In this document: in pieces, positions 1-64,000 of the stretch | How positions within the stretch are numbered: the stretch's first letter is position 1 | Layout of the letters: every line of letters starts with the position of its first letter | DNA from: Candidatus Eremiobacteria bacterium | Lineage (GTDB): Bacteria > Vulcanimicrobiota > Vulcanimicrobiia > Vulcanimicrobiales > Vulcanimicrobiaceae | Length of the DNA: 64,000 bases | Assembly: GCA_963758295.1 (NCBI GenBank) | Contig: CAVWUU010000001.1 | Span: 256,001 to 320,000, forward strand | Reading direction: 5' to 3' | The notes under the pieces: model-generated | Databases searched by the model: none | Told to the model about the DNA's origin: nothing | Seen by the model: the letters and a program-made list of their open reading frames with translations, nothing else | Position numbers and translations under genes: made by a program

Positions 1-229
1 CAACCTGGCTGATGATCAGCACCGCTTTACGGCCGATGCGATCCGAAACGTTTCCCCAGACCGGACCGGACAACAGTTGGCAGAAGCAGAACGTGCCGAC
101 AAGCACACCGACGACTTCTGCGCTCATGCCGAAATGCGTCACGAAATACGGCAGTATCGGAATCAGCATGCTGAAGCCGACGATATCGATAAACGTGATG
201 CCGAGGATCGGTAATAACTTACGAATCAA
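1..229 (-). CDS. MFS transporter, TetA/DHA1-like (N-terminal part, runs off window start)
   Basis: Manual translation from TTG at 229: [29 protein letters not shown]...[14 protein letters not shown], with MFS motif A (GxxSDRxGRK). Start overlaps the stop of the upstream protease (TTGA). Confidence 0.85.
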
Positions 230-1176
230 GCGGGAGACTCCACCGGCAAGATTATCGGCCGGAGTCGCTCGCTCTTGCGAAGGACGTCTAATTTATATGG
301 GCGGGACAAATCGATGCGCGTTAGATGCTTATGCAGCTCATCAATTCCGGTGAGACGTTCACCTTCGATAGCAAGCAAAACATCGCCCGGTTTGAGGCGC
401 GCCGTATCGGCCGGGCTTCCCGGCTCGACCGAGGCCACGAGCACGCCGCGTCCATCGGCGAGCTCGAAGCGGCGCATTGCCGCGTGTGAAAGCGCGACAT
501 CCTGTCCCGCAATGCCGAAGTAGCCGCGGCGCACTTTCCCGTGCCGCACAAGCAACCCCGCGATGTACTTTGCGGTGTTGATAGCTATCGCAAAGCACAA
601 ATTCTGGCCCGGTAGCACGGCGGTATTCACGCCGACGACGTCGCCCCGCGCATTAACAAGCGGGCCGCCGGAGTTGCCTGGATTGAGGGCCGCGTCGGTC
701 TGAATGACGTTGTCCATCAGGCGCCCGGATGGCGCACGTAGGCTGCGGCCGAGACCGCTAACTACGCCTGCCGTAACCGTGTACGCGAGCCCGAACGGGT
801 TGCCGACCGCAACGACGAGCTGTCCCGGTTTCAGCACGGACGAGTCGCCAAGTGAAGCGGGGACCAGTTCAGGCGCGTCTACGCGTACGACTGCCAGATC
901 GGTGTGCGGGTCGTTGCCGATCAGCTCGGCTTGGAGTTCCCGGCCATCGAGCAAAGCAACCGAGATCTCCTCGGCGTCGCTAACGACATGGCTGTTTGTC
1001 AGCACGAAGCCGTCGGGCGTGAAGATGAAGCCGGAACCGTTTCCACCGTTCCGGCCCGCGCGCACCTCGATCGCGACGACCGACGGGCTTACGCGCTCTG
1101 CAGCTGCGGTTACGGCTTCGGAATAGGGGTCTAGCAGCTGTTCGTGCAGCTGCGAGATTGGTCTGAGCGGGAGCAT
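226..1176 (-). CDS. HtrA/DegP-like trypsin serine protease (S1C) with PDZ domain
   Basis: TNSHV, DLAVV and GNSGGPL catalytic triad motifs; C-terminal PDZ (GSPA..A.LKPGDV). Confidence 0.93.
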
Positions 1177-1272
1177 CGTATCTTTCGGAAACCGGAAGGC
1201 GTACTGACGGTTGCGCAGAACTCCGTTCGGCCGCGGTCCCAGGATGCGCGCGGAATGCGCGGCCGCGGACGT

Positions 1273-1359
1273 GCTCAGGTGGCGGAATTGGTAGACGCGC
1301 TGGTTTCAGGTATCAGTGGTGGCAACATCGTGGGGGTTCGAGTCCCTTCCTGAGCACCA
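1273..1359 (+). tRNA. tRNA-Leu (anticodon CAG)
   Basis: GCTCAGG...CCTGAGC-A-CCA acceptor stem, D-loop GGAATTGGTAGAC, anticodon arm CTGGT-TTCAGGT-ATCAG, long variable arm, GTTCGAGTC T-loop. Confidence 0.96.
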
Positions 1360-1565
1360 AAGATTTAGATGTGTTTTTCGCTTTTGCGCTGTTCAATCCA
1401 AGAACTCTACGGTTTTTGGTATTGGACCATTGGCCTAAATGATGGTGCGCTCCACCATCATTGCTAATAGATCGCTGCGCTCCAATCGCCGTCCATTTAG
1501 AATAACTTCGCCGTACGTATCATCGACGATGCGTTCGCTCTCCGCGTGGACGTGAACGTGAATGC

Positions 1566-1950
1566 CTACCTCCTGCGGTCGTTTAGCTGTCCACAGAATC
1601 GCTGGGGGTTGACGCCCAAAGTGCGTAATTGCAGTGAGCGTACTCGCCTAGGTCGATGGATCGCTGCGGCACTTCGAATCCCTCGGCGTTCATAAAGGTG
1701 TCGTGAAGCGGTTTCAATCATCGGTTGAGCGTGCTCCGCACACGCCATAACGCCGGATGCAGCGTACGCTTCAATATCCGCGATTGTTCCCCAGTGCGAC
1801 TGGTGAGTTCGGCACCACCATCTGTTTGCGCCGTGGCGAAACTTGCCAGCGTTCACGAAGTCGCCCGTCGTCCACCACCGGTTGCTCGTCACCGATCTTG
1901 TCGACGTACACCTTGCGGGCCGGTTGCCGAGGCTGTTTATTGCTTCTGCT
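1566..1950 (-). pseudogene. Probable gene fragment of unknown family
   Basis: Protein-like segment DFVNAGKFRHGANRWWCRTHQSHWGTIAD...MACAEHAQPM embedded in an otherwise implausible ORF; boundaries approximate. Confidence 0.35.
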
Positions 1951-2011
1951 TTAGGAGGGCGATCTATTAGGGTTGCGTAGATCGCGCATTTGATGCTATG
2001 CTTTGTAGCAA

Positions 2012-2446
2012 ATGACACAAGCGCGGAAGATTGCCGAGATGCTGGGCGGTACGGCGGTGCTGCGGCACCATATTGTGCGCGAGGCCGACCTAGAGCAGGT
2101 TGTGCGCGCCGGCGTACCGGCCGAAGCGGTGCGCGTCCTGTCCGCCTGTACGGCGACCAACCTCAGCGAAATTCAGCAGGTCGCAAGCATCGACCGCTCC
2201 ACGTTCGCCCGCCGGGTGCGCAACCATTCGAAACTCAAGACCGACGAGTCAGACCGCATCGTACGCTTCGCACGCGTAGCAGCCCAGGCTATCGATGCGC
2301 TCGGCAAGGACGACGCGCTTGTTTGGCTCCACGAACCCAATCGCGCGCTTGGCGGTCGAACGCCGTTCGATCTGCTTGATACCGACGTTGGCACGCGGCA
2401 GGTCGAGCAAATCATCGGGCGGATCGAGCACGGAGTCTTCAGCTAG
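2012..2446 (+). CDS. Type II antitoxin, Xre/MbcA/ParS family
   Basis: Xre-like N-terminus plus C-terminal WLHEPNRALGGRTPFDLLDT...LGRIEHGVFS-type toxin-binding domain; directly upstream of a RES gene. Confidence 0.92.
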   Translation: MTQARKIAEMLGGTAVLRHHIVREADLEQVVRAGVPAEAVRVLSACTATNLSEIQQVASIDRSTFARRVRNHSKLKTDESDRIVRFARVAAQAIDALGKDDALVWLHEPNRALGGRTPFDLLDTDVGTRQVEQIIGRIEHGVFS

Positions 2447-2932
2447 TTGCGGGTCTACCGCATCTACGCGCGCAAGCATCACGACACGGCCTTTACCGGC
2501 GAAGGCGCCCGAAGATATGGCGGGCGGTGGAATTCGCCGGGTACACCGGTAGTCTACGTCGCGACGTCGTTCGCCCTGGGCCTGCTTGAGGTGATGGCGA
2601 ACGCGACGGGCACGCGGATCCCGCCGGGAATGGTGTACAGCACCGTGGATATCCCCGACGACGTCGCTGTGGAGACGCTCGATAGCGCGACCCTGGCCCA
2701 CAATTGGCACGAATCACCGGCCCCGCCCGAATTGCAGGCGGCCGGTGATGCGTGGGTTCGCCGCAGCGATACCGTGGCGCTCATCGTGCCTAGCGCGATC
2801 GCGCGCATCGAGCAGAACGTGCTGCTAAACCCAGCGCATCCCGGCTTTGCGCGCTTGATGATCCGCGATCCAATCGACATTCCGGTCGACCGCCGTCTGG
2901 CTGCACCCGCCCGACGCAAGAAATCTCGCTAG
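2447..2932 (+). CDS. RES-domain toxin (MbcT/ParT-like NAD+-consuming enzyme)
   Basis: GEGARRYGGRWNSPG, LLEV and VPSA supply the R/E/S residues; TTG start directly after the antitoxin stop. Confidence 0.92.
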   Translation: MRVYRIYARKHHDTAFTGEGARRYGGRWNSPGTPVVYVATSFALGLLEVMANATGTRIPPGMVYSTVDIPDDVAVETLDSATLAHNWHESPAPPELQAAGDAWVRRSDTVALIVPSAIARIEQNVLLNPAHPGFARLMIRDPIDIPVDRRLAAPARRKKSR

Positions 2933-3502
2933 AAAAGCTCGGTTATAGGCCACGGCGCTGCTCGAAAGACCTCGGTGCCCGGGTTTTTGGAATTCGTGGC
3001 GCCGGTTTTCGGTTTTCCGAATTCATGGCAAGGAAAGCGCGTTTTTGGTACTGAGCCCCAAAGATGCATAAAGCGATAAGAATGCTTGTTTCAGATTTAT
3101 TGCGGCCAAAGCGATAAATTGAAAATGCATCTTGTAGCTTCGCAGGAATTCAAAACACGACAGACGCCGCGCAAACGAGCGTAAAAAGAAAAAAGAGGTC
3201 GGCAATCTTGCGGGCCTCTTTCGTTATCAGGCAGCCAACGGTCGGGCGTGGTAACAATCGCAGGTTTCTCGGTCATGAGTGCCTTGCGCCCGACGTTGCA
3301 AAGAACTTCCGGAAGCGACGTTGCGGGGCTTATCGATCGCATCCTGTGCGAGCGAGCGTGACCTCGATATATTTGTTGTGATAACGGCCTAGCGTTCGTC
3401 TCGAAAGCTGTCGATACGTGGGCGTATTGCAACAAGTCGAGCTCGACTAATTCACGACCCGACGATGCCGTCCGGCCGTACGCGCGCGTCTTGTGATTCG
3501 AT

Positions 3503-5502
3503 CTAGCGAGCCTTGAAGATAACGACGTCGTCGCCGTAGGGGTAACCGATTTGGAAGTTGCCCCCGGCGGCGACGGCAATGTATTGCTGCCCGTTGACGG
3601 AGTACGTGATCGGCGGCGCGTTGACGCCGGCGCCTAAATTGTAGCGCCACAAGCGGCGCCCGTCATGCGCGTCGAACGCATCAAACCAGCCGTCACCCTC
3701 GCCCATGAACGCAAGACCGCCGGCGGTAACGAGTGCGCCGCCCATCAGTGGTTGCGGCGTGATCGCTTTCCATGCAACTTTTCCGGTGTCGACGTTGACC
3801 GCGACAAAGCGGCCGTCTTGCACGCCGCCAGCCGCGACATTGGTGAACGCGCTGCCCAAGCGAATGTGACCCGTTGCGGCGTTTGCCTCTCCGGTCGTGA
3901 AATTCATCAATTGGTCCATGCCGAGGATGTACACGAGATGCGTTTGGGCGAGTACGCGGCCGGCGACCACTCAGCGCCGCCGTTTGCGCCCGGAAGCATC
4001 TTCACACCCGTACGCGTCGGTTGCGAGAACATGTTCTTCGTCATGCGTACGTAGGGTTCGGACCGGCGAATCAGTGCGCCGGTTTGACGATTTACGATAA
4101 AGAACCAGCCCACTTTTCCGGCTTCACCCGCAGCGGGAATCGTCTTGCCGTTCATAGTGACGTCGAATAGCAAAACCGGGCTTACCGCGTCGTAATCCCA
4201 AACGTCGTGTTTGACTTCTTGATAACCCCACTTGAATTGTCCGTTACGTGCGTCGAGGGCAACGATGGAATCGCTCCAGTGATTGTCGCCTTTCCGGCCC
4301 GCGCCGTTCAGGTCAGGATTGGGATTGCCCGTAGAGAAGATCAACAAGTTGCGTTGCGTGTCGATGGCAGGCGTCGTCCAAACCATTGCGCCGCCGTACT
4401 TCCACGAATCGCCGGAGTACGTACGCGGGTCGGTTGAATACCAGCGCCAGCGTTGCTTTCCGGTGTGGGCGTCGTAGGAGGCAACGAAGCCGCGCAACGC
4501 CCATTCCCCGCCGGCGCTGCCCACGATGATGCTGCCGTTGTAGACGACCGGCGCCATCGTCTCTGAATATCCGCCCGCAGCGTCCGTAATGGTAGTGATC
4601 CACCGTTGTTGTCCCGTGCGCGCGTCAAGCGCAATGAGCTTATCGTCAAGCGTCACGAAATAGATCATCCCGTAAGCCGCGGCTGCGCCTCGATTCACCG
4701 GGCCGCAGCAGATTTGAAACGATCCAAGCGTGTAGGTGGTTTCCCAATACCGCATCCCGGTCGCGGCATTAACCGCCATGACTTTCATTTTATCATTCAC
4801 GACCGGGGTGGTGATGTACATGACGCCGTCGCTTACGAGCGGCGTCGTTTCAAAGCTGGCAGCGAAACCGGTTTGGATAATCGCGACCGGCGCGAGCGAT
4901 TGCACGTTAGCGGTGTTGATTTGTGAAAGTCCCGAGTACCGATCGTTATCGTACGTCCGGCCGTCGATTAGCCAATTCGCATCGTCGTTTCGCGCAGACC
5001 GCATCATCTCGTCGGTTACGCCTATGCGCGCGTTCGTCGGAATGCCGGCGAAACGGGCCGTAGCAGCCGTGGCCGTGCGTACGATTTCGTTGGTGCCTTG
5101 ACTGCCCGGCGCCGGCGTTCCGGTCGTCGCTCCCGACTTGCCGGTGGCACCGCCCCCGATGCGCGAATTTTGCGCCAAGATGTACGCCGTTACGTTGGCA
5201 TACTCGCTCGAGCTCAAGCTCCCGGGTGCGTTTGCCGGCATCTGCGTGTGAATGAAGGTATAGAGTCGTTGCGCGGTGGGATAGGCTTTATTGAAAGAAC
5301 TTCCCATCAAGGTCGGTCCGGACTCGCCTTTTAACGTAGCGCCGTGACATTGCGAGCAATGTTGCTGATAAACGGTCGCGCCGGCACTCGCTTGCGAAGC
5401 CGTGTACGTGGTTGCTGCTCCGTGTGAAGTCGCGATCGAAAACAACGAAAGAAGAACAGCCGACAGAGCAAAACCGCCCCACCGTGCGATTGACTGGTAC
5501 AT
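3503..5502 (-). CDS. PQQ-dependent alcohol dehydrogenase with N-terminal cytochrome c domain (single frameshift near 3943-3948)
   Basis: Signal peptide, CSQCH heme motif, vicinal CC (ICCGPVNRG), WDYD and W-docking PQQ repeats. ORFs 3907-5559 and 3503-3970 join at a CCC/AAA run. Likely start ATG 5502. Confidence 0.88.
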
Positions 5503-5592
5503 GCGTGCACCCCCGGTCGAGCAATATACGTTGTATATGCCCCGTGCGTGAAACCGCATGCAGCAACGTGCGGTTATTGTTCGCTACATAGC

Positions 5593-6117
5593 ATGAAATA
5601 CGGCTGGCAAGCGTTTGAAACGGCCATAGGAACTTGCGCCATCGCATGGTCCGGCGAGGGTATTACGGGAGTGGCGCTTCCGGAACGGCGAGGCTTCGCC
5701 GGAGAGCGGGTTGCATCGCAATTTGCGGGCGCCCAAGAAGCGTCGGCGCCGCCGCGAGAACGGCGGGCGATCGAGCTTATCATCGCGCTTTTCCGGGCCG
5801 AACGGCCGGATCTTTCGACAGTCATTCTGGATATGGCCAATGTTCCAACGTTCAACCGGCGCGTCTACGAAGTAACGCGGGCGATTCCGCCGGGAACGAC
5901 GCGAACCTACGGCGAGGTTGCACGCGAGATCGGCGATCCGGGCGCATCGCGCGCTGTCGGGCGGGCGCTCGGCGAGAATCCGTTTCCGATTATCGTGCCG
6001 TGCCATCGCGTTCTCGCGGCCGGCGGAAAGAGCGGCGGGTTCTCCGGTCCCGGCGGTGTTGTTACCAAGTTCCAAATGCTGTCATTCGAAGGCGACGGCA
6101 CGTTTCGGTTCGAGTGA
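5593..6117 (+). CDS. ogt: Methylated-DNA--protein-cysteine S-methyltransferase
   Basis: IPPG..RTYGEVA, RAVGRAL..NP and IVPCHRV active-site motif. Confidence 0.93.
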   Translation: MKYGWQAFETAIGTCAIAWSGEGITGVALPERRGFAGERVASQFAGAQEASAPPRERRAIELIIALFRAERPDLSTVILDMANVPTFNRRVYEVTRAIPPGTTRTYGEVAREIGDPGASRAVGRALGENPFPIIVPCHRVLAAGGKSGGFSGPGGVVTKFQMLSFEGDGTFRFE

Positions 6118-6180
6118 CGGCCGCAGCAAAACCTATTCCGGCCAAAGGATTTTCGCGACCCTAGCGCGCGATAGAGCGCC

Positions 6181-9100
6181 ATGAAGCGCTTATTGGCTGC
6201 CGTTCTTATGGCCACGCTCCTTTCGCCGATTGCTGCGCAGGGCGCCGAAACAATTTCACCGGCGCAAGAACTCATGAGCAAGCTGCAGTGGCGAAGCATC
6301 GGGCCGTACATCGGCGGACGCGTTGTGGCCATTGCCGGCGTCCCGACCGATCCCGACCTCTTCTATATGGGCGGCGTTCAGGGCGGTATTTGGAAAAGCA
6401 CCAACTACGGCCAGAACTGGACTAATATCAGCGACGGCCGGCTGCCCCGCACGGCGACATCGATAGGCGCGCTTGCGGTCGCTCCGTCGAATTCAAAGAT
6501 CATTTACGCCGGTACCGGCGAGGCGGACATTCGCCAAGATTTCGATACGGGAAGCGGTATCTATAAGAGCGCCGATGCCGGAAAGACGTGGAAATATGCG
6601 GGTTTGAGCGAGACGCGCAGCACAACGTCGCTGGCGATCGATCCTCGCAATCCCGACGTCGTGTATGCATCGTCGATGGGCCACGTTTTCAAACCGAACT
6701 CCGAGCGCGGCATCTTCAAAACCATCGACGGCGGTAAGACGTGGAAGAAGATTCTTTTCGTCGACGACAAGACGGGCGGCGTGCAAGTCGTGATGGATCC
6801 GAACGATCCGAACGTGCTATACGCCGCGATGTGGCAGGCGCAGCGCCTTCCATGGACGCTTACCAGCGGCGGCCCGGGCAGTGGCTTGTACAAAACGAGC
6901 GACGGCGGCGCGCGCTGGAGGAAAATCTCGAATAATCCCGGCTTCGCAACCGGAATGCTCGGAAAAATCGGCGTTGCCGTGTCGGCGAAAAACTCGCGTA
7001 TCGTCTATGCCATGGCGCAGGCGGCAGACGGCGGCGTCTTTCGCTCGAGCGACGGCGGCGCGACATGGTCCCACGTCAATCGCGAGATGAAGTTGCGACA
7101 ACGCGCCTTCTATTACACCGCCATCTTTGCCGATCCGACGAACACCGAGATCGCTTACGCGCCGCAAGTTGACGGCGTGTACAAGACCAAAGACGGCGGC
7201 AAAACCTGGAAGGCCTTCACGCCCTCGCGGCGACCACCACATCATTTGGGTGAATCCGTCCCATCCTAAGATTCTCTTGCTCGGCAATGACGGCGGCGCC
7301 CAGGTTTCGGTCGACGGCGGAAAAACGTGGAGCACGGAAAACAATCAGCCGACGGGGCAGTTCTATCACGTCGCATTGGACGATCAATTTCCGTTCCACG
7401 TTTACGGCGCGCAGCAGGACGAAGGCGCGTACGAGGGTCCGAGCGCGACGCCGAACGGCGGCATCGGCATCGGCGACTGGCATACGGTGGCGCTCGGTGA
7501 AAGCACCTTCGTTGCGCCCGAGCCGGGCGATTCAAACGTTACGTACGGCAGCGGCTATTTCACCTCGCTTGCGCGCCTCGACATGAGCCTCGGACAGTGG
7601 GCCAACGTTACGCCGTGGCCGCTTTACCAGTCCGGCGCACCGGCCTCGGAAATGAAATATCGCTTCGGATGGACGCACCCGATTTTCTTCTCGCCCTCAA
7701 ACCCGAACGAGTTGCTCGTTGCGGCACAGAACGTGTTCTCGAGTACCGACCACGGACGTACGTGGAAGATTATCAGCCCGGATTTAACGCGTAACGACAA
7801 GAGCACTGAAGGGCCGAGCGGCGGACCGATCAGCTACGACATCACCGGTGCGGAAACGTTTCCCGATCTCGCCTCGCTCGCGGTTTCACCCGTCAACGGC
7901 GACGTGTTGTGGGCGGGATCGGCCGATGGTCTCGTTCACGTAACGACCGATCACGGTGCGAACTGGAAGCTCGTGACGCCGCCGCAATTGCCGCAATGGG
8001 CGCAAATCAGTTCGATCGAGCCGTCGCACACCGCACCGGGAACCGCGTTTCTTTCGGCGTCGCGTTTTCAATGGGACGACTACCGTCCATACGTTTATGC
8101 GACGACGGATTACGGCGCCCATTGGAGTACCTTGACCGGCGGTTTACCGGACGACCAGTACGTGCACGTGGTACGCCAAGATCCGCGCGAGCCGCGCTTG
8201 CTTTTTGCCGGAACGCGCAGCACGGTTTACGTAAGTTTGAACGGCGGCGCCCAGTGGCAGGCGCTGACGCTCAATCTACCCGGCGTTCAGGTTCGCGACT
8301 TAGCGGTTAATGCACGACAAGGCGATCTGGTCGCTGCAACCCATGGCCGCGCGTTTTGGGTTCTCGACAATCTCTCGTTGCTGGAGCAGCTTGCCCGTCA
8401 AACGCAACACAGTGTCGCCGGCGCACAGCTCTTTGCCCCGGAAACGGCGTGGTTAACGCACGCCTACGGTGGCGGCGGCGGTGACGGCACCGGTGAGAAC
8501 CCGAAGTACGGCGCGACCGTATTCTTCAACATTCCGCGCAGCTACGACGGCAGAACGCCCGTCGAGTTGTCATTCCTTGACGGCAAGAACGAGACGATCC
8601 GCAGCTATGCACTTCATCTGAAGGCGAAACACGAGAAGAAATTCTCGAGCGAACAAAGGGAAGACCTCGATGCCAACCAGCAAAACGCGCTCGTTTTGCG
8701 GGAAGCAACGACGATCCAAGGCGGTATGAACGCGTTCCAATGGGACATGCGCTATGCCCCGGCGGCCGACGTGCCCGGTTTTCGTACGCTCGGAACGGAC
8801 GATTTCCCGGACACCTCCGATGGTCCCACGATTCTGCCCGGAACATACACCGTGGTATTGCAGTACGGCGAAAAGCGCATGACTCAGCCGTTAACGGTCC
8901 AGCTCGATCCGCGTCTCCATCCCGCGACAGGCGATCTTGAAGCGCGTCTTGCGTTGGAAACACAAATTCATGCGACGATTGACGACCTCGATAAAACGAT
9001 TAGTGCCGCCATGGCGGCTCGCGAGCGAGCCTCCGGCCTTAAGCGCAAGCAGCTCGATCGCGAAATCGGCAATCTGGTGCAGCTCGACATCCACTCGAGC

Positions 9101-9271
9101 GAAGCCGACACGATGCAGGAGACAAAGCTGCGCGAGGAACTAGCCTTCCTGGGTAACTCGCTCGAGAACGCGTACGAACGTCCGACGGCCGTCGATTATA
9201 CGACGTACGACGATCTTCGTGCCCAAGCCACTGCGGGCATCGAACGGTTGCGCGCGCTCATGGCGCATTAG
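6181..9271 (+). CDS. Secreted VPS10/BNR-repeat beta-propeller glycosyl hydrolase-like protein (single frameshift near 7222-7224)
   Basis: Signal peptide, WRSIGP..GGRV start, many S/T-x-D-G-G-x-T-W Asp-box repeats continuing across two overlapping ORFs. Confidence 0.85.
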
Positions 9272-9281
9272 CAGCCGCCCG

Positions 9282-9716
9282 CTACGTGGAGAGCAAGCGA
9301 TTGAAAAATGCGCGATATCGCTGCAATGCGACGCGCAAAGCTTCCGTATCGACGTTGCCCCCTTGCCATTGCTGTTCGAGTGTCGAACGCTCGCGAGAGA
9401 ACGTTTGCGTCAGTTCGTCGACGAGCTGCGATACAAGATTCTGTGCTTTCTCGACGGCTGACTGCGGATCGTCGACGAATTGCGCCTGCACGTCGTTCCA
9501 GCGATCGCGCAGGCCGTCCATGCGATCCTGCGGTAAGAAGTTCTCTTGGTTGCTCCCGGAGGCGACGTCCCGGCCGCTTTGCGCTGCGGCGCTTTCGTTG
9601 CGGACGTCATCGACGTCGGGACGAGGCGGGTTAGCGCCGGCAGTGTCGATGCTTCCGCGTTCGACCGGAGCCGCTTGCCGTGTGGTATCGGCAGGCATGT
9701 TGGCATCTTGATTCAT
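9282..9716 (-). CDS. Hypothetical protein, paralogous domain to 9713-10273
   Basis: WNDVQAQFVDDP...TEALRVALQRYRAFFNRLL; start overlaps the upstream stop. Confidence 0.75.
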   Translation of the reverse strand: MNQDANMPADTTRQAAPVERGSIDTAGANPPRPDVDDVRNESAAAQSGRDVASGSNQENFLPQDRMDGLRDRWNDVQAQFVDDPQSAVEKAQNLVSQLVDELTQTFSRERSTLEQQWQGGNVDTEALRVALQRYRAFFNRLLST

Positions 9717-10273
9717 GAGTCGCGCCTTTCATTGGTCCCGAGCAAGTCGTCGAACAGAGTTCTATAGTGAATCATGGCTTGACGTAAGTCTTCCGTACTC
9801 GCTTGACCTGTTTCGCTGCGCTGCGCGATGTTGTGTGCTGCGCGGTAGTTGTCGACGACCGCCGGGTGATCGGGAGATATATCGGCAGCGCGTTGATCGA
9901 AGTCGTCCACCGGGTAACCGCGATCCCGCATCACGCTGTTCACGAGCCGGTCCGCCTCTACCAGTGCCGTACGCGGCTGATCGACGAAGTGCGTTTGCAC
10001 GGTCATCCACTCTTCGGTGTACCGGTTCTTTGCGCCGGGCGGAAGCTCTTCGATATGCATGCGGCGAACGCGTTGTTCGCGTGCGTGAAGTTCCTTTTCG
10101 GCGGCGTCGCGGTCGCCGGCCGCTTTGACCGTGCGCTCGTACTCCGGACCGAAGCGGTGTTGTAAAGCGCGCGATCTATTTCGACGTTGCGCGGCAACGG
10201 CAATTGCCACGATGATGGCGATGACGATGATTGCCCCGATGACGTACACTGCCGTTTGATTTGAAGCGTTCAT
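9713..10273 (-). CDS. Membrane-anchored hypothetical protein
   Basis: N-terminal TM helix, RFGPEYER, WMTVQTHFVDQP...TEDLRQAMIHYRTLFDDLL. Confidence 0.8.
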   Translation of the reverse strand: MNASNQTAVYVIGAIIVIAIIVAIAVAAQRRNRSRALQHRFGPEYERTVKAAGDRDAAEKELHAREQRVRRMHIEELPPGAKNRYTEEWMTVQTHFVDQPRTALVEADRLVNSVMRDRGYPVDDFDQRAADISPDHPAVVDNYRAAHNIAQRSETGQASTEDLRQAMIHYRTLFDDLLGTNERRDS

Positions 10274-10493
10274 TTGCGGAGCCTCACATTGAAATATTTG
10301 TGTGTGCGGCTTACCCGTGGCCCGACGGGGTCAATCCGGGGCGTTAGCAAAAAGCACGCAAGCGCTGCTTGGCCTAAGCAGAACCGAAGGCGACAAGGCG
10401 GCCGCCGTGCCGGGGCCTTATTTTTCACACTTTCCTCACTTCTGCGCCGTAAAGCGAGTATATCCAACCGCTTCAGGAGTGCAGAGGTGCCTT

Positions 10494-11672
10494 ATGTCAC
10501 GTTACGTCTTCCATACCGGTGCGGCGGCCGGTCTTGCCGTCGTACTGCTCGTTCTTGCCGGCTGCGGCGGCGCCGGAACATCGTCGACTAGTGATTCCAT
10601 GCCCGCGACATCGCCGGCTCAACAAGTGCCCATGGCATCCGGCGACACCACGCAAAGTTTGCGACTGCAAGCCGTAGACACAACCTCAATGCTAAAGACG
10701 CTCGACGACGAAGTGCCGATCGGCTCTACCGTCGTCGCGAACGGCGAACAGAATCCGTACGGCCTCGATGTAGCTAAAGTCTCCAGCGGAGAACTTACTG
10801 CGGGCGATTTGGTCATCTGCGATTTCAACGACAAAGCTAACGTTCAAGGGACCGGATCGACGATCGTCGCGCTTCATCCGGTCGAAGAAAATAAGCCGCG
10901 GCTCATCGCGCACGCATCGGATTTACTCGGCTGCGACGCGCTGGCTCTTGGTCCAAACGACGAAATATGGACCGCCAACTTTGCCTCAAACACCAACACG
11001 CTGGTTTCGCCGTCGGGACACATCGATCGAACGATGGACGGACATCCATTCGCCCATCCATTCGGCGAAGCGTTCGCGCCGTTCGACGGAAAATTCGGCG
11101 TCGCGGCGTTCTATGTGAGCAATGCCGGTGACGGCTCGATCTTGCGAATCAATATTTCGGCTCAGCACACATTGAGCGTGCAGACGATAGCCGAAGGTTT
11201 TGCCGTAAATCACGGTGCTCCCGGAAGTATTCTCGGTCCCTCGGGATTGCAATACGACCTGAAAAACGATCGGTTATACGTCGTCGATGGAACGAATAAC
11301 ACCGTCGTAATGCTGCAGCATGTCTCGACGATCGGCGAGGCCGGTATCTTCGTCAAGCCCGGCGGCAAGACGTTCGCCGGCGTTTCGGCCGCTTTAGGGA
11401 AAACGATTTTTGCCGGCGCGCCGTTAAACGGCCCCATCAGTTCGGCGCTGCTTCCAAACGGAAATCTCGTGATCGGAAATACGCTGGATCCGGACGGAAA
11501 GAACTTGATGGCCGAAATAACGCCGCTCGGCCAACTGCTCGCGGTACGAAACGTTGACAACGGCGCGGCCGGAGCGATATTCGGAATGGTAGCTACCGGC
11601 ACGAGCGACTTCAATACCAAAATCTATTTCAACGACGACAACGCAAACTTCTTAGAAGTGCTCGAGCGCTAG
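10494..11672 (+). CDS. Lipoprotein, probable NHL-like beta-propeller
   Basis: Likely start ATG 10494 after GAGG; lipobox LAGC; NPYGL, GPSGL and RLYVVDG blade-like motifs. Confidence 0.7.
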   Translation: MSRYVFHTGAAAGLAVVLLVLAGCGGAGTSSTSDSMPATSPAQQVPMASGDTTQSLRLQAVDTTSMLKTLDDEVPIGSTVVANGEQNPYGLDVAKVSSGELTAGDLVICDFNDKANVQGTGSTIVALHPVEENKPRLIAHASDLLGCDALALGPNDEIWTANFASNTNTLVSPSGHIDRTMDGHPFAHPFGEAFAPFDGKFGVAAFYVSNAGDGSILRINISAQHTLSVQTIAEGFAVNHGAPGSILGPSGLQYDLKNDRLYVVDGTNNTVVMLQHVSTIGEAGIFVKPGGKTFAGVSAALGKTIFAGAPLNGPISSALLPNGNLVIGNTLDPDGKNLMAEITPLGQLLAVRNVDNGAAGAIFGMVATGTSDFNTKIYFNDDNANFLEVLER

Positions 11673-11705
11673 GAAGCGCAAGCGTGCGCCGTTGAAGCGT
11701 CAGCG

Positions 11706-12227
11706 ATGGAATCAATGACCGCCATCAGGCCCGCAGCGCCCTCGGACGCTGCGGGAATCGCTCGCGTACACGTCCGGGTGTGGGACGAAGCTTATCGCGG
11801 CATGGTCCCGGACGCGGCGATCGACCGGTATTCATACGATCGCCGGCTCGAGTCGTGGCGTCGTTGGCTGGGTCGAAAACCGTGGCACACGTTCGTAGCG
11901 CAAAGCCACGGCGCTATCGTCGGTTTTGCGTGCGGTTTTCCGGACGATACGGAACCGCGTTACGACGCGTACCTCAACACGCTGTACGTCTTGAAAGCTC
12001 AGCAACGGCGCGGAATCGCGCGCGATCTGTTACGCGTACTCGCCGGCGCGCTGCTAGACGAAAACCTGAGCGCCATGTGGTGGCTTACGCTGCGGGAAAA
12101 TCCGGCGTGCGCATTTTACGAGCGCGTCGGCGCACGGGTTCTTCGTGACCAGGCGGCTCCCGCCGAGCTCGGTCCTCAGACGATGGACCGGGTTTTCGGG
12201 CTGGACGATCTGCGCACGCTGCTCTGA
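11706..12227 (+). CDS. GNAT family N-acetyltransferase
   Basis: IRPA..DA..IA.VH; LYV...QRRGIA acetyl-CoA motif; N.A..FYER.G. Confidence 0.9.
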   Translation: MESMTAIRPAAPSDAAGIARVHVRVWDEAYRGMVPDAAIDRYSYDRRLESWRRWLGRKPWHTFVAQSHGAIVGFACGFPDDTEPRYDAYLNTLYVLKAQQRRGIARDLLRVLAGALLDENLSAMWWLTLRENPACAFYERVGARVLRDQAAPAELGPQTMDRVFGLDDLRTLL

Positions 12228-12258
12228 AACGATTCAGCTGCCCGCCCGTATAGCAGAC

Positions 12259-13116
12259 ATGGATGTGAAAGTTCCCTTCCCCGCAATCGCAGCGGCGCTG
12301 CTGATACTTGCGCCGGCCACTGCGGGCGCCCAAGCGGCGCCGCCGTCGGCGGACGAGTATTACACGCAAGCGCTCGAACGTATGAAGGCGCTGCCGGAAC
12401 CTCTCGTCGTTACGTACGATGCGAGCGTCGATGCGTACGGCGCCCGCTTTTTACTGAACAGCTCGAAGGGACGCGCAAGCTTCGCGCTCGTCATTGGAAG
12501 CGGCGGCGGCGTAAAACAGGGAACGTGGCAAGTCGCGGCGCGCACTTCCGACGTCGTTACCTCCATCGCTGTTTCGGAGAAAACTCGCGCGTTGAGTGCG
12601 TCACCCATCTTCAACGCCACGTGGAACGGCGCGTACAATTTTATGCGCTACGGCTTAGACGGTCCGGCCACGAATGAAGAAACCGCAGCGAGCGCCGGAG
12701 CTATTCCCGGTTCCCAACGGGTAATTGCCATGGTCAAAGCGATCGGCACGGGCTACTACCGAGCGCAGGACGCCGGCGCCGGAACGTGTTCGGGAGGCGT
12801 CGCAGGGCACAACATTCACTTGATCGCGCGTTCGGATCCGCAAGGACATCCGCTTACCGATGTCACCATCGACACCGCGAGCGGCCTCATCTGCACCATG
12901 CGGTTCGGCTTCCGGGACGGGGGCCCGGTGGACGTGAGCGGCTTCGCCGTGCTTCATCTCGGCCGTGTGGGCGTCTATCAGATGATTTCCGACGAGCAGA
13001 TCGAGCTGAATCTGCGCGTAATGGGGATCGAGGCGAAGCGAGTGGGAATGATCGCGAGGTATGAGGACGTCGCCTTCCCGGCGAGCTTGCCGCCGGCGCT
13101 CTTTCCATCTCCCTGA
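12259..13116 (+). CDS. Secreted hypothetical protein
   Basis: Signal-peptide-like N-terminus from ATG 12259; beta-rich body; no family recognised. Confidence 0.7.
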   Translation: MDVKVPFPAIAAALLILAPATAGAQAAPPSADEYYTQALERMKALPEPLVVTYDASVDAYGARFLLNSSKGRASFALVIGSGGGVKQGTWQVAARTSDVVTSIAVSEKTRALSASPIFNATWNGAYNFMRYGLDGPATNEETAASAGAIPGSQRVIAMVKAIGTGYYRAQDAGAGTCSGGVAGHNIHLIARSDPQGHPLTDVTIDTASGLICTMRFGFRDGGPVDVSGFAVLHLGRVGVYQMISDEQIELNLRVMGIEAKRVGMIARYEDVAFPASLPPALFPSP

Positions 13117-13125
13117 GGCCTTCGC

Positions 13126-13962
13126 GTGTTAGCGCAGCTGGTTTTGAACGAGCATTCGCGCCGTGGGCGTGAAGCCTCCGCCGCCTTACGCGAAGCGTTG
13201 AATACGGCCGGGATACATTTCGTAGAAACGAAGCTCGGGGACGCACCCGCTTCGGGTATCGACGCTATAATCGGGGCGGGCGGAGACGGCACGATTGCCG
13301 CCTGCGTCGCTAAGGCGGTCGAATGGAAGGTTCCGCTCGGAATCATTCCGCTCGGAACGTTCAACGAGCTTGCGCGCACGCTCGCCATTCCGTTAAACGT
13401 CAACGGCGCGGTGGACGTCATCGCGCGAGGGAGAGTTCGGCCGATTGACGTCGGTTCGGTGAACGGGCGCTACTTCACGAATGAAGCGAGCATCGGCATC
13501 TCGAGCCGGATCGCGCGCATTCAAACGCCGGAACTCAAACAACGCTTTGGTCTTTTTGCGGTGGCCGGGACCGCGCTTGCGGCATTCAGGCACTCTCGTG
13601 CCATTCATGTCGAACTGCGATACGACGGAAACGTCGAGCGCCTCCGGACGATTCAACTCACCGTTGCAAACAGCCACCGTTTCGGCGGCTTTCTTCAGGT
13701 TAACGGAGCCGCGATCGACGACGGATGGCTCGATCTCTATAGCGTAGACATCCGGAAATTTAGTGAAGCGTTCGCCATCGCTTGGACGATGTTGAGCGGA
13801 AAACAGCGAGCGGTCCCAGGCTTGCGGACGTTTCGCGCCGCGCGCTTTGAGGTGCGCACGAAGCACCCGCATCACATTGCGGCCGATGCAGAACCCGCCG
13901 GCACAACACCGGCCGTTTTCGAACTGTTGCCGAAAGCATTGAGCGTCTTCGCCGCGGAATAA
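13126..13962 (+). CDS. Diacylglycerol kinase family lipid kinase (YegS/BmrU-like)
   Basis: GGDGT, IIPLGTFNELAR, DDGWLD motifs. Confidence 0.9.
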   Translation: MLAQLVLNEHSRRGREASAALREALNTAGIHFVETKLGDAPASGIDAIIGAGGDGTIAACVAKAVEWKVPLGIIPLGTFNELARTLAIPLNVNGAVDVIARGRVRPIDVGSVNGRYFTNEASIGISSRIARIQTPELKQRFGLFAVAGTALAAFRHSRAIHVELRYDGNVERLRTIQLTVANSHRFGGFLQVNGAAIDDGWLDLYSVDIRKFSEAFAIAWTMLSGKQRAVPGLRTFRAARFEVRTKHPHHIAADAEPAGTTPAVFELLPKALSVFAAE

Positions 13963-13969
13963 CCGGCCG

Positions 13970-14944
13970 ATGCAGTATAGAGCGCTTGGACATTCGGGAT
14001 TAAGACTCTCAGCGATCGGGCTGGGTTCGTGGCTGACGTTCGGGAGCACCGTCGATAAGCAGACGGCGCGCGACTGCGTCATGCGAGCGTGGGAACTCGG
14101 CGTCAACTTCATCGACACCGCAAACGTTTACGCACGCGGAGCCGCCGAGATGACACTTGGACCAATTTTGAAAGAATTGCGTCGTGACGAACTCGTCCTT
14201 GCGACGAAAGTATACTTCCCGATGGGCGAGGGGATGCACGAACGCGGCCTTTCACGCAAGCACATCCGCGCCCAAATCGATGCATCGCTGCACCGGCTCG
14301 GGGTCGACTACATCGACCTTTATCAATGCCACCGGTACGATTTAACGACGCCTATCGAAGAAACGTGCCGGATGATGGACGACTTGGTGCGCGCCGGAAA
14401 GATTCTGTATTGGGGCGTTTCGGAATGGAACGCCGATCAAATTACCAACGCGGTAACGCTCGCCCGAGCGCGCGGATGGGCCGTACCGGTCAGCAACCAG
14501 CCTCAGTATAGTGCGCTGTGGCGGCGCATCGAAGCGCGCGTGCTTCCGGTTTGCGAAGAATACGGCTTGGGAAACGTCGTGTGGTCGCCGATCGCGATGG
14601 GGATCTTAACCGGAAAGTACACCGATGCGTCCAACCCCCCGGCCGGCACACGCGCGGCGAGCGGCAATCGAGACATGATGGAAGACTACTTTACGCAGCC
14701 GGTGCTGGACGCCGTAGCGAAGCTTAAGCCGATTGCCGATGAAGCCGGCGCATCGATGTCGCAACTGGCGCTGGCGTGGGTTCTGCGGCAGCCGGCCGTG
14801 ACGAGCGCAATCGTCGGCGCAACGAAGCTCTCCCACGTGGAAGACAACGTCGCAGCCGCAGACTTGCAGCTCGACCCGCAGATATTCAAACGCATGGATG
14901 AAATCTTGGAGCCGGTGGCCGCAACCGAACCATATATCGCTTAG
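13970..14944 (+). CDS. Aldo/keto reductase (Kv-beta/Tas-like)
   Basis: IDTANVY, LATK, DYIDLYQCH, GKILYWGVSE, WSPIAMGILTGKY. Confidence 0.94.
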   Translation: MQYRALGHSGLRLSAIGLGSWLTFGSTVDKQTARDCVMRAWELGVNFIDTANVYARGAAEMTLGPILKELRRDELVLATKVYFPMGEGMHERGLSRKHIRAQIDASLHRLGVDYIDLYQCHRYDLTTPIEETCRMMDDLVRAGKILYWGVSEWNADQITNAVTLARARGWAVPVSNQPQYSALWRRIEARVLPVCEEYGLGNVVWSPIAMGILTGKYTDASNPPAGTRAASGNRDMMEDYFTQPVLDAVAKLKPIADEAGASMSQLALAWVLRQPAVTSAIVGATKLSHVEDNVAAADLQLDPQIFKRMDEILEPVAATEPYIA

Positions 14945-14959
14945 CCGTTACCCCGAAAT

Positions 14960-14995
14960 GTAAAACACCGCCGGGCGTACCCGGCGGTGTTTTAC
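14960..14995. terminator. Bidirectional intrinsic terminator
   Basis: Perfect 16-bp inverted repeat GTAAAACACCGCCGGG-CGTA-CCCGGCGGTGTTTTAC between convergent transcripts. Confidence 0.85.
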
Positions 14996-15014
14996 TTGCT
15001 GCACTCTACGAGGG

Positions 15015-15116
15015 GTCGTTGTGTTGACGATCGCGGTAAACCGCGAGGACAACTTTCGGGGGCGTTGTTGGTGGAGGACAACGTCGCCCCCGTTCATCCC
15101 GCTAGAACGGGATGAA
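15015..15116 (-). ncRNA. Candidate structured 3'-UTR/sRNA element
   Basis: Three adjacent hairpins (15031-46, 15057-92, 15093-116); 9-mer GTTGTCCTC twice on minus strand; CCUCCACCA loop. Confidence 0.35.
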
Positions 15117-15124
15117 ACTTATGG

Positions 15125-15286
15125 TTAGTTCCAGCGCGTGATGATGCTGGACGTGCCGGCAACCTTCGGGCCCCAGCCGCTGAAAGAAGCGCTGCTCGGT
15201 GCGATTTGAATCAAGCGCGCGAGCGAAATCGTTGGTTCTGCTTCTTGCGTAGCGGCCTTGGGATCGGGCTGCGATGGGGTGTTCAC
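15125..15286 (-). CDS. Small peptide, 53 aa, FxGWGPK motif (MNTPSQPDPKAATQEAEPTISLARLIQIAPSSASFSGWGPKVAGTSSIITRWN)
   Basis: GTG start with GGAAGGA SD 7 nt upstream, TAA stop; shares its motif with the 23628-23738 peptide. Confidence 0.7.
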   Translation of the reverse strand: MNTPSQPDPKAATQEAEPTISLARLIQIAPSSASFSGWGPKVAGTSSIITRWN

Positions 15287-15446
15287 GAACGTATCCTTCC
15301 GTTATTTCAAAGACGCGTTCTTGCGTCTCCGTGCGTTACTCTACACCGGGTATTACCGCCTACCTATGACCTTTGTTTCAGTTCGTTACGCTTTGACAAT
15401 CGACTTATCGAATAACATGTTGCAGTGTGACAGTTGTTGTTTAGTT

Positions 15447-15479
15447 CGTCTTTAAAAGCGTCATAAAAGCGGCATAAAA
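15447..15479. promoter_or_regulatory. 11-bp-period direct repeats, candidate winged-helix regulator site
   Basis: CGTCTTTAAAA-GCGTCATAAAA-GCGGCATAAAA; related GCGTCATCAGA-ATCGAATCAAA at 17759-17780. Confidence 0.45.
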
Positions 15480-15493
15480 TAGGGAGTTTTGGC

Positions 15494-17725
15494 CTATGTT
15501 CCCGCGTCGCCACCCGCGCGTATCACATATTTCACGATGAAACGATTCAGCGTTACATACGCAGCCGGCGTTCCGTAATTGAGGTAAAGATCCCCATTAC
15601 GCAGCCGCATATGAAATGCGGCTGCAACGTTGAGACCGGTTTGTGTGGAGAATCCGCCCAGCCCGTTAATATCTCTTAAGGAAAGTGTCAAATTGCTGTC
15701 GCTTCCGGTGTCGATGCCCAGCGACACACGTCGCAGCCACTGCGATTCGAGTATGCCGGTCGCGCGGTCGCGCTGATAGCTACCGTCGTATTCGAGGCCC
15801 AAAGAATAGCGGGAACCAAGCGGGCGCGACGTCGAGAGCGTGTACAAGTGCGTGATGGCGTTATTGAAAAGCCCCCACGTCGCGCTAAAATCAACCGGCC
15901 GCGGCGTGCCGTCGTGGTAGCCGACCGGCAGACCCATGAGGTTGAACGGAACGTTCGTGCCGTTGCGATAGCACGGAAATCCGGTAAAGAAGCTTTGGCC
16001 GAGCGTCGGTCCGGTGCAATCGGCGTTTGCGGGAACGTCGTACGCCCGCAAATAGCTTATCGTCGGCCCCGCGCCGTTGATGGAGAAGCCGTTTTTGAAC
16101 GTGGCGGAAAGAAAGGTCGCAAAATCCGACTCGTGAACGGCGCCGCTGCGATCCAAAAGCCGGTCGCCGGCGATATTCAGATCCCAGTTCTTGATCGTTT
16201 TCGTGCTGCCGACAAAGTTGAGATAGCCTTGGAGTCCGCGGATGTCCGAGTTGCTGGTGTATCCGTCAATGGGATTGTAATTGGGCGAGATGTCGACGTA
16301 GCCGGCGTTGATCTCCCAGTTCGGCCGATGGATGTCGACGAAGTCGTTCATGCTGTGCGCGGTCCCCTCGGGAATCCACGATCCGTGCTCGACCGAGCCG
16401 TTCAGTCCCCACACGAGCGCCGTGTGCAAATTCCGGCCTTTTACACCCGCTTCGAAGGTCTGGTCTTGACCTGAAACGCCGTGATTAGCAAGGACGCCGT
16501 CGGACCAATACTGGAGCGTCTGATCTTGCAGCGCGTGCTTGTACCCGTACACGATGTCATCGAACGTTTCGTCCGTTACGTCGTTGTAACCGCGGAACGT
16601 CATGAGGCCGAAGCTTTGCAGACCGGACGTTCCTTCGATCTTCATGCCTCGATCGAACGGTCCGACGCTGGGCGAGTAGAAAATTTCGTTTGCCGGCCCG
16701 ATGAAATTGGAGTATCCGTTCGGTACCGGCGTCAGGAAATTAGCGCCTTGCGAGAAGAACGGCCGGTACTCGGTGAGCTGCCTGCGGAACTCTTGCGGCG
16801 CAATAGTTTGCTGATCGATTTCGACGTTCGAGAAATCGGGATTCGCCGTACCGACGAAATTGATGGTCGACGTCAGCGGATAGCTTACGTCGATGCCGAG
16901 CGGTCGAACGCTTTGCTTCAAGAATGCGCCGTCCGACTGTTGGAACACGTCACGGTCGCCGCCGAGGCTCGCGAGCGCGTAGACCTCCGCGCGCGGCTTC
17001 GGACGAGATTGCGCCGATGCTTGAACCGCGAATCCCGTCGCTGCGGGCCAATAGCGAAGATCGTAAAATCCCGGCCAGTTGCCGGCGGCAACGTCTTGCA
17101 TCAACCCGTCGAACGCCCACGAGTAATGTTCGCCGATTGCCGAAACCTGCCGGAAGAATCCGATGCGCCACGTTTGCGGCGAACCGCCGTGAATGCGCAA
17201 GATGTTTAGCGGAATAATCATTACGGCGCGCCACGTGTTGCCTTCAACTTTCGCGGCGCTGTGCCATAACGGGCGATAGCGCGCGTTTTCACTAGCCTGC
17301 TCGTAACGGATTGCGCGCGGCGTCGTTTCGAAGAAATAGGCTTGCGACCCGGCGCCGCTTGTGTCCAAGCCGACTCCAACGAAGTCATCCGTGCCGAATC
17401 CGACGTCGTTCGTCGTCTGCGTCGCGACGATCGGCGTGCCATCTTGGAACGCCTCGAAACCAATGTAGAGATTCCGGTCGTCGTAGAGAACGTAGGCGGT
17501 AGTGGGAAGCGTCGCCGCGCTTCTCGTGGTCACGTTCTCCCAGGCTCCCTTCGTTGGAACGATACCGGCCTTCCACGCCGGATCCGTCATGGCTGGATCC
17601 AAGGGAAGCGGGTGGGGAGCTTTGGCGACCGGGAACGAAAACGTAGCGGGTACGGCAGCATTAACCGGACCGGCGAAACACCAGAGCCCGACCGCTGTAC
17701 AGAGAGATAAGATGGCGCGCTTCAT
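15494..17725 (-). CDS. Secreted/outer-membrane protein with CBM9-like N-terminal domain and DUF5916-like beta-barrel region
   Basis: Signal peptide; T.AYVLYDDRNLYIGF...DDFVGVGLDT...WRAVMIIP sugar-binding-like domain; TANPDFSNVEID...EYRPFF.QG motif; amphipathic beta strands. Confidence 0.75.
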   Translation of the reverse strand: MKRAILSLCTAVGLWCFAGPVNAAVPATFSFPVAKAPHPLPLDPAMTDPAWKAGIVPTKGAWENVTTRSAATLPTTAYVLYDDRNLYIGFEAFQDGTPIVATQTTNDVGFGTDDFVGVGLDTSGAGSQAYFFETTPRAIRYEQASENARYRPLWHSAAKVEGNTWRAVMIIPLNILRIHGGSPQTWRIGFFRQVSAIGEHYSWAFDGLMQDVAAGNWPGFYDLRYWPAATGFAVQASAQSRPKPRAEVYALASLGGDRDVFQQSDGAFLKQSVRPLGIDVSYPLTSTINFVGTANPDFSNVEIDQQTIAPQEFRRQLTEYRPFFSQGANFLTPVPNGYSNFIGPANEIFYSPSVGPFDRGMKIEGTSGLQSFGLMTFRGYNDVTDETFDDIVYGYKHALQDQTLQYWSDGVLANHGVSGQDQTFEAGVKGRNLHTALVWGLNGSVEHGSWIPEGTAHSMNDFVDIHRPNWEINAGYVDISPNYNPIDGYTSNSDIRGLQGYLNFVGSTKTIKNWDLNIAGDRLLDRSGAVHESDFATFLSATFKNGFSINGAGPTISYLRAYDVPANADCTGPTLGQSFFTGFPCYRNGTNVPFNLMGLPVGYHDGTPRPVDFSATWGLFNNAITHLYTLSTSRPLGSRYSLGLEYDGSYQRDRATGILESQWLRRVSLGIDTGSDSNLTLSLRDINGLGGFSTQTGLNVAAAFHMRLRNGDLYLNYGTPAAYVTLNRFIVKYVIRAGGDAGT

Positions 17726-17805
17726 AGGCTAACCGAGCATCCCTCGGTTGGCGTCTGGGCGTCATCAGAATCGAATCAAAAGATTTTCGTCGAAGGACGG
17801 CAGCG

Positions 17806-19218
17806 ATGAGCCTCTATGCGTTCGGTCCGTTTCAGCTCGATGTCGAGCGTCTTCTTCTTTTGCACGCAGGAGAGCCGGTAGCGCTGGGTCCGAAGGTCGT
17901 CGAGACCCTCCTCGCGCTCATCGAACACCCCGGCGACGTCCTCGCGAAAAGCGCGCTTTTGGACCGCGTGTGGCCCGAAGGGTTCGTCGAGGAAGCGAAT
18001 CTCGCCCAAAATATCTACGTCCTGCGAAAGACACTGCGCTCCAGCTGGGACGTCGACGCAATCGAAACGGTCCCGCGGCGCGGCTACCGCTTTGTTGCAG
18101 CGGTTCAGCTGGTCGAGCATGTGATGCCTTCCACTCCGGAAGTCGTCGTTGACGTGCCGAAGCGGCGGCTGATCTCGCGCCGGCTCGTTGCTACCTGCGC
18201 GGCGGTGCTTTTCGCCTTAGGGCTTACGGTGATGGGCGCGAACGTGCTCGCGCGTCATTCGTCTCCGGCGACTCTGTCCGATGACGGGGCGCGCCTGTAC
18301 ACGATCGGGCGCTATTACTGGAATTCGCGTTCGCAGGACGGCGTCGCAAAAAGCATCGATTATTTTGCGCGCGTAATAGACACGGATCCCCGCAACGCGC
18401 GCGGATACGCAGCGCTCGCCGAAGCGAACGCAACGATGGCGGATTACCGCTATGGCACGCTTGGGCCGAAGGTGTATCTCTCACGTGCGCGGGCCTACGC
18501 GGAGAAGGCCCTCGCGCTCGATGCCAACTGCGCGGAAGCTTACGCGGCGTTAGGCCTCATCGATCTGAACTCGAAGCACTACGACGTTGCCGTCGACGAA
18601 CTCCGTCACGCCATTTCGATCGACGGTTCGTACGGACCGGCGCACGAGTGGTACGGCATCACGTTGCTCGGCCGCGGTCAGCTGCACGACGGCCTGCACC
18701 AGCTCGAAATTGCGGCCGATCTAGATCCGCTCTCGGTTTCCACGACGGCATGGCTTGGATCCGCAGCGTATCTGGACCGTCGCTTCAGCGAAGCGATCGC
18801 ATACTCGCGCCAGGTGCTCGATCTTGCGCCGAATCGCTCGGACGCCTATGCGATCATCGGCGAAGCGTACGAGGCGCAGGGAAACTACGAGGCAGCCATC
18901 GAGTCGTTCAAGCGCTATAAAGCGAGCGACCCGGAAGCGCGCGCGGAAGGCGCCGCATTACTGGCGCATGCCTATGCGTTGAACCACCATATGTCCGCGG
19001 CTCGGACCGAGCTTGCCTATGCGAAGGAACATTCGAACGATGTCGATCCCGGCGACTACGCGCTTGCGCTAGCGGTCGTCGGCGAGAAGAACGACGCCTA
19101 CAGCGTTCTGCGCCGCTTGCGTTCGCATAACATGTCGTGGATGGCCATCGAAAACGATCCCCGTTTCGACGCGTTGCGTTCCGACCGGAAGTTCCGCCAG
19201 ATCGCCGCTCCGGCATAA
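17806..19218 (+). CDS. One-component transmembrane transcriptional regulator: OmpR-type winged helix, TM helix and TPR repeats (CadC-like)
   Basis: YAFGPFQLD...VEEANLAQNIYVLRK.L...IETVPRRGYRF; one TM helix; multiple TPRs (DPRNARGYAALA...). Confidence 0.9.
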   Translation: MSLYAFGPFQLDVERLLLLHAGEPVALGPKVVETLLALIEHPGDVLAKSALLDRVWPEGFVEEANLAQNIYVLRKTLRSSWDVDAIETVPRRGYRFVAAVQLVEHVMPSTPEVVVDVPKRRLISRRLVATCAAVLFALGLTVMGANVLARHSSPATLSDDGARLYTIGRYYWNSRSQDGVAKSIDYFARVIDTDPRNARGYAALAEANATMADYRYGTLGPKVYLSRARAYAEKALALDANCAEAYAALGLIDLNSKHYDVAVDELRHAISIDGSYGPAHEWYGITLLGRGQLHDGLHQLEIAADLDPLSVSTTAWLGSAAYLDRRFSEAIAYSRQVLDLAPNRSDAYAIIGEAYEAQGNYEAAIESFKRYKASDPEARAEGAALLAHAYALNHHMSAARTELAYAKEHSNDVDPGDYALALAVVGEKNDAYSVLRRLRSHNMSWMAIENDPRFDALRSDRKFRQIAAPA

Positions 19219-19671
19219 ATGGCGTATAGCTCGCTCTTCGAAGCGCTCGCGGTCCGGCCGCAGCTGGCGCGATCGCTTGCCGCGCACATGCGCGAATTGA
19301 GCGACGGCGGCTCGGTTCCCAAACGGACGAAAGAACTGATCGCGCTGATGGTCGGCTGGCTCAATGCGTGCGATTACTGCACCTGCGTCCACGAAGAGAT
19401 CGCGCGTCACTTGGGCATCGATACCGCGACGCTTGAAGGACTGAGCGACTTCGCGCGCAGCCCGCATTTCACCGATGCCGAACGGGCCGCGCTCGCGGCC
19501 ACCGTCGCCTTGACGCGCGAGCCGCGCGCGCTGCCGCCCGCCATTTGGGAGAGTCTGAGCGCGCAGTACGACGAAGGGCAGATCGCGGAAGTGCTCTCGG
19601 TAATCGGTTTCAGTAATTACGTGAGCCGTCTTAGCAACGCGTTAGGGATCGAAGCTACGCAACAGGTTTAA
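19219..19671 (+). CDS. AhpD/carboxymuconolactone decarboxylase family protein
   Basis: KELIAL.V...NACDYCTCVH; FTDAERAAL. Confidence 0.88.
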   Translation: MAYSSLFEALAVRPQLARSLAAHMRELSDGGSVPKRTKELIALMVGWLNACDYCTCVHEEIARHLGIDTATLEGLSDFARSPHFTDAERAALAATVALTREPRALPPAIWESLSAQYDEGQIAEVLSVIGFSNYVSRLSNALGIEATQQV

Positions 19672-21130
19672 ACGCGCGAGCCATCACTCGCTCCGCGGTG
19701 ATAAGGCGCGTGCCGCTCCAACGATCGTGCAGCATGATATGACGCATGATGGGGCTTAGCACGAGCAAAAACGGCCACAGGAGAAGCGCCAAAACGTAGC
19801 GCCACACGGTTCGCCAGACGCCGGGAGGGCGAAAATCCGTCGTTACAACGCGCAATCCCGCAATCATCATGCCGAAGCTTTGGCCGGCAACGGCTACGAG
19901 CACGGTCAGGTAGATGGCGGCAAACCAAAACGAGATCGAGCCGGCTTGTAAGACCGGAAGCACCGTGTCGACGGCCTTTGCGATCGGCGAGGAGTTTTGC
20001 GTGAGGTGCACGCCTTCCGGCGTGAGAGACAACCCGCCGAACGAAAGGAGTTTGGGGCCGGCATCGTTGCCTTCATCTGCCGGTGCCTGGACGTCGACGT
20101 GCACGCCGCCCTTCGAGTAAACCGTTTTGCTGCTTTTGGTGGCGGGCGCAGTCGTTCCCGGAGTTTGCACGTACGCGGCATCGTGGTTCGTGATTGCTCC
20201 GTACAGCGCGCCGACGATAATGAGGTCGATCGCCACAGCCGCAAACCGGCGCCACCAGCCGGCGCAATCGCCGCGTTGCACTTTTACGGCGCCCGGCGAA
20301 GGCAGCGCGGGCGGTTCGACCGCGGCTTCGCGTAAGAACCACTCTTCAAAGATTTGAAATTGTTGCGTTCGTTGGAACGCATCCATGTGCGCGATGCGTC
20401 GCGTGGCGTACGGCTCCGCGCCAAGCCACTCACCCCACTTCAACACGCTGTCGCGCGCGATCTCGCGTCCTTGCTCGGCAAATTGCTGCACGTTGACTTG
20501 ACGCCCAAAATGATGGAACGAAGAAACGGCGATCGCTCGTGCCGCCGCGTCGAGCGAACCGCAAACGAGCAGTCCGACTTTATCGCACGTGAATTCGCAG
20601 TTGCGGAGCCACGCGCCGAAGATTAGCGCGACGATCGGGTTTTCGTTGCCGTTGACGCTTAGCAGCGAAAGGTAGCGCGTATGTCCGGCGGCGATGTGGC
20701 CGAGCTGCCGTCCAACGATGAATGCCAGTTCGTCGTCCTCGAAGTGCTCGATCCAATGGCTAGAAAGCACGAGCGCGTATGGATCGCCGAAGCCAAGCGC
20801 GGCGACGGGAACGTTGTAATCTTCGCGCACGAAGATGAGCGGCATGGGAATCTCGAGGGCCGCGCACGCCCGCTTCACGATCGCGAAGACTCGCGGGTAC
20901 TGCGCCTCGTGAATCATGACGGAGGAGCCGATGAGGCGTCCCCGTGCGAGCGTCACGTAGATCATCGCGACGACGATGAAGAGTGCGACTTCCGATTCGC
21001 CGATTCGTTCGTGGATGAAGAACCCGATCAGCGCCGCTGCGGGAAACGCGAAGAGGAGCGTTAGAACGAAGGTTAGGCGCTCTCGCGGGTCGCGAAGTGA
21101 CGATGGTCCCGAGAATAACGGACTGGACAC
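19655..21130 (-). CDS. Membrane protein: M48 peptidase-like domain (degenerate HExxH) fused to an RDD domain
   Basis: DDELAFIVGRQLGHI, EFTCDK.G, WWRRFAAVAID, GQSFGMMIAGLRVV, LHDRWSGT. Confidence 0.82.
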   Translation of the reverse strand: MSSPLFSGPSSLRDPRERLTFVLTLLFAFPAAALIGFFIHERIGESEVALFIVVAMIYVTLARGRLIGSSVMIHEAQYPRVFAIVKRACAALEIPMPLIFVREDYNVPVAALGFGDPYALVLSSHWIEHFEDDELAFIVGRQLGHIAAGHTRYLSLLSVNGNENPIVALIFGAWLRNCEFTCDKVGLLVCGSLDAAARAIAVSSFHHFGRQVNVQQFAEQGREIARDSVLKWGEWLGAEPYATRRIAHMDAFQRTQQFQIFEEWFLREAAVEPPALPSPGAVKVQRGDCAGWWRRFAAVAIDLIIVGALYGAITNHDAAYVQTPGTTAPATKSSKTVYSKGGVHVDVQAPADEGNDAGPKLLSFGGLSLTPEGVHLTQNSSPIAKAVDTVLPVLQAGSISFWFAAIYLTVLVAVAGQSFGMMIAGLRVVTTDFRPPGVWRTVWRYVLALLLWPFLLVLSPIMRHIMLHDRWSGTRLITAERVMARAFKPVA

Positions 21131-22344
21131 GAGGGCTTCTCGTCAATACGCACGGCCGTTTCCTCCTGGGCAGGCGCGAGCTTCGCGCCGCTTCCGCCAT
21201 TGCGCTTGACGATGTACATTTCGCGGTCCGCCGCTTGCAGCAGGGCGCGCGCGTTTTGGGCGGCGTTGGGATACGTTGCCACGCCGACGCTTGCGTTGAC
21301 GTAGATCCGCCGCTCGTCCACGATGAGGGGCTCGTCGAAGCTGCGCAGCAGCTTCCGCGCCGCATCGAGCGCGGCCGCCTCGGTATAAAGATCTTCAACC
21401 AGGACCACGAACTCGTCGCCGCCGATGCGGCCGACGGTGTCGGTTGCGCGGACGTTGCGGTTCAGGCGTTCGGCGACGCTTTCGAGGACTGCGTCGCCGA
21501 AAGCGTGGCCGTGCGCGTCGTTCAGGGCTTTGAAATCGTCGAGATCTAGGAACAGAACGGCGCACTTGCGTTCGATGCGCTGCGCTCGAACCAGCGCCTG
21601 TGAAAGCCGTTCCTGGATAGCCGCGCGGTTCGGTAACCCGGTAAGCGGGTCGTGCAAGGCCAGATCGGAAAGCTGCGCTTCCCGATCTTTCAGATCGCTG
21701 ATATCGATGATCGTGCCGATCCGCGCAAGGGCGATGCCGCGCTCATCGACGAGCGTACGAACGCGCTCGCGTACCGTTCGTACGCGGCTGTCTTCTCCGA
21801 GGATGCGATGATCGCAGACGTACTCATCGCCGCTTTGCGCCGCGAGCTCGTGGGCGATCCGCTCGCGCTCCTCGTCGTGATCGAAACTTCTAATATCGAA
21901 GGGCTGCGCGTGCTGATCGATGCCGAGCAGTGCCGCGAGGCCTTCCGATATCGCCACGGCGCCCGTGCGCAAATCTTCGTGCCATGTGCCCATTCCGGCA
22001 AATCGTTCGGCATGGCGGAGCGTTTCGGACTGGAGCGGAGAGTGTTGCTGGATTTCGACCGCCCGTCCCGCCACGCCGACCGTTAGCCCTCTCAAATCTT
22101 CGAGCGGCTGCAGCTCGAACCGGAACGTTCCGGAACCCACGGTTGCCTCGAAGGCGAGATGCTCGCCGTCCAAAGCCCAATGGTGTGCGACCGTTGCGAC
22201 ATTGAAAGGGTCGTCGTTTCCCCAGAGATCGCTCACGTGAAGAGCGGAGTCGATCCCGATTCCTGCAAGGCCGCGCAGCCGAGCCGTAAGCGACGTGACC
22301 TGCAGATTCCTATCGGTTGTCCAGACCATGGCCTGGTCGTGCAT
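21073..22344 (-). CDS. PAS-domain diguanylate cyclase (GGDEF)
   Basis: HDPLTGLPNR, DLDDFK..ND..GH..GD, RATD I-site, intact GGDEF. Confidence 0.92.
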   Translation of the reverse strand: MHDQAMVWTTDRNLQVTSLTARLRGLAGIGIDSALHVSDLWGNDDPFNVATVAHHWALDGEHLAFEATVGSGTFRFELQPLEDLRGLTVGVAGRAVEIQQHSPLQSETLRHAERFAGMGTWHEDLRTGAVAISEGLAALLGIDQHAQPFDIRSFDHDEERERIAHELAAQSGDEYVCDHRILGEDSRVRTVRERVRTLVDERGIALARIGTIIDISDLKDREAQLSDLALHDPLTGLPNRAAIQERLSQALVRAQRIERKCAVLFLDLDDFKALNDAHGHAFGDAVLESVAERLNRNVRATDTVGRIGGDEFVVLVEDLYTEAAALDAARKLLRSFDEPLIVDERRIYVNASVGVATYPNAAQNARALLQAADREMYIVKRNGGSGAKLAPAQEETAVRIDEKPSCPVRYSRDHRHFATRESA

Positions 22345-22391
22345 TCCGCAATCCTTTTTCGTAAGCGAATCTCTGGTGTGCTTATCCTAGC

Positions 22392-22553
22392 GAGACCGCA
22401 CCCCGTGGAGCATCCGTGGAAACCCCTGACCTTTGAACCATCACCGGCTTCGCGTACCCCTGGGGAGCTTGCTTGGAATGGGAAGCCGGGCAACCTCTTC
22501 TGGTGTGAAGTCTCGGGAACGCAGAAGGGGACGGTGCTCGCATCGTCCCCTTC
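22392..22553 (+). ncRNA. Candidate structured non-coding RNA with 3' hairpin
   Basis: Closing helix GAGAC-CGCACC/GGTGTG-AA-GTCTC, internal stems CCGTGGA/TCCGTGG and CCGGCTTC/GAAGCCGG, then a 14-bp hairpin. G-U pairs favour the plus strand. Confidence 0.45.
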
Positions 22554-22574
22554 GTTCAGTCGCGCGTTGTCTGC

Positions 22575-22886
22575 CTACTTACCAGAGGCATGTTCCTCCC
22601 ACCGCTGCTTCGCGCGCCTTCCGAACAGGCCAACGATGCGGCCGTTCAGGCGCTCCCGCGTCGCCGGAGACAATATTCTTGTGACGACGAGCAACATATA
22701 TAGTTGCACGAACGCATATGGCAAGTTAATTGCCGGTTCGCGTCGCGCGAGCACGAACCAGCTGAATACGAAAAGCACGATGCAGGCAGCGATGCTTATG
22801 AAGCGGCGATATCGCACCACTATGATGAGGCCGTTCGCGAGCACAAGCACCGCCGTCACATCGCGGACAAGTTCATGCAAAGACAT
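22575..22886 (-). CDS. Small membrane protein (about 3 TM), immunity-protein-like
   Basis: 103 aa from ATG 22886; hydrophobic helices and a basic tail; directly downstream of 22892-23338. Confidence 0.6.
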   Translation of the reverse strand: MSLHELVRDVTAVLVLANGLIIVVRYRRFISIAACIVLFVFSWFVLARREPAINLPYAFVQLYMLLVVTRILSPATRERLNGRIVGLFGRRAKQRWEEHASGK

Positions 22887-22891
22887 CCGGG

Positions 22892-23338
22892 CTAAGTGCC
22901 TTTCATGCACGTGACGTATAAGTAAACCATGTCAATGCCGGCGCCGATCCCTGCGGCCGCTAGCACGGCCGGCAAATCGATGGCCGACGCACATGCGATT
23001 AGCACGTCGGCGAATCCAGCGAGAGACACCGAGCCTGCGATGACGCCTCTCGCGGCAGCGATCAAGGCGGTACATGCTTGCTGCCCGCGTATGGACGCCG
23101 TTTGGAAAACCGCGTAGGCGTTTAATTTATAAAGCGCTTCGTCCAGGATAGAATCGGGCGTTATTCGCGGGGATGACACGAGCGATTGTGGTGCCGGGCC
23201 TCCGCAAGCCGCGAGCGCAAGTCCACTCAAGCCCCAGGCATTGTTCCGAAGAAACACGCGCCGGATCCCACAAAATCGTTCAAAGCAACGCATCCTCTCG
23301 TAGCAAAGCAGAACGACGATGAGCGCGCGCTTAATCAA
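22892..23338 (-). CDS. Small lipoprotein-like protein with Ala/Gly/Cys-rich hydrophobic C-terminus (start uncertain)
   Basis: Lipobox LAAC followed by ...ACTALIAAARGVIAG...IACASAIDLPAVLAAAGIGAGID...VTCMKGT. Confidence 0.55.
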   Translation of the reverse strand: MIKRALIVVLLCYERMRCFERFCGIRRVFLRNNAWGLSGLALAACGGPAPQSLVSSPRITPDSILDEALYKLNAYAVFQTASIRGQQACTALIAAARGVIAGSVSLAGFADVLIACASAIDLPAVLAAAGIGAGIDMVYLYVTCMKGT

Positions 23339-23543
23339 CCACGCATGTTACGCTTCGACGATCGCACCCACCGTCGAATGATCACCATACGAAGGTATGC
23401 TACAAGACGCCTTCTGTTGCTCGGCGATTAGGCTAAAAGTGAATGTGAGCCAATTTAAGATCTCAAAGGATACGCGGGTGCCTTCGGCGTGACGGCCGCC
23501 TACGCCTCACCGGATACACGCGAAAATTTTTCCGCGTACCCCC

Positions 23544-23604
23544 TTGACGCTGCGTACCACTGTGCTATTGTACTAGTGTACTAGTACGACATGAGACTGG
23601 TACG
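23544..23604 (+). promoter_or_regulatory. Sigma70-type promoter overlapped by a palindromic YtrA/GntR-type operator
   Basis: -35 TTGACG (23544-49), extended -10 TG-C-TATTGT (23563-71); dyad CGTACCA-N10-GTACTAG-TGTA-CTAGTAC-N10-TGGTACG (23553-23604). Confidence 0.75.
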
Positions 23605-23627
23605 GCAACGAAAGAAAGAAGAACGCC

Positions 23628-23738
23628 ATGACCCGCTTCATCAACCGCCCCGAAGAAAATGAAGTCCGCGAAGCCCGCGTCCGCATCCCCTACCAGATGA
23701 GCGCCCCAATTTTCCAGGGCTGGGGACCGAAGTTCTAA
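23628..23738 (+). CDS. Small peptide, 36 aa, FxGWGPK motif (MTRFINRPEENEVREARVRIPYQMSAPIFQGWGPKF)
   Basis: ATG after purine-rich GAAAGAAAGAAG, GC3-rich codons, TAA 7 nt before the GntR start; first ORF after the promoter. Confidence 0.72.
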   Translation: MTRFINRPEENEVREARVRIPYQMSAPIFQGWGPKF

Positions 23739-23745
23739 GCCGCCA

Positions 23746-24144
23746 ATGCCCGTAGTACTGACGGTCGACCCCCGCAGCGGGGTGCCGATTTACCTCCAAG
23801 TGATCGATCAGATCAAACGCTCGGTGGCAATAGGCATCCTCATGGCGGGCGAGCAGCTCCCAACCGTCAAGCAGCTCGCGCTCGATCTAACGATCAACCC
23901 GAACACCGTCGCGAAAGCCTACCGAGAGCTGGAGCGCGATGGGGTTATAGAGACGGCAGCCGGCCGCGGTTCGTTCGTCCGCAGCAACGGCCACGTCGAT
24001 ACGACGAAGGCCGCCGCGAAAGACGTAGCTCGCGATTCGCTGGAAACCGCCGTGCGCGAAGCAAAGTCCATCGGCCTCAACGCCGACGAGATTCGATCCT
24101 TGATGAATGCTGCAATCGACCGGTGGTTCCAGGAGGGGCAATGA
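23746..24144 (+). CDS. GntR family regulator, YtrA subfamily
   Basis: PIYLQ...GEQLPTVKQLA.DL.INPNTVAKAYRELERDG.I....GRGSFV; short C-terminus; upstream of an ABC ATPase. Confidence 0.93.
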   Translation: MPVVLTVDPRSGVPIYLQVIDQIKRSVAIGILMAGEQLPTVKQLALDLTINPNTVAKAYRELERDGVIETAAGRGSFVRSNGHVDTTKAAAKDVARDSLETAVREAKSIGLNADEIRSLMNAAIDRWFQEGQ

Positions 24145-25051
24145 GCACGATCACGATTCAAAATTTGCGAAAAACCTATGGCAAGTACGTTGCCGTGGAC
24201 GATTTTTCGGTCACGATCCCGGAAGGCACCGTGTTCGGATTGCTTGGTCCCAACGGCGCCGGTAAAACGACTACCTTCAAGTGCATGCTCGGACTCGCTA
24301 ACCCCGACTCCGGCTCGGTACGCTACGACGGCAAGACGCTCGTTCCCGAAACGTTCGAGCGCATCGCGTACGTGCCGGAAAAAAGCGTGCTCTACGAATG
24401 GATGACGGTAGCCGAACACGTCGAGATGCAGCGGCGTTCGTACCGCAGCTTCTCCGTGAAGCAAGCACAAGATTTACTTGCGCAGTTCGGAATCGATCTG
24501 CGCAAGAAGACGCGCGCGCTCTCTAAAGGAATGCGCACCGCGACCCAAGTGGCGCTTGCAGTTTCGCGCCAAGCCGACATTTTGATCCTCGACGAGCCGA
24601 CGAGCGGGCTGGATCCGATCAACCAGCGCCACGTTTTGAACCTGATCATCAACGAAGCATCGCGCGGCGCAACGGTCATCTTCTCGTCGCATCAAATCGG
24701 CCAAGTCGAACGCGCTGCCGAAAACATCGCGGTTATCGATCGCGGACGCCTGGCGCTCGAGGGAACCATCGACGATCTCAAAGCGGATCGCAAGATCGTC
24801 AAGGGCATCTTCCCAAGCGAGACCTACGCACTGGACGGTATTTCGGCCGACACCCGAGTCGCGCGCGTGGATCGTAGCGGCCGGATCGTGCGCCTCTTGG
24901 TGAACGAAGGCGCCCGGATCTCGCTGCAAAGATCGAATCCCTCGGCGCCGGCGGCGTGCGCATTGTGGATTTGAATCTCGAAGACATTTTCTTATATGCA
25001 GTCGCTCCTTCGGAGCAGACGGCCGACGTCGTTGAGGAATCGCCTAAATGA
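24141..25051 (+). CDS. ABC exporter ATP-binding protein (frameshift near 24913-24915)
   Basis: GPNGAGKTT, LSKGM, ILDEPTSGLD, SSH. The alternative frame continues DLAAKIESLG...LNLEDIFL...PK* to TGA overlapping the next ATG. Confidence 0.88.
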
Positions 25052-26070
25052 CCTATGTTGAATGGCTACGCGTACGCAACGTGCTGCGCGTGCTGGCCAT
25101 CGTCCTCGGTATCTTGATCGCGATCTCGCTCGTGTTGCGAATTTCGTTCAACCGGTACATCACCGATGACAACGCGTTCATCCAACACGTGACGATGGCG
25201 AAGGGTGCCAGAGTCGCGCATGAAGTGCTCCCGGGCGGGATCAATCGTACGCACATCGACGATCCGGGCGACAATACGCACATCATCGTGGACGATCTCG
25301 GCTATGGCGGCCGGCACATCGTAATTACCGAGCCGCGAAAGAACTCCACGCATCACGGCGATCACGTAACGATCGGCAGTGTGGAAGTCAAAGAAACCGA
25401 AAACGCCGACACGACTACGACGGTCATCGACACCAACAGTTCCGTGCCGTTCCTCTACTATATGATGATTGCCGATATCATGGCCTTCGTAATCGCAACC
25501 GTCTTAGGCGCACCCTTCGCCCGTGAAAACGACGGCCACCTGGAGTATGCGCTCACCAAACCGGTTTCACGCATAGGGTTTGCGTTCCAGACGATGGGCG
25601 TGGACATCGTAGGCATCGTCGCCGCATCCCTTATGACCATCGTCGCCCTCGTCATCTGCCAATCGATGTTCGAAGTTCCGCACTTTGACTTCAGCGGCGT
25701 GAATCTGCAGGCAATTCTAATCGGTATCGCGGCACCGCTTGCATGGTACGCCATGCTCAACGCCGCGAGCGCATCCTTGCGGCGGGGCTATGGTGCCGTG
25801 CTCGGATTCGCGTGGCCGGTGGCCATTCTAATAACGGTGTTTGGCACGATCTCTTGGGGCGACTCGCTGGTAGGAGGCGCCGTGCATAACATCTTCTGGA
25901 CGATCTCGCGTATCGATCCCCTTACGTACATTTCGACGCCATCGCAGCGCGAAGCAATGCATGGGACGCTCGTAGCGCCGTACTTCGGTATCCGTATCAC
26001 TCTCGAATGTTTGCTCTTCCTCGTTTATATGACGCTCGCGCTCTTTCAATGGCGCCGCGTGGAGGCGTAA
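25048..26070 (+). CDS. ABC-2-type permease with extracytoplasmic beta-rich insertion
   Basis: About 6 TM helices; ARENDGHLEYALTKPVSR permease loop motif; coupled to the ATPase. Confidence 0.8.
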   Translation: MTYVEWLRVRNVLRVLAIVLGILIAISLVLRISFNRYITDDNAFIQHVTMAKGARVAHEVLPGGINRTHIDDPGDNTHIIVDDLGYGGRHIVITEPRKNSTHHGDHVTIGSVEVKETENADTTTTVIDTNSSVPFLYYMMIADIMAFVIATVLGAPFARENDGHLEYALTKPVSRIGFAFQTMGVDIVGIVAASLMTIVALVICQSMFEVPHFDFSGVNLQAILIGIAAPLAWYAMLNAASASLRRGYGAVLGFAWPVAILITVFGTISWGDSLVGGAVHNIFWTISRIDPLTYISTPSQREAMHGTLVAPYFGIRITLECLLFLVYMTLALFQWRRVEA

Positions 26071-26075
26071 CGCAA

Positions 26076-26237
26076 ATGGAAATCCTCGGTACGAATTTTG
26101 CAATCACCCTAGGCTCGTGGCGCGTGCGCTTCTGCTTCGCGGTAGAAGACGTGGATGCACCGGCGCCGGCAAAGGTCAAGCCTCCGCATCGCGTGCGGAT
26201 CGTTCCCGAAGACGACTATGCCGGGCGCAACTTCTAG
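26076..26237 (+). CDS. Small protein, 53 aa, at the operon end (MEILGTNFAITLGSWRVRFCFAVEDVD...)
   Basis: ATG 5 nt after the permease stop, GGAGG SD upstream, GC3-rich codons. Confidence 0.6.
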   Translation: MEILGTNFAITLGSWRVRFCFAVEDVDAPAPAKVKPPHRVRIVPEDDYAGRNF

Positions 26238-26248
26238 CGCGGAATCGG

Positions 26249-27401
26249 TTAGACGACGAAGCCCGTCGCGATGGCGGGCTTCTCGAACCGGAAGCCGTCA
26301 GCTCTGACGGAGTAAAAGTAGACGTTCGGGATCGTCGCGTCGCCGGCGAAATTGAACGAGTACTGGCCGACGATCGTGTTGTAGGTTGCGGGGCGCTGAA
26401 GGTTGGAAAGCAGCGCCTGGCGGTTCACGGAGTTGAAGCGTTGAACGATCGACAATCACGATCTGTGCCGCCGCGTAACCGTACGCGGAGAACGCGGAGA
26501 TCGATCCCGCGAAGTGCTGGAAGTCGTTGAAGATCTGAAAGATCGACGGGACTTTGTCCAGCGGCGGGAACGACGACGCGACGAACGCGCCGTCTAGGGC
26601 TTTCGCGAACTTGTCGATTGTCGTTTGCGTGTAAAACCCGTCGCTCGCACCGAAGTCGCCTTTATAGCCGGCCGCGCGTAACGTCTCGGCGAACGGACCC
26701 AGGCGATCGGCTTTTCCGCATAAGAAAACGTAGGACGGCGCGCGTTTTAGGAGATCTTCCGAAACGCTCCCGGGATCGAAGCCGTTCGGTAAGGTCATTT
26801 GCGAAGCGTCGTGCTTATCGGACTTCGCTTGATCCACGTATGCGCGGGCCGTTTCCGACCCGTAATCTCCCTCGACGGTAACGGCGATTGTTGAAATCGT
26901 CTTGTGCCGCGGAAGCACGGTGCGCGCGAAAAGCATGCCTTCGGACGAGTCCTTCGTCGGCAGACGGAAGATGTTTCGAAATCCGCGCGATGTAATTGAA
27001 TCAGCAGTTACCGATGGGACAATCAGGGCGAAGTTTGCATTCGCATACTGCGGCAGCGCCTGCAACGTTACGTCGGCCGTAAGATTGCCGATCATCGCGA
27101 TGATGCTCGGATCTGCAGCCGCAATTGAAACGTTTGCGGTGGCGATCGCGCCGGAGTTTTGATCGTCGAAAGTACGAATGCCGAACGCGAGCTGCAGCCC
27201 GGAAGTGAAACGGTTCGTCTCGTCGATTGCCGCTTCGACGCCTTTTGCCACTTCGCGTCCGTAGTTCGCGAGCGGTCCCGACATGGGCACGCTTACGCCG
27301 ATCGTGACCTGCCGAAGCTGCGTGGAGGGATAGAACTGCGCTCGCGCGATAGCGGGCGTCAGTGCCGCCGCAGATCCCGCGAGAAACGAACGACGCCGCA
27401 T
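26249..27401 (-). CDS. Branched-chain amino acid-type (LivJ/LivK-like) substrate-binding protein with Tat signal (frameshift near 26453)
   Basis: MRRRSFLAG Tat motif, IGVSVPMSGPLA.YG, FRL...D, AYGYAAAQ; C-terminus (TIVGQYSFNFAGD) in ORF 26249-26455. Confidence 0.82.
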
Positions 27402-28258
27402 CAGCGGACCAGAAAGCCGGCGATGGTTGCGGCTAAGAAGACGAGCGAAAACGTCATATTGCCGGTGAATATACGTTCGTTGAGGACGAAAAGGTTCTCC
27501 GAGAGCCCGAAGAGCCGGTCTTCGTAGACCGTCAGCGCGAGCGCGGCGGCGACCCCGGCATAATACGGCCACCCGGCTTGCGCTAAGATGCCTGCGGCCG
27601 CAAGAAAGAGGACCATCACGACATGCAGCACGATGGGAAGCCAGCGCCCCGAGCGTTCCCCGAAACGCGCGGGCAGCGAATTGATGCCTTCGGCTCTATC
27701 GACGGCTACGTCCATCAAAGCATAAATGACGTCGAATCCGGCAACCCAAACGGTCACGGCGCCGAAGAGCAAGAACGCGCTCGCGTTGACGGTGCCGGTT
27801 ATGCCGATGTATGCGCCGAGCGGCGCAAGGCCGTCGACAGCGCCCAGAACGAAATGGACGAGCCAGGTGAAGCGCTTGCAAAGCGGATAGATCAATACGC
27901 CGAGCGCTGCGACCGGCATAAGCTTTACGCAAAGCGGATTGAGCATCCACGCCGAGAGCAGCAGAAGCGCAAATCCCAGCGCGATCGCCCAAAGCATGAC
28001 GCCGGGCGAGAGCGCCCCGCTTGCGACCGCGCGACGTGCCGTGCGCGGATTCTTGGCGTCTATGTCGCGATCGAAGTACCGGTTCGCCGCCATCGCGGCC
28101 GTGCGTGCGCCAAAAACGGCGAGCGTGATCCAAACCACCGCCCAAAGCGACGGAATGCCGTGGGCTGCGAAAGCGGCACCAACGTAGGCGAAGGGCATTG
28201 CAAAGAGCGTGTGCTCGATGCGAATCTCTTTCAGAAAAACTTTGACGGTATCGGTCAT
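27401..28258 (-). CDS. mqnP: UbiA-family prenyltransferase, futalosine-pathway MqnP type
   Basis: IRIEHTLFAMPFAY, NRYFDRDIDAKNPRT, YPLCKRFT, WVAGFDVIYALMD...D. Confidence 0.8.
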   Translation of the reverse strand: MTDTVKVFLKEIRIEHTLFAMPFAYVGAAFAAHGIPSLWAVVWITLAVFGARTAAMAANRYFDRDIDAKNPRTARRAVASGALSPGVMLWAIALGFALLLLSAWMLNPLCVKLMPVAALGVLIYPLCKRFTWLVHFVLGAVDGLAPLGAYIGITGTVNASAFLLFGAVTVWVAGFDVIYALMDVAVDRAEGINSLPARFGERSGRWLPIVLHVVMVLFLAAAGILAQAGWPYYAGVAAALALTVYEDRLFGLSENLFVLNERIFTGNMTFSLVFLAATIAGFLVR

Positions 28259-29790
28259 TCTTTACTCGGGCCGCTTCGTGAACGCATGAGACGATCGTAA
28301 GCGGCGGGGCCTTGTCCCGACCACGCGTCTGCGCTAAGCGATTTAGCGATCTTGTCTAAACCGTATTCGCGCCAGCGCTCGCTTACGAGCGCGCGCGTTT
28401 TGCCGTTCATTTCGATGTCGGGCGGCCATTCGCGTTGATAGCCTTCTGCGGCACTCTTGCGGGTTGCGTCGATGCCGATCTTCGTTCCATAAGCCATGTT
28501 GTAAGAACCGTGATCGAGATCGTCGACCGGACCCGGCATCGTCACGACGTCGCGGTCGGGAGCAAGATTGTTCAGCACAAACCACGCGACGCTGCGGACG
28601 TCTTGAACGTCCACGTCCTCGTCGACGACCACGAGGACGCGCGTCAACATCATCATGTGGCCCAAGCCCCATAGCGCGTTCATCACTTTTTTTGCGTGAC
28701 CGGGGTATTGCTTTTTGATCGAGACGATGGCGAGATTGTGGAAGCCGCCTTCCACGGGAAGATTCATGTCGATGACTTCCGGAAGCACCATCTGCAGCAG
28801 CGGCAAGAAAAGCCGTTCGGTCGCCTTGCCGATCCAAGCGTCTTCCATCGGCGGCTTTCCGACCACCGTCGCTGCGTAAATCGGATCGCGCCGGTGTGTG
28901 ATGCACGTGACGTGAAACGTTGGATAGAGGTCGGCAAGACTGTAGACGCCGGTGTGGTCGCCGAACGGTCCTTCGGTACGCAGGTCTTTGTTGTCGACGT
29001 AGCCCTCGAGCACGAACTCCGCGCTCGCCGGGACGCGCAAATCGACGGTTTTAGCCTGGACCAATTCGACCGGCTTTCCGCGCAGCAATCCCGCGAACGC
29101 GAATTCGTCGAACACCGGCGGGAGCGGGGCCGTTGCGGCGTACGTAATCGCCGGATCGCTTCCGATCGCGACTGCAACGGGAATCTTGTCGCCCCACGCG
29201 TCGGCGTGCGCGCGTCCTTGTTTGTGCCGTTGCCAATGCATGCCGGTTTCTCGCGCATTGTACACCTGCATCCGGTACATGCCGACGTTTGGACGGTTCG
29301 TTCTTGGATCTTTGGTAATCACAAGCGGCAGCGTAATGAACGGGCCGCCGTCCATTGGCCACGTCGTCAACACCGGCAACTTCGTCAAGTCCGGATTTCG
29401 GATTACCACTTCTTGACACCGGGCATCCCGCACGATCTTCGGAACCGCATTTAAGAGCGGCGCGAATTGCTTGAGCGCGCCCAGTTTTTCACCGAGCGAC
29501 GGGCCGGGCGGCGTAATTTCCAGCATGCGGCGCAGACGCGCAGCAACTTCGTCAAGCGAGCGCGCATCGAACGCCATGGCCATGCGGCGCTGCGAGCCGA
29601 ACTGATTCGTGAGAACGGCAAAACGGCTGCCCTTTACCTTCGTGAAAAGCAGTGCCGGACCGCCGGCTTTTACCACTCGGTCGGTAATTTCAGCGATCTC
29701 GAGATACGGATCGACGGCGGCACCGATAACGTGCAGCTCGCCGGCTTTGCGCAACGCTTCAACATACGAGCGCAACGAATCAAACGGCAT
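28255..29790 (-). CDS. mqnL: UbiD-family menaquinone biosynthesis decarboxylase
   Basis: NVGMYRMQ, EGPFGDHTG.Y, VGKPPMED, KQYPGHAKK; adjacent to the mqnP-type gene. Confidence 0.82.
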   Translation of the reverse strand: MPFDSLRSYVEALRKAGELHVIGAAVDPYLEIAEITDRVVKAGGPALLFTKVKGSRFAVLTNQFGSQRRMAMAFDARSLDEVAARLRRMLEITPPGPSLGEKLGALKQFAPLLNAVPKIVRDARCQEVVIRNPDLTKLPVLTTWPMDGGPFITLPLVITKDPRTNRPNVGMYRMQVYNARETGMHWQRHKQGRAHADAWGDKIPVAVAIGSDPAITYAATAPLPPVFDEFAFAGLLRGKPVELVQAKTVDLRVPASAEFVLEGYVDNKDLRTEGPFGDHTGVYSLADLYPTFHVTCITHRRDPIYAATVVGKPPMEDAWIGKATERLFLPLLQMVLPEVIDMNLPVEGGFHNLAIVSIKKQYPGHAKKVMNALWGLGHMMMLTRVLVVVDEDVDVQDVRSVAWFVLNNLAPDRDVVTMPGPVDDLDHGSYNMAYGTKIGIDATRKSAAEGYQREWPPDIEMNGKTRALVSERWREYGLDKIAKSLSADAWSGQGPAAYDRLMRSRSGPSKE

Positions 29791-29887
29791 TGGACTCTAC
29801 TTAGGGCCGTCCCCGCCTTTGTCATCCCTCGAGCCGCATCTACAAAAGTCGGTCGGAAAGCGCCGCCGTGCCGGAGAAGGATGCGGC

Positions 29888-30169
29888 ATGCAATTCTTAG
29901 CCGTCTGCCGCCGCCGCACCGAAGCGTTCTCCGAAGAGCAGTTTGCGAAGCTTCTTGACGCCGAAGCCGCGCGCGTCCGCGAACTCTATGCCGAGGGCTT
30001 CATCCGCTCGGCCTGGAGCCGGGGTGACGTTCTCGGGGCATGCCTGGTGCTGGAATCCGCGGCCATTGACGAAGCAGATGCAAAAATGCGCACGTTGCCG
30101 CTGTACGCGGCGGATATGCTCGACGTTGAGCTCATCCCGCTGCGCGGCTACCGAGGATTCTGTCCGTAA
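29888..30169 (+). CDS. Muconolactone delta-isomerase-like (dimeric alpha-beta barrel) protein
   Basis: EAARVRELYAEGFIRSAW...LPLY...DVELIPL pattern; 93 aa. Confidence 0.7.
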   Translation: MQFLAVCRRRTEAFSEEQFAKLLDAEAARVRELYAEGFIRSAWSRGDVLGACLVLESAAIDEADAKMRTLPLYAADMLDVELIPLRGYRGFCP

Positions 30170-30725
30170 GGCGCGCTTTTACCGCCGGCCATTCGCTTGC
30201 GATAACACTGTAGAAAGCAACGTCGCGTAGTTCGCCGGAGCGGGGGACGATGCGGAAGCTTCGCATCGTCCCCTCAAACGTAGCGCCGATTCCGAGCATC
30301 GCGTTACGCGACCGGACGTTTATGGCTTCGCCTTTGAGCTGAACGCGAACCGCGTCCCACTCTTCGAAGGCATACCGGAGCAACAGGTATTTGCAGTGCG
30401 CGTTCACGTGCGTGCGCCAGTATTCTCGCGCGATGAACGTCCATCCAATTTCGAGCTTTCGGTGTTCGGGGTGGATGTCCAAGTACCGCGTGGAGCCGAT
30501 GGCTTGACCGGAGGCGACGTCGACGATGGCAAATGGAACGTGATCGCTTTCCAGCGCTTCGCGCAGCCACTCTTCCGCGCCGTCATTCGCCGCGAAAGGA
30601 TTGTTTTGAAAGGTGAACTCCCAAAGAGCCGGATCGTTCCCGATCTTTGCGATGGCGGCCAGATGGGATGCGGCGAGCGGCTCGAGACGCATTCGATCTG
30701 TTGCCAGGACGATGTTGCGGTTCAT
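30132..30725 (-). CDS. RimJ/RimL-type GNAT N-acetyltransferase
   Basis: IGSTRY, LEIGWTF, KYLLLRYAFE, N.RSR.A...GATFEG. Confidence 0.9.
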   Translation of the reverse strand: MNRNIVLATDRMRLEPLAASHLAAIAKIGNDPALWEFTFQNNPFAANDGAEEWLREALESDHVPFAIVDVASGQAIGSTRYLDIHPEHRKLEIGWTFIAREYWRTHVNAHCKYLLLRYAFEEWDAVRVQLKGEAINVRSRNAMLGIGATFEGTMRSFRIVPRSGELRDVAFYSVIASEWPAVKARLTDRILGSRAAG

Positions 30726-30759
30726 GTACGCTCATTTGAGCACATGAGGACAATAGGGA

Positions 30760-31677
30760 TTAACGCAAGAGCGGAAGCCGCGCGGTGAAAGACGCGCCCG
30801 GTGCGTCTTCGTCGAGAACGAGCAGGCCGTCGTGCGCGCTCGCGACCCAGCGCGCGATGGCAAGACCTAGACCCGTTCCCTGCGTCCGATCGTTTCCGCG
30901 AACGAAACGCTCGAAGATCCGCTCGCGGTCAGCCGGCGCAACGCCGCTGCCGTCGTCGGCGACGCAAAGCACTGCGCGTCCGTCGTCGCTGGTACATTGA
31001 ACCGTGATGCGTGAGCGGGCATGGCGCAACGCGTTCTCCAGGAGATTTCGAACGAGTTCGCGCAGGCGCCGACCGTCGCCGTTAATGATTGCGGATTGCA
31101 CGGTTGCATCGATCGTGATAGCGGAGGCTTCTGCACGCGGTTCGAATTCGCGCAGGCAGGCATGCACGACGGCGGCTAGATCGACCGGCTCGCAAGCAAG
31201 GAGTTTCGCATTCGGAGTTCGCGCTAACGTCAATAGGTCGCCGATGAGCTGGCTCGCGTCGATCGCCGTGGTCGAAATCAATGCGAACGCTTCACGCGTC
31301 CGCGAATCGGCGCTTTGCGATGCACTCGCTTGTGCAACGGAGGATATCGTTGAAAGCGGCGAGCGCAATTCGTGCGCAGCATCGGCAAGAAAGGTTTTTT
31401 CTCGAGCGCGGGCTTCGAGCAGCGGCGAAAGCGAGAGTCTTGCGAGGAACGCGGAAGCAATGCCTACCAGAATGAGCAGCGGCACGTCGAACAACACGAT
31501 CGTGAGCGCGACGCGGCGCAGGGCGTTATCGTAGGCAACGTGTCCTTCCGGCGTGCTTAACGCGGGAAGCAACAAACTGTGATATTGGCCTCCGATGAAA
31601 AAATACGCAGCAACGGAAAGCGCAGCCAGAACGATTGCGAAGATGACGAGATACAGGGCGGTCAGTCGCGCGATCAC
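30760..31677 (-). CDS. Sensor histidine kinase
   Basis: Two TM helices, FLADAAHELRSPL H-box, NLLENALRH, DDGSG, GTGLGL. Confidence 0.93.
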   Translation of the reverse strand: MIARLTALYLVIFAIVLAALSVAAYFFIGGQYHSLLLPALSTPEGHVAYDNALRRVALTIVLFDVPLLILVGIASAFLARLSLSPLLEARAREKTFLADAAHELRSPLSTISSVAQASASQSADSRTREAFALISTTAIDASQLIGDLLTLARTPNAKLLACEPVDLAAVVHACLREFEPRAEASAITIDATVQSAIINGDGRRLRELVRNLLENALRHARSRITVQCTSDDGRAVLCVADDGSGVAPADRERIFERFVRGNDRTQGTGLGLAIARWVASAHDGLLVLDEDAPGASFTARLPLLR

Positions 31678-32342
31678 GCCGTCAACTTATACCCGATGCC
31701 CCAAACGGTTTGAATCACGCGATCCGCGCCTGCGGCCTTTAGCTTACGGCGCAGCTGACTAACGTAGACATCCACGATGTTGCTCGATCCGTCGAATTCG
31801 TAATCCCAAACGTGCTCCAGCAGCTGAGCCCGCGTAAACGCAATGTCGGCGTTGCGCGCGAGAAACTCCAGCAGCCGGAATTCTGTAGTCGCAAGTTGGA
31901 GCGGCCTGCCGGCAAACGCCGCCGTGCGCGCGGCTAGATCGATTGAAAGGCTGCCGCGCTGAAGCTGCGATTCCAAGGGCCGGTTCCCGCGTCGCAGAAT
32001 CGATTTGATTCGAGCGAGGAGTTCCTGTTCCACGAACGGTTTGATGAGATAATCATCAGCGCCGCTGTCGAGGCCGTTCACGCGATCCTCAACGGCGTCA
32101 CGCGCGGTGAGCATGAGAATCGGCGTCTGGATCTTGTTTTCTCGAGCGGCCTTGGTGATCTCGAACCCGTTGCGCTTCGGCAGTCCGATATCGACGATGG
32201 CGGCATCGTAAATGCCCCGGAGCAGGTAGTCCAGACCGGTTTCACCGTCGTGCACGACGTCGACCGCGTACTTTCTCGATTCCAGCATCATACGAACGGC
32301 GCCGGCAACGGGCAGGCTATCTTCGACGATCAGAATGCGCAT
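31674..32342 (-). CDS. OmpR-family response regulator
   Basis: MRILIVED, DIGLP, LTARD, GADDYLIKPF, winged helix VDVYVSQLRRK...TVWGIGY. Confidence 0.95.
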   Translation of the reverse strand: MRILIVEDSLPVAGAVRMMLESRKYAVDVVHDGETGLDYLLRGIYDAAIVDIGLPKRNGFEITKAARENKIQTPILMLTARDAVEDRVNGLDSGADDYLIKPFVEQELLARIKSILRRGNRPLESQLQRGSLSIDLAARTAAFAGRPLQLATTEFRLLEFLARNADIAFTRAQLLEHVWDYEFDGSSNIVDVYVSQLRRKLKAAGADRVIQTVWGIGYKLTA

Positions 32343-32356
32343 CGATATTTCCTTTC

Positions 32357-33484
32357 TCATAGCTTCGGCGGCCAGGGGAATCCTACTGTCACCGCTCCGC
32401 CGAAATGTCCGTCGCCGCCGATGGTTTGGACTTGTTGGAGCAAGAAGCGCGCGTGCGGCGTGATTTGGAAAGCGCCGTAGTAGACGATGTCACGCAGAAT
32501 CGCGGGGTTTGCGGACGCGTCGTAGCGGATGCCGACGTACGAGTGGGGCGTGGGATAGAACTTCGCGCGAAGGTAGCCGCCGCTGCTCCCGACCGCCGTT
32601 CCGAATCCGTCGGCGTCGGCGTCACGTCCGAACCATTGTTCGCCCTGCAATTCGAAGCGGCCGAACTGTGCTCGGGCATAGAGGCCGCCGCGCTCGTAGA
32701 AATCGTCGAATTGGCGTCCGCCGGTCAGCAGGACGTTCCGGTCTCCTTCGAGCGCTTCGAAGCCGGCAGTGACGCCTTTGGCGATCGGACCGGAAACGAA
32801 AAGACCGGCTTCCGGAGTAACGGCATTGCTCGTTTCACCGGTGGGAACGGGAATGCCGCCGTACGGTGCGCCTTTGAATTCGGCGAGGTCGGCAACGAGA
32901 TGGATTTGTGTTTGGCCAACGGTGCGAAATGCCTCGACGCCCCAGCGCGGCGACGACAAAGGCAAATCGTTCAAGCCTACGTGCGTACCGTAATAGCCGT
33001 ACTGCTGCAAATCGTCAAGGCGCTGTCCCGGCGACTGCGGTAACGGCAGCTCGAAAAGTCCAAGACGATAAAGCGACTGGGTGTGCGCATTGTACGTCGC
33101 CACGTAGCCCATATAGAGCCCCGACGGACCGCCCGCGGCTCCCAAGTTGTAGTGTACGAACGCACTGATTTTCCCGATGTCCGCGTTGCTCAGGATTACG
33201 CCGCCGGGTTGAAACCGCCGCTGGCCCACCGGCGACTGTTCGTACTCAACTTGATAGCGCAGAGCTACAAGCGTAGTTCCGTGTTTAGGCGCAGGAAGCC
33301 GGTAGCCGTGGTCCCGGAACGAACGGCCGAAAGCATTCAGTTCGGGCAACACACTGTGGCATGCTTCGCATTGCAGCCGGTAACGTTGTGCGAAGATTGG
33401 AATTGCCTGCGCGCGTTGCATCGTCAGAACTTCAAAAAAAAGCGTGAAGTCCAAGAGCGCGATGAGTAGAGATCTATTGCGCAT
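32357..33484 (-). CDS. Cyc2-like monoheme cytochrome c fused to an outer-membrane beta-barrel
   Basis: Signal peptide then AIPIFAQRYRLQCEACHSVLPELNAFGRSFRDHGY, followed by amphipathic beta strands ending in VTVGFPW. Confidence 0.75.
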   Translation of the reverse strand: MRNRSLLIALLDFTLFFEVLTMQRAQAIPIFAQRYRLQCEACHSVLPELNAFGRSFRDHGYRLPAPKHGTTLVALRYQVEYEQSPVGQRRFQPGGVILSNADIGKISAFVHYNLGAAGGPSGLYMGYVATYNAHTQSLYRLGLFELPLPQSPGQRLDDLQQYGYYGTHVGLNDLPLSSPRWGVEAFRTVGQTQIHLVADLAEFKGAPYGGIPVPTGETSNAVTPEAGLFVSGPIAKGVTAGFEALEGDRNVLLTGGRQFDDFYERGGLYARAQFGRFELQGEQWFGRDADADGFGTAVGSSGGYLRAKFYPTPHSYVGIRYDASANPAILRDIVYYGAFQITPHARFLLQQVQTIGGDGHFGGAVTVGFPWPPKL

Positions 33485-33941
33485 CGATCTCGCCCCGCAT
33501 CATGCCGCTGTAGTGATAAAAGCAGCCGTAGAGATACACGCCGGGCCGATCTACGAGAAAGACCTGCGAGGTCTGGCCGGCCTGAAGCGATCCCGAACTC
33601 CAGCCTTGCGATGAGACGGTGTTGACCGAACTGGGAGACGTTGCCGAGAAGCCGAGCGGCGAAGCCTGCGGGAACGTAGTGCCCACCACCATCGAAGCGG
33701 TATGCACCGTGTTGTCAACGTTGACGAAGCGCACGCCGCTGCCCACAGGGACGGAAGAAACGTCGGGCGAGAACCCGAGGGCGAGACCCGCCGGTGTTTG
33801 CTGCGCGCCGAACGCCGATAAGCTGACGTCGATCGTAACGACGTTTGAAACGTTCTGGTTGCTTCCGCCTGCGGGCGTTACGCCGCCCGGCGTGCACGAT
33901 GCGACGGCCCAAACTAAAAGCGCTGCGACAAGACGCCTCAT
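33474..33941 (-). CDS. Cupredoxin (blue copper) lipoprotein
   Basis: Lipobox VASC; V.FVN.D..VHT and PGVYLYGCFYHYSGMMRG provide the His/Cys/His/Met type-1 copper ligands. Confidence 0.85.
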   Translation of the reverse strand: MRRLVAALLVWAVASCTPGGVTPAGGSNQNVSNVVTIDVSLSAFGAQQTPAGLALGFSPDVSSVPVGSGVRFVNVDNTVHTASMVVGTTFPQASPLGFSATSPSSVNTVSSQGWSSGSLQAGQTSQVFLVDRPGVYLYGCFYHYSGMMRGEIDAQ

Positions 33942-34474
33942 CGCGGCACCGCGCGAAAAACGTCATCGCTGAGGTCCGGCGAGGCAAGCAAGGTCTGCGC
34001 TAACTCGCCGCGAGCATTTAAGACGTAAACGAAGGTCGTATGCATTTCCGGAACTCCGTCGGAGCCGCGCTCCGCGACGACATTGAAGCGGCGCATGAGC
34101 GCGTGAATCGTTGAGGGATTGCCGCTCGCCAGCAGCCATCGCGGCGAACGGGCATCGAAGCGTTTTGCCAGCGCGCGCATTGTAGCGGGCGTATCGTGCT
34201 CCGGATCGAGCGTTAACGTGAGAAAGCGGACGTTCGCGGAGCGGGCTCGCGGATCGCGCGAAGCGGTTGCGATTTGTGCGTCGATCAGCGGACACGCATC
34301 GGTGCAGCGCGCGGCCACGAAGGTTACCACCACCGGCTCACCGCGCAGATCGTTCAGCGTAAACGCGTTGCCTTGCTGATCGATGAGCGGTTCTTGCGCC
34401 AATGCGCTCGGGGCAAGGACGGCGAGCGCTATTGTTGCTGCCGCCGTCCAAGCCATGCGATGAATCGCGAGCAC
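33938..34474 (-). CDS. SCO1/SenC family copper chaperone
   Basis: LIDQQG..F...LRG, CTDAC (CxxxC), TLDPEHDTP, conserved His (MHT). Confidence 0.9.
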   Translation of the reverse strand: MLAIHRMAWTAAATIALAVLAPSALAQEPLIDQQGNAFTLNDLRGEPVVVTFVAARCTDACPLIDAQIATASRDPRARSANVRFLTLTLDPEHDTPATMRALAKRFDARSPRWLLASGNPSTIHALMRRFNVVAERGSDGVPEMHTTFVYVLNARGELAQTLLASPDLSDDVFRAVPR

Positions 34475-34475
34475 G

Positions 34476-35015
34476 TTAGGGGTACGGATTGCCGCCGCCG
34501 CTGCCGCCCGTGCCGTTTCCGCCGCCGCCGGTGCCTGCGCCCTGCGCGGATGGACGTGCGGTTTGCCAAAGGCCGCCGAACTCGGTCAATCCGTTGCCCT
34601 TGTTGTCACCGGCGGCTTTGTCGCCGACGTACCCATACAGCGGCCAGCCGTTGAACGCCCATTGCAACGTTCCGTCGCTGCGCGTGATGAGCGTAAATCC
34701 GGCCGGCGCGACGGTTCCTGCGGGAGCCGTGTAAGGCGGCCAAACCCCGGTGCATCCGTTTGCACTCGAGCAGTTTGATTTGTTCGTGGTGTCCGCTTCG
34801 AAAAGGTACAGCGTCATGCCGCCGGACGTGACGAACCCGATCGAGCCGGCAACTTGCGCTTTTTGTGGGGTTGAAGCGGGCGTACCGCCGCCACCGCCCG
34901 GATTGTTGCCGCCCGGATTGGGGTTCACGCCTCCGCCGCCGCTGCTGCTTCCGCCGCCGCCGCATGCCGCCAGCGCAATGCACAGAACTACGCTCGGTAT
35001 AGTGAAAATTCGCAT
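34476..35015 (-). CDS. Lipoprotein with secreted Y-x4-D repeats (COG4315-like)
   Basis: Lipobox LAAC; GMTLYLFEAD..C...C...WPP; RSDGTLQW..NGWPLYGYVGD..AGD..G.G. Confidence 0.85.
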   Translation of the reverse strand: MRIFTIPSVVLCIALAACGGGGSSSGGGGVNPNPGGNNPGGGGGTPASTPQKAQVAGSIGFVTSGGMTLYLFEADTTNKSNCSSANGCTGVWPPYTAPAGTVAPAGFTLITRSDGTLQWAFNGWPLYGYVGDKAAGDNKGNGLTEFGGLWQTARPSAQGAGTGGGGNGTGGSGGGNPYP

Positions 35016-35084
35016 GTGTGTTTCGAACCTCCAGATTGGTATGGCTCGAAACTACGCGGCACGTGTGAAAAAAGTATAAATTTT

Positions 35085-35906
35085 TTAATGAGGAGCGGCG
35101 ATTGCGTCGCGCAATTGAATCGCAAGCTCGCGCAAAGACGAATCGTCCGTGGCGTCTTTTGCGGCGCGATCGAAGGCTGCCCGTGCGCCGGTGCGGTCGC
35201 CGTTATGCAGCAGCACGGTCCCCATTGCAAATCGCGCGCGTGCGTATGCCGGGGAAAGTTGCACGGCCGCGGTAAATTCGCGAAGCGCTTCGGCAAAATG
35301 CCCGCTCTGTGATTCGGCAACGCCCAAGTCGTAGTGCGCTACGGCGTATTGAGGATCGTTTTGCAGCAACTTCGAAAAATCTGCGCGTGCCGTTGCCGGA
35401 TCGCCGCCGTGCAAGGCGACCAGACCTCGCGAATAGAGCGCCCGGGCCGAATCGGGTGCGATCGCGATGAAGCGATCGGCGATTTTTCGCGCATCCGCCA
35501 AATCCCCGCTTGCAAGATCGACCGCGATAAGATTAGCCATTGCCGCGAGAAAACCGGGATCAAGATCGAGCGCGCGATGAAGCGACTGCGACGCGCCGGT
35601 ATTTTCACCAAGCTGCGCCTGCGCGATCGCTAGATCATACCATGCACTCGAGCCTTCCGGCTCGGGCGGATTCATCGCAACGGTTGCGAGGAATTCCGCG
35701 CGCGCTTTGTTCCAATCGCGCGCATCGATCGCGGCGAGGCCGATGTGAAATCGCTCGGCGGCTGCGCGCGCAACGGCTTGCCGGCGCAATTCAGGAATCG
35801 ACGTTGTGGAAGGAAGCGGTTTAGCCGTTTCGTACTGCGCGCGCGCGTTTACGAGGTTCGCGCCGACAGCTAGAGCGAAGACCGCAATCGTGAGTGAGAA
35901 ACGCAT
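35085..35906 (-). CDS. Secreted tetratricopeptide repeat protein
   Basis: Signal peptide from ATG 35906; repeated TPRs (AWYDLA, ALYSRG, AHYDLG). Confidence 0.88.
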   Translation of the reverse strand: MRFSLTIAVFALAVGANLVNARAQYETAKPLPSTTSIPELRRQAVARAAAERFHIGLAAIDARDWNKARAEFLATVAMNPPEPEGSSAWYDLAIAQAQLGENTGASQSLHRALDLDPGFLAAMANLIAVDLASGDLADARKIADRFIAIAPDSARALYSRGLVALHGGDPATARADFSKLLQNDPQYAVAHYDLGVAESQSGHFAEALREFTAAVQLSPAYARARFAMGTVLLHNGDRTGARAAFDRAAKDATDDSSLRELAIQLRDAIAAPH

Positions 35907-35910
35907 GCGT

Positions 35911-36165
35911 TTAATGCGAATCGACCAAGGGCAAATCCGCGCCGGTCGCAGACTTCGCGGCCGCCGCCTTTTCGGGCTTGCACTCCCATCCGACGCGGCC
36001 TTTTTCGTTGATCGGACCGAGTAGCGCCGGCGTGTCGGACGGCAGCAGGGCGTTCGCGTCAATCGTGCTCACCGATCCCGCGGCGGCAAAGCCCGCGCGC
36101 AGACTTGCCGCTCCGAGAAGCAGCAAGCCGGCTAACATGATTCGGGAAAGGGCACGCCTTGACAT
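35911..36165 (-). CDS. Small secreted hypothetical protein
   Basis: Signal-peptide-like N-terminus, GAGG SD, stop 4 nt before the TPR gene start. Confidence 0.6.
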   Translation of the reverse strand: MSRRALSRIMLAGLLLLGAASLRAGFAAAGSVSTIDANALLPSDTPALLGPINEKGRVGWECKPEKAAAAKSATGADLPLVDSH

Positions 36166-36198
36166 CACCTCGATTATAGCCCAAGTTCTGAAGAATCG

Positions 36199-37920
36199 AT
36201 GAACCGCGCTGCCGTCTTGTTGCTCGGGCTAGCGTTGCTGGGCGATGCGCCCCAGGCTTCGGCCCTCATTGCCGGGACGGTGCGGGACCAGCACGGCTCG
36301 CCGGTGGTCGCTGCCCGAGTTGCTCTCTTTTCCGGCGGCAAAGAGGTCGCCCGCGCTGTGTCGGCCTCCGACGGGACGTTCGCGGTTACCGGCGTGCCGG
36401 CCGATGCGGCGAGCATCGACTGCGATTTCTGCGAGCCCGTGCGTAAAACGATCCCGGACGACGGGATTTTGGTCGTGTTCGTACGGCGTAACGACGCCGT
36501 GACGAGCCGTTCTCCAACCCACGCGGACGTTGCCGCATTGCCGTACGCGTACGTCGAATCAACGCTCTCGCTCACGCCGTTCGTGGTTCTTAGCCAGTCG
36601 GCACGTCTTTATCCCGGTCCGCAACTCAGCGACCGGCGCAATTCTGGGACCGGCGGTCTTTTCGTCCTCAACGGCGTTCCGGATTACGATATCTCCGCCA
36701 ATATCTCGCCGTATCTTACGATTCCCGAACGCGATTTTTCGGACGTTTCGATCCAGCGCTCGAGCGATGCATACCTCTATGGTGACACGTCCAATGCCGG
36801 AACGTTCGTTGCGAGTACTACCGATGGATCGCCCTTTGCCTCCGCCGGGAGTGGGGTCGCATTTCGCGCGGCTCAAGCCGATCCAGCACTGCAGAGCAGT
36901 GCGGCGGTTTCAGACGACCGCGGCAGCGACGATCGCACGCGTGCCGACGGCAACGTGTCACTTGCGGTGCCGAACGGCTTGGTGAACGCGACGCTCGGGG
37001 CTGGACAGATCGACGCTTCGTCCGGCGCTGCGACGCTCGACTCGGAATTTTCTTCCGTGCGACTGTCCGTGCAACGCACGAGCGGCGTCGATATTACCGG
37101 CTCGTTAGTAGCGGATCGCGGAACGTATTCTTACGACTCGCCCGTGTACGACGAGGAAAGCACGTGGAGCGACGTCGACGCGCGCGGATTGATTCGTTCG
37201 CACGCGGACGTAGCGCCGTTCGCTTTGGTCGAGTTCCGGCGAAGTACGGCCCAAAGCACGCTCGGCCAAGCGCGCTTCGAAACGGGGTTCGCGATCGACC
37301 GTCCACATTGGAACGTCGTCGCAGCGCTAGGGAGCGACCAAGTTTCGTACGCGCCGTATGCCGGCGCCCCGGGAGCCCGAACGACGACGCACGACGACGT
37401 GTTTTCAACTGCATGGACGCCATCATCAAACATGTCGTGGGAGGCCAGCGTATCGAACGGCTACGTGCTGCCGGTCTTTACTTCGCTTTACGCTCCGCAG
37501 TCGCGGGCGCCGTACGTCCCATCGAATGCGACGCTCGAGTCGACGCTAACGTTGAGCGACGCACGCCGCGCACGATTCGAACTGACGGCGTTGCGTTTTA
37601 CGAGCGAAGGCGGTGAGGCTAGCGGAAGCGCGGGTGCATCGTTGGCGTGGCAGTTCACGCCGCAATTGAGCGTGCGTACATGGCTGCTTCGGATTGCCGA
37701 CAACGAGCAAGGCGCCGCCGCGGTCGGCTCGACCTGGTTCACCTACGATACCGGTGCATTGCGTATCGACGCCATCGTTCGGCGCGATTTGCGCGATTCG
37801 CAAGCCGACGCGCATCTCGATTTTTCCGTTTCCGGAAATATCAGTGGCCGGTTGCGCTGGTTCGCCGGATCGGAACGACGCAACGGCAGCCGTGCCGTCG
37901 ATGCGGGGCTACGGCTTTGA
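36199..37920 (+). CDS. Outer-membrane protein with carboxypeptidase-regulatory-like N-domain, TonB-receptor-like
   Basis: IAGTVRDQHGSPV..A.V...SASDGTF; plug-like segment; beta strands ending VDAGLRL. Confidence 0.7.
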   Translation: MNRAAVLLLGLALLGDAPQASALIAGTVRDQHGSPVVAARVALFSGGKEVARAVSASDGTFAVTGVPADAASIDCDFCEPVRKTIPDDGILVVFVRRNDAVTSRSPTHADVAALPYAYVESTLSLTPFVVLSQSARLYPGPQLSDRRNSGTGGLFVLNGVPDYDISANISPYLTIPERDFSDVSIQRSSDAYLYGDTSNAGTFVASTTDGSPFASAGSGVAFRAAQADPALQSSAAVSDDRGSDDRTRADGNVSLAVPNGLVNATLGAGQIDASSGAATLDSEFSSVRLSVQRTSGVDITGSLVADRGTYSYDSPVYDEESTWSDVDARGLIRSHADVAPFALVEFRRSTAQSTLGQARFETGFAIDRPHWNVVAALGSDQVSYAPYAGAPGARTTTHDDVFSTAWTPSSNMSWEASVSNGYVLPVFTSLYAPQSRAPYVPSNATLESTLTLSDARRARFELTALRFTSEGGEASGSAGASLAWQFTPQLSVRTWLLRIADNEQGAAAVGSTWFTYDTGALRIDAIVRRDLRDSQADAHLDFSVSGNISGRLRWFAGSERRNGSRAVDAGLRL

Positions 37921-38201
37921 TTCGAGCCAGTAGTAGTTGCGCATAATTTCGTCAGCCCATTGCGGCCGGCGCGCGGCGGTTTCGACATCGTCTTGGCTCA
38001 TTTCACGTAACTAAAAGATCACTGCGAGGTGCGAAAGCCCGACCGGTGTCAAGGTGACCGGCTGAAGTTTTTCCATAGTTGCTATTCCGAGAATGACGAG
38101 AGAAAGGAGCGTTCCGCCGATGTAGTGACCGCTCTGCGTTGCGAAGATCCCGTCGAGCAACATATAGCCGCCGGCAAGCAATGCGCATAGCCGTGAAATG
38201 G

Positions 38202-38232
38202 AACGGCCCGCCGGATTCCGGCGGGCCGTTTT
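38202..38232. terminator. Hairpin terminator downstream of pnp
   Basis: 13-bp inverted repeat AACGGCCCGCCGG-ATT-CCGGCGGGCCGTT. Confidence 0.7.
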
Positions 38233-38238
38233 GGCGAG

Positions 38239-40518
38239 TTAGTCGTCGCGACGTCCTTGTGGACGGCGGCGGCGGCGCATCGGCGGTGCACCTTCGCCTT
38301 CAGGAGCGGGGCTTGCGTTTTCGCGCGGTGGGCCTGAATCTTCGCGCGATTCACGGCGCGGACGGAATTCGCCGTTGCCGCTGGGGCGCGCGCCGTTTTC
38401 ACCGCCGGCCAGCAGCGCCTTGTGAGAAAGATTCAAGCGTCCTTGCCCGTCGACTTCCATCACTTTGACTTCCAGCGAGTCGCCGACGTTGACGACGTCT
38501 TCAACCTTGCCGACGCGTTCGAGCGCGAGCTGGCTGATGTGGACGAGGCCTTCCTTGCCGGGAAGAATCTCGACGAACGCGCCGATCGGAATGATCCGTT
38601 TGACGGTTCCGTTGTACCTCTCGCCGACCACCACGTCTTTGGTGATGTTTTCGACGATCGTCTTGGCTTTATCGCCGCTTTCACCGTCGAGTGACGTGAT
38701 GAAGACGGTGCCGTCGTCCTCGATGTCGATCTTTTCGACGCCGGTGTCTTGGATGATCTTGTTGATGACCTTGCCGCCTGGCCCGATCACGTCCTTGATC
38801 TTGTCCGGGTTGATCTTGATGACGATCATGCGCGGCGCGAACTTCGAGAGTTCCTTACGCGGCTCGGAGATCGACTCGTTGAGCTTTTCGATGATGAAGA
38901 AGCGCGATTTTTTCGCCTCGGTCATCGCTTCGCGCATGATGTCGACCGTGATGCCCTGGACTTTGATGTCCATCTGAATCGCGGTGATGCCCTTCTTAGT
39001 GCCCGCGACCTTGAAGTCCATCTCACCGAGCGCGTCTTCCATGCCTTGAATGTCCGTCAGGATCGCGTATTGCTTTCCTTTGAGAATCAAGCCCATCGCG
39101 ACGCCCGCGACGTGTTCTTTGATCGGTACGCCGGCGTCCATCAGCGCGAGCGACGAACCGCAGACCGACGCCATTGAAGATGAGCCGTTGGACTCGAGCA
39201 CTTCGCTCATCAAACGCAGCGTGTACGGGAACTCTTCCTTCGGCGGGAGCACCGGGATGAGCGCACGCTCCGCGAGCGCTCCGTGACCGATCTCGCGCCG
39301 GCCGGGGCCCCGCATCGGACGCGTTTCCCCGACCGAGAAGGGCGGGAAGTTGTAGAAGTGCATGTAGCGCTTGTCTTCGAGCGCGACGATGCCGTCCAAG
39401 CGCTGCGCATCGCTCGTCGAACCGAGCGTTGCGGCGGTGAAGACCTGCGTCTGTCCACGTGTGAAAACGCCCGAACCGTGAACGCGCGGCACGTAGTGCA
39501 CCTTCGTCCAAATCGGCCGGATTTCGTCGGGCTTGCGGCCGTCGGGACGAATTTTTTCGTCGACGACCATCGTGCGAAGCTCGTCTTCTTGCATGCCTTT
39601 GATGATCTTCGAGAAGTCTTTGCCGTAGGCGCCGCTCTCGAGCATCGTCTTGATTTCTTCGTCTTTTTTGCCGCAACGCGCGATCGCTTCGTCGACGCTG
39701 AGGGCGCCGAGTGCGTCCTCGCGCGCGTGCTTCTCTACTACGCGCATCGCTTTGGCGACGTCTTTGACGAACGTCTTGCGCACCCACTTCTCGAGGTCGG
39801 CGTTGACCTTGCGAAGCGGATATTCGCGCTTGGCTTTACCGGTTTTTTTCGCGAGCTGATCGATCGCTTTGACGATCTTCTTGATTTCGTTATGTGCGAA
39901 CTCGACGGCACCGAGGAACTCTTCCTCGGAGATTTCGTCGCCGCCGCCTTCGACCATCATCACTGCGTCGGCCGTGCCGGCGATGATGATGTCCATTCCG
40001 CCGGTTACATACTGCGGAAGCGTGGGGTTGCAGATGTAGTTGCCGTCTTCATCGCGGCCTACGCGCACTGCGGCAACCGTCTTATCGAACGGAATGTCGG
40101 AGAAGGCTAAGGCTGCGCCCGCTGCACAAACGCCGAGCACGTCGGCATCAAGTTCGGGATCGATCGAAAGCACCGTCGCGACGATTTGCACGTCGTTGTG
40201 GAAGCCTTCGGGGAAGAGGGGACGGATCGGGCGGTCGATTTGACGCGAGCTGAGCACGGCGTGCTCGGGCGGACGCCCTTCGCGCTTGATGTAGCCGCCG
40301 GGAATTTTGCCCGCAGCATACATCTTTTCTTCGAAGTCACACGTGAGTGGGAAAAAGTCGATGCCTTCACGAGGCTTCTCGGAGGCAGTGACGGCGCAGA
40401 GCACGACATTTTGGTCGCCATAGCGGATCAGCGCGGAGCCGTTTGCTTGCTTCGCGAGTTCGCCGGTTTCGATGACCATCGTGCGCCCGCCGACCGTAAG
40501 GGTCACGGATTCGGGCAC
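38239..40518 (-). CDS. pnp: Polyribonucleotide nucleotidyltransferase (PNPase)
   Basis: IETGELAKQANG, FFPLT, RQIDRPIRPLF, SNGSSSMASVC, DFKVAGT, KH and S1 domains. Confidence 0.98.
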   Translation of the reverse strand: MPESVTLTVGGRTMVIETGELAKQANGSALIRYGDQNVVLCAVTASEKPREGIDFFPLTCDFEEKMYAAGKIPGGYIKREGRPPEHAVLSSRQIDRPIRPLFPEGFHNDVQIVATVLSIDPELDADVLGVCAAGAALAFSDIPFDKTVAAVRVGRDEDGNYICNPTLPQYVTGGMDIIIAGTADAVMMVEGGGDEISEEEFLGAVEFAHNEIKKIVKAIDQLAKKTGKAKREYPLRKVNADLEKWVRKTFVKDVAKAMRVVEKHAREDALGALSVDEAIARCGKKDEEIKTMLESGAYGKDFSKIIKGMQEDELRTMVVDEKIRPDGRKPDEIRPIWTKVHYVPRVHGSGVFTRGQTQVFTAATLGSTSDAQRLDGIVALEDKRYMHFYNFPPFSVGETRPMRGPGRREIGHGALAERALIPVLPPKEEFPYTLRLMSEVLESNGSSSMASVCGSSLALMDAGVPIKEHVAGVAMGLILKGKQYAILTDIQGMEDALGEMDFKVAGTKKGITAIQMDIKVQGITVDIMREAMTEAKKSRFFIIEKLNESISEPRKELSKFAPRMIVIKINPDKIKDVIGPGGKVINKIIQDTGVEKIDIEDDGTVFITSLDGESGDKAKTIVENITKDVVVGERYNGTVKRIIPIGAFVEILPGKEGLVHISQLALERVGKVEDVVNVGDSLEVKVMEVDGQGRLNLSHKALLAGGENGARPSGNGEFRPRRESREDSGPPRENASPAPEGEGAPPMRRRRRPQGRRDD

Positions 40519-40608
40519 GGTTACTCCTAGATTTTTCTAAGTTGCTCTTTTTTATGAACCGTGCCCGGTTCGGGAAGGCGCCGCGCTGCCCCTGGTTTGG
40601 GGATGGCG

Positions 40609-40977
40609 CTACCGCGGCTTTCCCCACGTCTTGGCGGACGCGATATCGAAGACGATACAGGGTTCGCTGCCAAGCACCCAAGCGTCGTGACCCGGAGGAA
40701 TGGACATCGCCTCGCCCGCCGTCACGTCCGCCGTCGTGCCGTCATCGCCCTCAATGTGCATGCTGCCCGAGATCACGTACCCGAAGTGGGAAAGCGGGCA
40801 GCTTGGCGTCTCAAGCACGCTTAGCAGCGTTTCCGACCACCGCCATCCCGGGTTGAACGTTCCGCGCGCGACCTCGCGGTCGCCGATGGTCACGATATCG
40901 ATCTTGCCGTTCGGAATGGCGCGTGTTTCGTCCGGACGATCGAAGGATTTGTGCTCGATCGAGGTTGCGACTGCCAT
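40609..40977 (-). CDS. Cupin domain protein
   Basis: PGWRWS, CP..H.GYVISG.M, IPPGHDAWV.G. Confidence 0.88.
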   Translation of the reverse strand: MAVATSIEHKSFDRPDETRAIPNGKIDIVTIGDREVARGTFNPGWRWSETLLSVLETPSCPLSHFGYVISGSMHIEGDDGTTADVTAGEAMSIPPGHDAWVLGSEPCIVFDIASAKTWGKPR

Positions 40978-41112
40978 AGAGCACCTCCCGCGAGCATTAC
41001 GCCCGCTTACAGTTCAGTCGTTCATCGAGCGTAGCACAAATTGCCCCAGCAACACGGTGCCGCCGTTTTATGGGACCGTGCTAGCGCCCGCAAGCCGCTT
41101 GGAAGTCAATCT

Positions 41113-41574
41113 TTACGGAGATGGCGCCGGCGACGGAGCCGTCCATGACGTTCCATCCGCATATTTGACTGCTGCGATCGCGCAGTAAGCGGATCCCGCG
41201 CCGATCGGCGAAACGGCCGGGTCGAGACGGAACTTGTGATGGATCGCTTCGCCGGGTGAAAACGTTCCGGAATCCTTGACGGATTGGACGACTCGATCGT
41301 GCTCGATCAGCGCGACGTCAATTTCTTTTGCGGCGATTTTGGCGTCGTTCGTAAAAGAAAAGCGCAGCACCGAGGGATCTCCGAGCGTCGTGCTCGTGGA
41401 TCTTTCCGTTCCCATGGTGTTGGCCGTCGAAGTCGGCGCATCGCTTTTCCCGAAATGCGGCGTGCATTCGGTGACGGTTACATTCGAGTCGGGCGTTTGG
41501 CGCTGTTGATCGGCCATCGCGATAATCGGCGCAGCTAGTCCGCAGAACAGAGCGAGAACGAAGAGTCGACGCAT
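41113..41574 (-). CDS. Secreted hypothetical protein
   Basis: GGAGG SD, signal peptide, D.GTFSPG..I.H...C....VKYADGTSW. Confidence 0.75.
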   Translation of the reverse strand: MRRLFVLALFCGLAAPIIAMADQQRQTPDSNVTVTECTPHFGKSDAPTSTANTMGTERSTSTTLGDPSVLRFSFTNDAKIAAKEIDVALIEHDRVVQSVKDSGTFSPGEAIHHKFRLDPAVSPIGAGSAYCAIAAVKYADGTSWTAPSPAPSP

Positions 41575-41630
41575 GCATACCTCCCAATGTATTGCAGGCG
41601 ATTCGCGCATCGTGCGGGGAAGCCCGCTCC

Positions 41631-43346
41631 ATGAGACGCCGTTTAATCACTCCGCTCCTGGCGCTGCTGTGCTTTACCCAATCACTAGCCTCGCCATCGG
41701 TGCCGGCAACCGCCGCGCACGCGATGGTTGTTACGGAGCAGCGTCTTGCGTCGCAGGCAGGCTTGGACATTCTCGAACGCGGCGGCAACGCGGTCGACGC
41801 GGCCGTTGCCGTTGGATACGCGCTCGCGGTCGTCGATCCGTGTTGCGGGAACATCGGCGGCGGCGGTTTCATGTTGGTGCGCATGCACGATGGGCGCGAG
41901 CGGTTTATCGATTTTCGTGAAAAGGCTCCGCGGCTCGCTACGCCCGCCATGTATCAAGACGCGGAGGGAAACGTCGTACCGGACCGTTCGCGCAAGGGTT
42001 GGCTTGCCGTCGGTGTTCCGGGAACGGTGATGGGATTCGATCGTGCGCTGCGCGAGTATGGAACGATGTCGCGGCCGGCCGTCATGGCTCGTGCAATCGC
42101 GCTGGCGCGCGACGGATTCGTCATGCAATCGGGCGATTTAATTCCGTTTGCGGGCGCAGAAACGGAAGGGTATAGCGGCGCATATGGCTTTGCGAAACAG
42201 CCGAAGGTGCGAGCGATTTGGATGCCGCGTGGCCGCTATCCGAAAGCCGGCGACCGGATCGTCCAAGCGGATCTCGCGCGGACGCTTTCCACCATCGCTG
42301 CCGGCGGCCACGAGGCGTTCTATCGTGGGCCGATCGCGCAGACCATCGTTAGGGAAAGTCAAAAGCATGGCGGAATTCTCACGGCCGAAGATTTTGCGGG
42401 GTACACTATCGGCGAAAGCGCGCCGCTGCATTGCTCGTATCACGGGTATGAAATCATTTCGGCGCCTCCGCCCAGTTCCGGCGGCGTGACGCTATGCGAA
42501 ACGCTCAACATTGTTTCGCCGTATCCGTTCGCGGCTTGGGGATGGCATAGCGTGCGTGAGGCGCACTACCTTGCTGAAGCAGAACGCCGCGCGTATGCCG
42601 ATCGCAACGCCGATCTGGGCGATCCGGCCTTCGTAAAAAACCCGATAGCGCAACTGCTCGATCCGTCGTACGCAGCGCGCTTACGCGCCGGAATTGCTCC
42701 GATGCACGCGACGCCCTCCAAAGACGTCAGGCCGGGTGTCGCGGTTTCCGTGCATGAAAACGACGACACGACGCATTTCTCCATCGTCGACAAAGACGGC
42801 AATGCGGTGGCCGTGACTTATACGATCAACGATTGGTTCGGTTCGGACGTCATTGCCGGCGATACCGGATTTTTCCTCAACGACGAAATGGATGATTTCA
42901 CCTCGAAGCCGGGTGTTCCGAACATGTACGGGCTCGTGCAGGGCGTCCGCAACGACATCGAGCCGAAGAAGCGGCCGCTTTCGTCTATGGCGCCGACGAT
43001 GGTGCTGCGCGACGGCAAAATTGCGATGGTTACCGGCAGCCCCGGTGGCTCGCGGATCATTACGATCACGCTTGAAACGATCCTCAACGCGGTCGACTTC
43101 GGCATGAACGTGCAGCAAGCGGTAGATGCGCCGCGCATGCACATGCAATGGCTGCCGGATGAAATTGAGTACGAACCGGGCGCTTTCGCCGGCGATACGG
43201 TGAAGGCGTTGCAGAGTAACGGCTATACCCTTAAAGAAATCCCGATGTGGGGCTCGGCACAAGCCATTTGGATCGATGCGAAGACCGGCATCCTTTACGG
43301 CGGGACCGATCGGCGTCATCCAGCCGGCGCCGCCATCGGATACTGA
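41631..43346 (+). CDS. ggt: Gamma-glutamyltransferase
   Basis: GGNAVDAA, IDFREKAP, PPPSSGG, TTHFS nucleophile, LNDEMDDF, RPLSSMAPT, GSPGGSRI. Confidence 0.96.
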   Translation: MRRRLITPLLALLCFTQSLASPSVPATAAHAMVVTEQRLASQAGLDILERGGNAVDAAVAVGYALAVVDPCCGNIGGGGFMLVRMHDGRERFIDFREKAPRLATPAMYQDAEGNVVPDRSRKGWLAVGVPGTVMGFDRALREYGTMSRPAVMARAIALARDGFVMQSGDLIPFAGAETEGYSGAYGFAKQPKVRAIWMPRGRYPKAGDRIVQADLARTLSTIAAGGHEAFYRGPIAQTIVRESQKHGGILTAEDFAGYTIGESAPLHCSYHGYEIISAPPPSSGGVTLCETLNIVSPYPFAAWGWHSVREAHYLAEAERRAYADRNADLGDPAFVKNPIAQLLDPSYAARLRAGIAPMHATPSKDVRPGVAVSVHENDDTTHFSIVDKDGNAVAVTYTINDWFGSDVIAGDTGFFLNDEMDDFTSKPGVPNMYGLVQGVRNDIEPKKRPLSSMAPTMVLRDGKIAMVTGSPGGSRIITITLETILNAVDFGMNVQQAVDAPRMHMQWLPDEIEYEPGAFAGDTVKALQSNGYTLKEIPMWGSAQAIWIDAKTGILYGGTDRRHPAGAAIGY

Positions 43347-43786
43347 TGACGAAAAGCGTTTCATTGCTCGCGGTTTGCGAACTCGCGAACACCAGCGGCA
43401 CGGGTTGCGCATGGTGCGGCAAAGCGCTGCCTAAGCGCCGCCGCACGTGGTGCAGCGATCGTTGTTCCAAGGCGTTCTGGACGAATCACTGGTGGTCGCT
43501 CGCGCGCCGCGCAGCAAAGCGCCGCGACAAGTACCGCTGCAAACGCTGCGGTCACGTGCCGCCCAAACGCAACACGACCGAATGGCGCAAAACGCGCAAA
43601 ACCGCGCGCTTGGAAGTCAATCACATCGCTCCGGCCCTCGGCAAACACGGCACACTTAGCTGCGTTCATCACTTGGTCAATCTCGAAACGCTCTGCGTCA
43701 CGTGTCATAAAGCCGAAACGAGCGCTCAATCCAAGTCAGTGAGAAGAGACTCGGTGGCACGTTCATCGGCCCTTGAAGTGAAATAG
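43346..43786 (+). CDS. HNH endonuclease-like protein with N-terminal zinc finger
   Basis: CAWC...WCSDRC, RDKYRCKRCG, LEVNHI...NLETLCVTCH. Confidence 0.8.
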   Translation: MTKSVSLLAVCELANTSGTGCAWCGKALPKRRRTWCSDRCSKAFWTNHWWSLARRAAKRRDKYRCKRCGHVPPKRNTTEWRKTRKTARLEVNHIAPALGKHGTLSCVHHLVNLETLCVTCHKAETSAQSKSVRRDSVARSSALEVK

Positions 43787-43983
43787 TCCTCGCGTACGCA
43801 CTGAACCACGGAGAAGAATTCCAAGCATTGCTAGCAGAGCGCACCCGATTCACCTCAGTAGCCGAATCCGGAGAGACGTGCATCCCGAACGGCGGAAACA
43901 TGGACGACCTCGGCGCCCGGCCGCCGGAAGTTCCCGACATCACCGCTAGGTGCGAGGGCGCTGGTTTTGGTATAACCCGGCCT

Positions 43984-44841
43984 ATGCAGAGCCTTTCCCC
44001 TGAGCGCCGTAAGGAGCTCGAACTTAAGGCGAACGACGTCCGTGAGGGCATCATTCGCTCGCTTCTTTCCGCCGGCTCCGGCCACTCCGCCGGATCGCTC
44101 GACATGGCGGATATCTTCACGGCGCTCTACGGCGCCGTCATGCGTCACGATCCGCAAAATCCGGAGTGGCCCGAGCGCGACCGGTTGCTGCTCTCCTGCG
44201 GACACATTACCCCCGTGCGTTATTCGGCGATGGCGAACTTCGGCTACTTTCCGGTTGAAGAGCTCTTGACGCTGCGCAAATTCGGATCGCGCCTGCAAGG
44301 CCATCCGGAACGCGTGAAAATGCCGGCGCTCGAAACCACGTCGGGTCCGCTCGGCGAAGGGCTTGCACAGGGCACTGGTATGGCGCTGGGCGCGAAGCTC
44401 GACAAGAAAGATTGGCGCGTATACGTCGTGACGTCGGATGCGGAACACCAATGTGGCCTTCATTGGGAAGCCATGATGACGGCCGGCAAGTTCAATCTCG
44501 ATAACTTGACCTGCATTATCGATCGCAACTTCATTCAAATCGACGGCAGTACCGAAGACGTCATGCCGCTCGAACCGCTCGCCGACAAGTACCGCTCGTT
44601 CAATTGGGAAGTGCTTGAATGCGACGGCAACGACATCGCGGATTTCGTCGCGACCGTTGAAAAAGCCAAAGCGGTCAAAGGCCGCCCCCAAGTGATCATC
44701 GCGAACACCGTTCCGGGCAAGGGCGTCAGCTATATGGAAGGCGACTACACCTGGCACGGCAAGCCTCCGAACAAAGAGCAAGCCGACGAAGCGCTGCGCG
44801 AACTGCGCGAAAACCGCGAAAGGATCCTGGCCAATGCCTAG
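43984..44841 (+). CDS. Transketolase, N-terminal (TPP-binding) subunit
   Basis: GSGHSAGSL, RDRLLLSCGH, LQGHP, GPLGEGL, SDAE...WEA, DRNFIQIDG, WHGK. Confidence 0.93.
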   Translation: MQSLSPERRKELELKANDVREGIIRSLLSAGSGHSAGSLDMADIFTALYGAVMRHDPQNPEWPERDRLLLSCGHITPVRYSAMANFGYFPVEELLTLRKFGSRLQGHPERVKMPALETTSGPLGEGLAQGTGMALGAKLDKKDWRVYVVTSDAEHQCGLHWEAMMTAGKFNLDNLTCIIDRNFIQIDGSTEDVMPLEPLADKYRSFNWEVLECDGNDIADFVATVEKAKAVKGRPQVIIANTVPGKGVSYMEGDYTWHGKPPNKEQADEALRELRENRERILANA

Positions 44842-45847
44842 CACGGACGTACTCGATCAAGCCGCGCAGGCAATGCATCTCGTGGATTACCGCGATGCCG
44901 CCGCGTTGAAGCAGCTGCCCACGCGCAACGGTTTCGGGGAAGGCCTCATCGAAGCGGGAAATCGCAATTCGAACGTGATGGCGATCTGCGCGGATCTCGC
45001 GGAATCCACGCGCATGGAAGGCTTCAAGAAAGCCCATCCGGCGCAGTATCTGGAAATCGGCGTTGCGGAGCAGATGCTCGTGGCAATGGCCGGCGGTCTA
45101 GCGGCGATGGGCAAAGTGCCGTGGATTGCTTCGTACGCAATGTTCAATCCGGGCCGCTCGTGGGAGCAAGTCCGCACCATCATGGCGCTCAACGAAACCA
45201 ACGTGAAGATTGCGGGCGCCCACGCCGGCGTCTCCGTCGGCCCAGACGGCGCAACGCACCAGGCAATCGAAGACATCGCGATCATGCGCGTGATTCCGCA
45301 CATGATGGTCGTCGTGCCGTGCGACGCCATTCAAACGAAGAAAGCTACCCTCGCGCTTTCCGAGAAGTTCGGGCCGACGTATCTGCGCTTCGCGCGCGAA
45401 AAATCAGCGATCGTCACGACGGAAGAGACGCCGTTCGAGATCGGCAAGGCGCAGACGTTCCGTGAAGGCAAGGACGTAGCGATCGTTGCATGCGGCATTC
45501 TCCTGTACAACGCTTTGATTGCGGCGGAAGAGCTTGCGCGCGAGGACGGCATCGAATGCCGCGTCGTCAACAACCACACGATCAAGCCGATGGATGAAGC
45601 GGCCGTAATTGCCGCGGCTCGTGATTGCGGAAGCGTCGTCACCGTCGAAGAACACCAAGTCCACGGCGGCATGGGTTCACGCGTTGCGGAAATTCTCGCG
45701 CAGAATCAGCCGGTGCCGATCGAGTTTATCGGCGTGCACGACCAGTTTGGACAGTCCGGCGATCCAATCGAGCTAATCGAGCACTACGCAATGGGCACGA
45801 AGGCGATTAAAGATGCCGCACGGCGCGCGTACAAGCGCAAAGCCTGA
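44834..45847 (+). CDS. Transketolase, C-terminal subunit
   Basis: ADLAEST, GVAEQ, GPDGATHQAIED, TIKPMD, VTVEEH. Confidence 0.93.
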   Translation: MPSTDVLDQAAQAMHLVDYRDAAALKQLPTRNGFGEGLIEAGNRNSNVMAICADLAESTRMEGFKKAHPAQYLEIGVAEQMLVAMAGGLAAMGKVPWIASYAMFNPGRSWEQVRTIMALNETNVKIAGAHAGVSVGPDGATHQAIEDIAIMRVIPHMMVVVPCDAIQTKKATLALSEKFGPTYLRFAREKSAIVTTEETPFEIGKAQTFREGKDVAIVACGILLYNALIAAEELAREDGIECRVVNNHTIKPMDEAAVIAAARDCGSVVTVEEHQVHGGMGSRVAEILAQNQPVPIEFIGVHDQFGQSGDPIELIEHYAMGTKAIKDAARRAYKRKA

Positions 45848-45866
45848 AAAGTGACTTGGGTTAAGA

Positions 45867-45896
45867 AAAAAAGCGGGAAGAGATTCCCGCTTTTTT
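45867..45896. terminator. Intrinsic terminator
   Basis: AAAAAAGCGGGAA-GAGA-TTCCCGCTTTTTT. Confidence 0.85.
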
Positions 45897-45977
45897 GTTT
45901 TCGGCAAGCCGCCGCTGGGTAAGAGCGCAAGTAATGTCCCGTCGTCGATGCTTTATCGAAGCGGCTGTTGCCGTTAG

Positions 45978-48362
45978 ATGATTCCGTACATCGATAAGAA
46001 TGCAATCGTTGAAGCGAGTGCCGCGCAAGCGCATCCGCTTCTAGACGCGTTGCCTTTGCACGTCTGGATCCTCTCCGAAGACGGCGCGCCGGTTTTTCTT
46101 AACAAACATTGGCAGCAGTATAGCGGGCTCGAGCCGGCTGCGGCGCCATTGCTGCCTCAGACGCTGATTCATCCCGACGACGTCGATGCGGCGATGATCG
46201 CGGCGTACTCCGACCAGAGCAGCGAGCACGAGTTTCGCTTGCGCCGGGTTGACGGCGTCTATCGATGGCACTTCGTGCGTTGGCAAACCATTGCATCGAG
46301 CGACGGCGGCGAAACGTTCCGGCTCGGCACGGCGATAGACATTCACGATCAAGTGCTCGGGCGCGAAGAGCGAGACCGTCAGCTCCACGTAGTTGCCGAA
46401 GCGATTCCGGACATCGTGTGGTCGATACGCGCCGACGGGGTCCAAGACTACGCTAACGAGGCGCTGGCGCGATATTCCGGGATTCCCCTCGAGGAAACGA
46501 TCGGCTCGGGTTGGAGCCGCGTAGTGCATCCGGAAGATCTGCCGCAGGTCCTGGATTTATGGACGCGGGCGCTTCACAGCGGTGAACCGTTCCAAATGGA
46601 GTACCGTCTACGGCGGCATGACGGCGCTTACCGTTGGTTCGTCGCCCGTGCCCGTCCTATACGCGATCGTGAAGGAAGCGTCGTTCGCTGGTTCGGGACG
46701 TCGACCGATATCGACGAGCAGAAACGGCTGGTTCAAGAACAGCAGTATCTGGCGCAGCTAAGCGACGTGTTGAGCACGTCGCTCGATCTCGATGCGACGC
46801 TTGCCCGAATCGCTCGAATCGGCTTGCCGATGCTTGGCGATTGGGCCCAGCTCGATCTGCTCGACGAATCCGGAGAGCTTTACACTGCCGTTGAAGCGCA
46901 TGTCGATCCGGAGATTCATCGCTCGTTCTCGCCCGCGCGCAGCCGCCGCGCATTGCGGCTGAGCATGCTCGCCCCATCGCGTGACATCACGCGAACTGCT
47001 AAGGCTCAAATTTTCAACGAGCTTCCCCAGCGGTCGCTCGACGCGGTGGTGACAGACACCGAAGAGCGCAAACTCTATCGTCGCGCGGGCTTCGAATGCG
47101 CGCTTTTCGTGCCGCTCGTAGCTGCCGGAAGCACCATCGGCTGCATTACGTTCGTGCGGGCCGACTGCGCAGAACCGTACGAGTCGAAGATGCTTCCTTT
47201 CGCGGAAGAATTTGCGCGGCGCGCAGCACTTGCAATCACGAATGCGCGCGTCTACGAACGCGAACATCGCGTCGCGCAAACAATGCAATCGGCGTCGTTG
47301 CCGAGGGCGTTGCCGGAAGTTCCCGGCATCCAACTCAATGCGGTCTACGTTCCCGGACAAAACGACGCGCAAATCGGCGGCGACTGGTACGATGCGTTCC
47401 GGCTCAAAGACGGCCGGCTCGTGCTTTCCATCGGCGACGTTGCCGGCAGCGGTTTGGACGCGGCTGTGACCATGAGCAACATGCGGCAGATCATCCGAGG
47501 AACCGCGCAAGTCCATGCGGATCCGTTGCTGATGTTGAACGCCGCCGATCGCGCGTTGCGTTTGGAAGATCCACACCGCTTCGTCACTGCTTTCGTCGGT
47601 GTTTTCGATCCGATTGCGGGTGAGCTGGTCTATGCGAGTGCCGGACATACGCCTCCGCTGGTGCGCCGCGCAGACGGCCAAGTCGTGGAATTGCTTTTCA
47701 GCGATTTGCCGCTCGGGCTTCGCGATCGCGCCGAAGCTCAATCGCAGACGGCGAAGCTCGAGGCCGGAGACCTGTTGCTGCTGTACACCGACGGACTCAC
47801 GGAGTCGTCGAGAAATTTTGCCGCCGGATTCACCGCGCTCGATAACGCACTGCGTGCGCCGGAACTGAACGAAAGGGCCGACCCCGCCGCCTTCTTGCGC
47901 GACCGGTTGTTGGCCGGAGGGACGCGCGACGACGTTGCCATTTTGACGTTGCGCGTCGGGGAGCCGGCCGTGCGCCGGCGCTCGGTAACGCAGTGGCATT
48001 TCGACGCGCTTTCCGGGCAGTCGTTATTCCAATTGCGGAAAGAACTCGCCGAGTTGCTTTCCTCGATTACAAAAAGCGCCGATGCGTTGTTGAACGCCGA
48101 GTTAGTGCTTGGTGAGCTCGCGGGCAACGTCGTGCGTCACGCGAGCGGCGCGGTCGACATTATTCTCGACCTCGGCTCGCGCGATCCGGTGCTGCATATT
48201 GTCGACGAAGGGCCGGGCTTTGCCCGCGCCCCGATGCTCCCAAGCGATATCCTGAGCGAGTCGGGCCGCGGCCTTTTCATCGTCGCGCAAGTAACGCGTG
48301 AATTCAGCGTGGCGAGGCGAAGCGGGCGCGGCAGCCACGCGCGCGCGGTTCTGTCGGTGTAA
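45978..48362 (+). CDS. PAS-PAS-GAF-PP2C (SpoIIE/RsbU-like) phosphatase with C-terminal anti-sigma-type HATPase domain
   Basis: HPDD/HPED PAS_3 motifs, IGGDWYD, IGDVAGSG, LYTDGL, DDVA, ELAGNVVRH...D.GPG...ESGRGL. Confidence 0.9.
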   Translation: MIPYIDKNAIVEASAAQAHPLLDALPLHVWILSEDGAPVFLNKHWQQYSGLEPAAAPLLPQTLIHPDDVDAAMIAAYSDQSSEHEFRLRRVDGVYRWHFVRWQTIASSDGGETFRLGTAIDIHDQVLGREERDRQLHVVAEAIPDIVWSIRADGVQDYANEALARYSGIPLEETIGSGWSRVVHPEDLPQVLDLWTRALHSGEPFQMEYRLRRHDGAYRWFVARARPIRDREGSVVRWFGTSTDIDEQKRLVQEQQYLAQLSDVLSTSLDLDATLARIARIGLPMLGDWAQLDLLDESGELYTAVEAHVDPEIHRSFSPARSRRALRLSMLAPSRDITRTAKAQIFNELPQRSLDAVVTDTEERKLYRRAGFECALFVPLVAAGSTIGCITFVRADCAEPYESKMLPFAEEFARRAALAITNARVYEREHRVAQTMQSASLPRALPEVPGIQLNAVYVPGQNDAQIGGDWYDAFRLKDGRLVLSIGDVAGSGLDAAVTMSNMRQIIRGTAQVHADPLLMLNAADRALRLEDPHRFVTAFVGVFDPIAGELVYASAGHTPPLVRRADGQVVELLFSDLPLGLRDRAEAQSQTAKLEAGDLLLLYTDGLTESSRNFAAGFTALDNALRAPELNERADPAAFLRDRLLAGGTRDDVAILTLRVGEPAVRRRSVTQWHFDALSGQSLFQLRKELAELLSSITKSADALLNAELVLGELAGNVVRHASGAVDIILDLGSRDPVLHIVDEGPGFARAPMLPSDILSESGRGLFIVAQVTREFSVARRSGRGSHARAVLSV

Positions 48363-48371
48363 TCGAACAAC

Positions 48372-48409
48372 AGAGAAAGAGCCGGTTCAGATGAACCGGC
48401 TCTTTCTCT
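48372..48409. terminator. Bidirectional intrinsic terminator
   Basis: 18-bp inverted repeat AGAGAAAGAGCCGGTTCA-GA-TGAACCGGCTCTTTCTCT between convergent genes. Confidence 0.85.
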
Positions 48410-48428
48410 TTACTTTTCGAGCTTGCGC

Positions 48429-48698
48429 TTAGCGGCGCAGACCCAGATCCGCGATCAGCGAACGATAACGCTCGAGATCTTTCTGCTGCAGGTAGCTGAG
48501 CAGACGGCGACGCTGGCCGACCTGCAAAAGCAGGCCGCGGCGGCTGTGATGATCCTTCTTATGGATCTTCAAATGATCGGTGAGCTGATTGATCGACGCT
48601 GTAAGTATAGCGATTTGAACTTCGGCCGAACCGGTATCGTTGGTTCCGCGACCGTACTTGGCGGCGATCTCCGCCTTTTGTTCCTTGGTAAGAGGCAC
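48429..48698 (-). CDS. rpsO: 30S ribosomal protein S15
   Basis: GTG start with [16 protein letters not shown]...[22 protein letters not shown]...LGLRR; 89 aa. Confidence 0.98.
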
Positions 48699-48826
48699 GA
48701 ATAGAACTCCTTGTGCAGGATAGACTCGGCCGGACTGCAGGGCACGCCCCGTGCTCCGCTCCGGCGACCGGCGTATCGTACCAAAGAGCGCTAAGCCGTG
48801 CAACCCGGCCAAAGTCGCTTCCGCGC

Positions 48827-49210
48827 CTATTCCTCGTCGCGCACGGGAGTGGGCTTGCCGTCCGGCCCGATGGCCACGAAAACGAAGCGGCCGACCGTGG
48901 AGAGCCGGCGCTCGCCGCTCGTGGGATGCTCGGCCCACAGCTCCACTTCCACGGTGATCGACGTGCGGCCGATGCGATCGACCCGGGCGATGGTTTCCAC
49001 GAATTCGCCGGCGCGAATCGGCTGCTTGAAATCGATGCGATCCACCGAAGCGGTCACGACAGTCTTGCGGCAGCTGCGCATGGCCGCAATCGACGCGACC
49101 ACGTCCATCATGGCGAGCGCTTTTCCGCCGAAAAGCGTGCCGTAATGGTTGGTTTCATGCGGAAAGACGATTTCGGTGCGCCGCTCGACGATTTGTTCGG
49201 TTTCGTTCAT
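48827..49210 (-). CDS. Acyl-CoA thioesterase (hotdog fold, YciA-like)
   Basis: [36 protein letters not shown]. Confidence 0.92.
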
Positions 49211-49295
49211 GACGGCGTCACTGATTCGCGGCGGCGCCGGGCGCTCATGCCCAGCGGGCGCGGCGGCTTTTTCTGCGAATCGGTGTAACTCTATC

Positions 49296-50213
49296 ATGCA
49301 AGCTCAATTCGATGAAGCGACCCGCGAAGGCATCGCTGTTGCGGAACCGTTGATCCGTCCGTACATCCGGCGCACGCCGTTGCTCGACGTCGACGGCGTT
49401 GCCGTGAAAGTCGAATCGATGCAAGTGGCCGGGTCGTTCAAAGCACGCGGTGCCTTTACAAATATGCTCGCGCGGCAAATCCCAAGTGCAGGCGTCGTCG
49501 CAGCATCCGGGGGCAATCACGGCGCGGCGGTTGCGTATGCGGCAAAAAGGCTCGGCGTTCCGTGCAAGATCTTTATCCCGGAGGTGTCATCGCCCGCGAA
49601 AGTCGAGCGAATCCGTTCGTACGGAGCGGAGCTTGTAATCGTTCCGGGTACGTACAGCGACGCATACGCGGCAAGTCTGGTAGATGCAGCCGAGTCGGGC
49701 GCGTTGCAGATTCACGCGTTCGACTCCGTTGAAACGATCCTTGGCCAAGGGACGATTGCAAAAGAAATCGAGGAACAAGCTCCGCATCTCGACTCGCTGC
49801 TTGTTGCGGTCGGCGGCGGCGGATTGATTGCCGGCATCGCGACGTGGTTCGGAAAGCGGATGCGCGTCGTTGCGGTCGAGCCGGAAGGCGCGCCGACGCT
49901 TACGCACGCCGTAACCGCAGGCGCACCGATCGATGCACCGACCGGCAGCATTGCCAACGATTCGCTTGCACCGCGCCGAGTCGGCGAACGCGTCTACGAA
50001 ATCTTGAAGCGCTCGCTCGACCGCGTCGTTTTGGTAAGCGACGAAGAAATTCGCGCGGGACAAACAGCCTTATGGGAAAAAGCCCGAATCGTTGCGGAGC
50101 CCGGCGGAGCTGCAGCATACTGTGCATTGTTGGCGGGAAAATACCGCCCCGAAGCCGGCGAACGCGTCGGCGTCGTTGTTAGCGGCGGAAATACGGTGCT
50201 TACATGGATTTAA
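49296..50213 (+). CDS. PLP-dependent serine/threonine dehydratase family protein
   Basis: K.E.MQ.AGSFKARGA, ASGGNHG, VGGGGL, EPGGA, SGGN. Confidence 0.92.
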   Translation: MQAQFDEATREGIAVAEPLIRPYIRRTPLLDVDGVAVKVESMQVAGSFKARGAFTNMLARQIPSAGVVAASGGNHGAAVAYAAKRLGVPCKIFIPEVSSPAKVERIRSYGAELVIVPGTYSDAYAASLVDAAESGALQIHAFDSVETILGQGTIAKEIEEQAPHLDSLLVAVGGGGLIAGIATWFGKRMRVVAVEPEGAPTLTHAVTAGAPIDAPTGSIANDSLAPRRVGERVYEILKRSLDRVVLVSDEEIRAGQTALWEKARIVAEPGGAAAYCALLAGKYRPEAGERVGVVVSGGNTVLTWI

Positions 50214-50971
50214 GGATTCGCGAACGCGTGGCACTCGTTACCGGTGCGAGTGACGGCATCGGGAAAGCGGTCGCGCTTACGCTTGCCGCGGAAGGCGTGA
50301 AGCTCGCGGTCGCGGCGCGCCGTTTGGAAAAGCTCGAGGCCGTTGCATCCGAGGCACGCTCCGCGGGCGCTATTGACGCCCGCGCGTTCGAACTCGATCT
50401 GAACGATGCGAGCGGCATTACTTCAATGCTCGAACGAGTGCGTTCCACATTTGGCGCGGTCGACATCCTCGTTGCTAACGGCGGCGGCCCCAAACCCGGT
50501 ACGTATACGCAAATGCAACTCGAAGATTGGGATTGCGCCTATCGCGGACAGCTTCGCAGCATGGTGGAGTTGGTGAACGGCGTGTTGCCGTCGATGCGCG
50601 AACGCCAATGGGGACGGATCGTCGCACTTACGTCTTCATCGGTAAAGCAGCCGATTGGCAATCTCGTGCTTTCGAATAGCTTTCGTGTCGCGTTGGTCGC
50701 GGCGCTAAAAACATTGTCGCTTGAGGCGGGGCGAGACGGCGTTACGGTAAACGCGATTGCCACGGGACGCGTGCTCACCGACCGGCTTCGTCATCTCTAT
50801 CCGGACGAAGCGGCAATGCAGGAGGCGGCAGGGCAAGATATTCCGCTCGGACGGGTGGCGACGCCGGAGGAATTTGCGCCGATGGTGGCGTTCTTGTGCA
50901 GTGAGCCGGCGCGTTACGTCACTGGCCAGACGATTGCCGTCGACGGCGGGATGATTAAATCGTTATTCTAA
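50204..50971 (+). CDS. Short-chain dehydrogenase/reductase
   Basis: TGASDGIG, DILVANGGGP, IPLGR...PEE, YVTGQ.I.VDGG. Confidence 0.92.
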   Translation: MDLRIRERVALVTGASDGIGKAVALTLAAEGVKLAVAARRLEKLEAVASEARSAGAIDARAFELDLNDASGITSMLERVRSTFGAVDILVANGGGPKPGTYTQMQLEDWDCAYRGQLRSMVELVNGVLPSMRERQWGRIVALTSSSVKQPIGNLVLSNSFRVALVAALKTLSLEAGRDGVTVNAIATGRVLTDRLRHLYPDEAAMQEAAGQDIPLGRVATPEEFAPMVAFLCSEPARYVTGQTIAVDGGMIKSLF

Positions 50972-51219
50972 AGGAGCGTTTGCAGCTCGCCCAATGACGC
51001 GTCGAGATCGCCTTTTGTCTTGAGGGAATCGAGCGAAGATGCGATACGCTCGGCTAAATCTTGTGGAAGTTCGAGCACGACCTTTCCGGCAAGCTCTGCA
51101 TCGAGTTGTTCGATGGCGCGTTTTGCCATGTTCGCTTGTCCGAAGGAGTAAGCGTGATGCGAGGCGTTGCCAAGCAGATCGAGCTCGGACTTTAACCAGG
51201 ATCGATACTCACTGATCAT
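50968..51219 (-). CDS. Small hypothetical protein (helical)
   Basis: 83-aa ORF filling the gap, protein-like composition (HHAYSFGQANMAKRAIE); start uncertain. Confidence 0.55.
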   Translation of the reverse strand: MISEYRSWLKSELDLLGNASHHAYSFGQANMAKRAIEQLDAELAGKVVLELPQDLAERIASSLDSLKTKGDLDASLGELQTLL

Positions 51220-51541
51220 GCCGGAATTCATTCGCGTTGCGCATGCGGCAGCCGTGCCGCCCGGAAAAAGTTCCACCGTCATAGCAGGTCGCTACGAGGT
51301 CGCGCTCTTTAATGTTGAGGGGACGATCTACGCGCTCGAGAACGCCTGTCCGCACCAAGGCGGCCCGCTGGCCGACGGGTACCTCGAGGGGCCGCTCGTC
51401 ACGTGTCCGTGGCACGCTTGGTGCTTCGACGTGAAAACGGGCAAAATGACCCTCGGCGATTTTGCTGTCGTGCCTCGTTTTGAGGTTCGCGTCGAAGACG
51501 GCAGCATTTTCGTCTCCACCGAGCCTCTCGAGGAAGTATGA
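51218..51541 (+). CDS. Rieske [2Fe-2S] ferredoxin
   Basis: CPHQGGPL...CPWH.W.FD..TG. Confidence 0.93.
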   Translation: MPEFIRVAHAAAVPPGKSSTVIAGRYEVALFNVEGTIYALENACPHQGGPLADGYLEGPLVTCPWHAWCFDVKTGKMTLGDFAVVPRFEVRVEDGSIFVSTEPLEEV

Positions 51542-52041
51542 ACGATCAACCGGCTTGGGATGGGCGCTTAGGTACCGCCGGCGGCCCTGCATTCGGCTCC
51601 GCGCTCTCGACCTTTGCGGCCGAACGCGACGTGAGCCACGGCCGCCTCGCCGAAGCGACCGGCCTGCCGCTCGAAACCGTCGCCGCCGTCCTGGCGGGAA
51701 CTCAACGAATCGGCATTTCGGCGCTCGCGCGTTTAGCGCAAGCGCTGCGTGCACGGCCGATCGAGTTCTTGCAGAAGAGCGCGATCTTATCGCTCGATGC
51801 CTACGCCTTCGGGCTCGATCCGCTTTATTTTTTGCCCGAGGGACCGGTGCGTTACGACGCGCGCATTTACATGCGCGAGATCAATCCGCGCCACCAAGTT
51901 CCCGAAGGCGACATGACCAAGCGCAATCCGGCGCTGAAGGGGCTTGCGGAGGACGAGGTGCTCGATCCGCTCGGAAAACTCGAAATTGAACTAGCCTACT
52001 TGCTTCGTGCAGCGGTGCAACACACGGGTGGGACACTCTAG
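51538..52041 (+). CDS. XRE-like HTH protein with unknown C-terminal domain
   Basis: S...LAEATGL...V..V..G...I....LARLAQAL; ATGA overlap with the Rieske gene. Confidence 0.7.
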   Translation: MNDQPAWDGRLGTAGGPAFGSALSTFAAERDVSHGRLAEATGLPLETVAAVLAGTQRIGISALARLAQALRARPIEFLQKSAILSLDAYAFGLDPLYFLPEGPVRYDARIYMREINPRHQVPEGDMTKRNPALKGLAEDEVLDPLGKLEIELAYLLRAAVQHTGGTL

Positions 52042-52066
52042 CCCGGGGAGCGAATCCGCGGAGACG

Positions 52067-52630
52067 ATGCAAGGACTCGATGGCAAGCGTATCGCCGCGC
52101 TGATCGGCGATGGATTCGAAGAAGCGGACCTGATGGAACCGCGCAAGGCATTAGAAGATGCCGGTGCGATCGTGACCATCGTCGGGATCGACGAGCGTTC
52201 CCGGCAGAAGATTCAAGGGAAGCGCGGACTGGAGAATGGCCAGACGGTGCGAGCCGAAGAGCTCGTGGCCGACGTGACCGCCGAAGATTTCGATGGCGTG
52301 CTTATTCCGGGGGGAACCTCGCCGGACCACATTCGCACCGATAAGGAAGTGCAGCGTTTCGTTCGCGAGTTCGATTCGGCCAAGAAGCCGATGTTCTCGA
52401 TCGGACACGGGGCACAGGTGCTTATTTCGTCGCAACTCGTTCGCAGCCGTCAAATTACGGGCGCGCACTCCATTGCCGACGACATTCGCAATGCCGGCGG
52501 ACTCTATCGCGATCAGCCGACGGTGCAAGACTCCAACTGGGTCAGCACCCGCGGCGGCGAAGACATGCCCCAATTCAACCGCGCGATGCTGGAGAAACTG
52601 GCCGCATCAGGAGCGGCACAAGCGGTTTAA
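52067..52630 (+). CDS. DJ-1/PfpI family protein lacking the nucleophile cysteine
   Basis: DGFEEAD, FDGVLIPGG.SPD..R, SIGHGAQVL where AICHG is canonical. Confidence 0.88.
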   Translation: MQGLDGKRIAALIGDGFEEADLMEPRKALEDAGAIVTIVGIDERSRQKIQGKRGLENGQTVRAEELVADVTAEDFDGVLIPGGTSPDHIRTDKEVQRFVREFDSAKKPMFSIGHGAQVLISSQLVRSRQITGAHSIADDIRNAGGLYRDQPTVQDSNWVSTRGGEDMPQFNRAMLEKLAASGAAQAV

Positions 52631-52652
52631 GCTGCCTGGGAAATCCAGTCAT

Positions 52653-52682
52653 AAAAGAACCGCGCAACGGCGCGGTTCTTTT
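52653..52682. terminator. Bidirectional intrinsic terminator
   Basis: AAAAGAACCGCGC-AACG-GCGCGGTTCTTTT. Confidence 0.85.
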
Positions 52683-52685
52683 GTT

Positions 52686-53345
52686 TTAAATCGGGTCGTG
52701 CCGGGCGAGTGCCTCGCCATATTGTCGTAAGGCGAAGAAGCCGACGAGCGAGCAGAACAATACTTCGCTCGCCACGCCGATTGCGTCGCCGGCGTGCGTG
52801 ACGAACGCATCGCCGTATACGGCCAAAACATAGCCGATTGCGGCCGTCGCACACGCAAGAGAAACGTAGAGCCATCGCGTTGCGCGCGATCGGATCGTTG
52901 CGTTCAAAGCGACGAGCGTGCTCGCGAGCACGCAAAACAGCACGAGTGCAAAGAATGCCGGCGGGGCCGCAAAACCGCTGAGAAACTGCGCGAACCAATA
53001 AACGAGCGCTGCGAGAAACGCGGCGATCGCCGGAACGATCGCTTTCGCGCGCGCAAGCTCGCGGCCAAAGAGCGGGGCGCTTTGCTCGGTGATGTCGAGC
53101 ATCATGTGCCGCCCCGGACCTTGCAGCAGCGCGATCGAGATGCCGATGGCGCCGCAGAAAAACATCGGTCCGGCGAGCCATACGCTTCGGGTTGCTAAAT
53201 CGGCGCCCATCGGGTCGGTGACCGCCATGATTCCATGCGGTTGGATGAAGGCAACCACTGCGGCCGTAGCGGACGAGAAGAGTAACGTCCGCCTTTCCGC
53301 GCGCAAGCGTCCGCCCACGATCGCACGCAACGCTCTGAGCGTCAT
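52686..53345 (-). CDS. Multi-pass membrane protein, ABC-permease-like
   Basis: About 6 TM helices; EQSAPLFGRELARAK loop; coupled to the upstream ATPase-like gene. Confidence 0.7.
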   Translation of the reverse strand: MTLRALRAIVGGRLRAERRTLLFSSATAAVVAFIQPHGIMAVTDPMGADLATRSVWLAGPMFFCGAIGISIALLQGPGRHMMLDITEQSAPLFGRELARAKAIVPAIAAFLAALVYWFAQFLSGFAAPPAFFALVLFCVLASTLVALNATIRSRATRWLYVSLACATAAIGYVLAVYGDAFVTHAGDAIGVASEVLFCSLVGFFALRQYGEALARHDPI

Positions 53346-53914
53346 ACGTGCTGCGCCTCGCGCGCCGGGGCATATGCGGCAGCCGTTTCGCGGTCGACGT
53401 GCGTCGAAAAAATTGCGCAACCGCGTGCGGCCTCTTTGATGGCCTGCGCGTGTGAAGGCGACGGCCGATCCAGTACCAGCAGCGCCGGCGACGGTAACAA
53501 CGCTGCAACGACGGGATAGGCGAAGGCTTCGTGCAAGCTGCTGAGCCGTTCTAATAGCAACGTTGCATGCGCGTGCGCTCGAACCGGATCGATATCCCAA
53601 AGCGCCGCGCGATAGGCGATGTAGCGTGCGAAGGAGCCCGCCGCGAGAACCAACGGGTCGTGCGGAACAAATGCAGCGATGCGCTTACAATGCACCGGCT
53701 GCACGCGCGGATCGAATTCACCGACGAGCACGTTGCCTTGCGAGCAACGCGCGAGTCCCGCGGCCATCATTGCCACCGCGTTAGCTTCGCGCCCGGTGGC
53801 GCAGAGCCGCGCGACGTGCGTTCCCGGATCGACGTCGAGAGTGGTAGGCGGCACAACGACTTCGCCGCTTCTCAGGAAGCTCGCATCGCGCATGCGCAAA
53901 ACGGGCGCGCTCAC
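53342..53914 (-). CDS. Degenerate ABC ATPase-like protein
   Basis: ABC-like scaffold (AGL..CSQG.V.V, AFVPHD, LLVLDRP, FSTH) with no GxxGxGK Walker A or LSGGQ. Confidence 0.65.
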   Translation of the reverse strand: MSAPVLRMRDASFLRSGEVVVPPTTLDVDPGTHVARLCATGREANAVAMMAAGLARCSQGNVLVGEFDPRVQPVHCKRIAAFVPHDPLVLAAGSFARYIAYRAALWDIDPVRAHAHATLLLERLSSLHEAFAYPVVAALLPSPALLVLDRPSPSHAQAIKEAARGCAIFSTHVDRETAAAYAPAREAQHV

Positions 53915-55014
53915 TCCACGAATTCCAAACGCGAATTGGGCCGGTCCGGGCGGCCCACTTTATGGCATTCGCGCCAAACGCCGTCGCGCTGCAGCGAAAC
54001 AATGTCTGCGGTGAAATCGAAACGTCCGGAGCCGGCAAAGAACGCGCTGCCGACGGCGTACGCGTCTACCGGCACGCTCTTTCGTTCGAATTCGGCGATG
54101 CGCTCGGGCGTAAATCCCCCGCTAGCGACAATTTTCACCTTCGTGAAGCCTTCGGTATCCAATGCGGTACGCACGTTCCACACCAGGCGCGGATTCACTC
54201 CGGTCGGCGAAAACGTCCCCATTTGGTTCCAAATCGAACGATCCACCAGTGTGCCCGACGTATCGAGACGCACGCCCCATAAGCGGTCGCCGAGCGCGCG
54301 CGCAACTTCGAGGCTCGTTCGCACGCAGTCGTTTTCGAAGTCGACGAGCGAAATAACGGCGACGTTTGGATCGGTAAGTTCGGCGAATTTTTTCGTAGCG
54401 AGCACCGTGTCGCCGCCATAAGCGGCAATGAGCGCGTGCGGGACCGTCCCCATGCCCCGGGCGCCCCACCATTCGGCGTTGGCGTCGGTCGAAACACCGA
54501 GCGCACCGGAGATATAGGCGGCGTATCCGTCGCCGGTCTGGACCAGATGGTGGTCGAACCGCGCCGGAAAGAACAGAACCGTTTTTCCTTGCGCCGCCGC
54601 CACGATGGCGCGGGCGTTCGAAGCGATGCGCGTCCGTCGCGAAAGAGCGCCCAGGTAGGGCGTTTCCAGATGCGCGAACAGGCCATAGTCGCCCTCGATC
54701 GTCATGACGGTCTCGTACGGCGACACGGCATCGCCGTCGTGGAGGGCGCGCACCTTGAGCTGCCCCCAGCCGTCCTCCCAGGTCCCGTTGACGGTTCGGC
54801 CGCTGCACAGTCTCAAGATCGCCAGTGCCTCATCGATGCCGCATAGCACGCCTTCGGTTCGCTGGAACACCTGCATTTTGACGACCGGATGGTAATCGTC
54901 GAGTTCTAAAATCGCCCGCGTCCGATTGAAGTACGTGTCCGAGTAGTAACCCGCGCGCATCTTCTCGACCGGGAGATTGAAGATCGAAGGATCCAACCGT
55001 TTAGACGCCATCAT
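53911..55014 (-). CDS. Nicotinate/quinolinate phosphoribosyltransferase family protein
   Basis: YYSDTYF, FPARFDH, GTVPHALI, LVDFEND, GVRLDTS, IVASGGF, YAVGS. Confidence 0.85.
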   Translation of the reverse strand: MMASKRLDPSIFNLPVEKMRAGYYSDTYFNRTRAILELDDYHPVVKMQVFQRTEGVLCGIDEALAILRLCSGRTVNGTWEDGWGQLKVRALHDGDAVSPYETVMTIEGDYGLFAHLETPYLGALSRRTRIASNARAIVAAAQGKTVLFFPARFDHHLVQTGDGYAAYISGALGVSTDANAEWWGARGMGTVPHALIAAYGGDTVLATKKFAELTDPNVAVISLVDFENDCVRTSLEVARALGDRLWGVRLDTSGTLVDRSIWNQMGTFSPTGVNPRLVWNVRTALDTEGFTKVKIVASGGFTPERIAEFERKSVPVDAYAVGSAFFAGSGRFDFTADIVSLQRDGVWRECHKVGRPDRPNSRLEFVE

Positions 55015-55049
55015 AAGGTCAGTTCGGCCGGGCCGCGAAGAAATCCGCG

Positions 55050-56780
55050 ATGCTCGATAACGCCGCAATCGCCCGCAAGCTTCTCGAGATCCGTACGCTC
55101 ATGGAGATGGCCGGCGAAAGCTTTTACAAATACATGGCGTTCGAAAAGGCCGCCGCGTCGATTGAGAACGCCCCTCCGCTGCGCGATATCATCGTGGCCG
55201 GAGAGCTGCTGAACCTGCCCGGCGTCGGAAAGTCGATCGCCGTCGTCGTCGCGCAACTCGTTGAAGGCGGCTCCGCGGAGGCGTTGGAGTCATTGCATCA
55301 ACGCTTCCCACCCTCCATCATGGAGGTGCTCGGAGTCAGCGGAATCGGCACGAAGACCGCGGGAATGCTTTGGACCGACTATCAGATCGGCTCGCTCGCC
55401 GATCTCGAAGTCGCTATTGCGAGCGGTGCGCTCGAGGGTGTCCCGCGCCTCGGGCCAAAGACGATCGACAATTGGCGCCGCGGCATTCTTGCTTACAAAG
55501 GACGCCAGAAACGAACGCCGCTTGCCCGTGCATTGAAGGTTGCGCATGAAGCGATGGAGTTTTTGCGAGCCGGGCCGGATCATCACCGATTGACGTTCGG
55601 CGGAAGCGTGAGGCGGCAAGAAGTAACGGTCGGCGACGTCGACTTGGTGTGCACTGCTTCGGATGCCGCTGCAATCACCGCGTATTTTGCGACGTGGGAG
55701 CGCGCGCATGCGATCCTCGCCGAGGGGCCGACCAAAACGAGCGTCTGGCTCGAGAACGGCTTGCAAATCGATTTGCGCGTGCTGCCCGATCACCTCTACG
55801 GAAATTTGCTGCAGCACTTCACCGGCTCGCGCGAACACAACATCAAACTTCGCGAGCACGCCGTTCGGAAACAGCTTCGGGTGAGCGAAAACGGCATCTT
55901 GAATTTGGAGACCGGCGACGTTATCGTTTGCTCGGAAGAACACGAAGTCTACGCGGCGCTGGGCATGCAATACATTCCACCTGAACTGCGGCTCGGTCTA
56001 GACGAAATCGATCTAGCGCGTCAAAACGCTGTACCGGAAGTCGTCGCTCTCGCCGACGTGCGCGGCGATTTTCACATGCATTGCACGTGGAGCGACGGCC
56101 GCGACACGCTGGAAGAAATGATTGCCGCGGCAGGCGCGCGCGGATATGATTACCATGCGATCAGCGATCATTCATGGGGCCGCGGAAAACGCTACGGACT
56201 CGATCCGCAAACTCTGCGCGAACAGCGCAAGCGCGTTGAAGAGCTCGGAAAGATGTACGGGATTCGGACCCTGTGCGCGAGTGAAGTTGATATTTTGCCC
56301 GATGGAGCTATGGATTATGACGAAGCCGTCCTCGCGGAGCTCGACATCGTCATCGCAAGCGTTCACTCGTCATTCAACCAGACCCGCGAAGAGATGACGC
56401 GCCGCTTGATTCGCGCGTGCGAGAATCCGTACGTCTCCATTATCGGCCATCCGACCGGGAGAATGCTCGAGGGATTCGGCGGTTACGAATTCGATTACGA
56501 TGCCGTCTTTGCGGCGGCCGCACGCACCGGCACGGCGCTTGAGATCGACGGCCAAGCTCTGCGTCTCGATTTGCCGGCACAACTTGCACGCCGCGCGAAA
56601 ACTTTTGGCGTGCGCTTCACGGTGGACAGTGATGCGCACAAAGTGGGAGATTTGTCGAACGTCGAGCTTGCGGTCGGCCAAGCGCGCCGCGCCGGACTCA
56701 CTAAAGAAGATATTTTGAACGCGCAGCCGCTGGACGACGTACTCGCGTTCGTCGCGCGCAAGCGAGGAGCGGCAGTTTGA
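55050..56780 (+). CDS. polX: DNA polymerase X with PHP 3'-5' exonuclease domain
   Basis: HhH motifs, GSVRR....GDVD, QIDLR, HFTGS, PPELR, DFHMH..WSDG, DSDAH. Confidence 0.95.
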   Translation: MLDNAAIARKLLEIRTLMEMAGESFYKYMAFEKAAASIENAPPLRDIIVAGELLNLPGVGKSIAVVVAQLVEGGSAEALESLHQRFPPSIMEVLGVSGIGTKTAGMLWTDYQIGSLADLEVAIASGALEGVPRLGPKTIDNWRRGILAYKGRQKRTPLARALKVAHEAMEFLRAGPDHHRLTFGGSVRRQEVTVGDVDLVCTASDAAAITAYFATWERAHAILAEGPTKTSVWLENGLQIDLRVLPDHLYGNLLQHFTGSREHNIKLREHAVRKQLRVSENGILNLETGDVIVCSEEHEVYAALGMQYIPPELRLGLDEIDLARQNAVPEVVALADVRGDFHMHCTWSDGRDTLEEMIAAAGARGYDYHAISDHSWGRGKRYGLDPQTLREQRKRVEELGKMYGIRTLCASEVDILPDGAMDYDEAVLAELDIVIASVHSSFNQTREEMTRRLIRACENPYVSIIGHPTGRMLEGFGGYEFDYDAVFAAAARTGTALEIDGQALRLDLPAQLARRAKTFGVRFTVDSDAHKVGDLSNVELAVGQARRAGLTKEDILNAQPLDDVLAFVARKRGAAV

Positions 56781-57604
56781 TTCAAACGCAAACGATCGGC
56801 ACGCCGGACGGCGCTTGCACGGGTGTTCGTTTCGCAGGTTCACGGGGGCCCGCGTTGGTCTTCGTGCACGGCGTGGGATCGACAGCCGCCATCTGGGATC
56901 GGCAGCTCGAAACCTTTAGCGATCGTTTCCGCTGTGCGGCGATCGAATTGCGAGGAAACGGCGTACCGAAACCGGAGCCTGATCCCTCGCTTATCACTCG
57001 CGAGGGTTATGCGACCGACGTGCTGGCGGCTTGCGACGCGCTGGGAATAGACCGGTTCACGCTCGTTGGCTGCAGTCTCGGCGGCGTCGTGGCGTTCGAA
57101 TTGTGGGGCCGCGCGCCGGGACGCGTCGAGGCGATGGCGATCGTCGGCAGCTTCGCGCGCTATCCTCACGCACAAGAGTACGCTGCGTCGATTCGAACGG
57201 GCGTCGAGCAAGCCGGATCCATGCAAGCATTCGCCGAGCTGCGTGCGGCTAAGATGGGCTTGCCGCCGGAGCGGCTTCGGGAGACGTTAGATCAAATGGC
57301 GTGCAAGCAAGTATCGTCATACTTGGCGGCGACGGATGCGACATGGACCGGCGATTTTTCCAAAATTTTGCCGATGATTAACGTACCGGTGCTGGTGATG
57401 TGTGGGAGTCGAGACGTCATCGCTCCGCCGGAGCTTTCGCGAGCGATCGCGAGCGGCATCCCCGGTGCTTCCTTGGAGCTCGTGCCTGAGGCCGGGCACG
57501 TAGCGAACGCCGATAATGCCGCCGCCTTTAACGAATTGCTTTCTGAGTTTCTCGAGACTGCGGTACTGCACGATGCCAACGGTTACTCCGCTTCCGGAAA
57601 ATGA
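56777..57604 (+). CDS. Alpha/beta fold hydrolase
   Basis: FVHGVG, GCSLGG nucleophile elbow, G.RD, AGH. Confidence 0.9.
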   Translation: MIQTQTIGTPDGACTGVRFAGSRGPALVFVHGVGSTAAIWDRQLETFSDRFRCAAIELRGNGVPKPEPDPSLITREGYATDVLAACDALGIDRFTLVGCSLGGVVAFELWGRAPGRVEAMAIVGSFARYPHAQEYAASIRTGVEQAGSMQAFAELRAAKMGLPPERLRETLDQMACKQVSSYLAATDATWTGDFSKILPMINVPVLVMCGSRDVIAPPELSRAIASGIPGASLELVPEAGHVANADNAAAFNELLSEFLETAVLHDANGYSASGK

Positions 57605-60275
57605 ACCGGAACGATTAAAAGCGCTAGAGTCCTACCAGATTCTCGACACCCCCGAAGAGGCGGTGTACGATGCTTTTACGCGTTTGGCTCGTGAAATCAC
57701 CGGAACGAAAGGTTCGGCGATTTCGCTGATCGATCACGATCGCCAATGGTTCAAGTCTTCGAGCGGTCTCGACGTGCGTGAAACGCCGCGCGACATTGCC
57801 TTTTGCTCGCACGTAGTCGCCCAGGGCGAATCCATGGTTATTCCCGATGCGCGTGCAGACGCTCGGTTTTGCGAAAATCCCTTGGTAACGAAAGACCCGA
57901 GCATCCGTTTCTACGCCGGCGTGCCGCTGCTAAATCCCGAGGGGTTCACGCTCGGAACGCTTTGCGTACTCGACGACGAGCCGCGCGCGATTTCTTCCGG
58001 GCAACTCGATTCGCTCCAAGAATTGAGCCGGGTTATCGTCGGCGTTTTGGAAGGCCGCCGCCGCGTCCTTACGCTTTTCGATTCTGCCGGTATCGACGTC
58101 CTCACGGTCGACCCAAAAGATCACGTCATTGAATTCGCTTCGCGCGGCGCATGCGAACGGCTGCAGTACACCGAACACGAGTTGCGCGGAAAGCCGGTCT
58201 TCGATATCGTTACGGATCTCAGCCAAGAAGAAGTGCAACGGGTCGATGAGATTGCGCGGCGAGGCGAACTGACCGTTCGCGAAGTCCGCTTCCGTCGTCG
58301 CGACGGCACGACGTACCCGGTTGAAGTGCGCCTTGACATGACGGTCGAGCGCGGCGAAGAGCGCATGATGGTCATTGCGAGCGACCAGACCCGCCGCAAG
58401 GAACAAGAGCGCGAGATCCGCTTGCTGCTTGAAGCGGTTAACGTGGCAGGGGACGTCATTCTCGTCTATCGCGTTACGAGCGAGGGCGGCGTCCAGCTCA
58501 CGTACATGAACGACGCGTATGCGAAGCAGACGGGGTACACGTCGGCGGAAGCGATCGGTCGCGACCTGGACACGTTCCGGCAAGACATGCCGGACGATGC
58601 AGGTATGGTGAAGATCCGCGAGGCGCTCAAGCGCAATGTTGCCGCGCAAGCCGAACTCATCAGCTATCGCAAAGACGGCACCGCCTATTGGAATCAGGTG
58701 ACGCTCCATCCGATCGTCGGTGAGCGCGGCAGCGTTACCCATTGGATCTGCATCGAGCGCGACATTACCGAAGACGTGCAGCGTACGGCGCAGCTCGTTG
58801 AAGAGCACGATCGTCTTCTAGCGCTCACGCACGCGATGCGCCGCTTGTTCACCGCCTTAGATACGCGCTCGTTGACGGCGACGATCCGCGAAGTGGTACG
58901 CGAGCTCGTTCCGGCGAGCGCGCGCGTGCTCGCGGTTCAGGGACAGCGCGCTATAGAAGTGAGCGAGCTTGGCCGCGCGGACTGGAGCGATGCGTTCGAA
59001 GACGAACTCGTGCAGCGCGCGGTACGCTATCAGATGCGTGTGGTGCAGGAAGATCAGCGCCGGGCGGTCGCCTACGTCGGACGCTTTGGCGATACGCCCT
59101 ACGTGTTGGAATTGCGCACGCACGAAGCTCAGACGCTGAACAACACCGATTTCTTCGTGTTCGACTTGATCGCGGAGTACTTCGCGGTCGCTGCGCGCAA
59201 CGTAACGCTCTATAAAGAATTAGACGAACGCCGCAGTGCGGTATTGGAATTGAGCCAAACGAAGAGCGATCTTATCGCGATGCTGGCTCACGATTTCCGC
59301 GGCCCGCTCACGTCGATCGTCGGCTTTGCCGACTTGACCGGCGAAAGCGGCGCCGTCAACGAAGATCAAACCGAATATCTGAATACGATCAAGCGTTCCG
59401 CTATGCAGCTCTCGGATCTCGCGACCGACACGCTTACGCTTTCGCGCTTGGAACGGAATGAAGTAACGCTCCACGTCAATGACGTCGATTTGGGATCGCT
59501 CGTGCAAAATGTGATCGCTCATCAGGCCGACGGAAGATCGGTCGCATTGAGCGTCCACGGCGACACGCGGGTAAGCGGCGACGACGAACGTTTGCGCCAA
59601 GTCTTCGCCAATCTCATCGATAACGCGCTCAAGTATTCACCGGGCGGCAGCGCGCCGGAAGTCTCGCTTGACGGTTCGGAAGACTCCGTGACGGTTCGGG
59701 TACGGGACTTTGGCATCGGCATTCCGGCCGGCGAGCTTTCGCGGATTTTCGACCGCTTTTCGCGCGCGTCCAACGCCCGGAAGCTCAGAATTGCGGGAAC
59801 GGGCTTCGGATTGTTTCTTACTAAACAGCTGGTCCAGCTTCACGGCGGAACGATCGCGGTTGAGAGCGCCGAAGGCCGGGGCAGTATGTTCACGGTTACG
59901 TTGCCGCGACGCCTCGATCGCCGTGCGGGTCCGCGCACCGTCGTAGTGCTGGACCTTGAGCGCGACCGGTCTTTCCTTGGCTACGCCGTCCGCGAGGCCG
60001 GTTATCGGGTCGTGACGGCCGGCTCCTTGGAAGAAGTGCTTTCCGTTGCCGACGCCCAGTCGGTAGACGCGTTGATCGTTGCCGATGCCGAATGCCTTTC
60101 GAATACCGATGCGGCGCTTTATCGCGCGTTTACTCGCGAACGGAGCATTCCGTTGATCGCCGTGACGAACGACTCGCTTCCGAAGTTGGGCGCGACCGTT
60201 ACGCTACCGCAGCCGGTATTGATCGGCGATGTGGTGGCCGCTCTTGAAAACCTTGCGGTTCCGGCTACGCCTTAA
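57573..60275 (+). CDS. Cytoplasmic hybrid histidine kinase: GAF-PAS-PAS-GAF-HisKA-HATPase with degenerate receiver
   Basis: E.ERL.AL..Y.ILDT GAF, RRRDG and YRKDG PAC motifs, AHDFRGPL, NLIDNALKYS, GTGFGL. Confidence 0.9.
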   Translation: MPTVTPLPENEPERLKALESYQILDTPEEAVYDAFTRLAREITGTKGSAISLIDHDRQWFKSSSGLDVRETPRDIAFCSHVVAQGESMVIPDARADARFCENPLVTKDPSIRFYAGVPLLNPEGFTLGTLCVLDDEPRAISSGQLDSLQELSRVIVGVLEGRRRVLTLFDSAGIDVLTVDPKDHVIEFASRGACERLQYTEHELRGKPVFDIVTDLSQEEVQRVDEIARRGELTVREVRFRRRDGTTYPVEVRLDMTVERGEERMMVIASDQTRRKEQEREIRLLLEAVNVAGDVILVYRVTSEGGVQLTYMNDAYAKQTGYTSAEAIGRDLDTFRQDMPDDAGMVKIREALKRNVAAQAELISYRKDGTAYWNQVTLHPIVGERGSVTHWICIERDITEDVQRTAQLVEEHDRLLALTHAMRRLFTALDTRSLTATIREVVRELVPASARVLAVQGQRAIEVSELGRADWSDAFEDELVQRAVRYQMRVVQEDQRRAVAYVGRFGDTPYVLELRTHEAQTLNNTDFFVFDLIAEYFAVAARNVTLYKELDERRSAVLELSQTKSDLIAMLAHDFRGPLTSIVGFADLTGESGAVNEDQTEYLNTIKRSAMQLSDLATDTLTLSRLERNEVTLHVNDVDLGSLVQNVIAHQADGRSVALSVHGDTRVSGDDERLRQVFANLIDNALKYSPGGSAPEVSLDGSEDSVTVRVRDFGIGIPAGELSRIFDRFSRASNARKLRIAGTGFGLFLTKQLVQLHGGTIAVESAEGRGSMFTVTLPRRLDRRAGPRTVVVLDLERDRSFLGYAVREAGYRVVTAGSLEEVLSVADAQSVDALIVADAECLSNTDAALYRAFTRERSIPLIAVTNDSLPKLGATVTLPQPVLIGDVVAALENLAVPATP

Positions 60276-61110
60276 TCCGCTCGGGCGCCGCATACACGTT
60301 CGCGCGATTCCCGCGCACGAATCCCAGGAGCGTTACATTGAAGCGGCGCGCTAGATCGACCGCGAGGCTGCTGGGCGCGGAAACGGCGCACACAATGGGA
60401 ATGCGCGCAACGGCGGCTTTTTGTAATATTTCATAACTGGCGCGGCCGCTCACGAACATGATCGTCGACTCGAGGCTGCGGCGCTCGAGCATGGCCCAGC
60501 CGCTCAATTTATCGACCGCATTATGCCGGCCAACGTCCTCGCGAACGGCAACGGCGTTTCCGTTCCGATCGAACAGCGCCGCTGCATGAAGACCGCCGGT
60601 CAACGAGAATACGCGTTGCGCTTCACGCATGCGGTCGGGAAGTTCGTAGATCGACGCGATCGAAACGCGAACGCTGTCGTCAACCGGCGTTAATCCCGTC
60701 GCTTCCAACGCTTCGAGGTTGGCACGTCCGCATAGGCCGCACGAGCTATTCACCGTGAAGTGACGTTCGAAGCGTTCCATCGGCGGGAGCGACGGGGAGC
60801 GCAGCTCGACGTTTACGATGTTGTAGCGCTGCTCTTCATCGAGGGCGGGATCGATGCAGTACGTAATGCCCGCAAGCTCTTCCGCCGAAGCCACAACCGC
60901 TTCGCTGCGCACGAATCCCGCCGCGAGTTCGAAGTCGTTGCCCGGAGTTCGCATCGTGACGGCAAGGCTTTGCATCTTGCCGCCGGCTGCGAGGCGCAAC
61001 TCCAGGGGCTCTTCCGTGACAACCGCGTCGAATTTCTTCGAAGCTCCGCTGCCTTCGTAGGCGTCGAGTGTAACGTCGGTCGTGCGGCCGGGACGCTCGG
61101 CGTTCATCAC
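60265..61110 (-). CDS. fdhD: Formate dehydrogenase accessory sulfurtransferase
   Basis: EEPL, MRTPG.D.ELA.GF, SSCGLCG, TGGLHAAALF, REDVGRHNAVDK, VSAPSSLA. Confidence 0.95.
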   Translation of the reverse strand: MMNAERPGRTTDVTLDAYEGSGASKKFDAVVTEEPLELRLAAGGKMQSLAVTMRTPGNDFELAAGFVRSEAVVASAEELAGITYCIDPALDEEQRYNIVNVELRSPSLPPMERFERHFTVNSSCGLCGRANLEALEATGLTPVDDSVRVSIASIYELPDRMREAQRVFSLTGGLHAAALFDRNGNAVAVREDVGRHNAVDKLSGWAMLERRSLESTIMFVSGRASYEILQKAAVARIPIVCAVSAPSSLAVDLARRFNVTLLGFVRGNRANVYAAPERIKA

Positions 61111-62093
61111 ACCGGTTGGCGAAACGCCGCACGTGGATCGCGCGCCGAATCTTTTCCCGCCTCGATCAGCGTCTCGCGAAAGACATAGCCTCCGGCGAGC
61201 GTCAATAGCGACGCCGTCACCGTTCGCACCGCGTCGAGCGGCTTTGGAAGCTTCAGGACGGCGCCGAAAAGATTCAATGCCATCGGTGCAAGCGTTCCCG
61301 CGAGAACGGTGTAACTTCGAAAACGCTCGCCCCGTCTTCCGGAGAACATCGGCCGCGCGTATGCGCCGCCGCGTTTCTCGAAATCCGAAAGTAACAAGAT
61401 TTCGAGAGCACCCGCGAACACTTCAAAGCGCTCGACCTTGGCAGCGGGTCCGTGATTGCCCTCGACCACCGCCAGCAGGTTGGAAAGCGCACATGCGCTC
61501 GCAACGCCGGATGCAACGCAAGCCGCGGGGATGTGGCGTTTCCCCGAAGCCCAAAACGGATTTGCCGTGGCTGAAAGCAATACGCCGGTGTAGCCGGAAA
61601 TAAATGCGCCGAGCGCCGCTTGGAGCTGCGTCAGCGGCGCCGGCGAAAAATGCCGCATCCAGCGCGGAATGACTTCGCTCTCCGCAAGCTCGCGCGTAAC
61701 GGTCGCGGTCGCAACACCCGAGTACGCGACAAGCCCCCACACGCCGAGCGACATGGGCGATTTGAATTTCACGATGCGCATCATGTTCAGAAAGCGCTCC
61801 GGACGCCCCAGATGCGAAATAAGCAGCGCCGGGTTTGCCGCCGCCAGCGCGAGCGACGTATAGCGCGCCGTACGCCGAAGACGGCGTTCCTCGGGCTTAT
61901 TGGGATCCGCGAGCATAGCGATGATGCCTAGACCGCCCATGATGCCACCGAGGAACAGATACGTCATCACGTTCCATTCCCAGTGCGGCGCTTTCAGTAA
62001 CGGCCGGTCGTAGTACGTCGGCGTTGCGGGAAAATCGTCGCGACGCGATTTCGCGCCATCAAAGGCTTCATCGGGACTCGGCGCGCTACGCAT
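61107..62093 (-). CDS. NrfD/PsrC-family membrane anchor subunit
   Basis: YY.RPLLK.P.W.W, YLFLGG, HLGRPERF, SPMSLG.W, YTGVLL. Confidence 0.88.
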   Translation of the reverse strand: MRSAPSPDEAFDGAKSRRDDFPATPTYYDRPLLKAPHWEWNVMTYLFLGGIMGGLGIIAMLADPNKPEERRLRRTARYTSLALAAANPALLISHLGRPERFLNMMRIVKFKSPMSLGVWGLVAYSGVATATVTRELAESEVIPRWMRHFSPAPLTQLQAALGAFISGYTGVLLSATANPFWASGKRHIPAACVASGVASACALSNLLAVVEGNHGPAAKVERFEVFAGALEILLLSDFEKRGGAYARPMFSGRRGERFRSYTVLAGTLAPMALNLFGAVLKLPKPLDAVRTVTASLLTLAGGYVFRETLIEAGKDSARDPRAAFRQPV

Positions 62094-62931
62094 TGCGGAA
62101 CATCACCCATCCGGCAATCGCCAATCCGACTGCCGCGGCCGCTGCTGCCGTGTAACCCGCTCGTTGCCGTGTCGACGGCAGCACGGGCTCGGGCGGCAAG
62201 TTGTACGTTTCCGGTTTATCGGTTAGCAAGAAAAACGCGTTCAGCGGGCCGATTCCGCCCCCAACGTCGTCCGCGCCGTAAAGTGATGCTTCCACGCCGC
62301 GTGATTGCAACGTCTGTACGCGTTGCCTCGCATTTGCGCGCAACTCTTCGACGTCTCCGAATTGAATCGATTCGGTCGGGCAGGCCTTTGCACACGCCGG
62401 CGTAGTTCCGAGCTTCTGCCGGTCGTAGCAAAGCGTGCACTTCCCCGCGACGCCGCCGGAGTTTTGCAAGGCCGTGGCGTGTCCCTCGCGCCGCTCTTCA
62501 ACGAGCGAGGCCAGGTTGTAGTGCGTTCCGTTCGGGTCAAATTTTTCGATAAGATCGACCACGCCGAACGGACACGAAACGACGCAGTACCCGCAACCAT
62601 TGCAGACATCGGGCTGTATGAACACCGACTCGAATTCATTTCGAATGATCGCACCCGTGGGACATGCCTCGAGGCAGCCCGCATTCGTGCAATGTTTGCA
62701 GACGTCGCTGCTCATCAGCCAGCGGTCCTGAATGCCGGTTTCGGTGACGTTCATCTGTTCGACGAATGCCACGTGCCGCCACGTCGTGCCCGAAAGCTCC
62801 GAGGTGTTATCGTACGAGTTTCCCGTGAACGCGAAACCGTCGGACGGCAGTTCGTTCCACTGCTTGCATGCAACTTCGCACGCCTTGCACCCGATGCACA
62901 GCGTCGTGTCGGTGAAAAATCCGGTCGCCAT
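62086..62931 (-). CDS. Formate dehydrogenase beta (4x[4Fe-4S]) subunit
   Basis: CIGCKACEVAC, CKHC..AGC..ACP, CNGCGYC..SCP, KCTLC...PAC..ACP. Confidence 0.92.
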   Translation of the reverse strand: MATGFFTDTTLCIGCKACEVACKQWNELPSDGFAFTGNSYDNTSELSGTTWRHVAFVEQMNVTETGIQDRWLMSSDVCKHCTNAGCLEACPTGAIIRNEFESVFIQPDVCNGCGYCVVSCPFGVVDLIEKFDPNGTHYNLASLVEERREGHATALQNSGGVAGKCTLCYDRQKLGTTPACAKACPTESIQFGDVEELRANARQRVQTLQSRGVEASLYGADDVGGGIGPLNAFFLLTDKPETYNLPPEPVLPSTRQRAGYTAAAAAAVGLAIAGWVMFRNA

Positions 62932-64000
62932 TACGTCTGCGATGCTCCTTTGTCTTCACCTTGCATCTGTTGGTAACCGCGATGATGCTCCGCCGCTTCT
63001 TTGGCGTCGGGTTGTCCTTCGGGACGGCGCTCGTCCGCCGGGACCGGTTCGTCAACCTCATCGTAATGATACGCCGGACGGCGTCCGGGCCGGATGTTGC
63101 ATGTGAGCGTTTTGGATTCGTGAATCGAAACGTTCGGGTCGAGCGCGATCGCAATGAGCGCTCCGACGCTATCCCCACGCGCCAGCGCGACCATACTTCC
63201 GTAGTTGTACGGAATGCCGATTTGATGCACGCGCTTGCCTTTGCCGATGCGTAGCGGACGAAGCCGTCCGCTGACGAGCGCGCGAGCTTCCATATCGCCG
63301 AGCGCCGTCGAAATCGTCACCCAGCCGCCGTTAGTAATGCCTTTTTCGACCGCAAGCTCGGGGTTGATTTCCGCAAACGCGGCGGGCTGCAATTCCGCGA
63401 GCCACGGCACGTATCGCGTCATGATGCCGGACATCTCGGTGATGCGGTACGTCGTCATCACGTATGGAAAATTGGGGTCCACCGACTTGTTGTACGCATT
63501 GTCGTCACGCGTGTACGTGCTCAGCACGGGGTTGCTCTGCTGCTTGTAGAGCTCGTTTTCGACGACGGATTGCAGCGGCTCGTAATGCGCCGGAACCGGC
63601 GCGTCCTTTAGGCCGCTTGCGACGAAGAGATGCCCGCGGCCGTCGACCATCATGATGAAGGGATCGGAACCGGAATGAAAGTCCATCCCTTTTGCCTCGG
63701 GATTAGCCGGGGTTGACGGGGCCTTCGTCTTGATGAAATCCGGAACGTCCTTCCCCGTCCACTCGCCTTTGGTTTCGTCCCACCACACGTAACGCTTGCG
63801 TTCGCTCCAGGGGTTGCCTTCGGGATCGGCCGAAGCGCGGTTGTACAACGTGCGCCGGTTCGCCGGCCACGCAAACCCCCAATTCAGCGCGGTATATTCG
63901 CCGCTCGCGTCGCGGTTACGCGCGCGGTTCGTCTCCTTATCAGGACAGACGCCGCTGTAAATCCAACAGCCGCAAGCCGTTGAACCATCGTCTTTCAAGT
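62931..64000 (-). CDS. Formate dehydrogenase alpha subunit, FdnG-like (C-terminal part, runs off window end)
   Basis: DDGSTACGCWIYSG, WPANRR.LYNRASAD, HYEP, TTYR.TE, molybdopterin dinucleotide-binding C-terminus. Confidence 0.92.
   Translation of the reverse strand, partial: LKDDGSTACGCWIYSGVCPDKETNRARNRDASGEYTALNWGFAWPANRRTLYNRASADPEGNPWSERKRYVWWDETKGEWTGKDVPDFIKTKAPSTPANPEAKGMDFHSGSDPFIMMVDGRGHLFVASGLKDAPVPAHYEPLQSVVENELYKQQSNPVLSTYTRDDNAYNKSVDPNFPYVMTTYRITEMSGIMTRYVPWLAELQPAAFAEINPELAVEKGITNGGWVTISTALGDMEARALVSGRLRPLRIGKGKRVHQIGIPYNYGSMVALARGDSVGALIAIALDPNVSIHESKTLTCNIRPGRRPAYHYDEVDEPVPADERRPEGQPDAKEAAEHHRGYQQMQGEDKGASQT

Follow-up and report, generated by a model that had tools for sequence, protein, structure and literature searches.

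In S. aureus, PSMs bind the YtrA-type repressor PmtR and induce a pump (as summarized in PMC5080381). In Streptococcus salivarius, the repressor MbrR is sequestered by its ABC ATPase (abstract of bioRxiv 10.64898/2026.02.18.706565), and the ytrGABCDEF operon of Bacillus subtilis is described as responding to cell-envelope stress (PMC12772383). A different mode of action is outlined for apidaecin, which acts at the stop codon when it is expressed from a gene inside the cell: its penultimate basic residue touches the release factor, its C-terminal aliphatic residue lies near the P-site tRNA, and its last eight residues are intolerant to change whereas the N-terminal half is tolerant (PMC11347161).

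In this study, two short open reading frames (ORFs), here called type A and type B, were analyzed in a window of 64,000 nucleotides from a Candidatus Eremiobacteria genome. An earlier note had singled them out for a shared F.GWGPK motif and had suggested that they may belong to a peptide signalling or export circuit.

Results

Two short genes and their family

Translation of the two intervals in Table 1 gave the peptides that the earlier note had described. The C-terminal end of type A reads ...SFSGWGPKVAGTSSIITRWN, and type B finishes ...IFQGWGPKF, one residue after K. A GGAAGGA Shine–Dalgarno (SD) sequence lies 7 nt before the GTG of type A, and the ATG of type B has purine-rich GAAAGAAAGAAG only. 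The AR[LV] and SA elements listed as shared features occur in both window peptides but not family-wide.

A six-frame search of the genome itself (3,030,452 bp) returned exactly two matches to F.GWGPK, both of them the window ORFs, and a third short ORF, at C1:681790-681927, has the C-terminus F-D-G-W-G-P-R-L*. Among the relatives, the pattern TTYNNNGGNTGGGGNCCNAAR matched 44 times, in 25 of 41 genomes, with one match for the reversed control; in the phylum sample about 294 matches stood against about 10 for the control (counted from the table). These counts exceed chance. In the phylum sample the same degenerate DNA pattern matched 214 of 401 genomes, and the genomes carrying it are distributed over families as 193/296 (f1), 18/30 (f3), 0/5 (f2) and 2/69 (all others).

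Variation at conserved residues is synonymous: codons differ in their third position and still encode the same amino acid, including in columns outside the search pattern. Furthermore, indels are multiples of three, the frames are open with an SD and a start in about 100 divergent loci, and an SD-like sequence precedes nearly all chosen starts. The protein-level conservation that had been suggested is borne out by the retention of ORFs and motif across two families of one class. A type B profile gave 86 clusters (50% identity) of 34–54-aa proteins with the same start in independent gene calls, and a profile search returned 209 database proteins, every one 'hypothetical'. Pfam and NCBIfam hold no model for the FxGWGPK family, for which the only annotation is 'hypothetical protein', in Eremiobacterota MAGs. 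Judged from conservation at the sequence level, both ORFs are real genes, and the peptide family is an undescribed one that is almost confined to Eremiobacterota, a soil phylum.

The family peptides are hydrophilic and about 34–56 aa long. Only the octapeptide F-x-G-W-G-P-[K/R]-hydrophobic is invariant, and a subfamily-specific block of 15–25 residues precedes it. In type B the last eight residues are invariant and the N-terminal half is variable. Of 46 instances, 30 have just a single residue between K and the stop, and ten carry a conserved tail of 10–12 residues beyond the motif. In one YtrA-linked relative V replaces the P of the motif. Prolines make up 4 of the 36 residues of the type B window peptide. 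AlphaFold2, run on the type A alignment, gave a mean pLDDT of 62 and a pTM of 0.13 with no secondary structure, and the family peptides are predicted to be unstructured. No signal peptide, double-glycine leader, or amphipathic or hydrophobic character was found in the peptides.

Table 1. Features of the type A and type B loci (positions in the window).
Feature	Position	Strand	Remarks
Intrinsic terminator, type A	about 14993–14961	-	follows the box CCUCGUAGAGUGCAGCAAG
Structured conserved 3' region of type A transcript	14961..15120	-	two hairpins, box, terminator
Invariant box CCUCGUAGAGUGCAGCAAG	15013–14995	-	within the 3' region
Type A peptide gene	15125..15286	-	53 aa, GTG start, TAA stop, motif F-S-G-W-G-P-K-V plus 12-residue tail ending W-N
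Type A SD, GGAAGGA	15294..15300	-	AGGA/AAGG before chosen start in orthologues too
5'-UTR hairpin AGACGC / GCGTCT	15311..15328	-	just upstream of SD
Conserved upstream box TGAAACAAAGGTCATAGGT, then invariant GT(A) ~6 nt on	15362..15380	-	invariant columns in 10-genome alignment A6
Exported DUF5916-like protein	15494..17725	-	743 aa, signal peptide; upstream of type A; cluster c6
ToxR/CadC-like regulator	17806..19218	+	Trans_reg_C wHTH, one TM segment, C-terminal TPR domain
Promoter TTGACG, 16 nt, TG-TATTGT	23544..23587	+	overlaps YtrA-type palindromic operator
YtrA-type palindromic operator GTACTAGTGTACTAGTAC	23570–23587		
Type B peptide gene	23628..23738	+	36 aa, ATG start, TAA stop, C-terminal F-Q-G-W-G-P-K-F
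ytrA	23746..24144	+	132-aa GntR/YtrA-type repressor; starts 7 nt past peptide stop, no own SD
ABC ATPase (DrrA/PmtA-like)	24123..24974	+	linkage with peptide conserved in both families
Membrane protein, no family match	25048..26070	+	340 aa; linkage with peptide conserved in both families

The type A locus

The neighbouring genes named in the earlier note were all found at the two loci (DUF5916-like, Trans_reg_C plus TPR, GntR/YtrA, ABC ATPase and membrane protein). The DUF5916 match scored 22.2 bits, slightly below the Pfam cut-off of 22.6, and the gene is absent beside type A in two genomes. The Trans_reg_C–TPR protein has a single hydrophobic segment at about residues 128–146. Its gene (cluster c4) is the commonest type A neighbour: at 9 of 10 loci it is among the five genes listed to one side of the peptide gene, and two of these loci have no DUF5916 gene.

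Type A orthologues in nine other genomes keep the tail, which ends W/F/L-N. The upstream box is unique in the genome at up to three mismatches and may be either an ECF-type −35/−10-like promoter element or a site of the adjacent wHTH regulator. At the position of the 5'-UTR hairpin, other genera have GGAACGC / GCGTTCC, a compensatory change recognized by eye in the alignment. In the 3' region, the second hairpin has the invariant loop UCCUCCAC; RNAalifold on eight genomes predicted 27 pairs, in 18 of which both partners show at least one change, and the boxes are unique in the genome. Rfam gave no match for the RNA of this locus. No cistron lies downstream of type A, where a terminator is followed by a convergent gene. 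As read from these alignments, type A forms a transcript of its own, conserved and structured, with an ECF-like promoter box in front and a membrane-anchored wHTH-TPR regulator beside it.

The type B operon

The palindrome of the operator recurs ahead of the peptide ORF in relatives and, in genome G131, ahead of ytrA in an operon that lacks the peptide. The NCBIfam models PmtR and PmtA match the window proteins below their cut-offs. Directly downstream of 46 of the 69 distinct type B peptides lies ytrA, separated by 3–34 nt across 61 distinct junctions and lacking an SD at 37 of these; the G131 operon without a peptide carries an AAGGA SD of its own. The YtrA-linked peptides are 34–39 aa long and stop at TAA (45) or TAG (14) but never at TGA (0 of 59), compared with TGA in 125 of 365 crude long genome ORFs. 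Mean column identity of YtrA is 78%, and the variable block of the peptide drifts. From this arrangement, type B is the first cistron from a putatively YtrA-repressed promoter and is translationally coupled to ytrA, so that each round of operon expression would make peptide and repressor together.

Other members of the family

The third copy in the genome is the first gene of an operon of the toastrack (DUF4097)/DUF6249 type, and an ECF sigma gene lies divergent to this operon. TGAAAC-N16-CGTA precedes the third-copy peptides (L066, L061, L064, L057), and a similar motif is found before the divergent ECF sigma gene. Altogether, the peptide ORF stands first before such unrelated genes as ytrA, an ECF sigma gene, toastrack, STAS and GGDEF genes. 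BTAD-STAND regulators adjoin all four members of one subfamily and lie near both fusions, against a background of 3–13 such genes per genome, and TPR-bearing regulators recur beside orphan peptides. Stand-alone members of the sister family are monocistronic with their own terminator. In addition, TonB_C proteins in four clusters carry the full peptide module, motif included, in front of a signal peptide with its hydrophobic segment and AxA site.

The neighbourhoods, the enrichment of which the earlier note had proposed to tabulate, are non-random (YtrA 46/69, c4 9/10 type A loci, BTAD-STAND 4/4). By this gene order, the peptide genes are apparently wired into regulatory modules, mostly of the envelope-stress type. 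Synteny is largely within one family, so that the loci are not independent.

Discussion

In the favoured reading, to which a probability of about 0.4 is given, this is an undescribed micro-protein family with regulatory wiring and a trans-acting peptide with a portable docking octapeptide. The peptide of both types would act in trans, and the octapeptide would dock to one shared partner at the cytoplasm–membrane interface, and the variable block would make each peptide specific to the regulator or transporter beside it. For the repressor of the YtrA-ABC operon, which has no ligand domain, the peptide could, by analogy, be the small effector or a feedback element, a logic that resembles PSM-PmtR or MbrR-MbrA. 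Action in trans rather than only in cis is suggested because type A has no downstream cistron, because stand-alone genes in the sister family form monocistronic units closed by a terminator, because the TonB_C proteins keep the whole module and because 10 of 46 instances have a conserved tail after the motif.

Several observations sit less easily with docking. The end one residue after K, the 34–39-aa limit and the avoidance of TGA fit a nascent-chain or termination-arrest leader, and a docking motif needs neither a fixed end, a narrow length nor TGA avoidance. The conservation of YtrA beside a drifting variable block is contrary to a tight peptide-YtrA interface, and in at least one lineage (G131) the operon works without a peptide. 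It may also be that the neighbouring regulators simply govern expression of these genes without binding their peptides.

Unlikely as a whole but still a live rival, the 'G-P stall' alternative raised earlier is limited to type B. Here, type B would be a leader acting in cis, like SecM and TnaC, the comparators among arrest leaders. A chain ending W-G-P-K-hydrophobic would slow termination at an RF1-readable stop, and the held ribosome would cover the ytrA start 3–20 nt on, gating coupled translation of the repressor or next gene; type A and the fusions would be derived forms with another role. The fixed motif-to-stop distance (30/46), an invariant end behind a variable N-terminal half, the stop usage (TGA 0/59 versus about one third genome-wide), the first-cistron position before unrelated genes and the missing SD at 37 of 61 ytrA starts are consistent with such gating, and 34–39 aa about matches the capacity of the exit tunnel. 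However, the octapeptide is kept where no stop follows (type A tail, TonB_C fusions) and where no gene follows (type A, monocistronic sister-family members). V for P in one YtrA-linked relative weakens a G-P stall, the proline content is low (4/36), and the 3–34-nt gap is too short for the SD-sequestering hairpin of SecM-type control. In favour of the leader reading, the layout recalls that outlined for apidaecin (PMC11347161).

Less probable again is the circuit of the earlier note, in which exported, pheromone- or bacteriocin-like peptides leave by the co-encoded ABC pump and are sensed by TPR proteins; for type A, the sensor of the peptide would be the periplasmic TPR domain, and a cut behind K may first release the 10–12-residue tail. 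The linkage of peptide, YtrA and DrrA/PmtA-like ABC module across two families speaks for it, as do the recurring TPR regulators (9/10 type A loci, and beside orphan peptides) and the conserved type A tail ending W/F/L-N. However, a single circuit that links the two ORFs is not supported. The pairing of A with B is synteny in one family only, and YtrA-linked peptides of the sister family (L039, L040, L047) are without DUF5916 and TPR genes. The DUF5916 gene is absent beside type A in two genomes, and export is opposed by the lack of a signal peptide, double-glycine leader, or amphipathic or hydrophobic character in the peptides. Linked genes include neither a peptidase nor a C39 domain, and the surroundings of many members lack both an ABC pump and a TPR gene. 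In addition, the TPR domain beside type A is periplasmic and those of the STAND proteins are cytoplasmic, so that no single sensing route fits.

That the peptides are RiPP precursors, their C-terminal Trp/Lys motif being modified by an enzyme encoded elsewhere, is very improbable. The motif does lie at the expected core-peptide place, BTAD/SARP-like regulators are adjacent, and a YcaO gene is found behind the peptide in two genomes: in G021 (L065), where a 105-aa ORF intervenes, and in G406 (L199). However, two members of the same subfamily (L197, L198) lack this neighbour; no radical-SAM, YcaO, P450, lanthipeptide or peptidase genes lie beside the window ORFs or in most of the 46 contexts; and an invariant putative core with a variable leader is the reverse of most RiPPs. 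It is scarcely credible that the conserved element is RNA or DNA rather than protein, or that the ORFs arose by chance: type A is set in strongly conserved structured non-coding RNA, and Polyangiaceae have unrelated DNA-pattern matches (F-W-G-W-G-P-K-T-stop, in no consistent ORF), but synonymous variation, indels in threes, open frames with SD and start in some 100 divergent loci, the control counts and the lack of an Rfam match all speak against it.

Comparison with known systems

The Tat twin-arginine and YSIRK-type motifs are conserved motifs of the signal-peptide n-region. The TonB_C fusions resemble them in that the octapeptide lies exactly at the boundary between n-region and hydrophobic core, about 20–25 residues before the AxA site; unlike them, it is confined there to one small protein family (four clusters), and most peptide members have no hydrophobic core.

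With type II apidaecin, as described in PMC11347161, the window peptides share the C-terminal order Pro, basic, aliphatic, the constrained last eight residues and the tolerant N-terminal half. Unlike apidaecin, they are not rich in proline, favour K over R, contain a W-G pair and are of bacterial, lineage-restricted origin, and the motif is also internal in type A and the fusions.

The ytrG gene is likewise small and immediately precedes ytrA, as the first gene of the YtrA-repressed ABC operon ytrGABCDEF (as outlined in PMC12772383). However, YtrG is described there as a small transmembrane protein, whereas the window peptide has no hydrophobic segment and shows no visible sequence relation to it. 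MbrR belongs to the YtrA family, has no ligand domain and is regulated through its own ABC transporter, MbrAB, which shows that the repressor of such a module depends on a handle from outside; in the abstract that handle is sequestration by the ATPase, with no small peptide gene (bioRxiv 10.64898/2026.02.18.706565).

The PSM/PmtR/PmtABCD system, as summarized in PMC5080381, has in common with the window operon a short YtrA-type GntR repressor, a palindromic operator and a DrrA/PmtA-like ABC exporter. The PSMs of S. aureus are small, signal-less amphipathic helices that are encoded elsewhere in the genome and are cargo of the pump (PMC5080381). Unlike these, the window peptide is hydrophilic and predicted to be coil, is encoded within the operon as its first cistron, and carries a motif common to peptides in unrelated modules.

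Coding potential and distribution of the peptide family

The window contains two members of a real, lineage-restricted family of micro-proteins in which an invariant octapeptide, F-x-G-W-G-P-K/R-hydrophobic, follows an upstream block that is specific to each subfamily. Translation of the window coordinates yielded both ORFs exactly as described in an earlier note on this sequence (see table). The window corresponds to C1:256001-320000 of a 3.03 Mb assembly in six contigs that is 82% complete, and a six-frame scan of this genome located F.GWGPK in these two ORFs only; a third short ORF outside the window ends in F-D-G-W-G-P-R-L. The motif was back-translated to the DNA pattern TTYNNNGGNTGGGGNCCNAAR, with the pattern read backwards as the control. 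It gave 44 matches in 25 of 41 relatives, against one match for the control. Of 401 evenly sampled genomes of the phylum, 214 contained the pattern, comprising 193 of 296 genomes of family f1, 18 of 30 of the sister family f3, none of five of family f2 and two of 69 from the remaining families. The matches in this sample numbered approximately 294 (150 listed and 144 unlisted), compared with approximately ten for the control (counted from the tabulated matches), and the motif that the earlier note had seen in two copies is thus conserved in related genomes. Two unpublished genomes, G004 and G024, contributed rows to alignments A1-A6 and to the counts over the relatives and the phylum sample; no conclusion is drawn from them alone.

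Among 46 instances retrieved with flanks, the chain ends one residue past the lysine in 30 (type B), two residues past it in three and three residues past it in one. A conserved tail of 10-12 residues ending in W/F/L-N follows the motif in ten (type A), and two run on into a longer protein. The YtrA-linked peptide of genome G011 carries valine in place of proline (...FQGWGVKF), so the DNA pattern undercounts the family.

A Shine-Dalgarno-like (SD-like) sequence precedes nearly every chosen start at the motif loci. In a codon alignment of 48 YtrA-linked sequences, conserved residues are encoded by synonymous codons (Glu by GAA in 20 cases and GAG in 18; Val by GTT, GTC and GTG; Arg by CGG, CGC, CGT and CGA), and the entropy peaks at third positions, including those of columns outside the search pattern. 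The protein-level conservation suggested earlier therefore holds at the level of codons, with residues kept and third positions varying.

From 1.84 billion representatives, a type B profile retrieved 86 clusters at E up to 0.001; with only two exceptions these are 34-54 aa in length, and most align from residue 1. A type A profile retrieved 209 proteins (E up to 1) among 897 candidates. Every named match is annotated as 'hypothetical protein', and the record titles refer to Candidatus Eremiobacterota/Vulcanimicrobiota, Baltobacteraceae, Vulcanimicrobiaceae, Cybelea, Tumulicola and Aquilonibacter. Among the matches listed from 185,579 species genomes, the family is almost confined to such Eremiobacterota-type MAGs; the clear members found, among the same matches, on short contigs of a few MAGs with other taxon labels are probably binning errors. 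The peptides match no Pfam or NCBIfam model (the latter at E up to 1), and a Rfam search of window positions 14000-25000 (E up to 1) gave two sub-threshold matches only, both on the terminator. The best ESM Atlas score for the type A query was 0.84, to unnamed clusters that gave no lead. The string 'GWGPK' was found in no paper in a full-text literature search, and among the matches listed none joined Eremiobacter, Vulcanimicrobi or Baltobacter with a small protein, a leader peptide or YtrA. Among the public sequencing runs listed for this DNA, none was of RNA, and two DNA runs contained small shares of it (0.06 and 0.05).

Polyangiaceae/Myxococcales MAGs each contain several copies of DNA that encodes F-W-G-W-G-P-K-T-stop, in one case two copies on a single 6-kb contig, with no consistent frame upstream (loci L072, L075, L087, L088, L090, L091, L102, L117, L119, L148 and others). 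Membership of the family was ruled out, as the upstream frames are unrelated and the lengths are random, and the element is probably a repeated DNA or RNA unrelated to the peptides.

Features of the peptide loci in the window and in the other sequences discussed (unprefixed positions are those of the window)
Feature	Position	Strand	Description
Type A ORF	15125-15286	-	53 residues, GTG start, ends ...SFSGWGPKVAGTSSIITRWN and stop
Type A Shine-Dalgarno sequence		-	GGAAGGA, 7 nt upstream of the start
Type A upstream region	15311-15380	-	Invariant box TGAAACAAAGGTCATAGGT, then GT(A); 5'-UTR hairpin with compensatory changes
Type A 3' region	14961-15120	-	Two hairpins with compensatory changes, invariant anti-SD-like loop UCCUCCAC, invariant box CCUCGUAGAGUGCAGCAAG, terminator
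M48 peptidase-RDD fusion gene and GGDEF gene	19655-22344	-	58-nt overlap if the call begins at the first start codon
Type B promoter	23544-23571	+	TTGACG, 16 nt, TG-TATTGT
Type B palindrome	23570-23587	+	Perfect palindrome GTACTAGTGTACTAGTAC, overlaps the promoter, upstream of the ORF
Type B ORF	23628-23738	+	36 residues, ATG start, ends ...IFQGWGPKF and stop
Third copy, own genome	C1:681790-681927 (L066:6791-6928)		Short ORF outside the window
G011 peptide	L071:4193-4312	-	YtrA-linked, valine variant
G131 operon	L070:3650-3960	-	YtrA-ABC operon, no peptide ORF
Peptide subfamily locus with YcaO	L065:7053-8840		3' of the peptide
TonB_C fusions	P0123-P0126		Proteins with the peptide module
TonB_C fusion	L051:6167-6652	-
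TonB_C fusion	L063:6423-7154	+

The type B peptide as first cistron

The next gene, ytrA, begins 7 nt past the TAA of type B and encodes a 132-aa GntR protein of the YtrA kind, whose best NCBIfam matches are Rv1152 and PmtR, each below its cut-off. It is followed by an overlapping gene for a DrrA/PmtA-like ABC ATPase and by a gene for a 340-aa membrane protein without a family match. The gene order peptide-ytrA-ABC is common to f1 and f3, including f3 loci that have no other neighbour in common with the window. In the global sample, a highly conserved YtrA N-terminus lies downstream of at least 46 of 69 distinct type B peptides, which is a lower bound as the search pattern missed some ytrA genes. 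The peptide-ytrA operon is flanked throughout f1 by the M48-RDD gene, in a conserved divergent arrangement.

At 61 distinct junctions, the peptide and ytrA are separated by 3-34 nt (modes 6 and 10, mostly 3-20 nt), and an SD-like sequence ahead of ytrA is absent from 37 of them, so that translation of ytrA should depend on ribosomes finishing the peptide. Judged from sequence, type B is the first cistron of an ABC operon under YtrA repression, with its translation coupled to that of ytrA. Genome G131 has an orthologous operon with the same operator palindrome and no peptide ORF, in which ytrA has its own AAGGA SD. The stop codons of the YtrA-linked peptides are TAA at 45 and TAG at 14 of 59 loci, with no TGA, compared with 131 TAA, 125 TGA and 109 TAG among long ORFs called crudely on two contigs of the genome that holds the window; as the 59 loci are mutually related, this avoidance of TGA is not a formal test.

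The type A transcript

A gap of 207 nt separates type A from the exported DUF5916-like gene that precedes it, and type A is convergent with an aldo-keto reductase gene, so that nothing is translated after it. Its divergent neighbour is a ToxR/CadC-like regulator with a Trans_reg_C wHTH domain, one hydrophobic segment and a C-terminal TPR domain. This regulator (cluster c4) occurs near type A in nine of ten loci and the DUF5916-like protein (cluster c6) in eight, and two genomes have the regulator without the DUF5916 gene. The earlier note had placed each peptide beside a regulator, and tabulation of the neighbours upholds this for the wHTH-TPR protein at type A as it does for YtrA at type B.

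In a DNA alignment of ten genomes, the non-coding flanks of type A are as conserved as the ORF itself. RNAalifold analysis of eight published genomes predicted 27 pairs, 18 of which have at least one change on both sides. The conserved boxes are unique within the genome of the window; the upstream box is either an ECF-like promoter or a putative site of the adjacent wHTH regulator, and the structured 3' region has no Rfam match. Conserved, structured flanks indicate that type A is a small, dedicated, structured transcript, and the combination of a small ORF with a structured 3' region makes it a candidate that may be a dual-function RNA or a 3'-UTR sRNA.

Other genomic contexts

The third copy and its orthologues (L066, L061 and L064) head an operon of toastrack (DUF4097) and DUF6249 genes, with the third copy 11 nt before the toastrack gene. 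Genes for an ECF sigma factor, a response regulator and a kinase, together with a small unassigned ORF that is possibly an anti-sigma factor, lie divergently to this operon. The element TGAAAC-N16-CGTA lies upstream of all three peptides, GAAAC-N16-CGTA lies upstream of the peptide at L057, which precedes a VUPS-GGDEF gene, and a similar motif was seen by eye on the opposite strand at the divergent sigma gene. The consensus of ECF-type promoters comprises a GAAAC-type -35 and a CGTA-type -10 at a spacing of 16-17 nt, which these elements resemble; the upstream region of type A has TGAAAC and the invariant GT(A) without a full -10. TGAAAC-N16/17-CGTA was rejected as a general ECF promoter, since its 11 occurrences in the genome are close to chance and provide no evidence on their own.

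Genes that follow the peptide elsewhere encode an ECF sigma factor (L041), a STAS protein (L038) or a Zn-dehydrogenase (L045), and some f3 members (L042-L046) stand alone, from promoter region to intrinsic terminator. L042-L046 also share conserved GTAC-containing boxes (CCGTACC, TTGTACCG and CGTACCATAAGG), a possible operator, at approximately 100-170 nt 5' of the peptide start and close to a gene for an ABATE/zf-CGNR regulator. One subfamily adjoins a BTAD-STAND-TPR regulator, a type with 3-13 genes per genome, in four of four genomes, and in two of the four a YcaO gene lies 3' of the peptide (L065, where a 105-aa ORF intervenes, and L199 on G406:C22).

The only fused form found consists of TonB_C proteins, 156-160 aa in length for the four clusters and 156-175 aa over all the fusions in the table, in which the entire peptide module makes up the first ~42 residues. 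Five sequences were compared, and in each the motif leads directly into ~13 hydrophobic residues and then an AxA site; such an N-terminus resembles a cleavable signal peptide in which the n-region is long and conserved and the motif lies at the boundary with the hydrophobic core. A general signal-peptide motif was rejected, as the search of longer proteins (7999 candidates) gave only four TonB_C clusters and one over-extended ORF. In one genome (L197), genes for the peptide, for a BTAD regulator and for an unfused, secreted TonB_C protein lie side by side.

Discussion

The peptide genes belong to regulatory modules, of which many are of the envelope-stress kind. Since the motif is kept before a stop codon, a tail or a signal-peptide core and in monocistronic genes, its simplest common function is that of a finished polypeptide. 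The octapeptide would be a short docking motif for one shared partner, and the variable block would address the local regulator or transporter; from the sequences, we tentatively give this reading a probability of roughly 0.4. AlphaFold2 predicted type A to be a coil (mean pLDDT 62, pTM 0.13), and complex prediction of the YtrA dimer with the operon peptide (alignments A4 and A5; score 0.00 in both runs, no controls) speaks neither for nor against binding.

It is somewhat unlikely that type B is instead an arrest or termination leader acting in cis. The distance from motif to stop is fixed, the length range is narrow (34-39 aa), TGA is avoided as a stop, and the short ORF is coupled to ytrA and lies directly upstream of it on the same transcript, with a gap of 3-34 nt and the promoter and operator 5'. 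The chain end also matches the layout of apidaecin, in which, according to PMC11347161, a penultimate basic residue lies on the release factor, a terminal aliphatic residue lies at the P-site tRNA and the last eight residues are constrained. However, a cis-acting leader is unable to explain type A, the TonB_C fusions or the monocistronic members, and a position directly upstream of a coupled gene is lacking in type A and in the monocistronic members. RNA remodelling of the SecM/TnaC type is further opposed by gaps of mostly 3-20 nt, which leave no room for a hairpin, and by the lack of an SD at 37 of the 61 junctions.

The circuit of peptide export and TPR sensing proposed in the earlier note is doubtful. 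Gene adjacency fits it, but the peptides carry no export signal and the receptor topology is inconsistent; an RRNPP-like signalling peptide was rejected on the same grounds, as the adjoining wHTH-TM-TPR protein has its TPR domain on the far side of the membrane segment.

Less probable still is that the family comprises bacterial chromosomal counterparts of apidaecin, with exit-tunnel chains that would hold the release factor at an RF1-read stop codon and would act by metering in cis and by export in trans. In cis, the first cistron would be a termination-rate sensor that meters YtrA (or the ECF sigma/toastrack protein) per mRNA. Acting in trans, the same peptide could leave the cell as an antibacterial through the ABC pump encoded with it; if true, this would give the pump an immunity role. 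Type II proline-rich antimicrobial peptides (PrAMPs; apidaecin-like) are proline-rich, are ~18 aa in length and end in Pro-Arg-Leu with a free carboxylate, a layout similar to the P-K/R-hydrophobic end found here. In contrast, proline accounts for four of the 36 residues of the type B peptide of the window, and type A and the fusions carry the motif internally; membership of this class was rejected for these reasons.

A RiPP precursor is highly improbable: two YcaO neighbours speak for it, but the window has no maturase gene and YcaO adjoins only two of four members of one subfamily. A non-coding element or chance ORFs can practically be dismissed, as the motif counts relative to the control, the synonymous codon variation and the profile matches argue strongly against them.

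The occurrence of one short motif across unrelated regulatory modules points to a shared partner or a shared ribosomal mechanism, which, once found, would explain several orphan regulators together. Class-wide in a barely studied soil phylum, a conserved peptide precedes ytrA, with its translation apparently coupled to that of the repressor, and the same eight residues recur next to regulators of the STAND and ToxR-like kinds, in ECF-sigma/toastrack modules and in the apparent signal peptide of TonB_C proteins. The family also illustrates clearly that real genes can be too small to be named by annotation pipelines, with ~300 database clusters that are all 'hypothetical'. Vulcanimicrobium alpinum is reportedly a cultured relative, so experiments are feasible.

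Comparison with known systems

To our knowledge, YtrA-type repressors have no ligand-binding domain and their switching is known in few systems, by binding of phenol-soluble modulins (PSMs) or by sequestration through an ATPase. A small first cistron ahead of ytrA is shared with Bacillus subtilis, in which, as stated in PMC12772383, this gene (ytrG) encodes a membrane protein; in contrast, neither window ORF has a hydrophobic segment, and a YtrG-like small transmembrane protein was rejected on this basis. Like the PSM-PmtR circuit, the window has a single operon in which a palindromic operator accompanies genes for a YtrA-subfamily GntR repressor and an ABC exporter. The peptide of that circuit is an amphipathic helix, and that of the window is hydrophilic and predicted to be a coil. 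For YtrA, a docking peptide would act in the manner of PSM-PmtR, where small peptides bind PmtR and switch a YtrA-type repressor (PMC5080381), or of MbrR-MbrA, where MbrR is switched by sequestration through the ATPase MbrA (bioRxiv 10.64898/2026.02.18.706565).
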